From sequence record EU863409: a DNA stretch of 64,000 bases; one strand, given 5' to 3'. The notes under the pieces were generated by a model. The model saw only the letters and a list, made by a program, of their open reading frames with translations. It made no database searches and was not told the origin of the DNA. The position numbers and the translations under genes are program-made. This document shows positions 1 to 64,000 of the stretch, one piece after another; the stretch's first letter is position 1, and every line of letters starts with the position of its first letter. The stretch is from Escherichia phage JS10.

Positions 1-399
1 CAAGACGAATTGGCTTATGGTGTATTAAAGAATGGTCTGCCTCTTTATGCCGATATGAATAGTCCATGTGATTATGTTATTGTTGGTGTAAATGCTCAGA
101 TGGGTGAAGGACAGACGGTCGCATCTTTATATTATGCGCCTTATACGGAAGGTTTGGATGTGGTTGATGAAGAAGGTGATACTTCAGTAGGTGAATTTAA
201 GGTTATTGTTGACCCAGAAAGCTTACAACCTACAGTAGCATTGCTTGCTCGTTATGCATTGACTGCAAACCCTTATACCGTCGCTAAGGACGATAAAGAA
301 GCCCGCATTATTGATGGCTCTGATATGGACAAAATGGCTAACCAAAGCCAGTTGAGTTCTTATCTTGGTGTAAAACTTCCTCCATTGGATAAAAACTAA
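1..399 (+). CDS. 24: gp23/gp24-family capsid protein, C-terminal part (5' end outside window); gp24 (head vertex) by synteny
   Basis: Open frame runs from the window edge to the stop at 397-399; lies immediately upstream of rnlB as gene 24 does in T4; followed by a hairpin terminator. Confidence 0.5.
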   Translation, partial: QDELAYGVLKNGLPLYADMNSPCDYVIVGVNAQMGEGQTVASLYYAPYTEGLDVVDEEGDTSVGEFKVIVDPESLQPTVALLARYALTANPYTVAKDDKEARIIDGSDMDKMANQSQLSSYLGVKLPPLDKN

Positions 400-432
400 A
401 AAGGGACCTCACGGTCCCTTTACTGTTTATTT
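395..432. terminator. Bidirectional rho-independent terminator between convergent gene 24 and rnlB
   Basis: Hairpin agggacc-tcac-ggtccct (about 402-419) with an A-run upstream and a T-rich run downstream. Confidence 0.6.
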
Positions 433-1455
433 GGATACTAGTTCAATCCATACAGCTCGTAGCGTATCTTTAACGCACTCAACGAGCTGCTTTTTAACTT
501 CAACAGGGTTTTCTGCATCGGTTAATTCTAATTCTTCACGGGCTGCCTCTTCCAAAATATCTTGGACCGTCAAGCCCATTACCTTTCCAAAATCTTTAGG
601 TGTTACTTCACCAATCTTACTGATAACGTTATTGATACGGTTAACTGTCACATAATCTGTGAATTGCCACATCAAGTCCATATCGTCTTGGGACAATACT
701 ACTGCAGCCTTAATAGGCTTATCAGATTTTTTCTTCTCGCTGAATTTAGAGTTCTTACATTTAATCGCTACACGATTTCCATTAGGAAGCCAGATTGGAA
801 CATCAGGTTTCAGTACAAAGCCTTCAGCCGTAAATACTTTACCTTCGACCTTAGGAATAAAATCGGTTGAGTTAGCAATGGTTAAACCTGCATTATCCAC
901 TGCAAAATTGTAATCTGGGATAACAGAATCAAAATCATTCGGCAGTTTAATAAGGTCTTCAAAGCTACCTGTGGCTAAGCACGGAGCAACCTTAAACTTA
1001 TGGATAATACAGAAAGCTTCCATAAGGGTATCAGTTAAAACGGATTCGGTGCCATCTTCTTTAGTAACACGGATATCAAATACATAAAAGTCTTTATCGC
1101 CGTAATCCACATTCTTCTGGATACCCGTACCAGCGAACTCGCCATAAATTTGGTACGACTGATAATTAATAGATTCGATTAGATGTTGAACAGATTTAAT
1201 AGAATCAGCATAGTTCTTAAGTACAATTTCATAGCCATAGAAATCTTCGGCCGGGAGAATTGGGCCAGTGCGCTTGGCGCACGTGACTGCGTCACGTTCT
1301 ATGATTAAACTAAAGTTGGTTCCATGAATCTTCTCACGTGCTACCCATTCACCACCAGTCAAACCATGGGTACGGAGTTTTTCGATAAACTTACTGTTGT
1401 AATGGTTTTCCAGACTGCTATATTTCTTGAACATATTATTTGCTTCCATAATCAA
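427..1455 (-). CDS. rnlB: RNA ligase 2 (Rnl2)
   Basis: 342 aa; N-terminus [16 protein letters not shown]...[15 protein letters not shown] matches T4 Rnl2 as I recall it, including the KxHGxN nucleotidyltransferase motif. Confidence 0.9.
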
Positions 1456-1804
1456 TTTTAACTAATTTACCTTTAAGGTAACCATAATTTGAAGGTTTAC
1501 AATCAGACATATACATGCTTTCTACCAGAGTGTGGTGCCTAGCATGGTGTATTTCTGTTTTCCACAACCCTATATTAGTAACTTCTTTGGCCCTTGGCAT
1601 AACTATAACAAGTCCTAACCAAGATTTCCATATAACAGGACACAAATACGGGTCCTTCAATGATGAGAATTCATGTTCTGTTATATTGCAATAGAGTCCA
1701 GTTAAAAACAGTTTCCAACTATAGAAGCTTGGTATCTTAATGGCGTATCGTTTCGTCAGGAAGACCTGCCGGGTTGCACCATTTCTTTTTCTGATAAATG
1801 GCAT
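1436..1804 (-). CDS. hypothetical protein (24.2-position)
   Basis: 122 aa ORF with ATG start, co-oriented with rnlB, in the T4 24.2 position. Confidence 0.45.
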
Positions 1805-1919
1805 AAAACCACCATAATAAATATAATTAAATAGAAGAGCTAGTAATCTTCTGTCACCAAGCCAAATGGTTTAACGGAAGGACCTAGACCCATTATAACA
1901 CACCTAAATTTAAAGCATA

Positions 1920-2168
1920 TTACTTTGAACTAGAACGCGCTTTGCGCCGAACCTTGTTGTTCAATCTTTTACGATAAACAACCTTTTCTTTTGATTTAAA
2001 TTTCTCTTTGGCTTGTTCTACATCGACCCAAGCTTTAGCCATGTCCTTAGCAGTACCACCTAATTTTTTAGCAATTTCTATAAAATTTAGTCCAGATTCG
2101 TGTAAAAAATGTACTTTAACCTTATCCATAACAATTCTCTTGTTGAGTTGGTAAAGCCATCTTAACAT
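1920..2168 (-). CDS. small basic protein, possibly DNA-binding (24.3-position); alternative start at internal Met near 2129
   Basis: 82 aa ORF; Lys/Arg-rich C-terminus; segment LNFIEIAKKLGGTAKDMAKAW resembles a helix-turn-helix. Confidence 0.4.
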   Translation of the reverse strand: MLRWLYQLNKRIVMDKVKVHFLHESGLNFIEIAKKLGGTAKDMAKAWVDVEQAKEKFKSKEKVVYRKRLNNKVRRKARSSSK

Positions 2169-2199
2169 AGGATTTTTAACTTGTAAACAGGAGTATTAA

Positions 2200-3207
2200 A
2201 TGGCAGATTCTATTTTTGGTCATGACGGTCGAGGGACCTTTTCCGGTATTGCTTTAAAGGAATCGGATACTGTTATCCCTTTTGAAAAAATTCTTACTAA
2301 AGAAAGTCTTATAAACCCGGCAAGATTGGTAGGGAGTAATTCGTATGGCTTAGGCTTGGTTAGTAAATCCGGAAGAGCTGAAGTTCTGGCCCATTTGGGG
2401 ATAACCGAAGAAATGTTATCCCCTGGTATCCCTGGCCCTAAAGGTGAAAGCATTGTAGGACCGAGAGGCCCGGCTGGTCCTGTAGGCCCTGTGGGTCTAA
2501 ATTGGAAAGGAACATGGAGTGCTGCAACAGCCTATGTTAAGGATGATGCAGTAGGGTACAATGGGGCTTCTTATTTTTGCGTTCAGGATTCTACCGGTAA
2601 TAATCCTGCTGAAGAAAACAGCCTTTACTGGGCCTTATTGGCTTCTCAGGGTGCACAAGGCGAACAGGGTATCCCGGGTAAAGATGGTGAGCAGGGTCCG
2701 CAAGGTGTTCAAGGTCCTCCTGGGGTGGATGGGATTGATGGACTTGACGGAGCTACTGGCCCTCTAGGTCCTCAGGGTCCTCAAGGCGAACCTGGTAAAG
2801 ATGGCACAGATTTGTTTTCATTCCATAAGTATACCAACGTTGCTGCTGGGTACGGTGAAATAAAAATACCTGGGGTCGCCAATACGGTTCTTAGAGTTAG
2901 ATTGGTTAACAACCAAATAGAATACAGCATTTTAAGTAAAGGTGGGACTACCCGATATTGTGATTATCACTTTGTTGCTCCTAGTGTTTCGGGTGGAACG
3001 GTTACTACCGGTGGCGGAACTAAGACTTTGTCTCCTACAGGCTCATTTGTTATAGTAAGTGCGGCATATAACGGGCTACGTCCTATTAATATAACCTTAA
3101 AGGAATGGGGTTCTAAAACAATTTCAGAAATAACAGTATTTCAACACGGGCGCAGTGTAGATTCTAATAAACCTATATTGGTTAAAATGGTTAGTTTCCC
3201 TTATTAA
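2200..3207 (+). CDS. collagen-like repeat protein with a CBM5/12-like aromatic motif
   Basis: 335 aa; AGGAG RBS before the ATG; Gly-X-Y tracts (GIPGPKGESIVGPRGPAGPVGPVG; GAQGEQGIPGKDGEQGPQGVQGPPGVDGIDGLDGATGPLGPQGPQGEPGKDG); motif TWSAATAYVKDDAVGYNGASYFC...P...LYWALL resembles chitin-binding type 3 domains. Confidence 0.8.
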   Translation: MADSIFGHDGRGTFSGIALKESDTVIPFEKILTKESLINPARLVGSNSYGLGLVSKSGRAEVLAHLGITEEMLSPGIPGPKGESIVGPRGPAGPVGPVGLNWKGTWSAATAYVKDDAVGYNGASYFCVQDSTGNNPAEENSLYWALLASQGAQGEQGIPGKDGEQGPQGVQGPPGVDGIDGLDGATGPLGPQGPQGEPGKDGTDLFSFHKYTNVAAGYGEIKIPGVANTVLRVRLVNNQIEYSILSKGGTTRYCDYHFVAPSVSGGTVTTGGGTKTLSPTGSFVIVSAAYNGLRPINITLKEWGSKTISEITVFQHGRSVDSNKPILVKMVSFPY

Positions 3208-3218
3208 TTGGAGGTAGC

Positions 3219-4079
3219 ATGTCTATACAAGTAAATGGACCTCATTATGAATTGGTTGGGAGAACGGTAACTCTTAGGGCTGTTTTATCTGAATCTTTAA
3301 CTGACGCTGATATAAAATGGTACAAAAACGGTGTAAACGTTCCATTATTAGATAAAGAAGACCCGATGTATCTAAATCTTTGGGATGTAGGGTTTCCGGC
3401 TTCTGGGACCTATTATGCAATAGCAACCGATAAACTTACACAAGAGGTTTTTCAAAGCGACGATTTTGTTTTAGAAATAGGAATGGAGCCTAGAGATATA
3501 GTTATTTCCGTAGAAAATTTAGATGCTATCGTAAAGGCGGCCATAGGTCAAAAAGTTTCTTTACAACCTTTAATTTCTATGGGTGCCACGCCCTGGGCTG
3601 AAGTCGAGTGTGAATGGTGGAAATACGATAAAATGGTTTCAAATGTAAAGGATTTGGACGTTGATATAAATCCTTCTATGTACGGGACATATTCACTTAA
3701 TGTTTCTGCTACCGCTGAAGGAGCCTATAATCCGTATCATGATATAGTTACGGTAGATATCATGCCTTTAGATGGTATTTTACCAGAACCTGAAGTGTGT
3801 CCTTTTATATACTCGAATGATTTAAATCAATATTTGTCTTATCCTGGTGGAAGAAATAGGGCTCATATGTGGATAGGTTGGTGGGTATTGGATGAGATAA
3901 AAGGAGCCCTTGCTAAAGACCAGGATTGGGCTATCAATATAGAAGATAGCAATTTTAGGTATAAGTGTGAGCTCATGAAAGTGGCAGAACTTTTGTCACG
4001 ATATCCTGATGTAGAAATACAGGAATCAAGAAATGGATACATTTTGAATAGGAAGCACCTGACATTAAATGTCATATAA
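3219..4079 (+). CDS. Hoc-like protein: Ig-like N-terminal region plus Hoc-type C-terminal capsid-binding region
   Basis: 286 aa; GGAGG RBS; Ig-like segment IKWYKNGVNV...SGTYY; C-terminus WIGWWVLDEI...DW...EDSNFRY...YPDVEIQESRNG parallels the canonical Hoc C-terminus at 4124-5533. Confidence 0.8.
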   Translation: MSIQVNGPHYELVGRTVTLRAVLSESLTDADIKWYKNGVNVPLLDKEDPMYLNLWDVGFPASGTYYAIATDKLTQEVFQSDDFVLEIGMEPRDIVISVENLDAIVKAAIGQKVSLQPLISMGATPWAEVECEWWKYDKMVSNVKDLDVDINPSMYGTYSLNVSATAEGAYNPYHDIVTVDIMPLDGILPEPEVCPFIYSNDLNQYLSYPGGRNRAHMWIGWWVLDEIKGALAKDQDWAINIEDSNFRYKCELMKVAELLSRYPDVEIQESRNGYILNRKHLTLNVI

Positions 4080-4080
4080 C

Positions 4081-4112
4081 AAAACGGGAGAGCGAAAGCT
4101 CTCCCGTTTTTA
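4081..4112. terminator. Bidirectional rho-independent terminator between the Hoc-like gene and hoc
   Basis: Hairpin cgggagagc-gaaa-gctctcccg flanked by an A-run and a T-run. Confidence 0.65.
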
Positions 4113-4123
4113 TTTAGCCAAAA

Positions 4124-5533
4124 TTAGTAAAAATAAATTATACCTGTGTCAAGAGCCGAACGATGGATAATTCTTCCATTTCGTGATTCTTGTACATCAA
4201 CCTCTGGATAATCCGCAACCATTTTTTGAAGAGTGTAGCGATGGAGATAATAATTGCTATCTGGGTCATCAGTTTTCCAATCTTTACCTTCAAGTGTCAT
4301 TTTCTGGATTTCATCCATAACCCACCAACCGGCCCAAATATACGCTGAATTACGAACCGGCAGCGGATGGACGTAAGGTAGTTCGCCTTCCGGTTCAGGA
4401 GCAACTTTAGGCGTAATTGTTACATTACCAGATTTTTTGACAGTCACAGGATTATAGTCGGTAGCCGAAACCACAACAGAAACTTCAATAACCTGTGAAC
4501 CTTCAGCACTTGTATCGACTACTAAAGTATCTGTGGTGCCGGCAACAGGTGAACCATCTTTCTTCCAAGAATATGCAAAAGTAGCACCAGCAGGCGCACC
4601 TGCTACGGTAGCTTTAAAAGAAGCTGGAGTTCCTTCCGGAGTATTAATAGAGGCCGGCGCTAAAGTAACAGAAACACCTGTCATGGTCTTTTTAGTAATT
4701 GTTACACTTCCGGTTTTGGTAACGGTTAAATCGTTATAATCCGTACCTTTTAGGACTACCGAAACTTCAATAGTGTAAGAACCTACTGTAGATGTATCAA
4801 CAGCAAGGGTATTACTGCTTTCGCCCGGAATAATAGAACCATTTTTCTTCCAAGAATAAGTTGCATTTACGCCGGAAGGAGCGCCAACTACATCCGCTTT
4901 AAACTGTGCAGATGAGCCTTTCTCTGTACTAATTGAGGCTGGTGTTAAAGTAACGGAAGCACCTGATATAGTTTTCTTAACAAAAGTTACCGCAATACCT
5001 TTAGTAGCTGTAGCCGGGTCATATTCAGGGGCGGTAACAGTAACTTCACAGTTCAACGTGTAATTTGCTTCTGCTGCTTCAGTTACAGTAATAGTTTTAC
5101 CAGTTTGACCTGAAATTACAGTTGTATTACGTTTCCAAACATAAGCCATTGTAGCGCCAGCAGGGACACCCGATACGTTAGCAGTAACAACTTGGGATTG
5201 ACCGATTTCTTTAGAAACGGAAGTAGGGTCTAAGGTCAAAGAAAGAGCCCCAATGGTCTTATTAGCTACAGTAACTTCAAAAGTTTTTTCAGCTACCTCA
5301 GGTTCGCCTTCGGTCGGAGTAGAAGTTGCTACTACTTTTAAAACTTTCTTACCAGCTGGAGCCGCACCGGTATATCTCAAAACATTGGTGGCCTCTGGAT
5401 TAGAAGCACCGTCAATGGTCCATACATATGTAACGGTTCCTTCTACAGCTGCACCTGTTGCGGTAGCAGTGTAGTTGGCGCTTTCGCCTATTTTAATAGA
5501 CGCAGCGCCGGCTATACTTACAGTAAAAGCCAT
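4124..5533 (-). CDS. hoc: Hoc, highly immunogenic outer capsid protein (Ig-like repeats plus capsid-binding C-terminus)
   Basis: 469 aa; several Ig-like repeats (AT[FY][AS]WKK[ND]GS...), C-terminal WAGWWVMDEI...YPEVDVQESRNG; position as in T4. Confidence 0.85.
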   Translation of the reverse strand: MAFTVSIAGAASIKIGESANYTATATGAAVEGTVTYVWTIDGASNPEATNVLRYTGAAPAGKKVLKVVATSTPTEGEPEVAEKTFEVTVANKTIGALSLTLDPTSVSKEIGQSQVVTANVSGVPAGATMAYVWKRNTTVISGQTGKTITVTEAAEANYTLNCEVTVTAPEYDPATATKGIAVTFVKKTISGASVTLTPASISTEKGSSAQFKADVVGAPSGVNATYSWKKNGSIIPGESSNTLAVDTSTVGSYTIEVSVVLKGTDYNDLTVTKTGSVTITKKTMTGVSVTLAPASINTPEGTPASFKATVAGAPAGATFAYSWKKDGSPVAGTTDTLVVDTSAEGSQVIEVSVVVSATDYNPVTVKKSGNVTITPKVAPEPEGELPYVHPLPVRNSAYIWAGWWVMDEIQKMTLEGKDWKTDDPDSNYYLHRYTLQKMVADYPEVDVQESRNGRIIHRSALDTGIIYFY

Positions 5534-5542
5534 ATTTTACCC

Positions 5543-6214
5543 TTATTTTAAAGTTACGAAAGATGAATTACGCGTTTCACGTACTAATACTGAACCATTA
5601 CGATTAATGTAATAAATCAGACTGAATAGTGTTTGGTGGGCAGATGGGTGTTGGAAATCTTTAGGGCGTTCTTTCCAATCAGGGGTTTCGGTAATCCATT
5701 GATAAATCCACCAAGGCACGGTACAATACCCTGGGTTTTTACCAATGAGTAAAAGATTAGGGCTAAAGTTTTCAGGCAAAGAGAATACAGGTTTTTCCGA
5801 TTCAATAACCTTGGTTACGGCCTCTTTGAATTTCTCTTCGACAAACGGAACATCTTCTTCAATAATCTCTACCTTAGGAAGTTCGGCTACCTCAATAACT
5901 TCAACTACTGCTTCAGGGGCATCAAATAATAGGGTAGCTTCTTCTTTGGCAGGTTCCGCACCATCAACAAATTCGTTAGCGCCTGTGAGTTCGTCGGCGG
6001 CATCAATCAAATCAGAAATAGACAAACCTTCGGTTTCTGGAAGTGGTTCATCAGCCAAGGCTTTAAGGCCTTCAGAGATATCGATAATCAAATTATCAAA
6101 CGAACGGGTTTTCTTAAGTTTTAAACCGAATTGTTCGCCGTATTCGATTAACTTAGCTTTAGCTTCTTTTTTATCTTCGAGTGCACGAAGCTCTTCAATA
6201 TATTGAGTATCCAT
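5543..6214 (-). CDS. inh: Inh-like protein (inhibitor of prohead protease), by synteny
   Basis: 223 aa acidic protein between hoc and uvsW; size and position match T4 inh. Confidence 0.55.
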   Translation of the reverse strand: MDTQYIEELRALEDKKEAKAKLIEYGEQFGLKLKKTRSFDNLIIDISEGLKALADEPLPETEGLSISDLIDAADELTGANEFVDGAEPAKEEATLLFDAPEAVVEVIEVAELPKVEIIEEDVPFVEEKFKEAVTKVIESEKPVFSLPENFSPNLLLIGKNPGYCTVPWWIYQWITETPDWKERPKDFQHPSAHQTLFSLIYYINRNGSVLVRETRNSSFVTLK

Positions 6215-6233
6215 AATTAGTCTCTTGTTGGTG

Positions 6234-6241
6234 TATAAATA
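6234..6241 (+). promoter_or_regulatory. T4-type late promoter TATAAATA upstream of uvsW
   Basis: Exact TATAAATA about 30 nt upstream of the uvsW ATG. Confidence 0.5.
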
Positions 6242-6247
6242 TAATTA

Positions 6248-6255
6248 TATTTATA
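6248..6255 (-). promoter_or_regulatory. T4-type late promoter TATAAATA (- strand) upstream of inh-hoc
   Basis: Forward tatttata is TATAAATA on the - strand, about 35 nt upstream of the inh start. Confidence 0.45.
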
Positions 6256-6269
6256 ACTGAGAATTAGAC

Positions 6270-7766
6270 ATGCAAATTCAAGTACATTTTGATAATTTTA
6301 GTCATGTTCGTGTCGAGTGTGATGAATCCACCTTCTACGAACTCAGAGACTATTTCAGCTTTGAAGCTGATGGATATAAATTTAACCCTAAATACCGTTA
6401 CGGGCAATGGGATGGGAGAATTCGTCTTCTAGATTATAACCGTAAACTTCCATATGGTCTAGTCCCACAAATTAAAAAATTCGCTGACCAGTTTGAATAC
6501 TCTCTGTGGATTGACCCACGTATTCTTGAACAGGAAGATATTTCTCGCGAAGATTTTGACTCATGGGTAGCTTCACAAGAGATTTATTCAGGTTCTACCA
6601 AGATTGAGCCGCATTGGTATCAGAATGAAGCCGTATACAACGGTCTGACGAAACGTCGTGCAATTCTGAATTTACCTACATCTGCAGGTAAATCATTGAT
6701 TCAGGCGCTCCTGAGTAGATATTATGTTGAGAACTATGAAGGTAAAATTCTTATCTTAGTTCCTACTACTGCACTTGTTGACCAGATGATTAATGACTTC
6801 ATTGATTATCGTTTGTTCCCTAAAGCTGCTATGCTTGGTATTCGTTCAGGTACTGCTCGTGATTCCGATGCAATGATTTATGTTTCAACTTATCAAACGG
6901 CTATTAAACAACCTAAAGAATGGTTTGCTCAGTTTGGTATGTTTATGAACGACGAATGCCATTTGGCGACAGGTAAATCAATTTCTACCATCATCGAAGG
7001 CCTAACCAATTGTATGTTTAAATTCGGTTTGTCTGGTTCTTTAAAAGACGGTAAAGCCAATTTAATGCAATATATGGGTTTGTTTGGTGATGTGTTTAAG
7101 CCAGTATCCACTTCGCAGTTAATGGAAGAAGGACAGGTTACAGACCTTAAAATCAACAGTATTTTCCTTCGTTATCCGGATGAATTCACTGTTAAGATGA
7201 AAGGTAAAGATTACCAATCAGAAATAAAGGTCATTACTAAGGCTACTCGTCGTAATAAATGGGTTGCTAATTTAGCTGTTAAACTCGCTAAGAAAGAAGA
7301 GAACGTATTCCTGATGTTTAAAAACATCGAACACGGTAAAACTCTTTTTGAAATGGTTAAAGAGCAACATAAAGAAGTTTATTACGTATCAGGTGAAGTT
7401 AATACCGAAACGCGTAATGCTCTGAAAGTAATGGCGGAAAATGGTAAGGGTATTATTGTTGTGGCAAGTTATGGTGTGTTCTCTACTGGTATTTCCGTTA
7501 AGAACCTTCATCATGTTGTATTTGCTCATCCGGTAAAATCCAAAATCATTGTACTCCAGACAATCGGTCGTGTACTCCGTAAACATGCTTCTAAATCAAC
7601 AGCACAAGTTTGGGACATTATAGACGACATGGGCGTTAAGCCTAAATCAGCAAATGCTAAAAAGAAATATGTTCATTTGAATTATGCATTAAAACATGCC
7701 TTAGAACGTATTCAACGTTATGCTGACGAGAAATTTAATTACGTAATGAAACAGGTGGATTTATGA
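6270..7766 (+). CDS. uvsW: UvsW DNA/RNA helicase (SF2)
   Basis: 498 aa; N-terminus VHFDNFSHVRVECDESTFYELRDYFSFEADGY and Walker A LPTSAGKS match T4 UvsW as I recall it. Confidence 0.9.
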   Translation: MQIQVHFDNFSHVRVECDESTFYELRDYFSFEADGYKFNPKYRYGQWDGRIRLLDYNRKLPYGLVPQIKKFADQFEYSLWIDPRILEQEDISREDFDSWVASQEIYSGSTKIEPHWYQNEAVYNGLTKRRAILNLPTSAGKSLIQALLSRYYVENYEGKILILVPTTALVDQMINDFIDYRLFPKAAMLGIRSGTARDSDAMIYVSTYQTAIKQPKEWFAQFGMFMNDECHLATGKSISTIIEGLTNCMFKFGLSGSLKDGKANLMQYMGLFGDVFKPVSTSQLMEEGQVTDLKINSIFLRYPDEFTVKMKGKDYQSEIKVITKATRRNKWVANLAVKLAKKEENVFLMFKNIEHGKTLFEMVKEQHKEVYYVSGEVNTETRNALKVMAENGKGIIVVASYGVFSTGISVKNLHHVVFAHPVKSKIIVLQTIGRVLRKHASKSTAQVWDIIDDMGVKPKSANAKKKYVHLNYALKHALERIQRYADEKFNYVMKQVDL

Positions 7767-7990
7767 AGTCCTTTAAAGAAGTTATCTATGAAGCCTCTAT
7801 CGAGAGCTTCATGTCTAAAATTAGTTCTTGTCAGACCATGGAAGGTCTGGAGGAATTAGAGAAGTATTACAAAACTCGTAGTAAGGAAGCCGAACTTCGT
7901 GATTCGGATGATATCAGCGTACGCGATGCATTGGCTGGTAAGAGAGCCGAATTGGAGTCGATGGACGACGAGGAAGAGGAAGATTTCTAA
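7763..7990 (+). CDS. uvsW.1: UvsW.1 small acidic protein
   Basis: 75 aa ORF overlapping the uvsW stop (ATGA), as for T4 uvsW.1. Confidence 0.65.
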   Translation: MKSFKEVIYEASIESFMSKISSCQTMEGLEELEKYYKTRSKEAELRDSDDISVRDALAGKRAELESMDDEEEEDF

Positions 7991-8025
7991 ACAAAAAAGG
8001 CCCAACCTTTCGGAAGGGCCAATAA
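7990..8025. terminator. Hairpin terminator, stronger for the - strand
   Basis: Imperfect hairpin ggccc...gggcc with a T-run on the - strand side. Confidence 0.4.
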
Positions 8026-8050
8026 CCATAAAATGGCTATACACACTAGA

Positions 8051-8218
8051 CTAAAGTAATAATTGTGTTTCGTTCAGCTGTTCTTCAGTGTTTTCCGTAA
8101 CAGGCATGCTTTGAACGTAATTATAACATGAACCCGGATGAACCGGACCTTTTTCTGTTTCAACAACCAATGCAGCATCGATTGGAGTTTTACAGACAAC
8201 GCAAATCTTATCTGACAT
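8051..8218 (-). CDS. small Cys-containing protein (uvsY.-2 position)
   Basis: About 55 aa ORF MSDKICVVCKTPIDAAL... with GGAGA RBS; below the track size cutoff; coordinates from my reading. Confidence 0.35.
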   Translation of the reverse strand: MSDKICVVCKTPIDAALVVETEKGPVHPGSCYNYVQSMPVTENTEEQLNETQLLL

Positions 8219-8246
8219 GATTGTCTCCTTAGTTTAACTTACATAT

Positions 8247-8345
8247 CTATTTATTACTTGCTAAAGCGGCATTAATGAATTCTTGGAGAAGTTTCATCTT
8301 ATCGGCATCTACTTTAATGGGTTTGGTATTTTTAGTACGTCTCAT
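8247..8345 (-). CDS. very small basic ORF (about 32 aa), start overlapping the uvsY stop
   Basis: ATG overlaps the uvsY TAA (TAATG); may not be translated. Confidence 0.2.
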   Translation of the reverse strand: MRRTKNTKPIKVDADKMKLLQEFINAALASNK

Positions 8346-8779
8346 TATTTGCCAGCCTCAAATTGTCTCATTTCATGCATGGTCTTAAGGTTAAAACCTC
8401 GCGCCTTAATAGCATCCAGTGCTGAACTACAAAAGTCCTGTAATAAGGCCCAATACTGGATTGATGTATCTATTTTAATCACGCTAGAATCTGCGGCCAT
8501 TACAGTCTTTAATTCTGACTTCTCGTATTGGTCCATACAAACCTCATCACCAGGCTCTCCACGTCCCGTGTAGAAATCTAATCGCTTCTTAAGTGAGGTC
8601 TTTTTCTGGATTTCTAATCGCATTATCTCTTTCTTACAATTCGTATACAGCCTTAGCCATTTGCTGTGCAGCAAAACATTGTTCTGTACTTCATACTGTA
8701 AACGAGTCCCATCAATCTTTAAATCTTCATCTAATGCATCTTGGAATGATTCCAATTTATATTCAATCTCTTTACTCAT
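8345..8779 (-). CDS. uvsY: UvsY recombination mediator
   Basis: Track ORF 8345-8812; start taken at the internal Met (MSKEIEYKL); ...KLQYEVQNNVLLHSKWL...DTSIQYWALLQDFCSSALDAIKARGF matches T4 UvsY. Confidence 0.85.
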   Translation of the reverse strand: MSKEIEYKLESFQDALDEDLKIDGTRLQYEVQNNVLLHSKWLRLYTNCKKEIMRLEIQKKTSLKKRLDFYTGRGEPGDEVCMDQYEKSELKTVMAADSSVIKIDTSIQYWALLQDFCSSALDAIKARGFNLKTMHEMRQFEAGK

Positions 8780-8837
8780 CGCATGTTTCCTGTGTAATAA
8801 CCATAAGACCATTATACACTATTCATTTGAACAGCAA

Positions 8838-9227
8838 TTAACCACTCTGTGAGAGCTGGATTCTAATTTGCTCTAATGTATCCGGGTCATCAACAATACT
8901 AAACTGGACGGATACTATAATAGAGTTGTCATCATAAACAGGGGTAACGCCTACGGCAAGAGCAGAAATTCTGGGTTCGAAGTTCCGCACGGCGGAAACT
9001 ATATTACGCTTAATGGTATCCGTAATTAATGGGGTAATATTCTCAAATAGTTGATTACTGATATCACAACCAAATTCAGGCATAAAAGGGCGAGAACCCT
9101 TACGAGTGGTAATAATGCCTAACAAACTATTTTTTACTGCACGGGCCCCTGTAGCTTTAGCGACGTCTCTATTCCAAGACGTCCTCATTTCGGGGTCCAA
9201 ATCTGAATACATTTTATCGATATTCAT
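8838..9227 (-). CDS. 25: baseplate wedge subunit gp25
   Basis: 129 aa; ...LLGIITTRKGSRPFMPEFGCD... matches T4 gp25. Confidence 0.85.
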   Translation of the reverse strand: MNIDKMYSDLDPEMRTSWNRDVAKATGARAVKNSLLGIITTRKGSRPFMPEFGCDISNQLFENITPLITDTIKRNIVSAVRNFEPRISALAVGVTPVYDDNSIIVSVQFSIVDDPDTLEQIRIQLSQSG

Positions 9228-9850
9228 TACATCACCTTAAAGAACTCTTTAAGTCCCTCAATAACGTGGACGGTATGCTCACCACATTCACAAGAAATAG
9301 GTATGGCCAAAATAGGCTTAGGGGCGACTAGAGCATCATAAACTTCTTTTACATCTTTTTCTGTTATCACAGAATAAAGGTCGTCTAGTTCCGCATCACT
9401 TAAATCAGAAAGAAGAAGCTTTTCACCTGCAGAAGTTAAAATATAATCGATACATCCTGCAACCATCATAGCCCTATTTTTGTCTTCAAAGAGCTTAGGA
9501 TATCTGAACACTATTTTAAAGTTGCCGAAGTCCTTAATAATATCAGGCTCTTTACCTAATGTAGCGCGGGTTAACGTCATAGGGACAACCTGGGAGCGGC
9601 CACAACTGCAAACCCACTCACGTTCTATATTCACTTCAGCTAGTGAATGGGCCCACAGGTTTATCACCAGGAGCTCAGATTCTTGCTTGTTTAAACCACG
9701 AGCATCTGTGCAATTCAAAATGAGTTCATTGATAAAGGGCTCTATTCTGTCTTCTAATTTAGCTTGGAGCAAGTCCTTATACTCTCTGAGGGTAAATGCT
9801 CTGCATTTTATGGTCTTGTTTTTAATTTTTACGTCAAAAGTATAATTCAT
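9227..9850 (-). CDS. 26: baseplate hub subunit gp26
   Basis: 207 aa; synteny between gp25 and gp51; start overlaps the gp25 stop. Confidence 0.75.
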   Translation of the reverse strand: MNYTFDVKIKNKTIKCRAFTLREYKDLLQAKLEDRIEPFINELILNCTDARGLNKQESELLVINLWAHSLAEVNIEREWVCSCGRSQVVPMTLTRATLGKEPDIIKDFGNFKIVFRYPKLFEDKNRAMMVAGCIDYILTSAGEKLLLSDLSDAELDDLYSVITEKDVKEVYDALVAPKPILAIPISCECGEHTVHVIEGLKEFFKVM

Positions 9851-9868
9851 TGTCTTCTCCTTTAAGCT

Positions 9869-9880
9869 TATTTATAAATA
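9869..9880. promoter_or_regulatory. Back-to-back late promoters inside the palindromic TATTTATAAATA between divergent genes 26 and 51
   Basis: TATAAATA on the + strand (9873-9880) and on the - strand (9869-9876). Confidence 0.45.
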
Positions 9881-9897
9881 CATCAATAAGAGGATAC

Positions 9898-10653
9898 CCT
9901 ATGGCTAATATAGTACGTTGCGAAATGCCTGATGGAGTCCACCGATTTAAACCTTTTACAGTAGCTGATTATCGTGATTTTATTTTGATTCGAAATGATA
10001 TGAATAATAAATCACCTGAAGAGCAAAAACAAATTTTAGATGAGTTACTGGAAGAATACTTTGGTGAGTACCCTGTGTCATGGCGCCCATACATGTTTAT
10101 TGAATTGTATACGTCATCTCTCGGCAAGACCAAAATTCCTATCCGATACACTTGCAGTAAGTGTGAAAAGGATAGACAAGTTTTATTCAATTTGAAGCAG
10201 ACCAAGTTAGTTAACCCTACAATTGAAGTGGCTGGCTTGAAATTGACATTCAAATTCCCTGAAATAGAATATCATGATAAATCTGAATTGATTTTGAATA
10301 CCCTCCAGACAGTAGAAGATGAAAATGGGGTTTATAACTGGTCAGACCTTTCTGAAGAAGACCAGTTAGCCGTAATAGATGCTATAGACTTATCTACTTT
10401 AGAGGATATAGTCAAACAAACAAGCCCTATTCATTTCGAGCTCAAATATGGGTGCTGTAATCGTAGAACAATTACATACACTGACGTTTTAGAAGTGTTT
10501 AAACTTATAGTCAATCCGGATGAGATATTTTTATTTTACCAAATAAACCATTTACTGGTAAAGAACAATTATTCATTAGAAAGCATTATGCAGATGATTC
10601 CAATCGAACGCGGTATTGCTTTGTCTTTGGTTGAAAAGGACCTTAAGAAATGA
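9898..10653 (+). CDS. 51: baseplate hub assembly catalyst gp51
   Basis: Track ORF starts at 9850 with a non-ATG codon; the ATG at 9898 (MANIVRCEM...) has RBS AAGAGG and gives about 251 aa, like T4 gp51. Confidence 0.75.
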
Positions 10654-11819
10654 GTTCAAAAACTATGCAGCGTGAAGGCTTTCCTAATATTAGTATACGC
10701 CTTTACGAAGATTATGACGCCTGGTTAGAGCATCGTTTTGTTGAACTAGGCGCGACATTTACTACCCTAACAATGCGAGATGGTCTTTATGGTAATAATG
10801 AAGGATTGCTCCAGTTTTATGATGCAAAAAACCTTCATACTAAAATGGATGGTGAACAAATTATCCAAGTTTCTGTTAAGAATGCCAACTCGGAACGTAC
10901 CCAATCAAGAATTTACGGAAGTAAACACTTTGCAGTAGGGGTGGATTCTAAGGGCGACAATATCATAACAATACAACTCGCCCCTATCCACTTTTTAGAA
11001 AATCTTAAATTCGGACGTATGTTCTTCCCTAGTGTTCAAGAAACATTAACCGAAATGATTGGGGTTATTTATCAAGACCGACCACTCCTTGCACCTCCAT
11101 TGAACGGGATAAACGTTTATGTTCCTAATGTTCCGTGGTGTGATTCTATGGACAGATATATGGAATTTGTACGAGAAGTTGGTATGGCCGTTGAATCCGA
11201 TAAATTTGTATTTGTCTGGGAAGATATAGATGGTATTTCTATCATGGACTACGAATTTATGGTTAATCAAGAGCCTATCAATTTTGTGGTTGGTGAGCCT
11301 CGTTTAATAGGCCAATATGTCCAAGATATGGATACTCCTATTGCATTTGATTTTGAGTGGTTAACTAAAGCCAACCAACATACCCGAAAACCGTACGAAA
11401 ATGCTACAGTATATGCCCATTCGTTCCTAGATAAAAACGCCACACGAATTACTTTTGGTGACGGGCAAAACAGTATATTGGTTTCTCGTTCAGGTGGATA
11501 TTCTGATTATACCTACCGAAACGGGTTTGAAGAAGCTGATAGATTGGTTACTATGGCCCAGTATGATGGGTACGCTCATTGCAAGGTATATGGGAACTTT
11601 GAATTAACTCCGGGTGATAAGATTAACTTCTATGACCCTAAAAACCAATTCCAATACGATTTTTATGTAGACGAAGTTATTCATGAAGTGAGTAACAATA
11701 CATCAATTACAAACCTTTATATGTTTACTAATGGTAAGCCTATTAAGATTGAAGAGCCACCGAAGGTTAAAAATGAACTTAAAACTGATACTCCCGATCA
11801 AGAAAATAACGCTGGGTGA
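10650..11819 (+). CDS. 27: baseplate hub subunit gp27
   Basis: 389 aa; synteny and size match T4 gp27. Confidence 0.85.
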
Positions 11820-12294
11820 TAAAGAGATTTCCATTCCTAAATTGGGTCTTAAACACCAAAAATTGGTTAAAGATGAAAAAGACCCTTATAAAGCTCTTCA
11901 TATATTAATGAGTTCCATTTATAAGGGTTTAACTGCAGCCGAAACCGATTTCGCTGCTCTTCATCTTTTAGAATTCAACGGACGGCTAAAAGAAAAGGTA
12001 ACTAAGGATGGGTTTACGTATAACCTAAATGACCTTTATATCTGCCAACGTCTTGAATTCCAATTCCAAGGTAAAACATTTAAATTTAAATCACATGAAC
12101 CGTTCCAAACATTTGGTCCTGTTGATAGTGTATTACAATCTCTTTACCTTGGGGACGATGTACCAGATTTTCTGGATATGCCTGCCTTTGTTGCTACATG
12201 GGCCGACGATATAACTTCTACTGTAGCTATCCCTGGTCCTAATGGTCCTATTAAAGGATTGCTTAAAATCATGGATATCTTAAATGAAGAATGA
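11773..12294 (+). CDS. 28: baseplate hub distal subunit gp28
   Basis: Start taken at internal Met [11 protein letters not shown] (track ORF begins at 11731); overlaps the gp27 end. Confidence 0.7.
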
Positions 12295-14020
12295 ATCTAA
12301 TCAGAATAGTTTTCGTCGCAATAAACTGATTGAAGAAATGGCTCCTCAGCGTCGTGCTGAGGCGCTAGCCCAAACCCAGAACGACGAATTAGGAAATATA
12401 ACAGAAGCTTTATCAGAAACCCAGGCGGCGTCTGAATTGCTCTCTGAAGTTGTTGAAACAAAGTCTAATCAGATTATTAATTCTATAGACCGAGTAGATA
12501 AAAGTGTTCAGGATGTTGTCGCCGGAACAGAATTAACGGCTGAAGCTATATCAGAGCAAACCCAACAATCTAAAGCTCTTTCGGATGCATTAAACGAAAA
12601 GATTAATAAGCTTTCTAATATGTTGGAGGCTAAATTCTCTGGTATTTCTATTCCGCCGGAAGGGAGCTCATTAAAGGTTATTGAAGACTCTATTCCAGAA
12701 GAACCTAAGGCCGAAACTCCTAAAGTCCCGGCAGTTATTGAAGATATTCTTCCGCCTGAAGATAATAAACCTGATGCTGAATTTGTACCAGAGCCTCCTA
12801 AAAATTCGGATGAAGGTAAAGAAGGTGATAAGTCTTCTCTTTCCGATAAAATCGAAGCCCTTACAAAAATAACCGAAAAAGGATTTAAAGCTTCTATAGG
12901 CGTCGCTGATAGAATTTCAGGTATGCTTTTTAAGTATACTATTACTGCTGCTGCAGAAGCCGCTAAACTGGCAGCAGGCCTGGCCCTTTTAATATTTGGT
13001 ATAGATGCTATTCGCGTATACTTCCAATATTTCATGGACCAATTTAATGAAGGATGGAAAAAATTTAACGATAAGTTTAAAGAGTGGGGTCCGTTACTTG
13101 AAGGATTAATGACATGGGCCAAGAATGCTGAAGCTATGTTTAGCGAAAGAAATTGGCTAGGTCTGGCTGAAGCTATTATTCGCGGTATGGTTAATCTTAC
13201 CAAAAATATGGCACAACTGCTAATGCTCGGTATTTCTAAATTGATTTCTGCTATTTTAAGTAAAATACCGGGTATGGGTGATTTGGCTGAAAACGTAGAG
13301 GCATCCGCTTTAATGTCGTATCAACAAAATACCGGAGCCACTTTAGATGACGAAGACCAAACTAAAGTAGCCAAGTACCATGATAGACGTTCAGCTGAGG
13401 CTTTAGAAACAGCCGAGAAAATGAATAAGAAGTATAAGGGTAAACCTGAGCTTATAAACCAGGCAGAGAAATACGGTAACCTTACTAAAGAACAAGCCGA
13501 CCAATTACGCGCTGGTGGAATTGACACAAGCTTCCGTAACCTCCCTGAAGAAGAACGTTTAGAGTATTTTAAGAAACGTGATAAAGCACAGGCTGATATT
13601 ATTCGTTTAACTCAAACCGCCGATAATATAATGAAGCCTGATTCTAAAGATATCGAAAATGCCAAGGCATTTAAAGCGGATATCGAGAAACAATTGGCTG
13701 ACCCTATTATGGCTAAAGGTGGAGCACCTAAAGACCTTAATATCCAGCAATTACTTGATAAGATGAATAAATCTTTAGAGAAATTTAATGAAGCTGAAAA
13801 GCCTAAACCTGCTTCTGTAGCGGAATCTCCTGAAAATACCCAGGTTAAAAAGGTTGACGAGCAAATGAGAGCAAAGGAAAATGCTAAATATAGTCAGCAA
13901 GCTCCAACTCAAATAAATCAGCAAACGAATATCAAGAAAACGAGTAAGACTAGTTATAATTTACCACCACAGTCTTCCACTCCTGCTCCTGGTATGCGTC
14001 AAGCTACTAAAGTTAATTAG
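12284..14020 (+). CDS. 29: baseplate hub subunit / tail length determinator gp29
   Basis: 578 aa, extended charged helical protein; synteny. Confidence 0.85.
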   Translation: MKNESNQNSFRRNKLIEEMAPQRRAEALAQTQNDELGNITEALSETQAASELLSEVVETKSNQIINSIDRVDKSVQDVVAGTELTAEAISEQTQQSKALSDALNEKINKLSNMLEAKFSGISIPPEGSSLKVIEDSIPEEPKAETPKVPAVIEDILPPEDNKPDAEFVPEPPKNSDEGKEGDKSSLSDKIEALTKITEKGFKASIGVADRISGMLFKYTITAAAEAAKLAAGLALLIFGIDAIRVYFQYFMDQFNEGWKKFNDKFKEWGPLLEGLMTWAKNAEAMFSERNWLGLAEAIIRGMVNLTKNMAQLLMLGISKLISAILSKIPGMGDLAENVEASALMSYQQNTGATLDDEDQTKVAKYHDRRSAEALETAEKMNKKYKGKPELINQAEKYGNLTKEQADQLRAGGIDTSFRNLPEEERLEYFKKRDKAQADIIRLTQTADNIMKPDSKDIENAKAFKADIEKQLADPIMAKGGAPKDLNIQQLLDKMNKSLEKFNEAEKPKPASVAESPENTQVKKVDEQMRAKENAKYSQQAPTQINQQTNIKKTSKTSYNLPPQSSTPAPGMRQATKVN

Positions 14021-14022
14021 GA

Positions 14023-15117
14023 TTGATAATGAAAGTAAAAGAAATTGACATTGACGTAGCCTCCTTATTTAAAGGAGGTTCAAAAACCTCCGCGGGCCAA
14101 TCTAAAGCTAAACCAGCCCAAACTACGGTAACTGCCCAGTATCCAGCCGAAAGGGCCTCTGGCAATGATACCTCTACAGATATGGTGTTAAACGATTTAT
14201 ATAAAAATGGATTACTTTTTACGGCATATAATTTTAGCTCTCGCGTATCACCTGATTTACGTAACGACCGCTCAAGCCAAATGACCAAAAAGTTTTCAAA
14301 AGCTGCAGGTAAACTTACCAGTAATACTGGAGGGTTCAGTGCTGTTAAAAACCTGTTTAGTAACAACTCTAAAGGAGTTAAATTTGATAGCCAGGCTTTA
14401 GCCAATATTTTGCTCCCTCGTTCTAAATCTGATGTTGATTCGGTTACGCATAAATTTAATGATGTAGGCGAATCATTAATTACTAAAGGTGGTGGTACTG
14501 CTACGGGTATTTTGAGTAACGTTGCCAGTACTGCTGTATTTGGTGCATTGGAATCTGTAACTAACGGTGTAATGGCCGATTCCGGTGAGCAAATATACAC
14601 AACCGCACGTAGTATGTATGCAGGACCAGATAACCGTACTAAGGTATTCACTTGGGAAATGACCCCTAGAAACGCCCAAGACCTTATTCAGATTATTAAA
14701 ATATACGAAATCTTTAATTATTATTCTTATGGTGAAACAGGCAACTCTGCCTTCGCCGGTGAATTAAAAGAGAAGATTGATACTTGGTACCGTTCCACAT
14801 TTAAAAAAGAAGCTATTGATAACTTTGACGGCAAGCTATTAGGAGAAGGTATCACAAGTTTCCTTTCTAATGTTATTGTGGTAAGTAACCCAACTATTTG
14901 GTATATTCGAAACTTTGGTAATACAAGTTCATATGACGGACGTGAAGATATTTTCGGACCGTGCCAAATCCAAAGTATACGATTTGATAAAACTCCCGAC
15001 GGACATTTTAATGGTTTGGCTATTGCTCCTAACTTACCATCCACGTTTAGTTTAGAAGTTACTTTCCGTGAAATCATTACTTTGAACCGTGGCTCACTTT
15101 ATACGGAAGGATTCTAA
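14023..15117 (+). CDS. 48: baseplate tail tube cap gp48
   Basis: 364 aa; synteny and size match T4 gp48. Confidence 0.85.
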   Translation: MIMKVKEIDIDVASLFKGGSKTSAGQSKAKPAQTTVTAQYPAERASGNDTSTDMVLNDLYKNGLLFTAYNFSSRVSPDLRNDRSSQMTKKFSKAAGKLTSNTGGFSAVKNLFSNNSKGVKFDSQALANILLPRSKSDVDSVTHKFNDVGESLITKGGGTATGILSNVASTAVFGALESVTNGVMADSGEQIYTTARSMYAGPDNRTKVFTWEMTPRNAQDLIQIIKIYEIFNYYSYGETGNSAFAGELKEKIDTWYRSTFKKEAIDNFDGKLLGEGITSFLSNVIVVSNPTIWYIRNFGNTSSYDGREDIFGPCQIQSIRFDKTPDGHFNGLAIAPNLPSTFSLEVTFREIITLNRGSLYTEGF

Positions 15118-16070
15118 TGTATACTTTACAAGAATTTCAAAACCAGGCAATTAATATTGACCTACAAAGGAATAACCTGTTTAGTGTAGTATTTGCTACA
15201 GTTCCTTCTTCTAAATCCCAAGCGCTCCTCGACCAGTTCGGTGGAGCTTTATTTAACAATATCCCGTTGAATACCGATTTGTTTGGAATTACCCAAGGAG
15301 ATTTAACCCAAGGTGTTACGACATTAGTGACAGCGGGCACTCAGAAGTTGATTCGTAAGTCCGGCATAAGTAAATATCTGATTGGAGCTATGTCATCCAG
15401 GGTTGTGCAGAGCTTACTAGGTGAGTTTGAAGTAGGTACATATCTGATGGATTTTTTCAATATGGCTTATCCTACGGCAGGTCTTTTAGTCCATGCCGTT
15501 AAAATTCCGGATAATACTTTGAACTATGAAATGGATTTGAACCACAACTCGCCTAATATCAAAATTACCGGAAGAGAATATTCCCCATTGGTATTAAGCT
15601 TCCGTATGGATTCTGAAGCTGCTAACTACCGTGCTTTTAATGATTGGGTCAATAGTGTCCAAGACCCTATTACACAATTAAGAGCATTGCCTGAAGATGT
15701 TGAAGCTGACATCCAAGTCAACCTTCATTCTCGTAATGGATTGCCACATACGGTGGTAATGCTTAATGGATGTGTTCCTGTTAGTGTTTCATCGCCGGAA
15801 TTATCCTATGATGGTGATAACCAAATTGCTTCGTTTGATGTTACATTTGCTTATAGAAGTGTGCAGACGGGTGCAGTTGGTAAACAAGCTGCTTATGAAT
15901 GGCTGGAAGATAAAGTCCTTAAAGGCGTAGCAGGTATAAGTGAGAGTAACTCATTAAGTGCTTCTGTAGCTAAATTAAGCCGACTTTCAGGAGCTTCTAG
16001 TGGATTGACCGGATTGGTTAATACATTTGGTGGGCGTGCTATTAATAATGGAATATCCAGGTTGTTATAA
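15117..16070 (+). CDS. 54: baseplate tail tube initiator gp54
   Basis: 317 aa; synteny and size. Confidence 0.85.
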   Translation: MYTLQEFQNQAINIDLQRNNLFSVVFATVPSSKSQALLDQFGGALFNNIPLNTDLFGITQGDLTQGVTTLVTAGTQKLIRKSGISKYLIGAMSSRVVQSLLGEFEVGTYLMDFFNMAYPTAGLLVHAVKIPDNTLNYEMDLNHNSPNIKITGREYSPLVLSFRMDSEAANYRAFNDWVNSVQDPITQLRALPEDVEADIQVNLHSRNGLPHTVVMLNGCVPVSVSSPELSYDGDNQIASFDVTFAYRSVQTGAVGKQAAYEWLEDKVLKGVAGISESNSLSASVAKLSRLSGASSGLTGLVNTFGGRAINNGISRLL

Positions 16071-16105
16071 CAAAAAAGGAGAGCTTACGCTCTCCTTTAG
16101 GGGTT
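16070..16105. terminator. Bidirectional terminator between gp54 and the leftward early genes
   Basis: Hairpin aggagagc-ttac-gctctcct with an A-run upstream and T-rich run downstream. Confidence 0.6.
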
Positions 16106-16395
16106 TATTTACGGAACGAAATGAAACCTGCTGCGGTCATTAATGGCTGCTTTTTAACAAAGACCGTGATAGAAATAGGAGCTTCAGATTCAAGCTGACC
16201 GGTTACTACACCATTAAAGATATTTTCAGTTTGTTCAGGTTGTGAAAAATTTTCAACCGGGCGTAAGTCGAACTGTTTGTCTTCGCCGAAAACTCGGCGT
16301 AATTCATTACCGACTGCACTGTCGAACTCTTCAGAAGCAGGGATAACGTTTTCAACTACCAGTTCTTGACCGTTAAAGCGGAATGTAGATTTCAT
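16105..16395 (-). CDS. hypothetical protein downstream of alt
   Basis: 96 aa ORF with ATG start and a GAGGA-like RBS. Confidence 0.5.
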   Translation of the reverse strand: MKSTFRFNGQELVVENVIPASEEFDSAVGNELRRVFGEDKQFDLRPVENFSQPEQTENIFNGVVTGQLESEAPISITVFVKKQPLMTAAGFISFRK

Positions 16396-16452
16396 AATGT
16401 TCTCCTCATGTTTGTGTAAGGTAATAGTACCACATCCTTGTGGTGTTGTAAA

Positions 16453-18576
16453 CTACATTTTGAATTTATTTGGTAAAGAAGAGATGTCCAAAGATGCAGC
16501 AAGGATTTCCATAGCCTCATTACTTTCTGAAACAGATTCTGAAACTAGGAATTCTTTAAACCCATTCATCAATTTAACTTCACCGGTTTCCATCAGATGG
16601 TCGCCATCGTAAACGGACTCACTGAGTTCTGAAGGAGATGTCACTGTAGCTTCCATAAGGTATTTGTGAGATACTCTATCATTCATAGCAAAAGCCGCTA
16701 CTTTATCAACCTTCAACAATAATCCGCGCGGAAGGATAATTTCTGCTTCTTCAGAATATTCCGTAAGGTCACCAGGAGCGATAACTTTAACTGCTTCAGC
16801 ACCTCGAATAACCATACCGATTTCAGCAATCCTGTCTGCAGGGCCTTCAGGTGCAATTGGATTACCGAACTCATCTTCTTCCCATTCTACCTCTTCATCA
16901 TCAACTTCACCTACGTCAGATGAACTACCACTAGCCAATTTAAACAACTCATCGGCGGAGGATAAAGAACCTTCATCACCAACAAAAACTGCTTGGTTGT
17001 CGAGGGCCATATAATTTTTACCAAATTCGCCAAAGATGTTAGGCTTTAATGAAGCGGACACAAAGTTCTTAAAGTAAAATGTTTTGTTATCAATATTATG
17101 GCGTAGAATTTTGTATGGTAAATCCTGGCCACGATACAAAATAGTACCCTTAGGAAGTTTAATACCCTTAGTAAATGCTGAGTCTAAATCCTTAATCAAT
17201 TTAATAGCTGTTGTATTGTTTTCGGATTCAGGTTTACCTAAAAGGAATAAGTTCATAGGAGCATATTCAGCTGCACAATATTCGATAATGGCATTACTTT
17301 CGTCTTTTGTCAAGCCCTTAGGTTTAATGAGCTCGCCTGAATAAGCATACGCATCGCCAATAGAATCGTTAATTAGTTTATAAACGGCTTCCATAGCGAA
17401 AGCAATTCGGGATGCTTTCTCTGAAGGAGACCCCTGAAAACGGGCACTCAGGTTATTAACAATTCTCTTAATAATATCCAGACTATTGGTAGTATTGATT
17501 TGAGAAAGGCCGCTTAAAAGTCTATCGACTTCCGTATTAAAAAACGCCATATTATTAGAGTAAATTTCAAACCCTTGTTTATCTCTATTAGCATAATTTA
17601 GTTTAAATTTACTATCAGTCATTAAAGCGTGCGTGAGAGCAATGGTGTATCTAAAGTTGGCAAGGTCCTCACTCTTAGATTTAAACTGAGAGGCCTGTCG
17701 CATTTTAGTAATAGCACCTTTTTTAAAGTTCTGGCTAATCTGCTCAATACCTTCGTTCTCAGGGCCTTCGGCCGAGTGAACAGGTACAGAAACTTCAAAC
17801 TCGTTATAAACCTGCAATTCTTTAGGTGATAAAGTTTCAGGTTCGGCAGTAGAATACTGCGCTGCTGCAGCCATACGACGGGAAATTTTAGTACGAGAGA
17901 TAACGGCCTTATCGGTACGTTTCTCTTCAACCTGTGCAATAGATGCCGCTACGGCTTCGACCTTACTTACGGCCTGTCCGGTTTTCTTAGAAACATAAAC
18001 TTCACCGACTTTAGACTCAACCTTGGTATAAAGGTCCGCATCAATTTCAGGCATACCCTTGATATCTTCAATATTAGTGCCACGACGTGCTAAAAGAACG
18101 TATGTATGTTTACCACTAAACTGGAACATATCATCAACAACTTTAAACTTACCACCAGTACGAGCCATAGCCAAACGAGCTAATACACGCTGAACAGTAG
18201 GACCCTTACCTTTCATTTTCTTGGTAGGGAAACGGAACAAAACTGCATCCATTTTAAGTTTACTTACTTGTTCGTATATCGTATCGAAAATAGTATTCAA
18301 TGCACCAAGAGGGTCAGAACCAAGGCCACCTTTGAGTTCAGCTGGAGCACCCTTGCTCGACAAACTCATTAAAATAACATGAACGTATTTGTCGCCAGGC
18401 TTAACCATTTTAATAGCGTCTCCTTGAGACGCATAAGATACCATACGAGCAACAAGATTATCATTACCCGGTGCTTTAATAGAGAAAATCTGTGGGATAC
18501 CGGAGCCCGGCTTAAGATTTGTTACTGGATAGTTTTTAGCGGAATCACTATCAAAAACTTCGTTTAAATTTTCCAT
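16453..18576 (-). CDS. alt: Alt-type ADP-ribosyltransferase (packaged head protein), paralog 1
   Basis: 707 aa; C-terminal domain has the R (YRGQ), S-x-S (FVSASL) and E-x-E (EAEIILPRG) ADP-ribosyltransferase motifs; position between 54 and 30 as T4 alt. Confidence 0.85.
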   Translation of the reverse strand: MENLNEVFDSDSAKNYPVTNLKPGSGIPQIFSIKAPGNDNLVARMVSYASQGDAIKMVKPGDKYVHVILMSLSSKGAPAELKGGLGSDPLGALNTIFDTIYEQVSKLKMDAVLFRFPTKKMKGKGPTVQRVLARLAMARTGGKFKVVDDMFQFSGKHTYVLLARRGTNIEDIKGMPEIDADLYTKVESKVGEVYVSKKTGQAVSKVEAVAASIAQVEEKRTDKAVISRTKISRRMAAAAQYSTAEPETLSPKELQVYNEFEVSVPVHSAEGPENEGIEQISQNFKKGAITKMRQASQFKSKSEDLANFRYTIALTHALMTDSKFKLNYANRDKQGFEIYSNNMAFFNTEVDRLLSGLSQINTTNSLDIIKRIVNNLSARFQGSPSEKASRIAFAMEAVYKLINDSIGDAYAYSGELIKPKGLTKDESNAIIEYCAAEYAPMNLFLLGKPESENNTTAIKLIKDLDSAFTKGIKLPKGTILYRGQDLPYKILRHNIDNKTFYFKNFVSASLKPNIFGEFGKNYMALDNQAVFVGDEGSLSSADELFKLASGSSSDVGEVDDEEVEWEEDEFGNPIAPEGPADRIAEIGMVIRGAEAVKVIAPGDLTEYSEEAEIILPRGLLLKVDKVAAFAMNDRVSHKYLMEATVTSPSELSESVYDGDHLMETGEVKLMNGFKEFLVSESVSESNEAMEILAASLDISSLPNKFKM

Positions 18577-18579
18577 TAT

Positions 18580-20664
18580 TTACCCTTGGATGAATTTTTC
18601 TGGTATGTCATAGAGGTCTATGCATGAAGCCAAAAGAGGCAGTACGTCAAACCGTGTAGATTTAACAAATGAATCAAAAGATACAGGGCTTTCGGAAGTA
18701 TCGAAGTCATCTTGGTATACGACCAACTCACCGGTTTCCATTAGTACGTCACCATCATACACTACAGATTCTTGAAGCTCATCCGTCGTCATAACTTCGG
18801 CTTGAACGAGTTTTGTATTACTAGATGTCGTTCCGTCATTATTAGAGGCATCAGTTATTTTATTAACTTTGACCATCAATCCGCGTGGTAGAATAACTTC
18901 AGCTTCTGTTGCTATTCCAAGACTTCCTGGATATACCGCATTAACTTTATGGGCTCCATCAATTGCCCATCCTATTTGAACTTTAACGTAATCAGGGTTT
19001 TCTTTATACGCTCTTATTTCATTAGGATTAATGGTTATTCCTTCTTCATTTTTATCGACTGTCAATTCGTTGCGAACTTCCGGTTCTAAAAGACCAACCC
19101 CGGCATGTGTAACACCAAAACGTCCAAAAATGATAGGAGTCAGTGAAGTAGATACAAAATTTCTAAAATAAAATACCTTATTTTTAACTAGTGCTTCGTA
19201 TATAGGAGCGGTCATACTCTGTGCACGATAAACTGTAATGCCTTCTGGTATACGGTCACCATTTTCAAAAGCTGAATCAAGATTATTAACAGCAGATTCA
19301 ATAGACCTTTCATTCATTACATCATAGTTCTGAGGATTATAACGTCCTAAAAGAAGATTATTGATGTCGGTATAACCTGAGCCGCAGTATTCTCTGATGC
19401 CGCGCTTTTGTGATGGGGTGTATTTAGAACCATCACGAGCGATAGTAATATCGACCATAATACCACCACCTACACCGGCAAAACTATAAATGCGTTTTTT
19501 AATGAACTTGGTCTTGGCCGCTTTCCACTTGGACTCGGTTAATTCATTCCAGACGTCGTCAGGTTGACCTTTACGAGTTTTGTTATGCATAGCCAGCCAT
19601 TCGCCTTTATATTCTTCAAAAACCGTATTAATAACAGAGGCATATTTTTCTAGAGCTTTAACAGATGTCAAAGGTTCGTTTTTGATGGCTGTAAGAATTT
19701 TATCTTTAATTTTCTCTTGGATTTCACCTATACCGTGAAGAGGAAACATTTTATATTCGTAATGCAATTCTTCAGCAGTGCCTTCAGCTACTATATTAGC
19801 AACTTTATTTTTAGCCGCAGGAGAATTGTTATTAGTGACCATTTCCTGTGCCTCAGGGATTAATGGAGCTGTTGCAGGTTTATTAAAATCTGCTGCAGTA
19901 GCTTCATATTTCTTAAACAGTTCACTTTCATTACGATAAGATTCTAAAGACTGACTTGCTGCAATAGCGCGACGAGAAATCTTAGTCTTGGTTATAACCA
20001 TTTTATCAGTGCGACGTTCTTCAACTTTAGCAATACTGCCGGCAATAGCAGTTTCTTTAGTAACCTGCACACCTTCTTTTTTAGAAATATAAACTTCACC
20101 AACATCAGAATCTACCTTAGTATACAATTCGGCATTAATTCCTGGCATACCTTTGATATCTTCAATATCAGCTTGTTTACGAACTACTAGGATATAAGTA
20201 TGTTTACCGGTAAATTGGTACATAGCCGGAACTACTTTGAAGCGTCCACCAGTTTTTTGAGTTACCAGACGTTGGATAATCCGTTGGACAATAGGCCCTT
20301 GCCCTTTCATTTTCTTGGTTGGAAAACGGAACATCACAGCATCCATACGAAGCTTTTTAACTTGTTCGAATACTACGTCGAAAATGGTATTAATAGCATC
20401 AATAGGAGTAGGGCCTAAGCCGCCTTTAAGTTCGGCTGGAGAACCTTTAGCCGAAAGGCTCATAAGGATAACGTGGGCGTATTTATCACCTAATTTAACC
20501 TGTTTAATAGCATCGCCTTCAGAGGCATAAGATACCATACGAGCAACTAATTGGGATTCGACATCACCAATCTTCCAAATCTGGGGTACTTTAAGTTTCG
20601 GGTTTAAGTTTACAGTAGGCAGCGTGCCTTCAGACTCAAACACTTCATTTAATTGTTCGGTCAT
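18580..20664 (-). CDS. Alt-type ADP-ribosyltransferase, paralog 2
   Basis: 694 aa; N-terminal ~230 aa close to paralog 1; C-terminal YRAQ / FVSTSL / EAEVILPRG motifs intact. Confidence 0.85.
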   Translation of the reverse strand: MTEQLNEVFESEGTLPTVNLNPKLKVPQIWKIGDVESQLVARMVSYASEGDAIKQVKLGDKYAHVILMSLSAKGSPAELKGGLGPTPIDAINTIFDVVFEQVKKLRMDAVMFRFPTKKMKGQGPIVQRIIQRLVTQKTGGRFKVVPAMYQFTGKHTYILVVRKQADIEDIKGMPGINAELYTKVDSDVGEVYISKKEGVQVTKETAIAGSIAKVEERRTDKMVITKTKISRRAIAASQSLESYRNESELFKKYEATAADFNKPATAPLIPEAQEMVTNNNSPAAKNKVANIVAEGTAEELHYEYKMFPLHGIGEIQEKIKDKILTAIKNEPLTSVKALEKYASVINTVFEEYKGEWLAMHNKTRKGQPDDVWNELTESKWKAAKTKFIKKRIYSFAGVGGGIMVDITIARDGSKYTPSQKRGIREYCGSGYTDINNLLLGRYNPQNYDVMNERSIESAVNNLDSAFENGDRIPEGITVYRAQSMTAPIYEALVKNKVFYFRNFVSTSLTPIIFGRFGVTHAGVGLLEPEVRNELTVDKNEEGITINPNEIRAYKENPDYVKVQIGWAIDGAHKVNAVYPGSLGIATEAEVILPRGLMVKVNKITDASNNDGTTSSNTKLVQAEVMTTDELQESVVYDGDVLMETGELVVYQDDFDTSESPVSFDSFVKSTRFDVLPLLASCIDLYDIPEKFIQG

Positions 20665-20694
20665 AATAATTCCTCTTTAATAACCGTATTTATG

Positions 20695-20720
20695 CCATAA
20701 AAGGCCCGAAGGCCTTAAAG
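20695..20720 (-). terminator. Hairpin terminator (- strand) upstream of the alt paralogs
   Basis: aaggcc-cgaa-ggcctt followed by a T-run on the - strand. Confidence 0.4.
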
Positions 20721-20927
20721 TGGTAGCAACGTACGATATACTTCGAATGTCGGGCCTTTTTCATACCGGTCAAAAGTATCTTTGAAATCAGCAAAAGCTA
20801 TTTCATCCTCAAACTCGAGGATGATTTGAGAGGCCGCGGTGGTGTTTGTATTTGTTACAACAATTGTTTCTAAATAAGCTTTCATATTATAGTCCAGTTT
20901 GAGACCAATCACCAAATACATCTTCAA
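20715..20927 (-). CDS. hypothetical small protein
   Basis: 70 aa ORF between ligase and alt; 5' end overlaps the ligase 3' end by about 40 nt. Confidence 0.35.
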   Translation of the reverse strand: MKMYLVIGLKLDYNMKAYLETIVVTNTNTTAASQIILEFEDEIAFADFKDTFDRYEKGPTFEVYRTLLPL

Positions 20928-22410
20928 ATGTATCAGCTTCTGTTTTATCGAAACGCCAACCTTTAATAATTGGAAGGAAAATACCTACAGTATCAGTACG
21001 TCCTTTAGAATGAACCCAACCATTACATTCACAGTCAGCAATACGTCCAATCAACTTACCTTCACGGGCTTGTTTCATAAGAAGTTCACGGTCTAAATCA
21101 GGACGGTCTTCTAATGGAATCAATACCTTTTTACCTGATTTATCTTTCTTATGGGTAGTATCTTTAAAACCTGAACCACAGTCAGATGTAATTCGACGAC
21201 ACCGCGATACCAGCTCGACACCACCAAGTTTGTTTGGGTCTTTAGAGTGTTCATAATAACCTACCACTTCTAAAGCGATATCGATTACTTCTTTGAACTT
21301 GATAAGATTCTTAGAACGGCGGTTTTCCCAGTAGGAGTCCATGTTCTTAAGGATAATACCTTCCAGGCCTTGGTCGACATATTTCTTATAAACAACTTTA
21401 GCTTCGTCAAGATTATTAACCCATTGGTTTTCGATAGCTTCAACACGCGTTGTACCATGCAATACGACATTATGAGCAACCATAAGTTCTAAGGCTGCAA
21501 AGCGTACATCATACTTATCGCCTTTAATTTTACCTTCGGAATATACGACATCCAATGGGACATAATCCCACGCCTGTAATACCATACCTGCTGCTTCGGT
21601 TGGAGTAATAGTTCCTTGAAGAGCCTTGTTAGCCAACCCGTTTGAAGTAGAACGATCGGCTACGGTTTGGAATTCCTTGGCTTTACTTAATTCAGGAAGT
21701 TCCTCATCAAACATACTAAACAAATCATTAGACGCTTTAGGTTCTACTTTAGGAGTGTGGTAAACTAATTCACCGTCAATCATAACACCATTAGGATGGC
21801 GCTGTCGAGCTTCTTCAGTCATGGCCATTAATTCAGCCGCCAAAAGATTAAGCCCTTGGTATTCATTACCACCGCGAGTAAGGAATGTTACGCCATCGTT
21901 ACGAACTTCAGCAAAACAACGAGCACCGTCAGCTTTTAATTGGGCGAACGCAGGCCATTTAATATTTTTCTTAATCAAATCTTCATCATAAGAACTAGCC
22001 AACATTTGAGGTTGTTCAGGGATTAAACCTTTCCAAACCTTGTTAGCAATAGAAATCGATGCACCACATTCAAGGTCACGCATCATTACGCGACGTAATA
22101 CCTCAGCGTCAGGACCCTTAGCATCGGCAATAATTTGGGCAAGCTCTTCAATAGCAGCATTACCCGTAATCTTACGGGTGGCTAATGTGAACTCGGCGAA
22201 ATCAAGAAGGTCTTCAAGAGTAATCATACCAAAGGATTGAGACGTAAATCCAGGTTCAGGCCACTTTTTAATACCGTAGTTTAAACGACGGGTATAAGCC
22301 ATACGATATACACGTTTCAGAAGCTCGTTATCCTTTTCACGAGCAATAATAGCTTCTTTAGATTTAGTAGAATCAATAGAAGCAATTTCGTTTAAAATAT
22401 CTAAAATCAT
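20887..22410 (-). CDS. 30: ATP-dependent DNA ligase gp30
   Basis: 507 aa; MILDILNEIASIDSTK..., active-site region FAQLKADGARCFAEV matches T4 DNA ligase. Confidence 0.9.
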   Translation of the reverse strand: MILDILNEIASIDSTKSKEAIIAREKDNELLKRVYRMAYTRRLNYGIKKWPEPGFTSQSFGMITLEDLLDFAEFTLATRKITGNAAIEELAQIIADAKGPDAEVLRRVMMRDLECGASISIANKVWKGLIPEQPQMLASSYDEDLIKKNIKWPAFAQLKADGARCFAEVRNDGVTFLTRGGNEYQGLNLLAAELMAMTEEARQRHPNGVMIDGELVYHTPKVEPKASNDLFSMFDEELPELSKAKEFQTVADRSTSNGLANKALQGTITPTEAAGMVLQAWDYVPLDVVYSEGKIKGDKYDVRFAALELMVAHNVVLHGTTRVEAIENQWVNNLDEAKVVYKKYVDQGLEGIILKNMDSYWENRRSKNLIKFKEVIDIALEVVGYYEHSKDPNKLGGVELVSRCRRITSDCGSGFKDTTHKKDKSGKKVLIPLEDRPDLDRELLMKQAREGKLIGRIADCECNGWVHSKGRTDTVGIFLPIIKGWRFDKTEADTFEDVFGDWSQTGL

Positions 22411-22670
22411 TTTACCGTCCTTACAGTTTGTGTACTTCTATTATAAGCTACTTCATCTAAAAGCTCATTTAAAGTTTTGTGATACGATATAATACGCTTA
22501 TCTTTAATATCATATTCAGTAACATACATAAATCCACGCCGAACACATTGGATAAAGATATCTTCATCTTTGGCTTGGAAATATACAGGATTCAATCGAA
22601 GGAATTGTCTAAAGTTTCCATAATCATGGGATTTAGGGATTCCATCAGTAATAGTATGAACAACAAACAT
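22407..22670 (-). CDS. hypothetical protein (30.1-position)
   Basis: Start taken at internal Met (MFVVHTITDG) abutting the upstream stop; track ORF is 22407-22703. Confidence 0.4.
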   Translation of the reverse strand: MFVVHTITDGIPKSHDYGNFRQFLRLNPVYFQAKDEDIFIQCVRRGFMYVTEYDIKDKRIISYHKTLNELLDEVAYNRSTQTVRTVK

Positions 22671-22671
22671 A

Positions 22672-23310
22672 TTAACCTCGTGCAATCCATTCAACGGCTG
22701 CATTATTACGAAGGGATTCGATTGCTGCGATATCGTCCCATGAATTAACCTTTACGGCTAAATTAGGTTTAAAGTCGCGTTCACCACGGGCTAACCAATA
22801 AACTTGGATATCCATGAGAATATTAGATGCAGCATCACAGTGGTGAGCCAAATCGTCAACATAAAACTTAATGCGTTTGCCGTACGTATTTTTAGCTCTT
22901 ATGAACAGGTCTTCTTTTGATTCTGAATGACCACACATCAGAATCTCCTTGAATGCGCCAGGGAACAAAGCATTCAAATTGAATTGTCTATTCAGCAGAG
23001 CATCAATTGAGTCGCCTAGCGCAGTCACGGCCACAAAATCGAAGTCTTTTTTGAGCTTGTTGATGTGTTTTAATGCGTCCATGTAAGGGGACAGATAACG
23101 AATAAAATCCGACTGATTATATTTCTCAATTAAACGTGCGCCTAATTCGTCGTCACAATTAAACAGTTCGCCTGGAGATAAGAAACGTTCGTCCTGAATC
23201 ATATTCAAAATATGTTCTAAAGGCAAATTATATTTCTGTGCGAAATAAGGCAAGCCGGACTGCCAACTTAAACATACTCCATCGATATCTGTTAAGATAA
23301 CTGGTTTCAT
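22672..23310 (-). CDS. HAD-superfamily hydrolase-like protein
   Basis: 212 aa; N-terminal ILTDIDGV (HAD motif I) and later FYVDD. Confidence 0.55.
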   Translation of the reverse strand: MKPVILTDIDGVCLSWQSGLPYFAQKYNLPLEHILNMIQDERFLSPGELFNCDDELGARLIEKYNQSDFIRYLSPYMDALKHINKLKKDFDFVAVTALGDSIDALLNRQFNLNALFPGAFKEILMCGHSESKEDLFIRAKNTYGKRIKFYVDDLAHHCDAASNILMDIQVYWLARGERDFKPNLAVKVNSWDDIAAIESLRNNAAVEWIARG

Positions 23311-23774
23311 AATAAATCTCTCAATTTGTTTAGGATGTCGATAAACTCTTTTTCAGTTAGTATTGTATCACATTCTTTGAGGTGGCTTGCCATTGAATGC
23401 TTTAAAACCTTACCTTTAGTGGCTTGTAAAGCTTCTCGGAATCCTTTGTTCTGGAGCGCTGCTTCAAAATACGCACTTTCGTAAAGCTCTTTCCACGCTT
23501 CGGAATATCTTGAAAACGGGGTTCCAAGCCAGAACAACGTGCCACGGTCCTGAGCTCTAGCATAAGCTCGTCCAGCTTTTTGCGCGTCTAACCCGGACAT
23601 CCTAAATATACGTCTTTGTTGTTCAACATTTTTCACCTTACACCCTTGGAGGAATCCTTCGAGTCCACCAAATTGGATACCATCCATAACGAAAGGCCAT
23701 TTAGCAAAGTTACTTAATGCACATGATGGCCACGGAAAGTTACTTCTAATTTCTAACTCAGACATCTTTGACAC
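23307..23774 (-). CDS. NADAR / YbiA-like domain protein
   Basis: 155 aa; LSNFAKWPFVMDGIQFGGLEGFLQGCK parallels the YbiA-family SNFxxWP...DG...E..FQ core. Confidence 0.55.
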   Translation of the reverse strand: MSKMSELEIRSNFPWPSCALSNFAKWPFVMDGIQFGGLEGFLQGCKVKNVEQQRRIFRMSGLDAQKAGRAYARAQDRGTLFWLGTPFSRYSEAWKELYESAYFEAALQNKGFREALQATKGKVLKHSMASHLKECDTILTEKEFIDILNKLRDLL

Positions 23775-23973
23775 TTATAATTTCAACATCGGCCCAATAA
23801 CCATAACCCGGCAGTCGGTCTTCAATGGATAAACCACCGTCATGTTTAGGCATTTTAATTGTCATGATATAAGGTTCTAAATGGTCCGCCGTATGAGGAG
23901 AAACATCAGTCACACGATAAGTCACTTCAACCATTTCCGTACCTAACAATTTCTGAATCAGTTTCTTAACCAT
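23758..23973 (-). CDS. hypothetical protein
   Basis: 71 aa ORF in the early gene array. Confidence 0.4.
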   Translation of the reverse strand: MVKKLIQKLLGTEMVEVTYRVTDVSPHTADHLEPYIMTIKMPKHDGGLSIEDRLPGYGYWADVEIISVKDV

Positions 23974-23974
23974 A

Positions 23975-24169
23975 TTATCCTCGCTTCAAACATTTGATTA
24001 CAGACAATTCAGAACCCATGCGCACGTCTTCAGTGCCATCGACCCATAGGACCGTGTAGGCTTCTTTAATAGTAGCATTACCCAATTTAAAAGCAGGTAA
24101 AACCTTTGAAATCATACCAGGAATACCAACGCCTTTTAACTGAACGGTTTGTGATAAGAATAGTTGCAT
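23975..24169 (-). CDS. hypothetical protein
   Basis: 64 aa ORF in the early gene array. Confidence 0.4.
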   Translation of the reverse strand: MQLFLSQTVQLKGVGIPGMISKVLPAFKLGNATIKEAYTVLWVDGTEDVRMGSELSVIKCLKRG

Positions 24170-24456
24170 TAGAACCTCATCTGAAATCCATGTGATTTAA
24201 CATTACCGCCGTAGATGTCAGAAGTATTGACTTCGCGGGCAGCGCTAGGGTCGATGTTAATATCATGGTTGAGCTTAGTGATTGCTAGGGTGTCACGACC
24301 ATTGACTGTACGGAATTCTACTGGACAAACCACATCAGCATAGGCCTTAATGGATTCACGAGTAGGCTGTTTGTCAGCAGGAACATCTTTACCTGCCTTA
24401 GAGAAAACAACTTCACAGAAATTTTTACGAGTATCGAAATAAGTGGTCATAAACAT
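24169..24456 (-). CDS. hypothetical protein
   Basis: 95 aa ORF, first gene behind an early promoter cassette. Confidence 0.5.
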   Translation of the reverse strand: MFMTTYFDTRKNFCEVVFSKAGKDVPADKQPTRESIKAYADVVCPVEFRTVNGRDTLAITKLNHDINIDPSAAREVNTSDIYGGNVKSHGFQMRF

Positions 24457-24469
24457 AATATTTTTTCCT

Positions 24470-24518
24470 CATCAGTTGATAGGTCTATAGTATCATGCCT
24501 ACTGGAGATGTATACCCT
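24470..24518 (-). promoter_or_regulatory. Early promoter cassette (GTATAC-N17-TACTAT plus conserved leader)
   Basis: Conserved motif ttgataggtctatagtatcatg...gtatac read on the - strand; RBS GAGGAAAA follows. Confidence 0.5.
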
Positions 24519-24540
24519 TTTTTAAAGATTTAGAAACAAA

Positions 24541-24563
24541 AATGGGACTCCGAAGAGTCCCAT
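24541..24563 (-). terminator. Rho-independent terminator (- strand)
   Basis: gggactc-cgaa-gagtccc hairpin followed by a T-run on the - strand. Confidence 0.55.
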
Positions 24564-24566
24564 AAC

Positions 24567-24728
24567 TTATGCAATAACTTTACCGAAGCAAGCAGCATCT
24601 GCACGCAATACTGCACGAGCACGAGCTTGAAGCTTATCAACTACCTGATTGATACGCTTGTTAGACGCACGCTTGTAACCAGCGCGTTTAGAGGTTCCGT
24701 CAACTACTTTAACTTCTTTCTTAGCCAT
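24567..24728 (-). CDS. possible small basic protein (about 53 aa)
   Basis: ORF MAKKEVKVVDGTSKRAGYKRASNKR... ending just before the terminator; no strong RBS. Confidence 0.3.
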   Translation of the reverse strand: MAKKEVKVVDGTSKRAGYKRASNKRINQVVDKLQARARAVLRADAACFGKVIA

Positions 24729-25027
24729 TTTTTAAATCTCTTAAATTAGGATGCAGGACTTATTGACATTGCCTGCGCAAGCCCTCAAGGGGAACATAGG
24801 TTTTAGATATTTAACGACAGGATAACCGTAAACCTCGTCATCATAGCTCTTATCTGTTGCACACCGTTAGCTTAAAGGTTCCGGGTTCGATTTCTCGAGG
24901 ATAAGATATATACTGATGGATATATAGGCCTTGAGGCGTACTCCCGATTGGCCATCACCTCGGGGTAGCATGCACTTGCCGCTATAAAATACCATTCAAG
25001 AGGTACACCGTAAAACTGCTGTGGTCT

Positions 25028-25056
25028 TAAAACTATAATGATTCGCAAATCATTAA
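25028..25056 (-). terminator. Hairpin terminator following rIII
   Basis: taatgatt-cgca-aatcatta stem-loop followed by a T-run on the - strand. Confidence 0.45.
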
Positions 25057-25082
25057 TCAGACAGTTCGACGGCTCCTCGATT

Positions 25083-25331
25083 TTACTTCAGGGTAATAAT
25101 AAAATGACGTACTGCTTTACGAGCTGCTGAAGCCAAAGGCTTAGCATATTTCAGTTCATCTTTTGCTTCCAGTTCAGCAGCCAGAGCGGCCTGAGCCGGA
25201 TTAAGATGTTTGAAATAACGCAGGATTTCCAGTGCTTCGGCTTCAACATCAATAGATGCGCCGTAGTTTTCGTGACCGTTGTTCCAAGCGTTGCGTTGCA
25301 GTTCAAGAGCGTGATTCAGATGTTTGTTCAT
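25083..25331 (-). CDS. rIII: rIII lysis-inhibition accessory protein
   Basis: Start taken at internal Met (MNKHLNHALELQRNAWNNGHENYG..., 82 aa); close match to T4 rIII as I recall it. Confidence 0.85.
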   Translation of the reverse strand: MNKHLNHALELQRNAWNNGHENYGASIDVEAEALEILRYFKHLNPAQAALAAELEAKDELKYAKPLASAARKAVRHFIITLK

Positions 25332-25469
25332 TTTAAATTCTCGATTCGAGATAAAGATTGGTGGACACGTTCTTCTGAATTTCACTTCCTTTCGGCAAGT
25401 CTCTCAGTTGTAGTCCACCGCTTAGGATTCTCCGGTTAACTAACTAGTCCGGCAGCCAATCCATATTAT

Positions 25470-25477
25470 TATTTATA
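25470..25477 (-). promoter_or_regulatory. Late-promoter-like TATAAATA (- strand) upstream of rIII
   Basis: Forward tatttata at the 3' end of gene 31. Confidence 0.3.
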
Positions 25478-25801
25478 TCACTTATAAAGACACGGAATAG
25501 CTTTATAGTGACAGGTAACGAATTTCTGTTTAATTTCTTTAGGCTGTTTAATACCTAATGCAACTAAAGGATGTGGCACGTTAGCAATCTTACCAACAGG
25601 AAGTGGAGTCAAATCACCTACTTCACAAAAACCTTCAGGGACATCGGGTCCTACAGAATAAATTTCACAAAGTTCAGGGATTTCACCTTGATGAAGTTTG
25701 CCAATAACGATACCAGATGCAGTAGTTTCTTCATCACCAGCTTGTTTTGGTTCGGAAACGAGAATAACATATTCTCCGACCGCTTTAATAGGAAGTTCCA
25801 T
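25478..25801 (-). CDS. 31: gp31 co-chaperonin (GroES-like)
   Basis: 107 aa; ...[18 protein letters not shown]...[15 protein letters not shown]...[14 protein letters not shown] matches T4 gp31. Confidence 0.9.
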
Positions 25802-25859
25802 ATTTAATCCATGTTGTTTTGTTGATAGATTAATAATAACACGCTATTCTTAAAGCATA

Positions 25860-26126
25860 TTACAGGACAAGCAGAGTTTCAGTCTGAAGCCCATTAATAG
25901 AAATCAGTTTATCGAAACGGAACGAGCGCCAGTCATTAACCTTGGTATCAAATACACGAATATAATTAACCGGTTCTTTATTAGCTTCTGGGCCCGGTGC
26001 TTGAATTTCTTTATACGGGAGAAGGTCCAGGTCGCGAGTACATGTCATACGACGAACGCTACCATCCGCCTTTTCAAACAGAACTTCGTGAGTACCCCAC
26101 GGACAGAATAGTCTTAGCTTTTTCAC
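25860..26126 (-). CDS. hypothetical protein (31.1-position)
   Basis: 88 aa ORF. Confidence 0.5.
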   Translation of the reverse strand: MKKLRLFCPWGTHEVLFEKADGSVRRMTCTRDLDLLPYKEIQAPGPEANKEPVNYIRVFDTKVNDWRSFRFDKLISINGLQTETLLVL

Positions 26127-26162
26127 GGAGTCGAATAGTTTCTTGTTCAGTTAAAATCATAA

Positions 26163-26396
26163 TTATTCCAGAATAGTTTTAATAGTGGTTGCATTACGCT
26201 CTTTTAGAGCTCTTAATAGGCTATGGCAATTATCAAGAATAGGCACCGTTTTGTATTTCATGTTGGCATAAACCCACTCAGATTTATAGTACGATTTCCA
26301 TCGAGAGAAAAAGTACTTTTTGTATTCTACTGAATAGGCTACTAAGCTTTCACCTTTTGAATTCAGACCTGAAAACTTAACTAGACGAAATTTCAT
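26163..26396 (-). CDS. hypothetical protein (31.2-position)
   Basis: 77 aa ORF. Confidence 0.5.
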   Translation of the reverse strand: MKFRLVKFSGLNSKGESLVAYSVEYKKYFFSRWKSYYKSEWVYANMKYKTVPILDNCHSLLRALKERNATTIKTILE

Positions 26397-26941
26397 TATT
26401 CACCACAATAGTTTTGAATTGATTCCCAGTTCAGAGAACGGAGACCGGTACGGTTATACTGGATAACTTCGATGCCGGATTCACGGAGGATATCATCCCA
26501 CCCTTCAGGATTTCGGTCATAGAGTTCAGCATAAACCAGCGTTTTAATTCCGGACTGCGCAATAGACTTAGCACAATCTGCACATGGGGACAGTGTCACA
26601 TACATCGTAGCACCGTCAATAGAACTTCCTGTACGAGCTGCGAACAGGATAGCATTCAGTTCAGCATGGATTTCATTTTTGGATGACCATGCGGCATGAG
26701 CCATACGATGTTCTTTAAGAAGAATCGATTTATGGGACATTCGTGCCGTGTCATACACAACACGAGTCCAGTCCTGTTCCACTGCATGGTCACAACAGTT
26801 AACACCACCAGACGGAGAACCATTATACCCTGTAGAAATAATGCGACCATTCTTTTCAATAACCGCGCCCACTTTCCATGAACAACATTTTGATTCCTGA
26901 GAAATCAGATAGGCAATCTGAAGATATGTACTTGCTTTCAT
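26396..26941 (-). CDS. cd: dCMP deaminase
   Basis: 181 aa; zinc-binding HAELNAI...PCADCAK cytidine/dCMP deaminase motifs. Confidence 0.85.
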   Translation of the reverse strand: MKASTYLQIAYLISQESKCCSWKVGAVIEKNGRIISTGYNGSPSGGVNCCDHAVEQDWTRVVYDTARMSHKSILLKEHRMAHAAWSSKNEIHAELNAILFAARTGSSIDGATMYVTLSPCADCAKSIAQSGIKTLVYAELYDRNPEGWDDILRESGIEVIQYNRTGLRSLNWESIQNYCGE

Positions 26942-27171
26942 TCTACGAACACTCGCTGCGCTTCGACCAGACCATCAGAACCAAGTTTTAACTGGGTAAT
27001 CTGGCCGCCATTTTTAGGATTAACGATAACCAATACCGCACGTGGTGATTCCTGGATTACTCGCAGAGTCGCATCAGGAAAACGTACAGAAACCTTATTA
27101 ATCAGGGCCTGAGCAAATTCTTTAACTTTAACTTGAAACTGCTCTACAGTAATAGGTTGTTCGCTCAGCAT
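26938..27171 (-). CDS. hypothetical protein
   Basis: 77 aa ORF overlapping the cd start (ATGA). Confidence 0.45.
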   Translation of the reverse strand: MLSEQPITVEQFQVKVKEFAQALINKVSVRFPDATLRVIQESPRAVLVIVNPKNGGQITQLKLGSDGLVEAQRVFVE

Positions 27172-27725
27172 TAGATGGTCTCCAACTTAAGTTGTTTGGT
27201 AGTGGTAGCTTGGGTAACGTCGCCTTTAACAATATAACACACTTGGTGGAACGAACTGGTCAAAAGCTCTTCGGCTTGACGGTCGGCTTGTTCCTTTGTG
27301 TTATGGCGAGAATGAACTTCAATCTTACCATTTTTAATGATAAGCACTTTCCAATCCGCGGTGGCTTTTACCGGTTTAGGTCCACCATTTTCAGAAATAC
27401 TCACCGAGGCCAGTGGACGTACTACTTCAATAAAGTATTCGAATTCATGGCCAAAAAGGCCTGTTGAATTAAAAAGAACAGCATTTACATCATCAGGATT
27501 ACCTGTGATTTTGCTCGGGTCGACAAACATCATCTCGTCATATACACGAATTCGGCTTACACGTTCACGCCCATTATGGTAATCAATTTCAACTTCAAAC
27601 GGATTCATACCTACATACTTGGCAAAAGCTGTATTGAGGCCATAAGAGCCGTTATTAGTGAATTTGTTTTTAGTGTATTCGCTAATGAACTTATAAAACT
27701 TACGCTCTTCAAAGAACTTACCCAT
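27171..27725 (-). CDS. hypothetical protein
   Basis: Start taken at internal Met MGKFFEERKFY with GAGG RBS; track ORF is 27171-27836. Confidence 0.5.
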   Translation of the reverse strand: MGKFFEERKFYKFISEYTKNKFTNNGSYGLNTAFAKYVGMNPFEVEIDYHNGRERVSRIRVYDEMMFVDPSKITGNPDDVNAVLFNSTGLFGHEFEYFIEVVRPLASVSISENGGPKPVKATADWKVLIIKNGKIEVHSRHNTKEQADRQAEELLTSSFHQVCYIVKGDVTQATTTKQLKLETI

Positions 27726-27787
27726 TTCGATTTCCTCATTTGTTTCGGTAGGACTACTATACCACAGTCCTACCATGATGTAAACAC

Positions 27788-28066
27788 TTAAATTGCTTCG
27801 ACAACTACCGTTTGTTTCTGGAAGTCCATTTTGCATGAAATAGCCAAAATGTGGTCATCAATTTTAAATGGAACAATTGCAAATGCTGCACCAGTCGTGA
27901 GTTGGACAGTGATTGCATCAACTGCATCCGGGAACATGATTTCCAGAATAGCAGACAAACGTCCGTGCACTTTTAATTCAGTCGACGTGTCGACAGGTTC
28001 GTATAGGTAATCAGATACAATCTGACTAAAAACCACTTTAACAATTTCAGAATAAGTAGGGAACAT
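27788..28066 (-). CDS. hypothetical protein
   Basis: 92 aa ORF. Confidence 0.5.
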   Translation of the reverse strand: MFPTYSEIVKVVFSQIVSDYLYEPVDTSTELKVHGRLSAILEIMFPDAVDAITVQLTTGAAFAIVPFKIDDHILAISCKMDFQKQTVVVEAI

Positions 28067-28073
28067 AATTACC

Positions 28074-28289
28074 TCAGTGTACTGTATGGACCTTCACGTT
28101 AACAATAAACCGGTCAACGACTTCAGTCAGAGGAACGAACTCAACATAGTACTCACCTTTGTAACGTTCATTCAGGTCATTACGAAGGGCTGCTAGTGAG
28201 TTAATGAGGGTAGGAGACATATTAAGCCCTACCAGTTTCTGAAGCTCTTTATAAGCTTCTTCTTCAACTTCATGGTGTTTGTTATACAT
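28074..28289 (-). CDS. hypothetical protein
   Basis: Start taken at internal Met (MYNKHHEVEEE...); track ORF is 28074-28394. Confidence 0.4.
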   Translation of the reverse strand: MYNKHHEVEEEAYKELQKLVGLNMSPTLINSLAALRNDLNERYKGEYYVEFVPLTEVVDRFIVNVKVHTVH

Positions 28290-28478
28290 AATGTTTTTCC
28301 AAGAAGGCAAGGAGTTCTGGCGCCGATTTAAAAATACCACCATCGACCCTGTCTTCATCTCTATAGTCCATAACATCCAGGCCAATACGTCCATCAGTTA
28401 AAGGCCATACGCTGAAGAAAAAGCATTTACGTTTTTCAATTTCTTCGATTGTACGAAAAATCTTTTCGATATTATTCA

Positions 28479-28479
<1 letters not shown>
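28282..28479 (-). CDS. hypothetical protein
   Basis: Start taken at internal Met (MNNIEKIF...) overlapping the pseT stop. Confidence 0.4.
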
Positions 28480-29700
<1,221 letters not shown>

Positions 29701-29704
<4 letters not shown>

Positions 29705-30198
29705 ACACCAAGCTCCTTATAAAGCTCTTCACGGCAGGTTTTAAGGATTTTACCAGTTTCATAAGCAACACTTTCAGGAACATCGCCGAGGGTTACTGCG
29801 GATTGCATTTGACCATGGCGCTTAGCTGCGTATTCAAAACTTTTTACTAGCTCACGAATACGTTCTTTTTCTTCATAAAGCGATTGGTTTTCTTTATAGC
29901 ACGCCGTAACATCTAAGATTGAATTCCACACATCAGAAGGAATAGGTTTGGACAATTTCAACACTCGGCTCGGGAAATCATTCCATGGGGCATAGTATTC
30001 AACTTCTGTAATAACTCCACCTTTACATTCTGTAATAAAAAATCGAGCTTTACCTTCCAAAGGTGTTTTACGGCAAGAACCAATTCGGGCCAGATTTTGG
30101 AAGAATTCGTCTTTACACTTCATGATATTATTAGCGTTCTCAACATACCATAATATTTTCATATCCAATTCCTCAATTTTTATAATCCGTAGGAGCAT
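29701..30198 (-). CDS. hypothetical protein
   Basis: 165 aa ORF; an alternative start at Met13 has a better RBS. Confidence 0.45.
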
Positions 30199-30329
30199 TA
30201 TACTCTGCTCCCAAGAGTTTGTAAACTACTTTCCAAAAATGCCATTCATACACAGGCTGAACACGATACCAAAGCAAAAACATGCAGCACCGAATTTAAA
30301 AACATCCCACCCATCGATACAGGCTTCAA

Positions 30330-30620
30330 TCATTTGCACTTCTCCTCTTTTAGTCCAGAACGATAATAACATAACATAGATTTCTGGTCTTGTACATATC
30401 TTTTTACGTCGTTCAACCAAATGCGATGTTCTTGCGAGTCTTCAAACGGCATTCCAACCCAGGCCTTACCATCGATTACCTTAACCTGCCATTTAACATT
30501 ATGTTCGGCAATAGGTTGTGGCCATGAAGGGTGGAGTTGTTGTTTAGGCGCTACAGGAACATCCTGGGCACATCCAACTAACAAGCCAATAGATAACATT
30601 ACAGCAGTCAATTTAATCAT
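30330..30620 (-). CDS. o-spanin-like outer-membrane lipoprotein (T4 PseT.2-type)
   Basis: 96 aa; signal peptide with lipobox LLVGC; immediately downstream of the i-spanin-like gene. Confidence 0.55.
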   Translation of the reverse strand: MIKLTAVMLSIGLLVGCAQDVPVAPKQQLHPSWPQPIAEHNVKWQVKVIDGKAWVGMPFEDSQEHRIWLNDVKRYVQDQKSMLCYYRSGLKEEKCK

Positions 30621-30970
30621 TCTGTGATGCTCCTGAAGTCTTGGGTAAAGGAATCGAAGGACTTGTTGATTTGTTTTTCGACCAATCCTGGCTTACTTGC
30701 CACCACGTGCGCCTTCTTCGAATCTTTACGGAGCTTTTCATTTTCTGCCTTAATTTTATCCATTCGGGCATTCATTTCAGTAGTACGGAATTCAATATCC
30801 GAGTATTGACCACGAAGGTCCTCTACAGCTTCGGCGTTCTGTTTAGCTGTTTGCTGGGTTGTTTTCAGTTCTTCAGTTAATGTATCAATACGGCTTGATT
30901 GATACGAAATAAAACCGTAAGCACCTACTGCAATGGCCCCAGCTAAAAGGTAAATACTTAATTTAGACAT
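30617..30970 (-). CDS. i-spanin-like protein (T4 PseT.3-type)
   Basis: 117 aa; N-terminal transmembrane helix followed by a charged coiled-coil region. Confidence 0.55.
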   Translation of the reverse strand: MSKLSIYLLAGAIAVGAYGFISYQSSRIDTLTEELKTTQQTAKQNAEAVEDLRGQYSDIEFRTTEMNARMDKIKAENEKLRKDSKKAHVVASKPGLVEKQINKSFDSFTQDFRSITE

Positions 30971-31458
30971 TTGGTAATAATCTCGATGATGTCATCACGT
31001 GACAGGGAGTTGATAAGAACCGTTTTAGGGTTTTCACACTGGATTTTATACGTTTCGAACATCACGCACAATTCTTCAGCGGTATGGTAAGGGCTCGAAA
31101 TGCCAAGGCGATTAAACTTGTCGCTTAATGGGTCGCAAATCAAATAAAATGTGATTCCTGCGATTTTGACATTAGGTTGGCTGATATTAATGAATATCTC
31201 AGCATCATACTTAGAAAGGTTGTTTTGGAGAAACTCAACCATAGAGTTAACAGCTTCAGGCATGGCTTCACGCTTTTCTTCTGCATAACGGGTAGAGTAT
31301 TCTTTTTGCTTAATTTTCTTTTTAGCATTTTTAGCTAAAGTAACACGAAGATCGGTTAGGTACCCTACTGCACGAGAACCTTTAAAAACTTGGATACCGT
31401 CAGTAGAGTCACCAAAAGCTTTAACAACCATTTCGTTGGTAATCATTTGCATATTCAT
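30958..31458 (-). CDS. hypothetical protein in the alc position
   Basis: 166 aa; size and position match T4 alc, but I cannot confirm the sequence. Confidence 0.35.
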   Translation of the reverse strand: MNMQMITNEMVVKAFGDSTDGIQVFKGSRAVGYLTDLRVTLAKNAKKKIKQKEYSTRYAEEKREAMPEAVNSMVEFLQNNLSKYDAEIFINISQPNVKIAGITFYLICDPLSDKFNRLGISSPYHTAEELCVMFETYKIQCENPKTVLINSLSRDDIIEIITKCLN

Positions 31459-31477
31459 TTTGTTTTCTCCTCATTAG

Positions 31478-31518
31478 TTGGTAAGTCTATACTAACACAT
31501 CATGAGGAGATGTAAACT
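31478..31518 (-). promoter_or_regulatory. Early promoter cassette (GTTTAC-N17-TAGTAT)
   Basis: Variant of the conserved cassette upstream of the 30958-31458 gene. Confidence 0.45.
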
Positions 31519-32665
31519 ACTCTATTACAATTTCTTTCAAATATTTTTCAGGGATTTGGGCCTTATGATTTTTCAAGAACACAGAGTTAATCTGGTCCAT
31601 GACCGTATCATAATTAATACCGTCTACGTACGCCTGCATAAGAATAGAGAACAGCCCTGGGAAGTCTTTGAGGATTAACTGACCGGTGACAGCATAGTCT
31701 TTACGGTCACGGCCCTTGAGCTGAGAATACGCTGCTTCTAACAAAGCCAAGGACTGTTCTAAGTAGTCTAAATGGATACGTTCAAATGCATTGATTTTCT
31801 CGATAGCAAATGAATCAGTGCTGAACAAACCTCGGAGGTCATCGGTTCCACCAGCCACTACAACTTCAAACAAACGTTCGTTGTTGTTAATGGAATCTTT
31901 GGTATGATGCAGTGCGCTATACCAAGCGGTTTTGAGTTTAAAGAACGTGCCATCTTTAAGTACAAAGATAAAGCCTTCAATACCCTCTTGTTTACGGATA
32001 TTGTCAACAAAATCACCTTCGGTGAGTTCATAGCTTTTAACCAAATGCTTACGCAGAGCGCCATCTTTAAACAGTTCAGCGTAAGGGATATATTCACCCG
32101 TTTCGTTATTACGAACGTTCAGTAAGATAAGGTTTGTTTCTTGGTAAGCCAGCACAATACGGTTAGTAGGCGAAACATACTCGAGGTTACATGTATAGCC
32201 TGCTTTAGTAATTTCTTCTAAACGAGCAGCGAAGGCCTCGTTTTCAGGGAGTCGAAGGAAACGTAAAGAATCGTGTACCATCGACGAGTGGATAGAGCCT
32301 TTAGATTTAACAGAAAGATATTGTCTGTCCATGAAGGTAGAAATCAAGGAACCATCTTCCTTAGCCATTACGAGGTCGATATTTTCTTGTGATAAATCTA
32401 AACCAATAGTCAATGGGTTTTCATCGAGATTAAAGAACTTTTGCATAGGACGAGCCGCGATACGTACAGGACCGTTCTCGTCCATTTCAAACATAATGCC
32501 TCGGCACTCTAGTGCGCCGTCTTCCAACCAATCACTGTACGATGCATAGTTATAACTAAAGATGCGATAGTTGACTCCTAGCGCACTCTGGAAGTCTTTA
32601 AAGAAGAACTTAGATTTAGTTGAGTTTTTAACCAAAGTCATCAAGTTATCATATAATTCAATCAT
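31517..32665 (-). CDS. rnlA: RNA ligase 1
   Basis: 382 aa; ...YRIFSYNYASYSDWLEDGALECRGIMFEMDENGPVRIAARPM.KFFNL... matches T4 Rnl1. Confidence 0.9.
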   Translation of the reverse strand: MIELYDNLMTLVKNSTKSKFFFKDFQSALGVNYRIFSYNYASYSDWLEDGALECRGIMFEMDENGPVRIAARPMQKFFNLDENPLTIGLDLSQENIDLVMAKEDGSLISTFMDRQYLSVKSKGSIHSSMVHDSLRFLRLPENEAFAARLEEITKAGYTCNLEYVSPTNRIVLAYQETNLILLNVRNNETGEYIPYAELFKDGALRKHLVKSYELTEGDFVDNIRKQEGIEGFIFVLKDGTFFKLKTAWYSALHHTKDSINNNERLFEVVVAGGTDDLRGLFSTDSFAIEKINAFERIHLDYLEQSLALLEAAYSQLKGRDRKDYAVTGQLILKDFPGLFSILMQAYVDGINYDTVMDQINSVFLKNHKAQIPEKYLKEIVIE

Positions 32666-33075
32666 TGCTTTATCCTATGTTGGGTATTCCAAGGTGGATT
32701 AAATTTCTTTATGAACATTGGCTCTTCAAGAGACATGGTCTCAACTGACATAGTTCCAAGTTCGTTAGTCATCGACAGATTAAAGCACTGTCTAGCATAG
32801 AACTCTACCTTTTTACCTGCCATTAATGCTTCATGAATCAGAATGGACTTGGTCGAATCCGACGTTTGGTCCTTACGATTAATAGCGGTTCGGTAGTAGT
32901 TGATGCGCTTACGAAGATTTTTAGTCTTCCCGATGTAGACTAGTATATCATCAACCGCTATAGCATATATGACATTTTGTTTATTTGGAACCGTGATAGG
33001 GGCTATAGTAGCATCTGTTTGGAGCTCCAGTGTAACGTACTTGATAAAGCTAAATTCATCTGCGATTTCTTTCAT
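32662..33075 (-). CDS. denA: endonuclease II-like GIY-YIG nuclease
   Basis: Start taken at internal Met (MKEIADEF...), about 137 aa; GIY-YIG-like IYAIAVDDILVYIGKTKNLRKRINYY; synteny. Confidence 0.6.
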   Translation of the reverse strand: MKEIADEFSFIKYVTLELQTDATIAPITVPNKQNVIYAIAVDDILVYIGKTKNLRKRINYYRTAINRKDQTSDSTKSILIHEALMAGKKVEFYARQCFNLSMTNELGTMSVETMSLEEPMFIKKFNPPWNTQHRIKQ

Positions 33076-33079
33076 AGCA

Positions 33080-33100
33080 ATAAGGGGCCGAAGCCCCATT
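33080..33100 (-). terminator. Possible attenuator hairpin between nrdB and denA
   Basis: ggggc-cgaa-gcccc hairpin with only a weak U-run. Confidence 0.3.
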
Positions 33101-33102
33101 CC

Positions 33103-34242
33103 TTAAAAATATTTCTTGTATGACGCCATTACTTTTTCATCGACATCATTATCAATTTGTGCTACAAGGTAAGAACTGATTTCCACTTCCTGAGGAGCGG
33201 CCTGTACAGCATCAGAGTTCAGGTATTCGCGAATCCAAGGATATGGATGGCGAGTAGGAGCATCAGTAATAGGACACGGTAAGCCACATTGCTTCATACG
33301 AGAAACTGTCAGGTAATCGACAAAAGCACCCATGTTCTGAGTATTTAATCCAGGGCAAGTACCATCTTTGAACAGGTGGCCAGCCCACTCTTTTTCTTGT
33401 CGGTTAACTTCCATGAAAATATCAACTGCTTCTTGTTCACACTCTTGAGCAATTTTAACCCATTCATCACCATCAGTACCAAGCTGGAGTTGACGAATAA
33501 TATATTGGGTGCCTTTAAGGTGAAGCTGTTCATCACGTGCAATGAACTTCATAATCTTAGCATTACCTTCCATGATTTCCATATTCTTATGGAAGTTAAA
33601 GGTACATGCAAAAGATACATAAAAACGAATAGCTTCCAATGCGTTGATTACATGGAGGCAGAGGTAAAGAGAACGCATTAGTTCGTATTTGGCCTGTTTT
33701 ACGCCTTCGCTAAACTCATGATATTCTTCTAAAGCATTCTGGTAAAGTCGGGTTTTCTCAATAACATCATCATAATAACGACCAATAGATTCAGCACGTT
33801 TCATGATAGCTTCATCTAACAGAATTTCATCAAATACCTTAGATGGGTCTGTATAGAGGTTACGCATGATATGGGTATATGAACGAGAGTGAATAGTTTC
33901 ACTAAAGGTCCATGTAGCAACCCACGTATCAAGGCTAGGGTCTGAAATCAATGCTTGGAGTGCAGCAGAAGGAGCACGTCCCTGGATACTATCCAGAAGT
34001 GATTGATACTTCAGGTTATTGGTAAAAATATTTTGCTGGAATTGTGGAAGCTTATTAAACTGGGCCGCATCCATCATCAAGTTAACTTCCTCTGGACGCC
34101 AGAAGAAACTCAACTGCTTTTCACAAAGCTCTTCGAATACTTTATGACGCTGGATATCGTAACGAGCAATACCCAATCCTGAACCAAAGAACATCGGTTC
34201 GACTAAAACATCAACTGGGGTAGTATTAAAAACTGTAGACAT
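33103..34242 (-). CDS. nrdB: ribonucleotide reductase small subunit
   Basis: 379 aa continuous ORF with di-iron RNR beta features; synteny. Confidence 0.9.
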   Translation of the reverse strand: MSTVFNTTPVDVLVEPMFFGSGLGIARYDIQRHKVFEELCEKQLSFFWRPEEVNLMMDAAQFNKLPQFQQNIFTNNLKYQSLLDSIQGRAPSAALQALISDPSLDTWVATWTFSETIHSRSYTHIMRNLYTDPSKVFDEILLDEAIMKRAESIGRYYDDVIEKTRLYQNALEEYHEFSEGVKQAKYELMRSLYLCLHVINALEAIRFYVSFACTFNFHKNMEIMEGNAKIMKFIARDEQLHLKGTQYIIRQLQLGTDGDEWVKIAQECEQEAVDIFMEVNRQEKEWAGHLFKDGTCPGLNTQNMGAFVDYLTVSRMKQCGLPCPITDAPTRHPYPWIREYLNSDAVQAAPQEVEISSYLVAQIDNDVDEKVMASYKKYF

Positions 34243-34295
34243 GTTATTCTCATTTGTTAGTGACTCATCCGTGAGTCAATTATAATCAGATTTTA

Positions 34296-36551
34296 TTAAA
34301 GCTTACAAGCTGCACAATCATCGGCTTTAGGAGTTTCGATTTCATAATCGTCAGTACCAGAGCCATCACGGGTGTTATGATAGTAAAGGTTCTTACCACC
34401 AAAGTACCAGAAATATAACAGGTCATCAAGCATTACTGACATAGGAACTTTTCCTTTCTCATAATTCTGAGGGTCGTAATACGTATTCGCTGATGCTGAT
34501 TGGCAAACCCATTTCAACATAATTGCCACTTGGGTAAGATAAGGTTTATTACCTTTCTTAGCGAGGCTCCAAGCGTAATCATAAAGGCCTTGGTTATGTT
34601 CTACATTAGGAACTACCTGACGGAAGTTACCTTCTTTAGATTCTTTAATACTTACCGGACCACGCGGAGGTTCGATACCGTTGGTAGAGTTGGAAACCTG
34701 GCTGCTTGACTCGCATGGCATAAGTGCTGATAATGTGCTATTACGGATGCCATGTTTAGCCAAGTCTTCCCGCAACGCCGACCAGTCACAAACATAGTTT
34801 GGGGCTGCGATTTGGTCAATCTTTTTATTGTACCAGTCGATAGGAAGCTCGCCTCGAGACCACTTAGTGTCTGAATAATACTCGCAAGGTCCTTTTTCTT
34901 CGGCCAACTTGATTGATGCTCGGATAAGTCCATACTGTAATCTCTCAAACAGTTCATGAGTTAAATCGTTTGCGTCTTCATAAGAAGCAAAGTTGCTTGC
35001 CAGCCATGCTGCGTAGTTAGTAACACCCACACCAAGGTTACGACGTTTCTTAGCCTTAAGAGCTTCAGGAACAGGATAATCTTGGTAGTCTAACAAGTTA
35101 TCAAGTGCACGTACCTGTACTTCAGCAAGTTCGTTGATTTTGTCTTGGTCTTGCCAATCGAAGTTATCCAATACGAATGCAGACAGAGTACATAAACCAA
35201 TTTCAGCATCAGGACTATTCACATCGGTAGTCGGGATGGCAATTTCACAACACAAGTTGCTCTGACGAATAGGAGCTTTCTCACGAATGAATGGCGTGAA
35301 GTTGTTAGTGTTATCAACGAATTGAGGATAAATTCGTGCAGTGCCTGAACGTTCGGTCATGAACAATTCAAAGAGGTCGCGTGCTTTAATACGTTTCTTA
35401 CGAATACTAGGGTCTTTTTCTGCGGCTTCATACAATTCACGGAAACGTTCTTGGTCTTCAAAATAAGAATAATAAAGCTCGCCACCCATTTCATGAGGAC
35501 TAAACAGGGTAATATAATCATTCTTACCGAAACGTTCCATCATCAGGTCGTTTAACTGGATTCCGTAGTCCATATGACGAATACGGTTTTCATCGACACC
35601 TTTGTTGTTTTTCAGAACGAGCAGATTTTCAACTTCCAAATGCCAAATAGGATAATAAGCAGTAGCAGCGCCGCCACGGATTCCACCTTGTGAACATGAT
35701 TTAACAGCAGTCTGGAAATGTTTCCAGAATGGAATAACACCAGTATGTTTGACTTCACCCATGCCAATACGAGAACCTTCAGCACGAATCATACCAACGT
35801 TAATACCAATACCTGCACGTTTAGAAATGTATTCAATTATTGAGTTTGCAGTTTTGTTAATAGATTTCAGTGAGTCACCTGCTTCAATAACAACACAAGA
35901 ACTAAATTGACGGGTTGGAGTACGTGCACCAGCCATAATAGGAGTAGGCAACGAAACCTGACGAGTACTTACAGCGTCATAAAAACGAATAATATGTGCT
36001 AAACGGTTGCCCGGCTCGTCTTGGTGTAAGGCCATACCAATACACATTATAGCGAACTGAGGAGTTTCGTAGATTTTACCTGTTGTTTTATCTTTAACCA
36101 GATATTTCTCTTTAAGCTGCATTGCACCAGCATAGGTTAATTCGAAATCGCGTTCATGCTTGATATGAGATTCCAGGAAAGTAATTTCTTCTGCAGAATA
36201 TCGAGACAACAATTCAGGGTCATATTTACCTTCGTTAACACAATAGGAAATATGGTCGATAAAACTGCGTGGTTCAAACTGGCCATAAACTTCTTTACGC
36301 AGTGCAAACATCAATTGCTTTGCAGCAACATACTGATAGTCAGGCTCTTCAACCGAGATAAGGTTGGCCGCTACCTTAACAGTCAGATTTTGGATATCTT
36401 TGGTAGTCATACCATCACGAAGGTGGGTTTTGATTTCTTCGTATAATTCATAGGGGTCGATTTGGGTTCCTTCACAGCCCCAAGTCAGAACTTTAATAAT
36501 TTTTTGTGCGTCAAAATCTTGGGATACACCACTACTTTTTTGTACTTGCAT
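34296..36551 (-). CDS. nrdA: ribonucleotide reductase large subunit
   Basis: 751 aa; N-terminal ATP-cone, catalytic region, C-terminal Cys pair (CAACKL). Confidence 0.9.
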   Translation of the reverse strand: MQVQKSSGVSQDFDAQKIIKVLTWGCEGTQIDPYELYEEIKTHLRDGMTTKDIQNLTVKVAANLISVEEPDYQYVAAKQLMFALRKEVYGQFEPRSFIDHISYCVNEGKYDPELLSRYSAEEITFLESHIKHERDFELTYAGAMQLKEKYLVKDKTTGKIYETPQFAIMCIGMALHQDEPGNRLAHIIRFYDAVSTRQVSLPTPIMAGARTPTRQFSSCVVIEAGDSLKSINKTANSIIEYISKRAGIGINVGMIRAEGSRIGMGEVKHTGVIPFWKHFQTAVKSCSQGGIRGGAATAYYPIWHLEVENLLVLKNNKGVDENRIRHMDYGIQLNDLMMERFGKNDYITLFSPHEMGGELYYSYFEDQERFRELYEAAEKDPSIRKKRIKARDLFELFMTERSGTARIYPQFVDNTNNFTPFIREKAPIRQSNLCCEIAIPTTDVNSPDAEIGLCTLSAFVLDNFDWQDQDKINELAEVQVRALDNLLDYQDYPVPEALKAKKRRNLGVGVTNYAAWLASNFASYEDANDLTHELFERLQYGLIRASIKLAEEKGPCEYYSDTKWSRGELPIDWYNKKIDQIAAPNYVCDWSALREDLAKHGIRNSTLSALMPCESSSQVSNSTNGIEPPRGPVSIKESKEGNFRQVVPNVEHNQGLYDYAWSLAKKGNKPYLTQVAIMLKWVCQSASANTYYDPQNYEKGKVPMSVMLDDLLYFWYFGGKNLYYHNTRDGSGTDDYEIETPKADDCAACKL

Positions 36552-36584
36552 AATTTCCTCAATATGTTAGGTTCTACATCTATA

Positions 36585-36625
36585 ATAACATAGAACCTGT
36601 TAAGCATGGACTGATATTTATAGGT
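36585..36625 (-). promoter_or_regulatory. Candidate promoter region upstream of nrdA (MotA-box-like TGCTTAA and TATAAATA-like elements)
   Basis: On the - strand: tataaata followed by tccaTGCTTAAcaggttctatgtTATTAT. Confidence 0.3.
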
Positions 36626-36911
36626 CTTCTAATGAGAACGTATCTTTGAAAAGTTTGTTAACAACCAGGGCTATCACATCCCCATGACAGTCCTTAGGTT
36701 TACAGGTACACGCTATTCGCATACCTCTAAGGGTTTCAAGGTGTTCTCTTTTAATTTCACCTGATTTTATTTTAGCAATAAAGTATTCTTTAAAGTTCTT
36801 GATGTTTTCCTCACGAGTCCCATCTTTAAATGGATTACCCCACATAGTTCCACGCTGGATATTGACATCAAAATCTTCTTTATACTTGTTAACAACTCTA
36901 CAGACTCTCAT
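36618..36911 (-). CDS. DUF4326-like protein
   Basis: Start taken at internal Met (MRVCRVV...), about 97 aa; motifs RGTMWGNPF and CTCKPKDCHGDV. Confidence 0.45.
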   Translation of the reverse strand: MRVCRVVNKYKEDFDVNIQRGTMWGNPFKDGTREENIKNFKEYFIAKIKSGEIKREHLETLRGMRIACTCKPKDCHGDVIALVVNKLFKDTFSLEDL

Positions 36912-36972
36912 TATAGCACCAAATTCAGCCCAATCATAATAACCAAAAATAAGGTACCAGCGATTTGAATTT

Positions 36973-37829
36973 TCATACAGCCATCTTAGCCTTAATAGTA
37001 GGGTGTGATTCATAACCTTTAAGAACAAAATCAGACGGCTTCATTGAATCAATCCAAGACAGTTGTGTCTTAGTGTCCCAAAGAATAAACTCTTCCGGTA
37101 AATCAATCTCGAGTTCACAAAGATCTTTAGGTTCGCGACGAAGAACTTCTTGGCATTGTTCAACGTGATTAGAATAGATGTGCGTATTGCCGCCTGAGAA
37201 CACTAAATCGCCAGGAATAAGATTACACATCTTAGCTACAATATGCACAAGAGCGGCGTAAGAGGCGATATTAAATGGCAATCCTAAGAACACGTCAACA
37301 GAACGTTGGTACCACTGGAGGTCAAGATGGCCGTTACGAACGTTGAACTGATAAAAACAATGACATGGCGGAAGAGCCATCTGGTTGATTTCAGCCGGGT
37401 TCCATGCGGATACGATTTGACGTCGGTCATTAGGCATCTTTTTAATACGGTTGATAATTTCTACAACCTGGTCGACACCACCAAAATCTCGCCATTGTTT
37501 CCCATATACAGGACCGAGTTCGCCGCTATGATAACCTAGGTCTTTGGCCTGATTTTCATAGTTCTCGTCCCAAATAGTTTTACCGTCAATTAATGAACCG
37601 TGAGTACGGAAACGAAGGTCGTTAACGTTTGTTGAACCCGAAAGGAACCAAAGGAGCTCAGCAATACAGGCTTTCCATGCTAATTTTTTAGTTGTTACTG
37701 CAGGAAAGCCTTTAGTTAAATCAAAACGTAATTTAGTACCGAACAGTGCAATTGTACCGGTGCCGGTACGGTCGTCGGTTTCGTAGCCATTTTCCAGGAT
37801 ATCTTTAATTAAAAATTGATATTGTTTCA

Positions 37830-37842
<13 letters not shown>
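36973..37842 (-). CDS. td: thymidylate synthase (intron-less)
   Basis: 289 aa continuous ORF; active site LPPCHCFYQF. Confidence 0.9.
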
Positions 37843-38951
<1,109 letters not shown>

Positions 38952-38952
<1 letters not shown>

Positions 38953-39197
38953 TATAGCACCTCAACATGTGTGATATCGTTTGGCCAAATGATGTCATGA
39001 TGGTTATAATAGGAAATATCTCCCTTAACAAAACGATAATTATTACCACGGCCTTGCTCCCAGGCCAAAGATACCTTATGGAGGTTTTCATAACGGTCCC
39101 TGACCCAAAAGGATTCGTCATATGCTGTATTATTATAAAGTCTATCCAATTCTGCTTCGGTACCAGTAAACTCTTTTAAATTGATAGTAATTTGCAT
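38952..39197 (-). CDS. hypothetical protein
   Basis: Start taken at internal Met (MQITINLKEF...) with GAGGAAAA RBS; track ORF is 38952-39338. Confidence 0.45.
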
Positions 39198-39207
39198 TAT
39201 ATTTTCC

Positions 39208-39447
39208 TCACGCTTTCTTAGCGATTTTCCAGTCAGCTTTAAATTGGTCAACATCAGAATGGTGAATCCAGAAACCAGATGAGCTACCATCTTCATAAAG
39301 AGGACAACCATCACACTCATCTTTCCAGCCCATTTCACACAAAGCTTGTTCGGCTTTTTCCAGAGCTTCCGGATTGTTACCTTGGATTGTAAAGTACCAT
39401 TTGCCTTTAACTTCAGAATCTTTAATTGATTCGCGTTGTAATTTCAT
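39208..39447 (-). CDS. hypothetical protein
   Basis: 79 aa ORF behind an early promoter cassette. Confidence 0.5.
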   Translation of the reverse strand: MKLQRESIKDSEVKGKWYFTIQGNNPEALEKAEQALCEMGWKDECDGCPLYEDGSSSGFWIHHSDVDQFKADWKIAKKA

Positions 39448-39461
39448 TTTATTCTCCTCAA

Positions 39462-39504
39462 GTTGATAAGGCTATAGTATCACTACCATAGCCTTAGGTA
39501 AACA
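39462..39504 (-). promoter_or_regulatory. Early promoter cassette
   Basis: ttgataaggctatagtatcac...gtaaac variant. Confidence 0.45.
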
Positions 39505-39505
39505 C

Positions 39506-39751
39506 TTATTTTTGAATTAAGCCCATATAAAATTCAGCGTCTTCAGCATGCATACCATCGCAATATTCATCAGCCATAAAGCGGGTAAGGTCTTCAAGAG
39601 GACCTTGGACTTCAATTTGCATACTACAGAATTGTGTGTCTTTGATATAAGTCATAGTCAAAGAAGGATAACGATTACGGATAACTTCGTAGGTGTATTC
39701 AAAATCAACGATATCAATATTAACCTTAGCCATTTTATTTTCCTCACTCAT
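39506..39751 (-). CDS. hypothetical protein
   Basis: 81 aa ORF behind an early promoter cassette. Confidence 0.5.
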
Positions 39752-39754
39752 TAG

Positions 39755-39795
39755 TTGATAGGTCTATAGTATCATGCCTATAGACCATGTAAACA
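39755..39795 (-). promoter_or_regulatory. Early promoter cassette with stem-loop (GTTTAC-N17-TACTAT)
   Basis: ttgataGGTCTATAGtatcatgcCTATAGACCatgtaaac; inverted repeat spans the -10 region. Confidence 0.55.
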
Positions 39796-39796
39796 T

Positions 39797-40057
39797 TTAT
39801 TTTTGAATTTTATCAAGCCATTTACCAAGTTTAATCATTTCTTTGGTAGCTTTTTCCATACTTCTGAATTTAACCAGTAAGGGTTGAGCATCAACACCCA
39901 TAACTAAGGTGGTTACAAGACTATGTTCGCCTACAAGCCATAACGAATACGTTTGGATATCGAGGCCGTAATTTCGGTCTTTATGAACTCGTACACCCAT
40001 CACTTCAAATTTCTCACTGGCTTTTTCTACTGCATCCAGGAAATCATCTTTAGTCAT
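39797..40057 (-). CDS. hypothetical protein
   Basis: Start taken at internal Met (MTKDDFLD...) abutting the upstream stop; track ORF is 39797-40120. Confidence 0.4.
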   Translation of the reverse strand: MTKDDFLDAVEKASEKFEVMGVRVHKDRNYGLDIQTYSLWLVGEHSLVTTLVMGVDAQPLLVKFRSMEKATKEMIKLGKWLDKIQK

Positions 40058-40058
40058 G

Positions 40059-40457
40059 TTAGGCCTTAAAAGTTTTTTGCAAAAGTTCAATAATTTGGTC
40101 GACGTTCTGTTCAGTGACAATGCAATGGATTTGGGTCACGCCGGTCTTAGTAACAGGTTTGTCAACTTCATCTTGTCCATCATATTCACGGAAGCAATAG
40201 AACTCATCTTCATGCAATTCAAAATATTCCTCTAGTGTTCCGTCTGCACTAAAAATCTTGCCATTAGCACATTTGATTTTAGTTACAAATTTATCCCCAT
40301 CTGTGGTCGTTGTATCCTTTACTTCAAACCACCCACCATTTTCTTGGATAATATCGACCATATCATTATTATTGATAGGGGTGATATTAATAAAAGCTTT
40401 GATACACTCAGGGCGAAGTTCGTATTTTTTACCAATTTTCATTTTTTTAAATTCCAA
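40059..40457 (-). CDS. hypothetical protein, tandem paralog A
   Basis: 132 aa; shares ...EYFEL.E.EF..F.E.DG... pattern with the adjacent 40447-40818 gene. Confidence 0.55.
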   Translation of the reverse strand: MEFKKMKIGKKYELRPECIKAFINITPINNNDMVDIIQENGGWFEVKDTTTTDGDKFVTKIKCANGKIFSADGTLEEYFELHEDEFYCFREYDGQDEVDKPVTKTGVTQIHCIVTEQNVDQIIELLQKTFKA

Positions 40458-40818
40458 AGGTAGCTTTAATCAAGGCAACAACTTCTGCCGCATTTTTGTG
40501 GTTTACCTGTACATGGATAGTTTGGGTATCAACGGCAGGAGCATCGCCATCAACTTCCAGGAAGTGACAGAATTCCCATTCACCGAGTTCAAAGTACTCA
40601 TCAGCACCGCCCATACTATTCAGGATGGTGCCATCTTTCATTTCAACTTTTTCAACAAAATAATCACCTTCAATATAACTCATATCCAGGACTTTGAAGG
40701 AATTGCCATGTTGTTCCAACAATCTGACTATGCACGAATTATAATTATCATCAGGACTACCAGCGATGAATTGTTTTTTGGCAGCAGGGTCTAATACGTA
40801 AAATTTACCAATTTCCAT
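40447..40818 (-). CDS. hypothetical protein, tandem paralog B
   Basis: 123 aa; paralogous to 40059-40457. Confidence 0.55.
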   Translation of the reverse strand: MEIGKFYVLDPAAKKQFIAGSPDDNYNSCIVRLLEQHGNSFKVLDMSYIEGDYFVEKVEMKDGTILNSMGGADEYFELGEWEFCHFLEVDGDAPAVDTQTIHVQVNHKNAAEVVALIKATFGI

Positions 40819-40834
40819 TTTTATTTCCTCATGT

Positions 40835-40877
40835 AGTTGATAGGACTATAGTATCATGTTTAAAGGCATTGTAAACC
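40835..40877 (-). promoter_or_regulatory. Early promoter cassette
   Basis: gttgataggactatagtatcatg...gtaaac. Confidence 0.5.
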
Positions 40878-40884
40878 ATTAAAT

Positions 40885-40913
40885 GCCAAAAAGGGAAGAC
40901 CGAAGTCTTCCCA
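40885..40913 (-). terminator. Rho-independent terminator downstream of gene 32
   Basis: gggaagac-cgaa-gtcttccc hairpin followed by a T-run on the - strand. Confidence 0.6.
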
Positions 40914-40928
40914 TTATAAATCAATAAC

Positions 40929-41834
40929 TTATAGACCAGCTAACAGGTCGTCCAGACCATCGTCATCAGAAGGACTTACTGATGGCTCAGGAGTAGTGGA
41001 ACGGGTCGGTGTAGACGGTTTGGAATCATATGCATCAAGGTCTGCACTGAATGCGTCCAGGTCATCACCAATCTTATCAGCAGCTGCAGAAGCTTTAGCG
41101 GCAGCACCACCAAGAGCAGCAGTACCAACAACTTTCTTAAACTTGGCTTCGTTAGTTTCAAAGGATTTGAACTCGAGCAGTTTAGAAAGGTCGTGCATTT
41201 CTTCCATCAATTTAGCTTGGTAAGCTTCATCATTGATGTTAGGAATTTCAGACTGACCCATGAATTTGGAATCGTCGTAGTTTTTGAAGTCACCAACTTT
41301 CTTAGATTTCAGTACGAAGTTAGCACCATCAAACGGACACGTTACGTCAACCGGCACTTCACCAATATCAGTATCAACTTCAACCATCTGGTTGATTTTA
41401 TCCATAATTTTCTGACCGAAACGGAATTTAAACACTTTACCTTCGTTAGCAGGCACTGCACTATCCTTAATAACAAGGATATTAGCCCAGAAGGAAGTTT
41501 TACGTTTCATCAGTTTGTATTCGGCGTTATTAGTATTATACGTATCGTTCTGGTTCATGTATTTACATACAGGACAAGAATCGAAATCACCGTGAGTAGA
41601 CGTACAGTTTTCAATATACCATTGACCATTTTTCTTAAAGCCGTGGTTAACGAGCTTAACGAATGGAGATGGATTTTCTTCGTTTTTCGAAGGTAGGAAA
41701 CGAATTACCGCAGTACCAACACCATTGTCATCTTTCAATTTCCATTCAGCTTTATCATCGGAAGAGAAAGAAGAACCACCTTTCATTGCAGACAGTTGAG
41801 CAGCCAGTTGGGAAGGGTCTTTACGTTTGAACAT
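40929..41834 (-). CDS. 32: single-stranded DNA-binding protein gp32
   Basis: 301 aa; MFKRK...[20 protein letters not shown]...[20 protein letters not shown] matches T4 gp32; acidic C-terminus. Confidence 0.9.
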
Positions 41835-41924
41835 ATTATTTACCTTAGCAGATTTTAGCAGTTGTATTTTATTAACAGTTTTTAACAGATTGAGTTAGTA
41901 TATTAACACATTTAATATGAAGCA

Positions 41925-42578
41925 TTAAAACTTACAAGATTTGATAGTTTCAATGAACAATTTACGAGCTTCTAAATTATCGATTATAAGAATTTTCTTA
42001 TAAGCATTTAATTTAGTCGAATACTTAGACCACACTAAATCGTTGGTCTGTTCATCATGTTTATTTATTATATCCATAAATGAATCAAGCAAAATAAACG
42101 TTTCGAATGAAATAACATTCGATTGAAGGAGCTTAAAAATATAGCTCGAGTTAACTTTTTTATTATATTCAAAAATTTCAGAAAGCGCTTGAACTTCCAC
42201 TTTCTTACTGAAATAATAGATGTTTTTGATATCATCCTCAAAAACTTGTTTTATTCTTTTAAGTCTACCGATATATTCTCGGTAAAAGACTAAGGCGTCA
42301 GCATCACTGATGTCGCCAATCCATGCGTCTTGGTTAGCCACCAAGTTACTCATGAAGATAAGAGCAAGCTCTTTCAAAGTGTATTTATCACTCAATTTCT
42401 CGAAGAAATATTTGTCACGACGTTTTTGGTAAGCCGTATCAGAGATTCGCATGACCCAGTTATATTTTATAACGTCGTATTTGGCGTTGAAGTGATGTTT
42501 GAGCATTAAGTATAGTGAATATACGCTCTTACCATTCACCATACGATTATTGTTTGGTGGCATGCGAATCTTAATCAT
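41925..42578 (-). CDS. 59: helicase loader gp59
   Basis: 217 aa; ...YDVIKYNWVMRISDTAYQKRRDKYFFEKLS...ISNLVANQDAWIGDISDADALVFYREYIGRLK matches T4 gp59. Confidence 0.9.
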   Translation of the reverse strand: MIKIRMPPNNNRMVNGKSVYSLYLMLKHHFNAKYDVIKYNWVMRISDTAYQKRRDKYFFEKLSDKYTLKELALIFMSNLVANQDAWIGDISDADALVFYREYIGRLKRIKQVFEDDIKNIYYFSKKVEVQALSEIFEYNKKVNSSYIFKLLQSNVISFETFILLDSFMDIINKHDEQTNDLVWSKYSTKLNAYKKILIIDNLEARKLFIETIKSCKF

Positions 42579-42877
42579 AACAAGAAATCCAGGGTATTAG
42601 TTTTTTGCGTTCGTGCCATTGAAGGCCGAAGCAAGTTATCATCAATGGCCTCGTTCATAATTTTATCAATAATTCCTGCAGGCAAATAACGAGCAAAGTT
42701 ACCTTCAGGGATGCTGTTCTCTTCCAACCATGCGGTAGCCGCTTCGAGGTAACTACAACCTTCAGCCTCAACAAAGGCCTCAATATCAAGGCCATTCTGT
42801 TGTTTATTTACCAATACATGGACAGGTTCAGAAGCGGTATTAACCGCTCCATCAAAATCATTCAAAGATTGTGTCAT
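42575..42877 (-). CDS. 33: late-transcription coactivator gp33
   Basis: 100 aa acidic protein with C-terminal hydrophobic LDFLL clamp-binding-type tail; synteny. Confidence 0.65.
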   Translation of the reverse strand: MTQSLNDFDGAVNTASEPVHVLVNKQQNGLDIEAFVEAEGCSYLEAATAWLEENSIPEGNFARYLPAGIIDKIMNEAIDDNLLRPSMARTQKTNTLDFLL

Positions 42878-43136
42878 ACAGTTCTACCACTTCAGTTTTT
42901 TCGTCTTCGAAACGTTCACGAGTGCCTTTATGATACAGGGAGAACAGCTGGTTAAACATTTTACCGTCTACACCAAGTTCGGTCTTAGCACGGTCTTTGA
43001 TATCTTTAATTTCGTCACCATATGCTTCCATTTTTAATTTGGTATCGGAAGCAGTTTTAATCAATTGGGCTAGGGTATTACCATGTTCTTCTTGGTTGAA
43101 TTCAACTTTCACTTTTTCTTTAGCCATTATATTCAC
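42858..43136 (-). CDS. dsbA: DsbA-like dsDNA-binding protein
   Basis: 92 aa; position between rnh and 33 as in T4. Confidence 0.55.
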   Translation of the reverse strand: MNIMAKEKVKVEFNQEEHGNTLAQLIKTASDTKLKMEAYGDEIKDIKDRAKTELGVDGKMFNQLFSLYHKGTRERFEDEKTEVVELYDTIFE

Positions 43137-43137
43137 C

Positions 43138-44085
43138 TTAATAAAAATCAGCTACTGTAGCAGTTAGTTTAGACAAACCTGATTTAACGAAATAAGGATA
43201 AACTTTAGATTTCGAAGGTTTGTCATACGTATTATATCTTTCAGTAATTAAAGCAACAATATCATCTGGGATAAAGTCCATATCAATTAAGATTTGGTTT
43301 TCACAGAAACGTTCATATTGTTCCTCAGTAAGAAGTGTTTTAATTATATCATGGTCATAATAATTCAGAGCAATTGCTTCAAGTTCCTTGGCACGAGTGC
43401 TAGGAGTACGTTCGCCTTCAACCATTGTCAACCAATAATCACCACGAACTTTAATACTTGCAACGTTGTCCTTGCGGTCACCTTTAATAACCTTAGTCAC
43501 GCAATCAAGCAGAGCATCACCAGATTTTGTTTTGACGAATTTTTTCTGCATTGGAGACCATTGTTTTACACCAGGGAATTTATGAAGTTGGGTAAAGTCA
43601 CCATCAGAAGAGCCAATCATAACAGGATGGCCTAAAGCCGTAAGGATGCGAGTCAATACAGCAATATGGTCATCAGCCTCGATTGTATCGATATTCATAA
43701 CAATATAAGGCATGTTTTGTTCAAGCTCATCCACAATAATATGCATTGCAGTGAATAAGCCTTCCCAATCAAATGGTGATTCGTCACGTGCCTTGGCACG
43801 GTTTTTCTTATAATAAGAAGAATATCGACGACGCCAATAACCTGATTTAGAGTTATCAACACAAATGATTAATTGGTTGTAACCTTGTTTTTTAAAGTCT
43901 TTAATGTTTTTCTTAATTGAATTCAACACGAGGTGTCGAAGCATTGCTGTGGTTACTTTAGGAAATCCAGCGTTTTCACCAAATTCTTGGAAGGCTGCCG
44001 CCATAATGATTTGGCTGAAATCCAGGAGTAAAAATCCGTCTTTTTGTTGGTCTTCTTCAGGAAGTAAAAAATCTAAATCGTTCAT
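43138..44085 (-). CDS. rnh: RNase H (5'-3' exonuclease / flap endonuclease)
   Basis: 315 aa; ...CVDNSKSGYWRRRYSSYYKKNRAKARDES.FDWEG...IEADDHIAVL...SSDGDFTQLHKFPGVKQWSPMQKK matches T4 RNase H. Confidence 0.9.
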   Translation of the reverse strand: MNDLDFLLPEEDQQKDGFLLLDFSQIIMAAAFQEFGENAGFPKVTTAMLRHLVLNSIKKNIKDFKKQGYNQLIICVDNSKSGYWRRRYSSYYKKNRAKARDESPFDWEGLFTAMHIIVDELEQNMPYIVMNIDTIEADDHIAVLTRILTALGHPVMIGSSDGDFTQLHKFPGVKQWSPMQKKFVKTKSGDALLDCVTKVIKGDRKDNVASIKVRGDYWLTMVEGERTPSTRAKELEAIALNYYDHDIIKTLLTEEQYERFCENQILIDMDFIPDDIVALITERYNTYDKPSKSKVYPYFVKSGLSKLTATVADFY

Positions 44086-44104
44086 ATGAACCTCTGTCCA
44101 ATTA

Positions 44105-44146
44105 GTGTAGAAGGTTATTATATCATGGCCCTGGAAGAAGTAAACA
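44105..44146 (-). promoter_or_regulatory. Early promoter for rnh (GTTTAC-N17-TATAAT)
   Basis: On the - strand: GTGTTTACttcttccagggccatgaTATAATaac. Confidence 0.55.
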
Positions 44147-44152
44147 CTTTGC

Positions 44153-44160
44153 TATAAATA
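44153..44160 (+). promoter_or_regulatory. Late promoter TATAAATA for the tail fibre operon
   Basis: Exact TATAAATA about 33 nt upstream of the gp34 ATG. Confidence 0.55.
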
Positions 44161-44192
44161 GTTCTATACCCTGAAAACGAAAAGGAAATAAA

Positions 44193-47100
44193 ATGGCTGA
44201 TATTTTAAAACCTGCATTCCGTGCTACATCCGGACTCGATGCTGCGGGCGAGAAAGTTATCAATGTTGCCAAAGCCGATTACAATGTACTAGATGATGGC
44301 GTCAACGTTGAATTCTTTATAGATGAGAACACCATCCAGGCGTACGACGAGACGCGCGGATATAAGAAAGGGTTTGCCGTAATCCATGACCAACGTATTT
44401 GGGTTGCTCAACGTGATATCGCTGCACCATCTGGAACTTTTGTACCCGGTTATTGGACTGCTACCCGTACTGACCCTAAATGGATTACAGTAGCATCTCC
44501 TACGCGCCAGTTGGCTTCCGGTGAATATATTGCGGTGGACTCAGCTGCTAGCTTTACTACATTTACTCTGCCTCCTAACCCTACTGATGGTGATACCATT
44601 GTAATCAAGGATATCGGTGGCCGTGTAGGTTATAATGAAATCAAGGTTCAATCTAGTTCTGCTCCAGGCGGCGGTAATCAGAAAATTGTTCGATTTGGTA
44701 ACCAGTTCTCTGAAACTCTGATAACCAAACCTTTTTCTTATAACATGCTTATCTTTGCTAACCGTCTTTGGCATTTCTGGGAAGCAGGTAACGAAGAACG
44801 TGGTATTCGCGTAGAGCCTAATACTGCACAGTTCCAAGCTCAAGCGGGTGATAACGTTTTACGTCGTTATACTTCAGGTGCAGTAATTAAATTTACTCTT
44901 CCTAAGTATGCGAACCAAGGTGATATGGTTAAAACCGTAGATATCGATGGTCTTGGAAGTAAGTTCCACTTAATCGTTGAAACCTTTGATGCATCGTCTT
45001 CATTAGGTAAGCCTGGTCAGCATAGCATGGAATTCCGTACCTCTGGTGATGGGTTCTTTGTTTATAACTCTGTTGAAAAAGTGTGGTATGTTTGGGACGG
45101 TGACCGCCAAACTCGACTGCGTGTTATTCGTGATGACGTAGAACTTTTGGCTAACGAAAGTATTATTGTTTTTGGTCCTAATAACACAACTCCACAAACT
45201 ATTAATATCACTTTACCTACTAGCGTAGCACAAGGCGATACTATTAAAATCGCATTGAACTATCTTCGTAAAGCACAGACAGTAAATATTAAGGCTGCTG
45301 TAGGTGATAAAATTGCTTCTTCGGTCCAATTGCTCCAGTTCCCTAAACGTTCTGAATATCCACCAGATACTGAATGGGTGTTGAATGACGTATTGACCTT
45401 TAATGGTAATATAAGTTATACCCCGGTTATTGAACTGAGTTATATCGAAGACACCACTACAGGCGGTAAATATTGGGTTGTTGCCCAGAACGTTCCTACG
45501 GTAGAACGTGTGGATTCTAAGGATGATTTAACTCGTGCTCGTCTTGGTGTTATTGCCCTTGCGTCTCAGACCCAGGCAAACGTCGACCATGAAAATAATC
45601 CTGAAAAAGAACTTGCAATTACTCCGCAGACTTTAGCTAATCGTGTTGCCACTGAAACTCGTCGTGGTATTGCTCGTATTGCTACGACTGCTCAGGTGAA
45701 CCAAGACACCACTTTCGCTTTCCAGGATGATTTGATTATTTCTCCTAAGAAATTAAACGAACGTACTGCAACCGAAACTCGTCGTGGTGTAGCCGAAATT
45801 GCTACGCAACAGGAAACTGATGCTGGTGTTGACGATACCACCATTATTACTCCTAAGAAGCTACAGACGCGCCAGGGCACTGAAAGTCTTTCAGGTATTG
45901 TAAAATATACCTCTACGGTAGACACCACTCCTGCGACTGCTAGGGACACTGTAGGTACTAACGTTTATAATAAGAACGTAGGCAATTTGGTTATTTCTCC
46001 TAAAGCTTTAGACCAATATAAAGCTACTCAAGCCCAACAAGGTACGGTATATCTTTCTACCCAGTCAGAAGTTAATACCGGACAATCTGCTAGCGGATTT
46101 GCTAACAGTGCAGTTTCTCCTGAAACGTTGCATGCCCGTGTGGCTCTTGATACTCGTACAGGGTTAATTGAAATTGCTACGCAAGTAGAGACAGATACTG
46201 GAACAGATTATACTCGTGCGGTAACGCCTAAAACGTTAAATGATAGGAAAGCTACGGAAGGATTGACTGGTATTGCTAGAATTGCAACCCAAGAAGAATT
46301 TGATGCAGGCACGTTAGATAATGTTATTTCAACTCCGTTGAAAATTAAAACAAGACTTAATGATACTGCTAGAACTTCTGTCTCAGCAGCCAGCGGTTTG
46401 ATTGAATCAGGAACCTTATGGAACCATTATACACTAGATATTAGAGAAGCAAATGAGACCCAACGTGGTACCGCTCGTCTGGCTACCCAGACCGAAGTCA
46501 ATGTTGGCACCGATGACAAAACCATCATCACTCCTTTGAAATTACACTCTAAAAAATCTACTGAAAGTTCTGAAGGTATTATTCGTGTTGCAACGAATAC
46601 CGAAACCACTGCAGGAACTTCTAAAGTTCTGGCTGTAAGCCCTTCTGGTTTAAAATATGTAGTACAGTCCGAAACCACTTGGGAAGCTACTGCACTTCGC
46701 CGTGGATTTGTTAAATTGACCGAAGGTGCTTTGACTTACTCAGGAAATAAAGTTACCGGTTCTGGTGTTAAATTTAACTCAGGTACAGGCCTTTATGAGA
46801 ACGACGATACTGTTCTGAATGCAGCCAACTATCCTAAAACAGGTTATGCGGTTTCATCTTACGAGATGAATAAAACTTTACAGAACTTTTTACCTATAAA
46901 TGCTACGGCTGTGAACTCCGAGAAATTGGATGGCCTGGATTCACTTCAGTTCATTCGTAGAGACGTCGACCAAACGGTTAATGGTTCTTTAACCCTAACC
47001 AAACAATTGAACCTGGCAGCCCCTCTGGTGTCTTCTAGTACTGCTACATTTACGGATGTTACAGCTACTAATTCTACCTTTGGTACAGTGAACGTTGTTA

Positions 47101-48161
47101 ACGGAACTAATAAATGGAAAATAACATCTCCATCTACTGGAACTACGTTAACTATCGGCGATACTACTAACGTATTGACATTAAACACTGCTACAGGTAA
47201 TGTTGCTGCACTTAATAACCTTAGCGCTGGTAATGATGTTCAGGCCAAAAATAACTTTGTGTTAAATGGAAGAACTATCGCAACCACCACTGGTGAAGCT
47301 TCTGGTGCTACATTGTCTTTAGGCGATAACTCACAGAATTTAGTGCTCAAAACTCTTGATGCTGGTAATATCGTAGCTAATGGTGGCGGTGCTTATAAAG
47401 TTCTTACCGAGAAAAACGCAGTAGAAATTGTAGACAGAAACTTTGTTAACCAAGCCGGTGATACAATGTCCGGTGTACTCCGTGTGAATGCCCCGGTTCG
47501 TGTATTTGGTACTAAGCCTACATTAGCTTCTCAGGTTCCTACGGCAGAGACAGTTGGCTTCTGGTCTGTTGATATCAATGACGAGGCTACTTATAGTAAG
47601 TTCCCTGGTTATTGGACTATGAAGACCAAACGTCAAGTTAATATTGACACGGTCCAAACTAAACCTGCTGGTGTTTCTGATGAGATATGGAATGCTTCTG
47701 GTTGGTTAACAGAAACCGGTGCATTTAGTTCTCCGGCCATTCGTTATCGTAACGAAGACGGTAGTTTTGGTGATGAAGTTCTTGGTACGTCTGGTCAGAA
47801 ATTACGTGGTGCTTGGTTTGATTATTCTGTTCGTGATAAGGAAGTTAAATATCCTGGTACATTAACTCAGTTTGGTAATACGTTAGATTCATGTTATCAG
47901 GATTGGGTGTGTTATCCTACAGGACTGAATGGCGGTACTATTCGCTATACCCGCACCTGGCAGAAGAATAAAAACGCATGGACTACGTTCTCAATGGTCT
48001 ATACGGCAGATAACCCTCCTTCTGCGGAAGATGTTGGTGCACTGCCGGCAGATAACGCTACAATGGGTAACATTACAATCCTCGATTGGTTGCGTATTGG
48101 TAACGTTCGCATTATTCCTGACCCAGTCACTAAATCCGTTAAGTTTGAGTGGATTGAATAA
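44193..48161 (+). CDS. 34: long tail fibre proximal subunit gp34
   Basis: 1322 aa; many copies of the tail-fibre repeat (ETRRG[IV]A.IAT...E..G.DD...I.P..L); synteny. Confidence 0.9.
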   Translation: MADILKPAFRATSGLDAAGEKVINVAKADYNVLDDGVNVEFFIDENTIQAYDETRGYKKGFAVIHDQRIWVAQRDIAAPSGTFVPGYWTATRTDPKWITVASPTRQLASGEYIAVDSAASFTTFTLPPNPTDGDTIVIKDIGGRVGYNEIKVQSSSAPGGGNQKIVRFGNQFSETLITKPFSYNMLIFANRLWHFWEAGNEERGIRVEPNTAQFQAQAGDNVLRRYTSGAVIKFTLPKYANQGDMVKTVDIDGLGSKFHLIVETFDASSSLGKPGQHSMEFRTSGDGFFVYNSVEKVWYVWDGDRQTRLRVIRDDVELLANESIIVFGPNNTTPQTINITLPTSVAQGDTIKIALNYLRKAQTVNIKAAVGDKIASSVQLLQFPKRSEYPPDTEWVLNDVLTFNGNISYTPVIELSYIEDTTTGGKYWVVAQNVPTVERVDSKDDLTRARLGVIALASQTQANVDHENNPEKELAITPQTLANRVATETRRGIARIATTAQVNQDTTFAFQDDLIISPKKLNERTATETRRGVAEIATQQETDAGVDDTTIITPKKLQTRQGTESLSGIVKYTSTVDTTPATARDTVGTNVYNKNVGNLVISPKALDQYKATQAQQGTVYLSTQSEVNTGQSASGFANSAVSPETLHARVALDTRTGLIEIATQVETDTGTDYTRAVTPKTLNDRKATEGLTGIARIATQEEFDAGTLDNVISTPLKIKTRLNDTARTSVSAASGLIESGTLWNHYTLDIREANETQRGTARLATQTEVNVGTDDKTIITPLKLHSKKSTESSEGIIRVATNTETTAGTSKVLAVSPSGLKYVVQSETTWEATALRRGFVKLTEGALTYSGNKVTGSGVKFNSGTGLYENDDTVLNAANYPKTGYAVSSYEMNKTLQNFLPINATAVNSEKLDGLDSLQFIRRDVDQTVNGSLTLTKQLNLAAPLVSSSTATFTDVTATNSTFGTVNVVNGTNKWKITSPSTGTTLTIGDTTNVLTLNTATGNVAALNNLSAGNDVQAKNNFVLNGRTIATTTGEASGATLSLGDNSQNLVLKTLDAGNIVANGGGAYKVLTEKNAVEIVDRNFVNQAGDTMSGVLRVNAPVRVFGTKPTLASQVPTAETVGFWSVDINDEATYSKFPGYWTMKTKRQVNIDTVQTKPAGVSDEIWNASGWLTETGAFSSPAIRYRNEDGSFGDEVLGTSGQKLRGAWFDYSVRDKEVKYPGTLTQFGNTLDSCYQDWVCYPTGLNGGTIRYTRTWQKNKNAWTTFSMVYTADNPPSAEDVGALPADNATMGNITILDWLRIGNVRIIPDPVTKSVKFEWIE

Positions 48162-48169
48162 GAGGTATT

Positions 48170-49291
48170 ATGGAAAGATTTATGGCAGAATTTGGACAAG
48201 GATATGTCCAGGTTCCTACATTATCTGAAAACAATGCTGTAAGGTATAAACTTAGTATAGCTGGTAGTTGTACTAAGTCTACTAAAAAAGCGTATGTTAA
48301 ATTTCAAGATGGGGACTTCGGTCCCCAGAATTTTCAAAATGGACTAAACCTTATAGAAATTGATGTTAGTGCCGAACCTAAAGTGGTGGCTAACAAAACT
48401 TATAGCTTTACAAAAGATTTTGATGTTATCTCTGAAGCTTTTATTACTTACATAAGTTCAATACCAGCCAATAGAATAGTTTGTTTAGTATCTTCTGGTA
48501 GATTAAATGCTTCACAAAATCTTATTGATTGGTTCCGTGCAGCAGGAAGTACCGCATTTCCATCTAAATGGCTAATAGACCGCTTCGAGCCGTCTTATTC
48601 AGCCTTTTACGTGTCCGGTAGAAATACTATAGTGATGGAACACGTCCTTTATAATGATGGGGTGTTTGTTGAAGATGTTTCTACACCATTAGAAGTCGTT
48701 TTTGACGATATCAGTGATGTAGGCGGGACCGGGTATCCTATAAGAATAGTAGAAGATGAAAACACTTATCTAAGTAATGGTGGAGAAGAAATAAAACGTT
48801 TCCCTACCGAATCTCCTACTACTCCTTGCGCCGATTATAACATGAAGCCTGGGGAATTCTTTTATCTTAAATTCCAAATGATGTGTGACCAGGAATTAAA
48901 AGATTTAGGGACCTCTCAGATGTCTGTTAGATTTTTTAATGCCTCAGGTGCTTTAACAGGGTCGGTTAATATGGAAGTTCCACCTAATGTCCCTGCTGGG
49001 TCTTGGATGACTTTTGAGCGGGTAATTGAAGTTCCTGCTAATACTGAAACATTTACATTGTATGCAAGAAAAACAGTGGCCGATGGAGTCGGCGGTGTAC
49101 GTAATGTGATGTTTGGGGAAGTATCAGAGCCAGAATCACAGCCTAAATCAGCCGAATTTGGTGTAAATGGTATTCGTATGAATTTCGGTACCGAAACTAA
49201 GAATATGGGTACTACCATAGCCCAGTTATACGATAAAACAGGTACTAAACCGGGACAGGTTTGGGTGTCTGAATTTAGAGAAAAATATTAA
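48170..49291 (+). CDS. 35: long tail fibre hinge connector gp35
   Basis: 373 aa; synteny and size. Confidence 0.8.
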   Translation: MERFMAEFGQGYVQVPTLSENNAVRYKLSIAGSCTKSTKKAYVKFQDGDFGPQNFQNGLNLIEIDVSAEPKVVANKTYSFTKDFDVISEAFITYISSIPANRIVCLVSSGRLNASQNLIDWFRAAGSTAFPSKWLIDRFEPSYSAFYVSGRNTIVMEHVLYNDGVFVEDVSTPLEVVFDDISDVGGTGYPIRIVEDENTYLSNGGEEIKRFPTESPTTPCADYNMKPGEFFYLKFQMMCDQELKDLGTSQMSVRFFNASGALTGSVNMEVPPNVPAGSWMTFERVIEVPANTETFTLYARKTVADGVGGVRNVMFGEVSEPESQPKSAEFGVNGIRMNFGTETKNMGTTIAQLYDKTGTKPGQVWVSEFREKY

Positions 49292-49320
49292 GGAACCTTC
49301 GGGTTCCTTTTTCGTTTTCT
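49292..49320 (+). terminator. Rho-independent terminator after gene 35
   Basis: ggaacc-ttcg-ggttcc hairpin followed by tttttcgtttt. Confidence 0.6.
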
Positions 49321-49367
49321 ACAGCCATAAATATATAAAAAGGCTATAACTCCCAAAGGAAACTCAA

Positions 49368-50015
49368 ATGGCAGATTTAAAATTAGGTTCTACAGCAGGA
49401 GGTTCGGTATTATGGCACCAAGGTAATTTTCCTTTAACGCCTGTATCAAACGACCTTCTTTACAAAACATATAAAGTTTACACCGAGTATAATAAACCTC
49501 AAGCAGTTGATAACGATTTCGTTTCAAAAGCTAACGGTGGTAATTATCAGAACAACGTGTATTTTGAAAAAGGTTTGACCTTTAATGATACTAATGGATA
49601 TGGTATTAAATTAGGAGCAAGAACCGCCGGAGCCCCTTTCACAGCTTCTTTCCGTATTAAAGGTGCTTTTGGATATGAAACGGAAGATGGTACTCCGTTT
49701 ATGATATTTGACCCAAGTACAGTAGTAGGTGCTAAACGCCTCACAGTAATGGGTGATTCATTATTCCGTCAAGTTTATGACGAATCAGGTCGTGTATTCA
49801 GCCCAGGCAACACCCCTACTAAAGCTCAAGTAGGATTATCGTTAGTAGATAACGCAAAACAGGTCCAAATAAATAATACTAACATGCAAACAATGACCGG
49901 AGTACTTGCTGCTCCTAACTTTATTTCGCTGAATCCGGCCTCTGACGCAGGACACGTTCCTCGTTTTGACCAGATTGTCATTAAAGATTCTATTCAAGAT
50001 TTTGGTTATTATTAA
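49368..50015 (+). CDS. 36: long tail fibre distal connector gp36
   Basis: 215 aa; synteny and size. Confidence 0.8.
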   Translation: MADLKLGSTAGGSVLWHQGNFPLTPVSNDLLYKTYKVYTEYNKPQAVDNDFVSKANGGNYQNNVYFEKGLTFNDTNGYGIKLGARTAGAPFTASFRIKGAFGYETEDGTPFMIFDPSTVVGAKRLTVMGDSLFRQVYDESGRVFSPGNTPTKAQVGLSLVDNAKQVQINNTNMQTMTGVLAAPNFISLNPASDAGHVPRFDQIVIKDSIQDFGYY

Positions 50016-50023
50016 GAGGCATT

Positions 50024-53000
50024 ATGGCTACTTTAAAGCAAATCCAATTTAAAAGAAGTAAAGTGGCCGGTGTACGTCCGACACCGGCCCAGTTGGCTGA
50101 AGGCGAACTGGCTATTAACTTAAAGGACCGTTTACTTTTTACTAAAGACGATACTGGAGCGATTATCGACCTTGGCTTTGCTAAAGGTGGTAATATCGAC
50201 GGAAACGTTATTCATAACGGTAACTACAACCAGACCGGCGATTACACTCTTACGGGTGTATTTACTCAAATAGGTGATTTTAATCTCAACGGTATTGCTC
50301 GCGTAACTCGTGATATTATTGCTGCAGGTCAGATAATGACACACGGTGGCGAACTTATTTCTAAGAGCGCCTCAACTTCTCACCTTCGTTTCTTTGACGG
50401 TAATGATCGCGAACGTGGCATTATTTTTTCTCCTAATAATGCAGGAGCAACCAACCAAATAGTTAATATTCGCGTACAGGATTATTCTACTGCAAGCGAA
50501 AGCACTTATGCATTTTCAGGTAATGGTTTATTTTCTTCTCCTGAAGTTTTTGGATGGAAATCCGTATCAACTCCAGTAATTTATACTAATAAAGTTATTA
50601 CCAATGGTAAAGTTGCTGGCGATTACGATATATCTTCATTATCAAATAACACTCCATTGGCAGAAAGCGAAACGGCTATTAACCACCTCCGTGTTATGCG
50701 AAATGCTGTAGGAGCAGGTATTTTCCACGAAGTTAATGTTAATGACGGAATAGCCTGGTATTCCGGAGATGGCTTAGACACTTATCTTTGGTCGTTTACC
50801 TGGTCCGGTGGATTGAAAGCCGGTCATTCTATTTCTGTAGGTCTTCCAGGTGGCCCTAAAGGATATTCTGAATTAGGGACGGCTTCAATTGCTCTTGGTG
50901 ACAATAACACTGGTTTGAAATGGAAACAAGACGGCCAGTTCCATACAGTTAATAATGGAGCTTATACTTTACTTACAACTCCGACTGAAGTTACAAGCCT
51001 TAAACAGTTAGTTGCGGGTTATTCAACCAACGGTTCTGATTTAATTCTTCCTACAACTCAAAACTATCCATTAGTTATTGTTAATACTACTAATGATAAA
51101 AACGGCTTCGGCGACGGTCAAACTCTTTTAGGTTATCACCAAAGCGGTAAATATCACCATTATTTTCGTGGTAAAGGCGTAACAAACGTTAATACCGATG
51201 GTGGGTTGTTGGTTACTCCTGGTAACGTTGAAGTCCGTGGTGGTTCTGTTAATATTGACGGTCGTGGTAACGCTTCCACTGTGCTTTTTAAAGGAAGTAC
51301 CTCAGGATATAGTTCAGTTGATAATATAGAGCTCAAAGGTTGGGGTGACACTTTTAATACGGTAGGTGGTTCTCGTAAAAACGTATTGGAAACATCTGAT
51401 GCTACCGGCTGGATGCACTATATTCAACGAAATACGGCAGGTAAAGTCGAATCTTATTTAAACGGCACGATGAACATCGCCGAAGGATTGTCTGTCAGTC
51501 AAGATACATCCTTAAAACGCAATCTGTATGTTTCCAATGAAATTAAAGTCCGCGCTGCTAGTGGTCTTCGTATTTGGAATGATAAGTATGGTGTTATTTT
51601 TCGAAATTCAGAAGACCAGCTGCATATTATCCCAACCAATGTTAATGCTGGTGAAAGTGGCGGATTAGGTCCATTACGCCCATTAAGTATTATGCTAGAC
51701 ACCGGTCGGGTTAAAATCCCTAACTTAGAAGCAGACCAGGTTTCTTTTAAGGGCACCGGTGTATTGGAATTCCCTAATAGTAGCGGCGCATCTTATGCCA
51801 ACCAGAACACGACTAAAGCTCCGTTGTATCAAGCACTTGATGCTGCAACTCAAGCATTTTACCCTATTACTAAGCAGAAAAATGTTGATTCGAACGTAAC
51901 TGTTACTCAAGGTATGGACCGAGCTACAAGTGAATATCGAATTGTTGCTCAAGGTGATTTGCTTGGTGATGGTGATGCTACAGGATTAAAATATTGGCGC
52001 TTTACCAAAGAAGGTAACTTCATGGCTCAGAACCGCTTATATGCAGGTACAGCTTTCATGAATACTGATGGTAATATTGCAGGTTCTATTTGGAACAAGT
52101 ATAGCGGTGCTACTAACCTTGACGCAGCGGTGAGTACTCGTGTGGCTAAAGAAGGCGACACAATGACAGGCCGCTTAACTCTTAAAACCAATTCAGACGC
52201 TATTGTTATTGATTATCCGGCAGATGAAGCTGGTTATGTTAAGGGTAAAAAAGGTGGTGTTGATAACTGGTATGTAGGTAATGGTGGTGCTGATAACGGT
52301 TTAGCCTTCTGGAGCTTCCAATCCCAAGGTGGTATTAATATCACCCATAATGGTGAGGTTGTTTTATCTCCACAAGGTGCTTCAGTATTCAATATAAACC
52401 GAGACCGTATTTATATGAACGGTTCCAACTGGATTGCACATAAATCTGGTGCATGGGGTGACCAATGGGGCTTAGAAGCACCTTATTTCCTTGAGTTTGG
52501 TAGTGTGGGTGAAGACAGTTATTATCCCATTATTAAAGGCCGATCTGTAATTAGTGGTCAGGGTTATACTACTTCTGTTGAATTAGGCATGCGTCGTACT
52601 CCACAAGCATGGGGACAAGCGATAATTCGAGTAGGTAATGCCGAGCGTGGCGACGGTCCTGTAGGTATTTTCGAATTCCACTCTAGCGGTTTATTTTACG
52701 CCCCGACTTTAGTCCAGACTCCTGCCATTGGTGTTGGTACTGTTAACGGATTAGGCTCTCCTAGTATTGCTATCGGTGATAATGATACTGGATTAGTTCA
52801 TGGTGGTGACGGCCGAATCAATATGGTTGCAAATGGTATACATATTGCATCTTGGTCTAGCTCTTACCATATCCATGAAGGTCTTTGGGATACCACTGGT
52901 GCTTTGTGGACTGAGCAAGGAAGAGCTATTATGTCTTATGGTCATCTTGTTCAGGCAAACGACAGCTATTCTACATATGTCCGTGATGTTTATGTCCGTT

Positions 53001-53335
53001 CTGATATTCGCGTTAAAAAAGACCTCGTTAAATTTGAAAATGCTTCTCAGAAGCTTTCCAAAATTAATGGTTACACTTATATGCAGAAACGAGGCCTGGA
53101 TGAGGAAGGTAATCAGAAATGGGAACCTAACGCCGGTTTAATTGCTCAAGAAGTTCAAGCTATTTTACCTGAATTGGTTGAAGGTGACCCTGATGGTGAA
53201 GCTTTACTTCGTTTAAACTATAACGGTGTAATTGGTTTAAATACAGCTGCAATCAATGAGCATACTGCTGAAATAGCAGAATTGAAATCAGAGATTGAAG
53301 AACTTAAAGCTTTAGTTAAATCATTGTTAAAATAA
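50024..53335 (+). CDS. 37: long tail fibre distal subunit gp37 with C-terminal intramolecular chaperone-type domain
   Basis: 1103 aa; C-terminal ...[30 protein letters not shown]... then coiled coil; SDxRxK is the signature of self-cleaving fibre chaperone domains. Confidence 0.85.
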
Positions 53336-53366
53336 TAAGAGGGGCTTAGGCCCCTTGGAGGTTTAT

Positions 53367-54140
53367 ATGGCAGTTGAAGGACCGTGGGTAGGATGGTCTG
53401 CAAGGGTACAAACTGGGGACCCTTGGATGGCAGGAGCAGCCGTAAGATTAAGAATGGGTGTTCCATTTTGGATGAGTAATATGATAGGTCGATCTGTTGA
53501 AGTAATTCACACGCTTGGGGCCGACCATAACTTTAACGGGCAATGGTTTAGAGACCGTTGTTTTGAAGCCGGCGGTGCTCCTATAGTGTTTAATATCACA
53601 GGCAACTTAGTATCATATACTAAAGATGTTCCATTGTTCTTTATGTACGGTGATACTCCTAATGAATATGTTACTTTGAATATTCATGGTGGTGTTCATA
53701 TGTGGGGCCGAGGTGGCAACGGTTCAGTAAATGGAAGCCCAGGCACTAATGGCGGTGACGTAATCCAAAATGATATTGGTGGGCGACTTCGCATTTGGAA
53801 TTATGGTGTGATAGCCTCCGGTGGTGGTGGCGGCGGTGCCGTATCATTACAGAATAGTTGGCCTGCAAATTCTACAGCAGGTGGCGGTGGCGGCAGACCA
53901 TTTGGTCTCGGCGGCGGTGGTGTTAATTGGCCAGGTGGCAATGCTAGTTATGATGGTCCAGGTGGCGCCGGTTACACTTCCCAATTCGGCGGAGGCAATG
54001 GCGGTGATGCTGGAGGTTGGGGCGGAGATGGATGGGGTAATAACTTATCCAGGTCAGGTGGGGGTGCTCCTGGTAGAGCAGTATTCGGTTCCTCCCCATC
54101 ATGGGGCGCTACAGGCACTATCTACGGCTCATGGTTATAG
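53367..54140 (+). CDS. 38: gp38 tail fibre adhesin (T2 type, glycine-rich motifs)
   Basis: Start at ATG with GGAGG RBS (track ORF begins at 53355); about 257 aa; several poly-Gly tracts ([21 protein letters not shown]). Confidence 0.8.
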
Positions 54141-54151
54141 TACATAAGCGC

Positions 54152-54159
54152 TATAAATA
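54152..54159 (+). promoter_or_regulatory. Late promoter TATAAATA upstream of holin t
   Basis: Exact TATAAATA about 20 nt upstream of the t ATG. Confidence 0.5.
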
Positions 54160-54177
54160 TCTTTAAAGGAGAAAAGT

Positions 54178-54831
54178 ATGGAACCAAAAGTAGGATTTTC
54201 ATTATCAGACCTACTTTTTGGACTTCTTGATAGAATTTTTAAAGATACTTCTTCCGGGAAAGTAGTTTTTTCCCGGGTCCTAGTCGTAATATTATTGTTC
54301 TTTATGGCATTAGTTTGGTATAAAGGCGAATATATTCTAAACTTTTATAAAGAGACAACTTATGCCTCTTATACTGAAATGATTAGACAAGACCAGGACA
54401 ATAGATTTAAAATTGCGGCTATCGAGCAGCTCCGAATAGTGCATTCTTCTTCAGGCGCAGACTTCACAGCAATATATTCTTTTAGACCAACCAACATGAA
54501 TTATTTTGTGGACATGGTTGCTTATGAGGGTAAATTACCGGAAACGGTAGACGCAAAAAATACGGGAGGATTTCCGATTGACAAAACGTCAGTAGAGTAT
54601 ATGGCGGGAGTTAACGGGAACTATTTTGAATCAAGTACAGAAACTGTGTTCCTTCCTACAAAGAAGAAAACCCATTTCACGTATATGTTTTCATGTCCGT
54701 TTTTTAATTTGGATAACATCTATGCCGGTTCGATATCATTATACTGGTATGACATCAAACCGGATTTAGGATTTCCTAGACTTTCGTCTATGTGTGGTCA
54801 GGCCGGGAGGACATTAGGTCGAACTCGTTAA
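54178..54831 (+). CDS. t: holin T
   Basis: 217 aa; N-terminal transmembrane segment and large periplasmic domain; ...SDLLFGLLDRIFKD...YSFRP.NMNYFVDMVAYEGKLP... matches T4 T. Confidence 0.9.
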   Translation: MEPKVGFSLSDLLFGLLDRIFKDTSSGKVVFSRVLVVILLFFMALVWYKGEYILNFYKETTYASYTEMIRQDQDNRFKIAAIEQLRIVHSSSGADFTAIYSFRPTNMNYFVDMVAYEGKLPETVDAKNTGGFPIDKTSVEYMAGVNGNYFESSTETVFLPTKKKTHFTYMFSCPFFNLDNIYAGSISLYWYDIKPDLGFPRLSSMCGQAGRTLGRTR

Positions 54832-55103
54832 AAATTGGAGGTATACATCATTAGATAACGGTGTATATCTTCATACCCTTCATTAAATTGCTCAATAAGA
54901 GTATCACGTTCATCTTCAGTTAAAGACTTAAAGAGTTTATTAAAAGATAGACCGTTAAGTTCCTTTCCATGTTCATTACGAATACCTAACTCATTCAAAA
55001 AGGCAATAAACTCATCACGACGTTGCATGATGTCTTCACAATCCGTTTTAATCAAAATGGAAACAATAGTAGCAATTTCGGAAACGATTTCAATTTTAGT
55101 CAT
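54828..55103 (-). CDS. asiA: anti-sigma70 protein AsiA
   Basis: 91 aa; ...IVSILIK...FIAFLNELGI...EQFNEGYEDIHRYLMMYT matches T4 AsiA. Confidence 0.85.
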   Translation of the reverse strand: MTKIEIVSEIATIVSILIKTDCEDIMQRRDEFIAFLNELGIRNEHGKELNGLSFNKLFKSLTEDERDTLIEQFNEGYEDIHRYLMMYTSNF

Positions 55104-55134
55104 AATATTCTCTTCAATTCAGTACGACATTATC

Positions 55135-55174
55135 TGATAAGGCTATAATAACATATCCTTAGTAATTGTAAACA
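55135..55174 (-). promoter_or_regulatory. Early promoter for asiA (GTTTAC-N17-TATTAT)
   Basis: On the - strand: GTTTACaattactaaggatatgtTATTATagcc. Confidence 0.5.
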
Positions 55175-55317
55175 TGTTCTTCGTTCTTTTTAACATATTC
55201 CTGATACATTTCTTCAATAGGTTCCTGGAACTTAAAATCAGCTCCTAGGAATTCCTCAAAGCACTCCTGCTCACGTGTACGCATGCCTGATACGGTGTTC
55301 TCTAAGTTATGACTCAT
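55159..55317 (-). CDS. possible small acidic ORF (about 52 aa) between arn and asiA
   Basis: ATG-initiated ORF MSHNLENTVSGMRTREQ...; overlaps the asiA promoter, so doubtful. Confidence 0.2.
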   Translation of the reverse strand: MSHNLENTVSGMRTREQECFEEFLGADFKFQEPIEEMYQEYVKKNEEHVYNY

Positions 55318-55327
55318 AGGTTAATCC

Positions 55328-55609
55328 TCAATCAATGTAGTCTTCTAAACCGAAACCATCAATTTCTTCTTGAATTTCTCTTAATACTTGTTCTTCATCT
55401 AGACCGGACCCAAAAGTTACTTTAACATACCCGGGGCGTTCACCAGAGAACCGAATTGTGTATTCTGGTTGGATATAACCAAAACTACTATCCAAATCAC
55501 AAAGGATTTCTGCATAGGTTTCGTCGCCAACAGCAGCATGAATTTTTAAAAGTTCATCAATGAGAATAACTAGTTCAGTTGCTTCGCATGCCTGGAGTTT
55601 AGTAATCAT
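55328..55609 (-). CDS. arn: Arn-like acidic protein (anti-restriction, by synteny)
   Basis: 93 aa strongly acidic protein next to asiA, as T4 arn. Confidence 0.5.
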   Translation of the reverse strand: MITKLQACEATELVILIDELLKIHAAVGDETYAEILCDLDSSFGYIQPEYTIRFSGERPGYVKVTFGSGLDEEQVLREIQEEIDGFGLEDYID

Positions 55610-55698
55610 AGCCTTTACCCTTATGCTTCTGTTTACGTTTGGACTCTTTAAAGTTTTTCTTCTTGTCCTTATGGACTGAAGCCTTATTGAAATCGTGC

Positions 55699-55980
55699 TT
55701 AGCTACCAGATTGATCACGTAATTTCCTTAATTGATATTCAAGAGAACTGATAATTTCTTTATTAGTTGCAATATACATATCACGTAGGAACGGCTTCAA
55801 CCCTTCCATATTCCCATGGATTGTCTTAGAACTAATATTCTTTATATATTCATGGTCTAATGCATCCCAAGCCGGCTGGTTGACGTAAGTTCCCCAGTTG
55901 TCTTCAACCATAACATTCAGACGTTTAATGTGGTTGATATGGGCTTCGATTGCATCAATCTGGAGTTGTTTAAGATTCAT
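55699..55980 (-). CDS. hypothetical protein
   Basis: 93 aa ORF. Confidence 0.5.
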   Translation of the reverse strand: MNLKQLQIDAIEAHINHIKRLNVMVEDNWGTYVNQPAWDALDHEYIKNISSKTIHGNMEGLKPFLRDMYIATNKEIISSLEYQLRKLRDQSGS

Positions 55981-56468
55981 TAGTAAAGGTCCTCAGAGTA
56001 AAGTTCTTTTTCACTACCACCACGTTCAATACGAACTTGATTAGCATATGTTGCAATAATCATTGCTTCTTCGCGAGTCCAATAATTTGAGTATTGGTCG
56101 ATAAATCCTTGGTCATCACCGCAAACATGCTCTGACACAAGTTTATCACTTACTTGGTCAAGCACTTCCGCCATATCTTTAGAATAATGACGAGCTCCTG
56201 GAATAACCAGAGTCCCGCCGTCTTTTAACTTAAAGCGGTTGGCTGCGCATACAATTCGACGTTGGTATTTTTCATTGTTATTCCAATGAGCAATCTGCCA
56301 ACATATTTCAGGAACCTCTTCCAAAACATCCTCTTCCGAATATTCAGTGTAATCACCGTAGGCTCGTAATTTAGCTGCCAGACTTTTAGGCGTTTCACGA
56401 GAAAGAGCTTTATCTAATAAAGCCATACGGTCTTTAAAGGATAATTCTTTACCTTTTAAGGGATTCAT
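55980..56468 (-). CDS. hypothetical protein
   Basis: 162 aa ORF. Confidence 0.5.
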
Positions 56469-56824
56469 TTCACAATTACCTTATAGCCTTTAACTTTAGA
56501 AAATGATTGGATTTTGGAACCAGTTTCAATCAACATATCTTCATTAGAAGAAGATAGCATGATATCCACGATTTGACCTTTACCGTATGGGTTGATAGAA
56601 ACTTCTTCCTTGGCAATCATAGCTAAAAATCTATTTAACTGCATACCAAATTCAAGAGTCACTTCATGAATACGAAGGTTAAGCTGGTATACTTTCTTAA
56701 CACCGTTAACTAAGGAAGCCATTTCACCCCATGCATTACGTTGTTCTTCGCAAGGCTCTTCAATCAATTTAAGGGAATGGCCTTCACCGTCCCAGTTAAG
56801 TTCCATCGGAATCATTTGAACCAT
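56465..56824 (-). CDS. hypothetical protein
   Basis: 119 aa ORF. Confidence 0.5.
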
Positions 56825-57141
56825 CCTTTAACACGTTGCCATAAAGTTTTCTGTTGAGCTTTATTTACACCAATTGAACGAATGACCGGTTGTGATTCCT
56901 GGTATTCTTTGTAGTCAGCTTTATAGACTTCATAAGCCGCTGGAACAAAGGTGCTGATGGCTGCCATAAAGTTCTTACGAATTCCCATAGAAGCTTCAGA
57001 ACCGCCACGGATGATTAAGTATTTACCCGCTTTAATCTTAACAATAGTGCCGAGATAAGCGCCATGGTACCAAATATCCCAACCTTCTTGAGTAGGTTCT
57101 GCACAACGACGAAGTTCATTAACAATATTCAGCTTGTTCAT
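56812..57141 (-). CDS. hypothetical protein (motA.1-position)
   Basis: 109 aa ORF directly downstream of motA. Confidence 0.5.
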   Translation of the reverse strand: MNKLNIVNELRRCAEPTQEGWDIWYHGAYLGTIVKIKAGKYLIIRGGSEASMGIRKNFMAAISTFVPAAYEVYKADYKEYQESQPVIRSIGVNKAQQKTLWQRVKGWFK

Positions 57142-57159
57142 AATAATTTCCTCAGTCAG

Positions 57160-57792
57160 TTAAATTGCGTTGGTTACGGTTTTGATAACTTCAGATGATA
57201 CGTTTTGGAAGTCGATATAAGTATTCTTACCACCAGTCTTAATCTTAACATCAAGATTCAAAGAAGTAAACACTTGTTTTTCTTTATCAGTCATATTATA
57301 ACCGAAGATGCGCATCATTCCGTCACGACGGACTTCGATTTGACGAATACCGTTAGTACGTTTAGCGAATCGAACTTCAAGATTGCTACGGTTTTCAGCG
57401 ATTTCACGAATCTCGATACGGTCTTCTAACAAAGATTTAACTTCATCAGCCAATACTACCATTTCAGGAGTAACACCACGTGAACTACGTGTTTTACGTT
57501 TTTCCAACATCTCTGGAGCATTTTCAGAAGCGAACAGGTCAGCAGCTTTTTGAACTAGGTCCATTGCTTCACCTGTAGCCACCAGTCCATCACCAGATTT
57601 TTCGATGAATCCTTTCTTAATCAATACACCAATGTTAGAGTTAACTACCGCTGCACTAAATTGTTCACTCAGGGCTTCACGGACTTCGCCTGAAGTGATG
57701 AAGTTATGCTTGATGATATGTACTAAGATTGAAGCGGTTTTTTCATTCAGGGCGTCTTCAGAAGCTTTGATGATATAAGTAATTTTAGACAT
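57160..57792 (-). CDS. motA: MotA middle-transcription activator
   Basis: 210 aa; MSKITYIIKASEDALNEKTASILV...SNIGVLIKKGFIEKSGDGL matches T4 MotA. Confidence 0.85.
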   Translation of the reverse strand: MSKITYIIKASEDALNEKTASILVHIIKHNFITSGEVREALSEQFSAAVVNSNIGVLIKKGFIEKSGDGLVATGEAMDLVQKAADLFASENAPEMLEKRKTRSSRGVTPEMVVLADEVKSLLEDRIEIREIAENRSNLEVRFAKRTNGIRQIEVRRDGMMRIFGYNMTDKEKQVFTSLNLDVKIKTGGKNTYIDFQNVSSEVIKTVTNAI

Positions 57793-57814
57793 TTTAATCT
57801 CCGTTTCAGTTCAT

Positions 57815-57860
57815 TTATTTGATAGGTCTATAGTATCATGTTTAAAGCAGAAGTAAACTT
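57815..57860 (-). promoter_or_regulatory. Early promoter cassette for motA
   Basis: tttgataggtctatagtatcatgtttaaagcagaagtaaac. Confidence 0.55.
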
Positions 57861-57898
57861 TATTTTGAGCTCTTTTTCAAGAGCTCTAATAAAAGTAC

Positions 57899-58126
57899 TT
57901 ACTTAATGTTCAGATTACGAACTTCGATTTCGTCTTCAGGGGCAAAATCAAACTGTTTGAATTCTGTGTCACCTTTAAATTTAAAAATCATTGTGAAGAA
58001 AGTCAGAACACCGGGTTTTTCTTCACGAACTCCACAGATATCATATTCAATACCATCTACAACCAGTTTGTTAGCAGTCAGAGCATTTTTAGCTTTAACG
58101 ATTTCGTTTTCGATTTTAAATTTCAT
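57899..58126 (-). CDS. hypothetical protein
   Basis: 75 aa ORF flanked on both sides by near-identical promoter cassettes. Confidence 0.5.
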   Translation of the reverse strand: MKFKIENEIVKAKNALTANKLVVDGIEYDICGVREEKPGVLTFFTMIFKFKGDTEFKQFDFAPEDEIEVRNLNIK

Positions 58127-58149
58127 TTTTGTATCTCCGGGTTGTTTGT

Positions 58150-58197
58150 TTCAGTTCATTTATTTGATAGGTCTATAGTATCATGTTTAAAGCAGAT
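58150..58197 (-). promoter_or_regulatory. Early promoter cassette (near-identical copy of the one at 57815-57860)
   Basis: tttgataggtctatagtatcatgtttaaagcagatgtaaac. Confidence 0.55.
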
Positions 58198-58221
58198 GTA
58201 AACACTTTTTTGCACTAAACC

Positions 58222-58252
58222 CAAAAAGGAACCCGAAGGTTCCTTACTTTTT
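58222..58252 (-). terminator. Rho-independent terminator (- strand)
   Basis: ggaacc-cgaa-ggttcc hairpin followed by a T-run on the - strand. Confidence 0.55.
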
Positions 58253-58348
58253 AAAGTGGGCCGCTATTAAACCTATAGCTAAGCCTGTTGCCAGGCCTAG
58301 GATAACAGCAAAGATACAGAGTAGCAAGAACTCGACTCCAAGGCTCAT
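58244..58348 (-). CDS. possible small hydrophobic membrane peptide (about 34 aa)
   Basis: MSLGVEFLLLCIFAVILGLATGLAIGLIAAHFKK; GGAGG RBS; ATG overlaps the gp52 stop; followed by a terminator. Confidence 0.35.
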   Translation of the reverse strand: MSLGVEFLLLCIFAVILGLATGLAIGLIAAHFKK

Positions 58349-59724
58349 AGAGCCTCCAAATCTTTAACATACTCAGTTACAACATCAGTGGTTTTCCAGT
58401 ATTGATGCTCTTCTTTCTTAGCCTTGGCTTCCAAAGCCAGTTTCTTAGCTTCATCGGACGTGATATGGAAAATATTCATTGCTACGAGTTTATCAGCGTA
58501 TTCGCCGTAGACTTTATTACCGGTTAATTCTTCGGTTAAAACCTTACGGGTCTTACCTTGGATAACCACTACACCATCAATAACATCTTTAATGAATGTG
58601 GCTTTAGCCAATGCCAGTTTGAAAGCTTCTTCGGTTTCGATGATTTTACCATCAATACGTTTTTGTACAAAGGTCTTACGGACCTCAACGAAATCACGAA
58701 TCAGTTCAACTACATCTTCGTAAACCTTAAGTTTACCTTTCTCATTAATGACGGTCAGGTTTTGCGAACGACGTTCGATTAACCCGAAGTCCTTCATGAT
58801 TTTTTCATGCTTCTTATTTTCTTCAGTAGGCAATTCATATTCTTTACGAATCTTAACCTTGAAGCCGAAACCATTCTCGTCACAGTCGTCATCATACGTG
58901 ATATACCCTTTGTCTTCTAAAGGGTCCAACACCTTAGCCACATACGTTTCACGGTCGTATTTGTACGGGATTTCTGTGATATGCATTTGGGTTCGAGATG
59001 TGAACTTATACGTGCCTCGTAGTTCATAACTACCTGGTTCAATCTCAACCACATCGCCACGGAATTCCGGATAAGCCACCTTAGGCTTGGTTACGCGTTT
59101 TTCTTGAAGAACCTGCAATACAGCTTTCTTAACAGAATCAAAACTATGAGGAAGAATATTAGTTGCATAACCAGTTGCAATACCGGAAATACCATTAAGA
59201 AGAACAGTAGGAATAATAGGCAGATAAAAAGCTGGTGGCTTATGTTCGACATCCGCATGAACCGGAGCATATTCTGTATCCTTATAAACCTTTGCGAAAT
59301 TAGTTCCAATTCGTGCAAAAATATAACGAGAGGCCGCAGCCTTTTGAACCAGTCGAGAACCGAAGTTGCCCTGACCATCCAACAGTGGGAAGTTGTTGTT
59401 CCATGTGTTAGCCATCAGAGCACCTGCTTCTTGAGCAGAACCTTCACCGTGGTGATATCCAAGGTCGGCTACACCACCTGCAATAGAAGCCAGTTTGTGG
59501 AATTTTTCTTTATTACCACGAGCCATATCAAGACAACGAGCAACTACAAAACGTTGTACAGGTTTAAAGCCATCAATCATATTTGGAATGGCTCGGTTTT
59601 CGACAGTATACATTGCATAAGCCAATGCTTCGTTGTCGATAATACTTTTTAAGTCACGAGGAGTAAAAGTATCGTCGTAAACATCTAAAGCCTGTTTAAA
59701 AAGGGTATCAATTACATCAGCCAT
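58345..59724 (-). CDS. 52: DNA topoisomerase II medium subunit gp52
   Basis: 459 aa; GyrA/ParC-like N-terminus (...AMYTVENRAIPNMIDGFKPVQRFV...). Confidence 0.9.
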   Translation of the reverse strand: MADVIDTLFKQALDVYDDTFTPRDLKSIIDNEALAYAMYTVENRAIPNMIDGFKPVQRFVVARCLDMARGNKEKFHKLASIAGGVADLGYHHGEGSAQEAGALMANTWNNNFPLLDGQGNFGSRLVQKAAASRYIFARIGTNFAKVYKDTEYAPVHADVEHKPPAFYLPIIPTVLLNGISGIATGYATNILPHSFDSVKKAVLQVLQEKRVTKPKVAYPEFRGDVVEIEPGSYELRGTYKFTSRTQMHITEIPYKYDRETYVAKVLDPLEDKGYITYDDDCDENGFGFKVKIRKEYELPTEENKKHEKIMKDFGLIERRSQNLTVINEKGKLKVYEDVVELIRDFVEVRKTFVQKRIDGKIIETEEAFKLALAKATFIKDVIDGVVVIQGKTRKVLTEELTGNKVYGEYADKLVAMNIFHITSDEAKKLALEAKAKKEEHQYWKTTDVVTEYVKDLEAL

Positions 59725-59728
59725 AATT

Positions 59729-59869
59729 TTACCATACTAGTGAATGAATAGCCATAATAACATCGGAAATAAAAAGCACAACTTGGATAAGCCCGAATAT
59801 TACTCCATAATACAGTGCTACTAATAAAGCAGCAAGGGCTAACGAGTAACCCAAGATTTTCTTAATCAT
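59729..59869 (-). CDS. possible small membrane protein (about 46 aa)
   Basis: Hydrophobic ORF; ATG start inside the track ORF 59729-59917 (which begins with TTG). Confidence 0.3.
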   Translation of the reverse strand: MIKKILGYSLALAALLVALYYGVIFGLIQVVLFISDVIMAIHSLVW

Positions 59870-60023
59870 TTTTAATCGTCTTAAGTAAACCGACAAAAGT
59901 AGAAAGAATCCAGCCAATAAACAGAAAACTTAAGAATACCGGACCAGGGGTCCACACACCTAAAAAGAAGCAAACCGAACAGACTATAGCCGTAATAAGT
60001 TCAATAAAAACTAGGATAATCAT
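59862..60023 (-). CDS. possible small membrane protein (about 53 aa)
   Basis: MIILVFIELITAIVCSVCFFLGVW...; GAGGAAAA RBS; overlaps the next small ORF. Confidence 0.3.
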   Translation of the reverse strand: MIILVFIELITAIVCSVCFFLGVWTPGPVFLSFLFIGWILSTFVGLLKTIKND

Positions 60024-60110
60024 ATTTTCCTCATTAGCGTCCGAAGACGCCTTTAGTTTTAAGATTGTTACGATAGAACTGCATCACATGTTCGTTATGG
60101 AAATTACTCA

Positions 60111-60560
60111 TTAGTAAGCCTGCAGAACGAATTTGAAGTTATCAGCCAACATGCGGTTCATTTCTTCCAGGGTCTGGAGGTCAGAACTATGGTTGCGGGT
60201 GAAAGCCATTGCAATTTGACCTTTACCAAAGCCTGTGGTCAGAGGTTTCATTTTAGAAGCCGGCACATAAAGGACTTCATACACAACACCATTCACAGCC
60301 ATAGTGCGAGCTGATTGAGAACGTTTCTTACGGATGTTAGCCACAATACCATCAAGACCTTGAGCTGAACGTTGGTTACCGACATAAAAGCGAGCGGCTA
60401 CGACACGAGAATCTGCTTCACCTTTAACAAAGAAGTAGAAGCCTGGCTGGGCTGAGATTTCTTTAGAAGGCTTACCATTTTGGTATTCACCATTCTTAAC
60501 ATAAGCAACAGTAGTAGCACCAGCAGACAGAACGTTACCGCGAGTCATATAAGTATTCAT
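60111..60560 (-). CDS. ndd: Ndd-like protein (nucleoid disruption), by synteny and size
   Basis: 149 aa; position between gene 52 and rIIB as in T4; sequence not independently confirmed. Confidence 0.4.
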
Positions 60561-60594
60561 ATCAATTTCCTCAGTAGATTAATGTTTTGTTATC

Positions 60595-60640
60595 CAGTCA
60601 ACGAGAACCATTATAACATGATTCTCGAGGTTGTAAACTA
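60595..60640 (-). promoter_or_regulatory. Early promoter (GTTTAC-N17-TATAAT) with flanking inverted repeat
   Basis: On the - strand: GTTTACaacctcgagaatcatgtTATAATgg; cgagaa/ttctcg inverted repeat. Confidence 0.45.
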
Positions 60641-60982
60641 TTTTTGTAGCTGTTCTAAAATAAATCCGCTCGTATAAAAGGAAGCATTATAAACCTTATT
60701 CAGTGGGTTCAAAGCGCGTCCGTAAGTATCACGTAATTCTTTGATAACATTTTCGTAACTCACATAGTAAGCACTACGATAGTCAGGGTCCATGCTCATA
60801 CGGAATTTGATGAATCGATAAAACCCTGTATCCGGGTCTTGAACGAAAACGAAATCCGCGCTTGCCATAGTTTTTGAATCTAACCCAGTAACCAGTTCTT
60901 GATTGAAGGCTGCCAATGCCTCTTTAAGACTGAGTTGCTCAAAGAACATAACCTTAGCATTACCAAAAAATACTTTAGACAT
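60638..60982 (-). CDS. hypothetical protein
   Basis: 114 aa ORF. Confidence 0.5.
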   Translation of the reverse strand: MSKVFFGNAKVMFFEQLSLKEALAAFNQELVTGLDSKTMASADFVFVQDPDTGFYRFIKFRMSMDPDYRSAYYVSYENVIKELRDTYGRALNPLNKVYNASFYTSGFILEQLQK

Positions 60983-60996
60983 GATAATTTCCTCAA

Positions 60997-61296
60997 TTAT
61001 TCAGAGTCGACTTCTTCTGATAATTCCATCAGTTCATCAACCGTGAAACACTCGGTATTATTTTCAATAGCAAAACGCTTTTGATAAAAAGGATAATCCA
61101 AACAGTTTTCAGTACGAATGGGCCGCTCACTATTATCCATTAAAGGAGAAATGCGAATCAATTGTTGACCATTACCTAAGACAAATTTTTCACCAACTGC
61201 GATATCTTTAAAAAGTTTCATAATATTTTCCTCAGAATTAAAGAACTTCTTCAATTTGGATGTATTCGCTATATCCTTCCTCGATGAGGATATCAC
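60997..61296 (-). CDS. hypothetical protein
   Basis: 99 aa ORF; the real start may be the internal Met near 61221. Confidence 0.4.
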   Translation of the reverse strand: MISSSRKDIANTSKLKKFFNSEENIMKLFKDIAVGEKFVLGNGQQLIRISPLMDNSERPIRTENCLDYPFYQKRFAIENNTECFTVDELMELSEEVDSE

Positions 61297-61384
61297 GGGC
61301 GCAGTCAGCGCTGATATAAAAATTAAAACTAACGGTAGTAATCACTTTACCATGCAACTTTACTTTATAAATTCGATTACCCAT
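61238..61384 (-). CDS. hypothetical small protein
   Basis: Start taken at internal Met (MGNRIYKVKL...) with GAGGAAAA RBS; track ORF is 61238-61426. Confidence 0.35.
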   Translation of the reverse strand: MGNRIYKVKLHGKVITTVSFNFYISADCARDILIEEGYSEYIQIEEVL

Positions 61385-61394
61385 AATATTTTCC

Positions 61395-61505
61395 TCAGAA
61401 GTTAAAGAATACACGTACATGGTCAATCATAAAAACGATTGGGAAAATGCTCAATACCATTAACAACACAAACATGTTCCAAATTGCTTTAAGTAAGTTT
61501 TTCAT
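61395..61505 (-). CDS. possible small hydrophobic peptide (about 36 aa)
   Basis: MKNLLKAIWNMFVLLMVLSIFPIVFMIDHVRVFFNF, directly behind an early promoter cassette. Confidence 0.3.
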   Translation of the reverse strand: MKNLLKAIWNMFVLLMVLSIFPIVFMIDHVRVFFNF

Positions 61506-61517
61506 AATCATCTCCAT

Positions 61518-61562
61518 TAGTTGATAGGTCTATAATATCATGTCTAATGGAGATGTATACTG
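61518..61562 (-). promoter_or_regulatory. Early promoter cassette (GTATAC-N17-TATTAT)
   Basis: ttgataggtctataatatcatg...gtatac. Confidence 0.5.
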
Positions 61563-61650
61563 ATTTATGCCAATTTCCACAACAATAAACTAAAACATAC
61601 GCAAATCACTGGGATACAGGCTATCCAAATAAGGCACCACATTTTGCTAC

Positions 61651-61911
61651 TCATAATACTATCTCTTTTATTTCCATAAACCCATCATTCAGTGCATGGC
61701 GGAGTTCATAATGGATATCTATATCATCGACATTATCTAATTTACCGTCGATAAGTTTTTGTAAATCTTTTTTTGACGCTATCAAAGGACGAAGAAATCT
61801 ACAATTAGAAAGGGATAATTCCGTAATAACATCTTCACCTGATGCATCGTACATTGCGGCAACAACTTTACCCGTAACTTTGTGTTTAGCGTAATATAAT
61901 TTGATATCCAT
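61651..61911 (-). CDS. hypothetical protein
   Basis: 86 aa ORF behind an early promoter cassette. Confidence 0.5.
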   Translation of the reverse strand: MDIKLYYAKHKVTGKVVAAMYDASGEDVITELSLSNCRFLRPLIASKKDLQKLIDGKLDNVDDIDIHYELRHALNDGFMEIKEIVL

Positions 61912-61929
61912 TTTGTTTTCCTCTCATGT

Positions 61930-61973
61930 AGTTGATAGGAAGATAGTAACACCATCCATGGTGTATGTAAACA
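61930..61973 (-). promoter_or_regulatory. Early promoter cassette (variant)
   Basis: gttgataggaagatagtaacacc...gtaaac. Confidence 0.4.
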
Positions 61974-61986
61974 CTTATTTTTAAAA

Positions 61987-62505
61987 TTATAAGGCGAGAT
62001 ACCAGCCGTTGTAATTGCTCTTACGGACCAGCTTTTTGATGGATTCTCTGTCACCAGAGAACTTAGGAGTGAACAGGACGTCGCCTGCCTCATTTACTGA
62101 AGTGTCGAATATAATTATACAGTCTGCAACTTTATGATTCAAGAGCGGTCCCAGGTTAATCCCTGTTCCATAAGGGAAGTCACCAGAGTATCCTGTAGTG
62201 CAGGAAATCCACTTAGAATCAGATTGGTGGGTCTTGACCTCTACACGTAGTCCACAATACATAGGATGGGCTAAAACATCCCAGGCGTAGGTATAAGGGT
62301 CGTCATGGTCTTCCAGACCACTGTTGACGTATCCTTTTAACCAATCAGCAACCATGTACTCTGCATACGTTGCAATAACACACCGAGTCAATACTTCTTT
62401 CTTATCTTGGGATGGGTCTTGGCTTAAGGAATACAATACGGTATCCTTAATCTTGACCTTCATTTCACCCGTTAAATCAGATGTCTTCAGGGTAAATGTC
62501 GGCAT
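61987..62505 (-). CDS. hypothetical protein in the denB position (possible endonuclease IV)
   Basis: Track ORF 61987-62607 begins with GTG; first ATG is MPTFTLK, giving about 172 aa; assignment by position only. Confidence 0.3.
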   Translation of the reverse strand: MPTFTLKTSDLTGEMKVKIKDTVLYSLSQDPSQDKKEVLTRCVIATYAEYMVADWLKGYVNSGLEDHDDPYTYAWDVLAHPMYCGLRVEVKTHQSDSKWISCTTGYSGDFPYGTGINLGPLLNHKVADCIIIFDTSVNEAGDVLFTPKFSGDRESIKKLVRKSNYNGWYLAL

Positions 62506-62803
62506 CTTCGACAGTCGAACTAGTCCCGGATTTGACGGATTCATAATCACCACCAATATACAATTCTTCGACGTGAACATTACCAAAATAGATACGAGAG
62601 TTTTCACTCAATTTACTGTGGTCTAATTTTTTAAGGTTTTCAACTGAATCGAAAATCACATCTGTTGCAAAAAGATGGCCTGTAGCTTTATCAGATTTGA
62701 TTACATCCACACAATAAACCTTATCGGCCACATGATTACCTTGGAGATAACTATCTTTGATATCTTCGTCGCCGACGTTCATGAAATTAATCATTTTACT
62801 CAC
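62477..62803 (-). CDS. hypothetical protein
   Basis: 108 aa ORF. Confidence 0.45.
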   Translation of the reverse strand: MSKMINFMNVGDEDIKDSYLQGNHVADKVYCVDVIKSDKATGHLFATDVIFDSVENLKKLDHSKLSENSRIYFGNVHVEELYIGGDYESVKSGTSSTVEDADIYPEDI

Positions 62804-62993
62804 CGAAATAAGAAATACGAACCTCTAAACAATGAGCGTATGCACCCATCGCGTCCAGTTGTGCAATAAGTAACCCTTGTTGACGGATATCAAGAGTTTC
62901 AAAAACACCGCCTTTAATAAACTCTTCAAGTGCATTAATTTTCAAGACCAGTTGGGCATATTCATCAATTACACGTGCTTGGTAATCTAACAT
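62796..62993 (-). CDS. hypothetical protein
   Basis: 65 aa ORF directly downstream of rIIB. Confidence 0.45.
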   Translation of the reverse strand: MLDYQARVIDEYAQLVLKINALEEFIKGGVFETLDIRQQGLLIAQLDAMGAYAHCLEVRISYFGE

Positions 62994-63031
62994 AATTCCT
63001 CATTAGGAGGCCGGAGCCTCCGTTTATTGAT

Positions 63032-64000
63032 TTAGTATTTGTATTCGTTTGCGAACTGTTCGGTGACGTCTTCCAGAACTTCATAATAACACACACGCAT
63101 TTTAGCATCACCGTAATCGACCGGGATACTAACAACATCACGCGGGTTAACTTTGCATGAAACTACTTTACAGTTAGAGTTACCAAAATGACCAATATAG
63201 CTACGAGAGCAAACGTGCAGACCACTTGAACAAGTTACTTCATCGTCATCATTTACACGCGAACGAGGCATTTTAACTGGCTTACCTGGCGAGTTATCAA
63301 ACGTACCCGTACGGCAGTCGGTGTAATCGGAGTTAACAACTTTCCATGCGATAAAGTGGCCGTCTTCAGTGATTTTGATATCGTTCGCGACCAGGAAGTC
63401 GAACAGACGCTGTACAGCTTTTTCACTTGGGTTTTCTAACAGATTCTCAAGGAACGGCAGGTAGAATTCAAAATCTTCGCCATTTTCCATTGAGGTGATA
63501 ATACGGTCAATCAACCCTGAACGCAATTCGATACCTTGATAAACCAGACGTCCACCTTCAATACGAACGTTACCTTTAACGAAAGCCTTAACAGCTTCTT
63601 TAATGGAAATCAGTTTAATCGCGTCATCAAAACGGGATTCTTTAAGGGCCTGTACGATGGCATCAAAGTGTTTGTTCTTATTAGTAGTATTCCATACTGT
63701 ACGACCTTCAGTGATGGATACGAATTTAGAACTGGCGTTCCAGATAATTTCCGGACGAGAACCACCAATAGTAACTTCAACAGGAACTGCACGAGGCTCG
63801 TTAGGAACCGTTACTTTAATATTTCCGGTAATAACCACTTGTGAACGTTTAGCTTCTTCAGCATTTTTCAGAACTTTACGGACCGTATCAACCGAGATAC
63901 CAAAATCTTCAGCCAGATCAGATTGGGTATAATTACCTGAAGCATACATAGAAGTAATTAAGGTTTGTTCGTATTCAGAGACACATTTAATATTGTACAT
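63032..64000 (-). CDS. rIIB: rIIB lysis-inhibition / membrane-associated protein
   Basis: 322 aa; MYNIKC...SGNYTQSDLAEDFGISVDTVRKVLKNAEEAKR...FEFYLPFLENLLENPS.KAV.RLFDFLVANDI.ITEDG matches T4 rIIB; the ATG falls on the last three bases of the window. Confidence 0.85.
   Translation of the reverse strand: MYNIKCVSEYEQTLITSMYASGNYTQSDLAEDFGISVDTVRKVLKNAEEAKRSQVVITGNIKVTVPNEPRAVPVEVTIGGSRPEIIWNASSKFVSITEGRTVWNTTNKNKHFDAIVQALKESRFDDAIKLISIKEAVKAFVKGNVRIEGGRLVYQGIELRSGLIDRIITSMENGEDFEFYLPFLENLLENPSEKAVQRLFDFLVANDIKITEDGHFIAWKVVNSDYTDCRTGTFDNSPGKPVKMPRSRVNDDDEVTCSSGLHVCSRSYIGHFGNSNCKVVSCKVNPRDVVSIPVDYGDAKMRVCYYEVLEDVTEQFANEYKY

Follow-up and report, generated by a model that had tools for sequence, protein, structure and literature searches.

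A putative PeSL-type gene cassette between gene 52 and motA in a JS98-like Dhakavirus

A single gene of 75 amino acids, here called gene A, lies between two near-identical early-promoter blocks in the 64,000-nucleotide stretch of Escherichia phage JS10 DNA that we analysed (EU863409; hereafter the window). We consider it very likely that this arrangement is a PeSL-type cassette in the slot between gene 52 and motA, and that the flanking promoter-leader blocks would act as portable homology for general recombination. A PeSL is a repeated composite element in which an early promoter is combined with an AT-rich tract, a stem-loop and the Shine-Dalgarno sequence (SD) and ATG of the next gene, and it stands before ORFans in hyperplastic regions (Arbiol 2010, PMC2839356). 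In the model put forward there, an ORF is lost or gained via a mini-circle when the PeSLs on either side of it recombine (PMC2839356). PeSL promoter activity, terminator activity and circles were demonstrated experimentally in RB49 and phi1, the inverse PCR and ultrafiltration that revealed the mini-circles being confined to RB49 (PMC2839356). The concept was later extended to nt-1/KVP40 and to PST/T4, the latter with the consensus TTTACW...TAYWAT and a stem-loop directly ahead of the promoter (Comeau 2014, PMC4122927).

At the level of sequence, every PeSL feature is present at the motA-52 slot. Both copies of the block have -35 and -10 boxes of the PST/T4 consensus with a stem-loop just upstream of the promoter, an AT-rich tract before the -35 box and, at the 3′ end, the SD and start codon belonging to the next gene. 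As with PeSLs, the composite is intergenic, the region is variable, and the single ORFs enclosed have no known function, here gene A in a polymorphic slot. From one close relative to the next, the ORF is deleted, inserted or replaced, and a single chimeric element remains (EcoM_005, fDHCT2). The idea of excision and exchange is already published as the PeSL model (PMC2839356, PMC4122927); what is new here is the locus and its set of cassettes. The word motA has 0 occurrences in those two articles, while JS98 is mentioned once, for the gene 43 region.

Over the region, the window shares 98.8% identity with Escherichia phage MN04 and about 97% with JS98, two members of the genus Dhakavirus (Tevenvirinae), and the window phage is a JS98-like Dhakavirus. 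All genes of the region are on the minus strand. The ORFs between arn.4 and gene 52 are the syntenic T4 genes, namely arn.4, motA, a motA.1-like ORF and gene 52, and gene A is the only cargo among them. The slot is bounded on one side by the pair of gene 52 and a 34-aa ORF, and on the other by motA (Table 1). The 34-aa ORF, which belongs to a family of unknown function, is found in every Dhakavirus locus that was read.

Table 1. Features of the gene 52-motA interval in the window, in the order of transcription
Feature	Position	Strand	Basis
Gene 52, topoisomerase II medium subunit; conserved upstream border	58345..59724	minus	gp52 / DNA topoisomerase II annotation in MN04, JS98 and T4
Hydrophobic ORF of 34 aa at the position of motA.1 in T4; last gene ahead of the slot	58244..58348	minus	phrog_16377, E 2e-21
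Stem-loop 1, terminator-like, AAGGAACC-UUCG-GGUUCCUU (58226-58245) with T-rich tail (58216-58225)	58216..58245	minus	terminator-like call and centroid hairpin
Promoter-leader copy 1, putative driver of gene A	58148..58212	minus	-35 GTTTAC 58198-58203, TG 58182-58183, -10 TACTAT 58175-58180, leader AGACCTATCAAATAAATGAACTGAAAC
Cassette-specific leader of gene A, AAACAACCC-GGAGATACAAAA	58127..58147	minus	Shine-Dalgarno GGAG 58135-58138
Gene A, 75-aa ORF with ATG start; cassette cargo	57899..58126	minus	ORF; phrog_10955, E 1e-48
Stem-loop 2, GAGCUCUU-GAAA-AAGAGCUC, 8 bp, whole GAGCTCTTGAAAAAGAGCTC	57867..57886	minus	-12.8 kcal/mol, z -3.8
Promoter-leader copy 2, putative driver of motA	57803..57867	minus	-35 GTTTAC 57853-57858, -10 TACTAT 57830-57835, shared leader, GGAG 57799-57802, motA ATG
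motA, activator of middle transcription; conserved downstream border	57160..57792	minus	Pfam MotA_activ E 2e-38, MotCF E 1e-13, phrog_1345
Segment common to Tequatrovirus ACG-C40, 387 nt, 97.7%	57784..58170	minus	from just past the copy 1 -10 box to motA codon 3

A repeat search of the window returns the two blocks as a direct repeat of 2 copies of 65 nt, 94% identical, with a start-to-start distance of 345. The first-pass annotation, which had described two near-identical cassettes flanking the 75-aa ORF as direct repeats, is thereby confirmed; the coordinates it gave, 57815-57860 and 58150-58197 at a distance of about 340 bp, are contained in the copies found, but the real repeat is somewhat longer and the spacing is 345. 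Read on the plus strand, the copies are identical for the initial 49 nt and then continue with one mismatch and GTAAAC. These 49 nt form the longest exact direct repeat anywhere in the 64-kb window, against 15-18 nt in 20 first-order Markov resamples.

On the minus strand, each copy runs from an A-rich tract ahead of the -35 box (GCAAAAAAGTG and CAAAATAAAG) through GTTTAC(A/T), 16-17 nt and TACTAT, with TG one base before the latter, to the leader AGACCTATCAAATAAATGAACTGAAAC. Past this leader the two copies part, and each has its own SD (GGAG) and ATG, the 3′ ends with the SD being GGAGATACAAAAATG and GGAGATTAAAATG. In both copies, the T4-type early promoter pattern is accompanied by a stem-loop ahead of it, A-rich sequence upstream, and an SD and ATG behind it; as judged from sequence, both are putative promoters. 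A simple sigma-70 scan calls copy 1 with 9/12 and does not call copy 2 (TTTACT), for which a hand count gives 8/12.

The pattern GTTTAC-17 nt-TG-n-TACTAT has 8 matches in the window, all on the minus strand, against 0.25 expected; hence a promoter family exists in the window, and one may ask whether the two blocks are alike only because both are selected as strong early promoters. They would then have no role in recombination, and the indels at the slot would be unrelated illegitimate events. Consistent with this, GTTTAC, TG-n-TAYTAT and CCTATCAA elements are present in all early promoters of the window, and the core of the motA promoter is conserved across genera. However, the identity of the flanking pair extends to spacer and leader positions that are free to vary elsewhere: when 70 nt are compared with the -10 box as anchor, 62 positions agree between the two copies, whereas the remaining pairs among the ten early-promoter-like sites in the window have a mean of 33/70 and a maximum of 51/70. 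Likewise, the repeat search finds other members of the promoter family to be 66-72% identical to the reference copy, versus 94% for the flanking pair. The 65-nt repeat far exceeds both chance and promoter-family similarity. Together with the structure of the empty alleles and of a segment common to another genus, both described below, this makes promoter selection as the whole explanation very improbable.

Stem-loop 1 does not fold exceptionally in comparison with shuffled sequences (z -1.5); it is kept in all Dhakavirus loci read. For stem-loop 2, a role as an intrinsic terminator was considered and found to be unsupported, as no U tract lies behind the hairpin and the terminator scan did not call it. 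The PeSL concept includes transcriptional insulation, and at this point such insulation may be only partial. The joint of hairpin and promoter behind gene A is the one found behind an unrelated gene, gene B, in JS98 and IME08. A counterpart is also present in the Mosigvirus PhAPEC2 (1660-1690; GGGCUUUU/AAGAGCCC), the layout of which is like that of JS98, with a gene B that is 75% identical at the protein level. Relative to the hairpin in the window, that of PhAPEC2 has two changes, a compensatory one from A:T to G:C and one from C:G to T:G. The compensatory change points to selection on the hairpin structure, despite the absent U tract.

The first-pass annotation had named an invariant locus as the finding that would speak against a mobile module, and had predicted natural variants with a single cassette and without the gene. 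Such variants exist in 18 phages, and the locus has at least five occupancy states: among about 37 Dhakavirus phages, the slot is empty with one promoter in 18, holds gene A in 6, gene B in 8 and gene C in 3, and holds both B and C in 1. These allele counts were obtained from match spans, a 180-nt empty-junction query and tblastn with genes B and C, and are mostly based on spans and piece counts rather than full reading. The series is anchored on the gene 52-motA interval read directly in nine relatives. Among the intervals so read, MN04 has gene A, as in the window; EcoM_005 and fDHCT2, read base by base, have no gene and one promoter; JS98, dhabil and C6 have gene B, of 71 aa, between two promoter blocks; 04086 has gene C, of 73 aa and likewise unrelated; and IME08 has three promoter blocks, with B and C arranged in tandem. 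In the 18 empty-slot phages, the empty-junction query matches in one piece and the spans are about 345 bp shorter. The prediction that the gene would be excised or duplicated was borne out in part: excision or exchange is seen in the allele series, but a tandem duplication of gene A is not, the gene having one place per record in 166 of 166 records.

We give practically no credence to the duplicate promoter being an assembly or annotation artefact, such as a collapsed or duplicated repeat. A run of N between the copies in phage CUA3 does show that assemblies can fail at the slot; nevertheless, the two-copy structure with gene A is found in six independent Dhakavirus assemblies, and the copies differ at diagnostic bases and in their flanks. 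Furthermore, rare though it is within Dhakavirus, gene A at 95% or more amino acid identity occurs in 136 phage records, about 130 of which are outside Dhakavirus and mostly from Tequatrovirus, which makes it a widespread cargo.

Two records deserve a comment of their own. In the gene 52-motA interval of CUA3 (PP410321.1), the N run lies exactly between both promoter copies, and single N's stand where promoter and leader types differ. The record looks like a reference-guided consensus that failed to resolve the cassette, perhaps with a mixed population or a different cargo behind it. In IME08 (NC_014260.1, locus 1069-1400), gene C (73 aa), which lies between gene B and motA, lacks an annotation, and the annotated gene B and motA have 5′ extensions relative to other records.

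The empty alleles are of two kinds, each of which fits one occupied allele. EcoM_005, KIT01 and E33 are at least 99% identical to the empty-junction query and fit gene A; fDHCT2 fits gene B of JS98, and fourteen other phages match the query at 91.6-94.4%, as fDHCT2 does. In EcoM_005, KIT01 and E33, the single promoter starts with the upstream tract of copy 1 and GTTTACATCTG, followed directly by GAACTGAAAC-GGAG-motA, the leader of copy 2. Alleles of this type look like the product expected of a crossover between the two copies in the window. The upstream half of copy 1 is Dhakavirus-native, being the same as this single EcoM_005 promoter, and the 40-nt core of copy 2 (-35 to CCTATCAA) recurs unchanged in the motA promoters of JS98 and the Tequatrovirus ACG-C40. 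In fDHCT2, the JS98 copy-1 upstream tract is joined to the JS98 motA leader GGTTATC-GGAG, and this type in turn looks like the product expected of a deletion of gene B. Both kinds are thus chimeras with junctions inside the shared block, which is difficult to reconcile with selection on promoters alone; illegitimate events would not keep yielding single promoters that are in register.

The direction of change at these alleles is a separate matter. The spacer between SD and ATG in EcoM_005 is off the predicted deletion product (GGAGATACAAAATG versus GGAGATTAAAATG), so EcoM_005 is not a direct descendant of the window lineage. The empty alleles could equally be ancestral recipients, from before the insertion, and not deletion products. 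In addition, derived bases are common to the promoter copies of one genome, as with CGTGTTATTAT in P1 and P2 of IME08, and GCTTCAAAC and GATATTAT in both copies of PhAPEC2. In this small sample, the pattern suggests gene conversion between the promoter copies of a genome.

Gene A also occupies the gene 52-motA slot in ACG-C40. From 58170 to 57784, the window is 97.7% identical to this phage (379/388 aligned columns), and gene A alone is 99.1% identical (226/228 nt), while in the flanks the gene 52 part has 73.0% identity and motA beyond codon 3 has 58.9%. The left boundary of the shared segment is just past the copy 1 -10 box and the right boundary is at the motA start codon; within it, the leader of gene A is identical except for the length of one A run. 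That the segment starts and ends within the blocks again argues against promoter selection as the sole cause of their similarity. The earlier suggestion that the gene is recently acquired or mobile gains support from this near-identity across genera within flanks of 59-73%, and from homologues in other slots (see below). We take the segment as sequence evidence of a recent exchange between Dhakavirus and Tequatrovirus, two genera that infect the same hosts.

In T4, the slot is empty and reads motA.1, terminator, promoter, motA. The T4 motA promoter is the same as the upstream promoter of ACG-C40 up to CTATCAA, from where ACG-C40 continues with the leader of gene A. Behind gene A, the hairpin and motA promoter of ACG-C40 are of the Dhakavirus/Mosigvirus type and not of the T4 type. 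Since this stem-loop and motA promoter are native to Dhakavirus/Mosigvirus and absent from T4, phages of the ACG-C40 type probably obtained gene A together with the stem-loop and motA promoter from a Dhakavirus-like donor. Tequatrovirus as the donor, which its many copies of gene A might suggest, was dropped because the T4 slot is empty, the T4 motA promoter is different and the joint is native to Dhakavirus/Mosigvirus. Integration of a circle by a single crossover was also rejected for ACG-C40, given that the motA leader there is of the Dhakavirus type as well; a double crossover between linear genomes fits better.

Another mechanism that could be invoked is a dedicated site-specific system, integron-like or of a homing type, that moves cassettes by recognising the core TATAGACCTATCAA or the stem-loop, a possibility raised by Arbiol et al. 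(PMC2839356). Cassette-specific sequence repeatedly starts right past CTATCAA, both between T4 and ACG-C40 and between copies 1 and 2 of JS98, and the stem-loop structure is conserved with a compensatory change. Yet CTATCAA is the end of the conserved promoter block, so that a homologous crossover anywhere in the block yields an identical apparent junction. Moreover, the right-hand junction in ACG-C40 is elsewhere, at the SD and start codon, and none of the genes read from arn.4 to gene 52 encodes a recombinase or endonuclease. Nor does this stretch show an integrase or attC/attI. We therefore regard a site-specific system as unlikely. A bolder version, in which the promoter-leader core (…TACTATAGACCTATCAA) plus the stem-loop would be a recognised recombination site serving integron-like cassette exchange across T4-type genera, is given a similarly low probability; if it were true, the motA slot would be a natural test bed for it, with five states, two matched empty alleles and a segment of about 98% identity between Dhakavirus and Tequatrovirus.

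Distant homologues of gene A (58-71% amino acid identity) were read in four further genera. In Moonvirus (Merlin) the homologue occupies the same gene 52-motA slot, in Jiaodavirus (K65PH164) it lies downstream of tRNA genes, and in Gelderlandvirus (CF-SP2) and Karamvirus (RZH) it lies between a nucleotidyltransferase (phrog_388) and phrog_1250. An early promoter is directly upstream of the homologue in all four genera, and directly downstream in all but K65PH164, where the downstream promoter-like element has the variant -35 TATACA, which is outside the promoter pattern used. In Mosigvirus, homologues of gene C are located about 88 kb away from gene B.

Returning to general recombination at the promoter blocks, we propose the following course of events. 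The cassette would be a self-contained early transcription unit made up of an early promoter, a leader, a GGAG SD, the 75-aa ORF and a stem-loop. Because it lies directly upstream of motA's own early promoter, two near-identical blocks result as direct repeats 345 bp apart. The promoter family, which is present genome-wide and in related genera, would serve the general recombination of the phage as portable homology. A crossover between the copies would remove gene A and leave one chimeric promoter and, by analogy with RB49, would also free a small circle; cassettes could be inserted or swapped when the genome recombines with such a circle or with a co-infecting phage. Early after infection, host RNA polymerase would start at both promoters, with copy 1 giving rise to the gene A transcript. 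As stem-loop 2 has no U tract, transcription of gene A probably runs partly into motA, in addition to that from the copy 2 promoter. Each product of these exchanges retains an intact promoter and leader before motA, so that loss, gain and swap of cargo would be tolerated and cheap for the phage. Those parts of this scheme that concern the activity of promoters and terminators, the route of recombination, a circle as intermediate and which genus was the donor are inferred. An exact homology of 49 nt is short for recombination, although, in the passage of PMC2839356 that cites Singer 1982, patches of less than 50 bp are stated to be all that T4 recombination needs.

The case differs in several respects from those in the PeSL papers. 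The genus (Dhakavirus) and the locus are others, and the downstream gene is the essential regulator motA, not an ORFan; stem-loop 2 is neither followed by a U tract nor rich in G/C tracts. Here a multi-allele series in about 37 phages and a cross-genus segment are known from sequence, whereas mini-circles were shown there. Comparable arrangements exist in other systems. At the IP loci of T-even phages (Repoila et al. 1994), as portrayed in PMC2839356, T4-type early promoters and weak AT-rich stem-loops likewise accompany small, interchangeable and non-essential genes at a fixed slot, although locus and cargo are different. Morons (Hendrix et al. 2000) similarly consist of one accessory gene with its own promoter, and partly a terminator, between two conserved genes; in contrast to morons, recombination here would act on the flanking promoter blocks, and the cassette points in the same direction as its neighbours. 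As in integrons, small promoter-associated cassettes gather and swap at a defined site, possibly via circles, but each cassette here has its own promoter, and general homologous recombination is the simplest explanation of the exchange.

The motA slot thus offers no new mechanism, yet it would be an unusually clean natural case of PeSL-mediated shuffling. With a clean allele series next to an essential regulator, and with exchange between genera, it would be a convenient site at which to assay rates of excision and exchange in T4-type phages. It could also be a tolerated, self-expressing insertion site for the engineering of therapeutic phages.

As for the cargo itself, gene A has no Pfam match and phrog_10955 is a family of unknown function. 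The AlphaFold model of its product, a small beta-barrel, is confident (pLDDT 88.5), but fold matches are weak: an eIF5A/EF-P-like beta-barrel in the PDB at E ~0.02, and uncharacterised phage proteins only in BFVD. Only six close relatives, plus one additional 50% cluster, are present in the large protein databases. Hence, no function could be assigned to the product from Pfam, PHROG, the protein databases or the weak PDB and BFVD matches. In a representative library, a protein of 3,984 aa has five stretches that match positions 34-63 of the gene A family profile (E 3.5e-11), which hints that the central beta-hairpin motif of the family may occur as a repeat in this giant protein. With regard to RegB control, the T4 motA RNA is a good RegB substrate, the consensus site being GGAGRAYARAA; the SD of motA in the window (GGAGAUUAAAA) is near that of T4 motA (GGAGAUUAGAA), and that of gene A (GGAGAUACAAA) fits the RegB consensus less well.

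Several other elements of the window were observed along the way, all on the minus strand. At 16453-18576 and 18580-20664 there are tandem paralogues of an Alt-like RNA polymerase ADP-ribosyltransferase (707 and 694 aa, phrog_802), which account for 75-82% identical repeats spaced 2,094 bp. Members of the promoter family with a -35 GTATAC instead of GTTTAC are found at 24460-24524 and 61505-61569; in the latter, an inverted repeat, ATCTCCATTAG ... CTAATGGAGAT, encloses the -10 box. Finally, at 39208-39810, a second small gene (39506-39733, 75 aa, phrog_1764) lies between two early promoters, both of which are preceded by TTCAAAAATAA(A/G)TGTTTAC. These promoters have palindromes over the spacer and -10 box, GGTCTATAG...CTATAGACC and AAGGCTATGG...CTATAGCCTT, that resemble the PeSL subclass whose stem-loop overlaps the -10 box.
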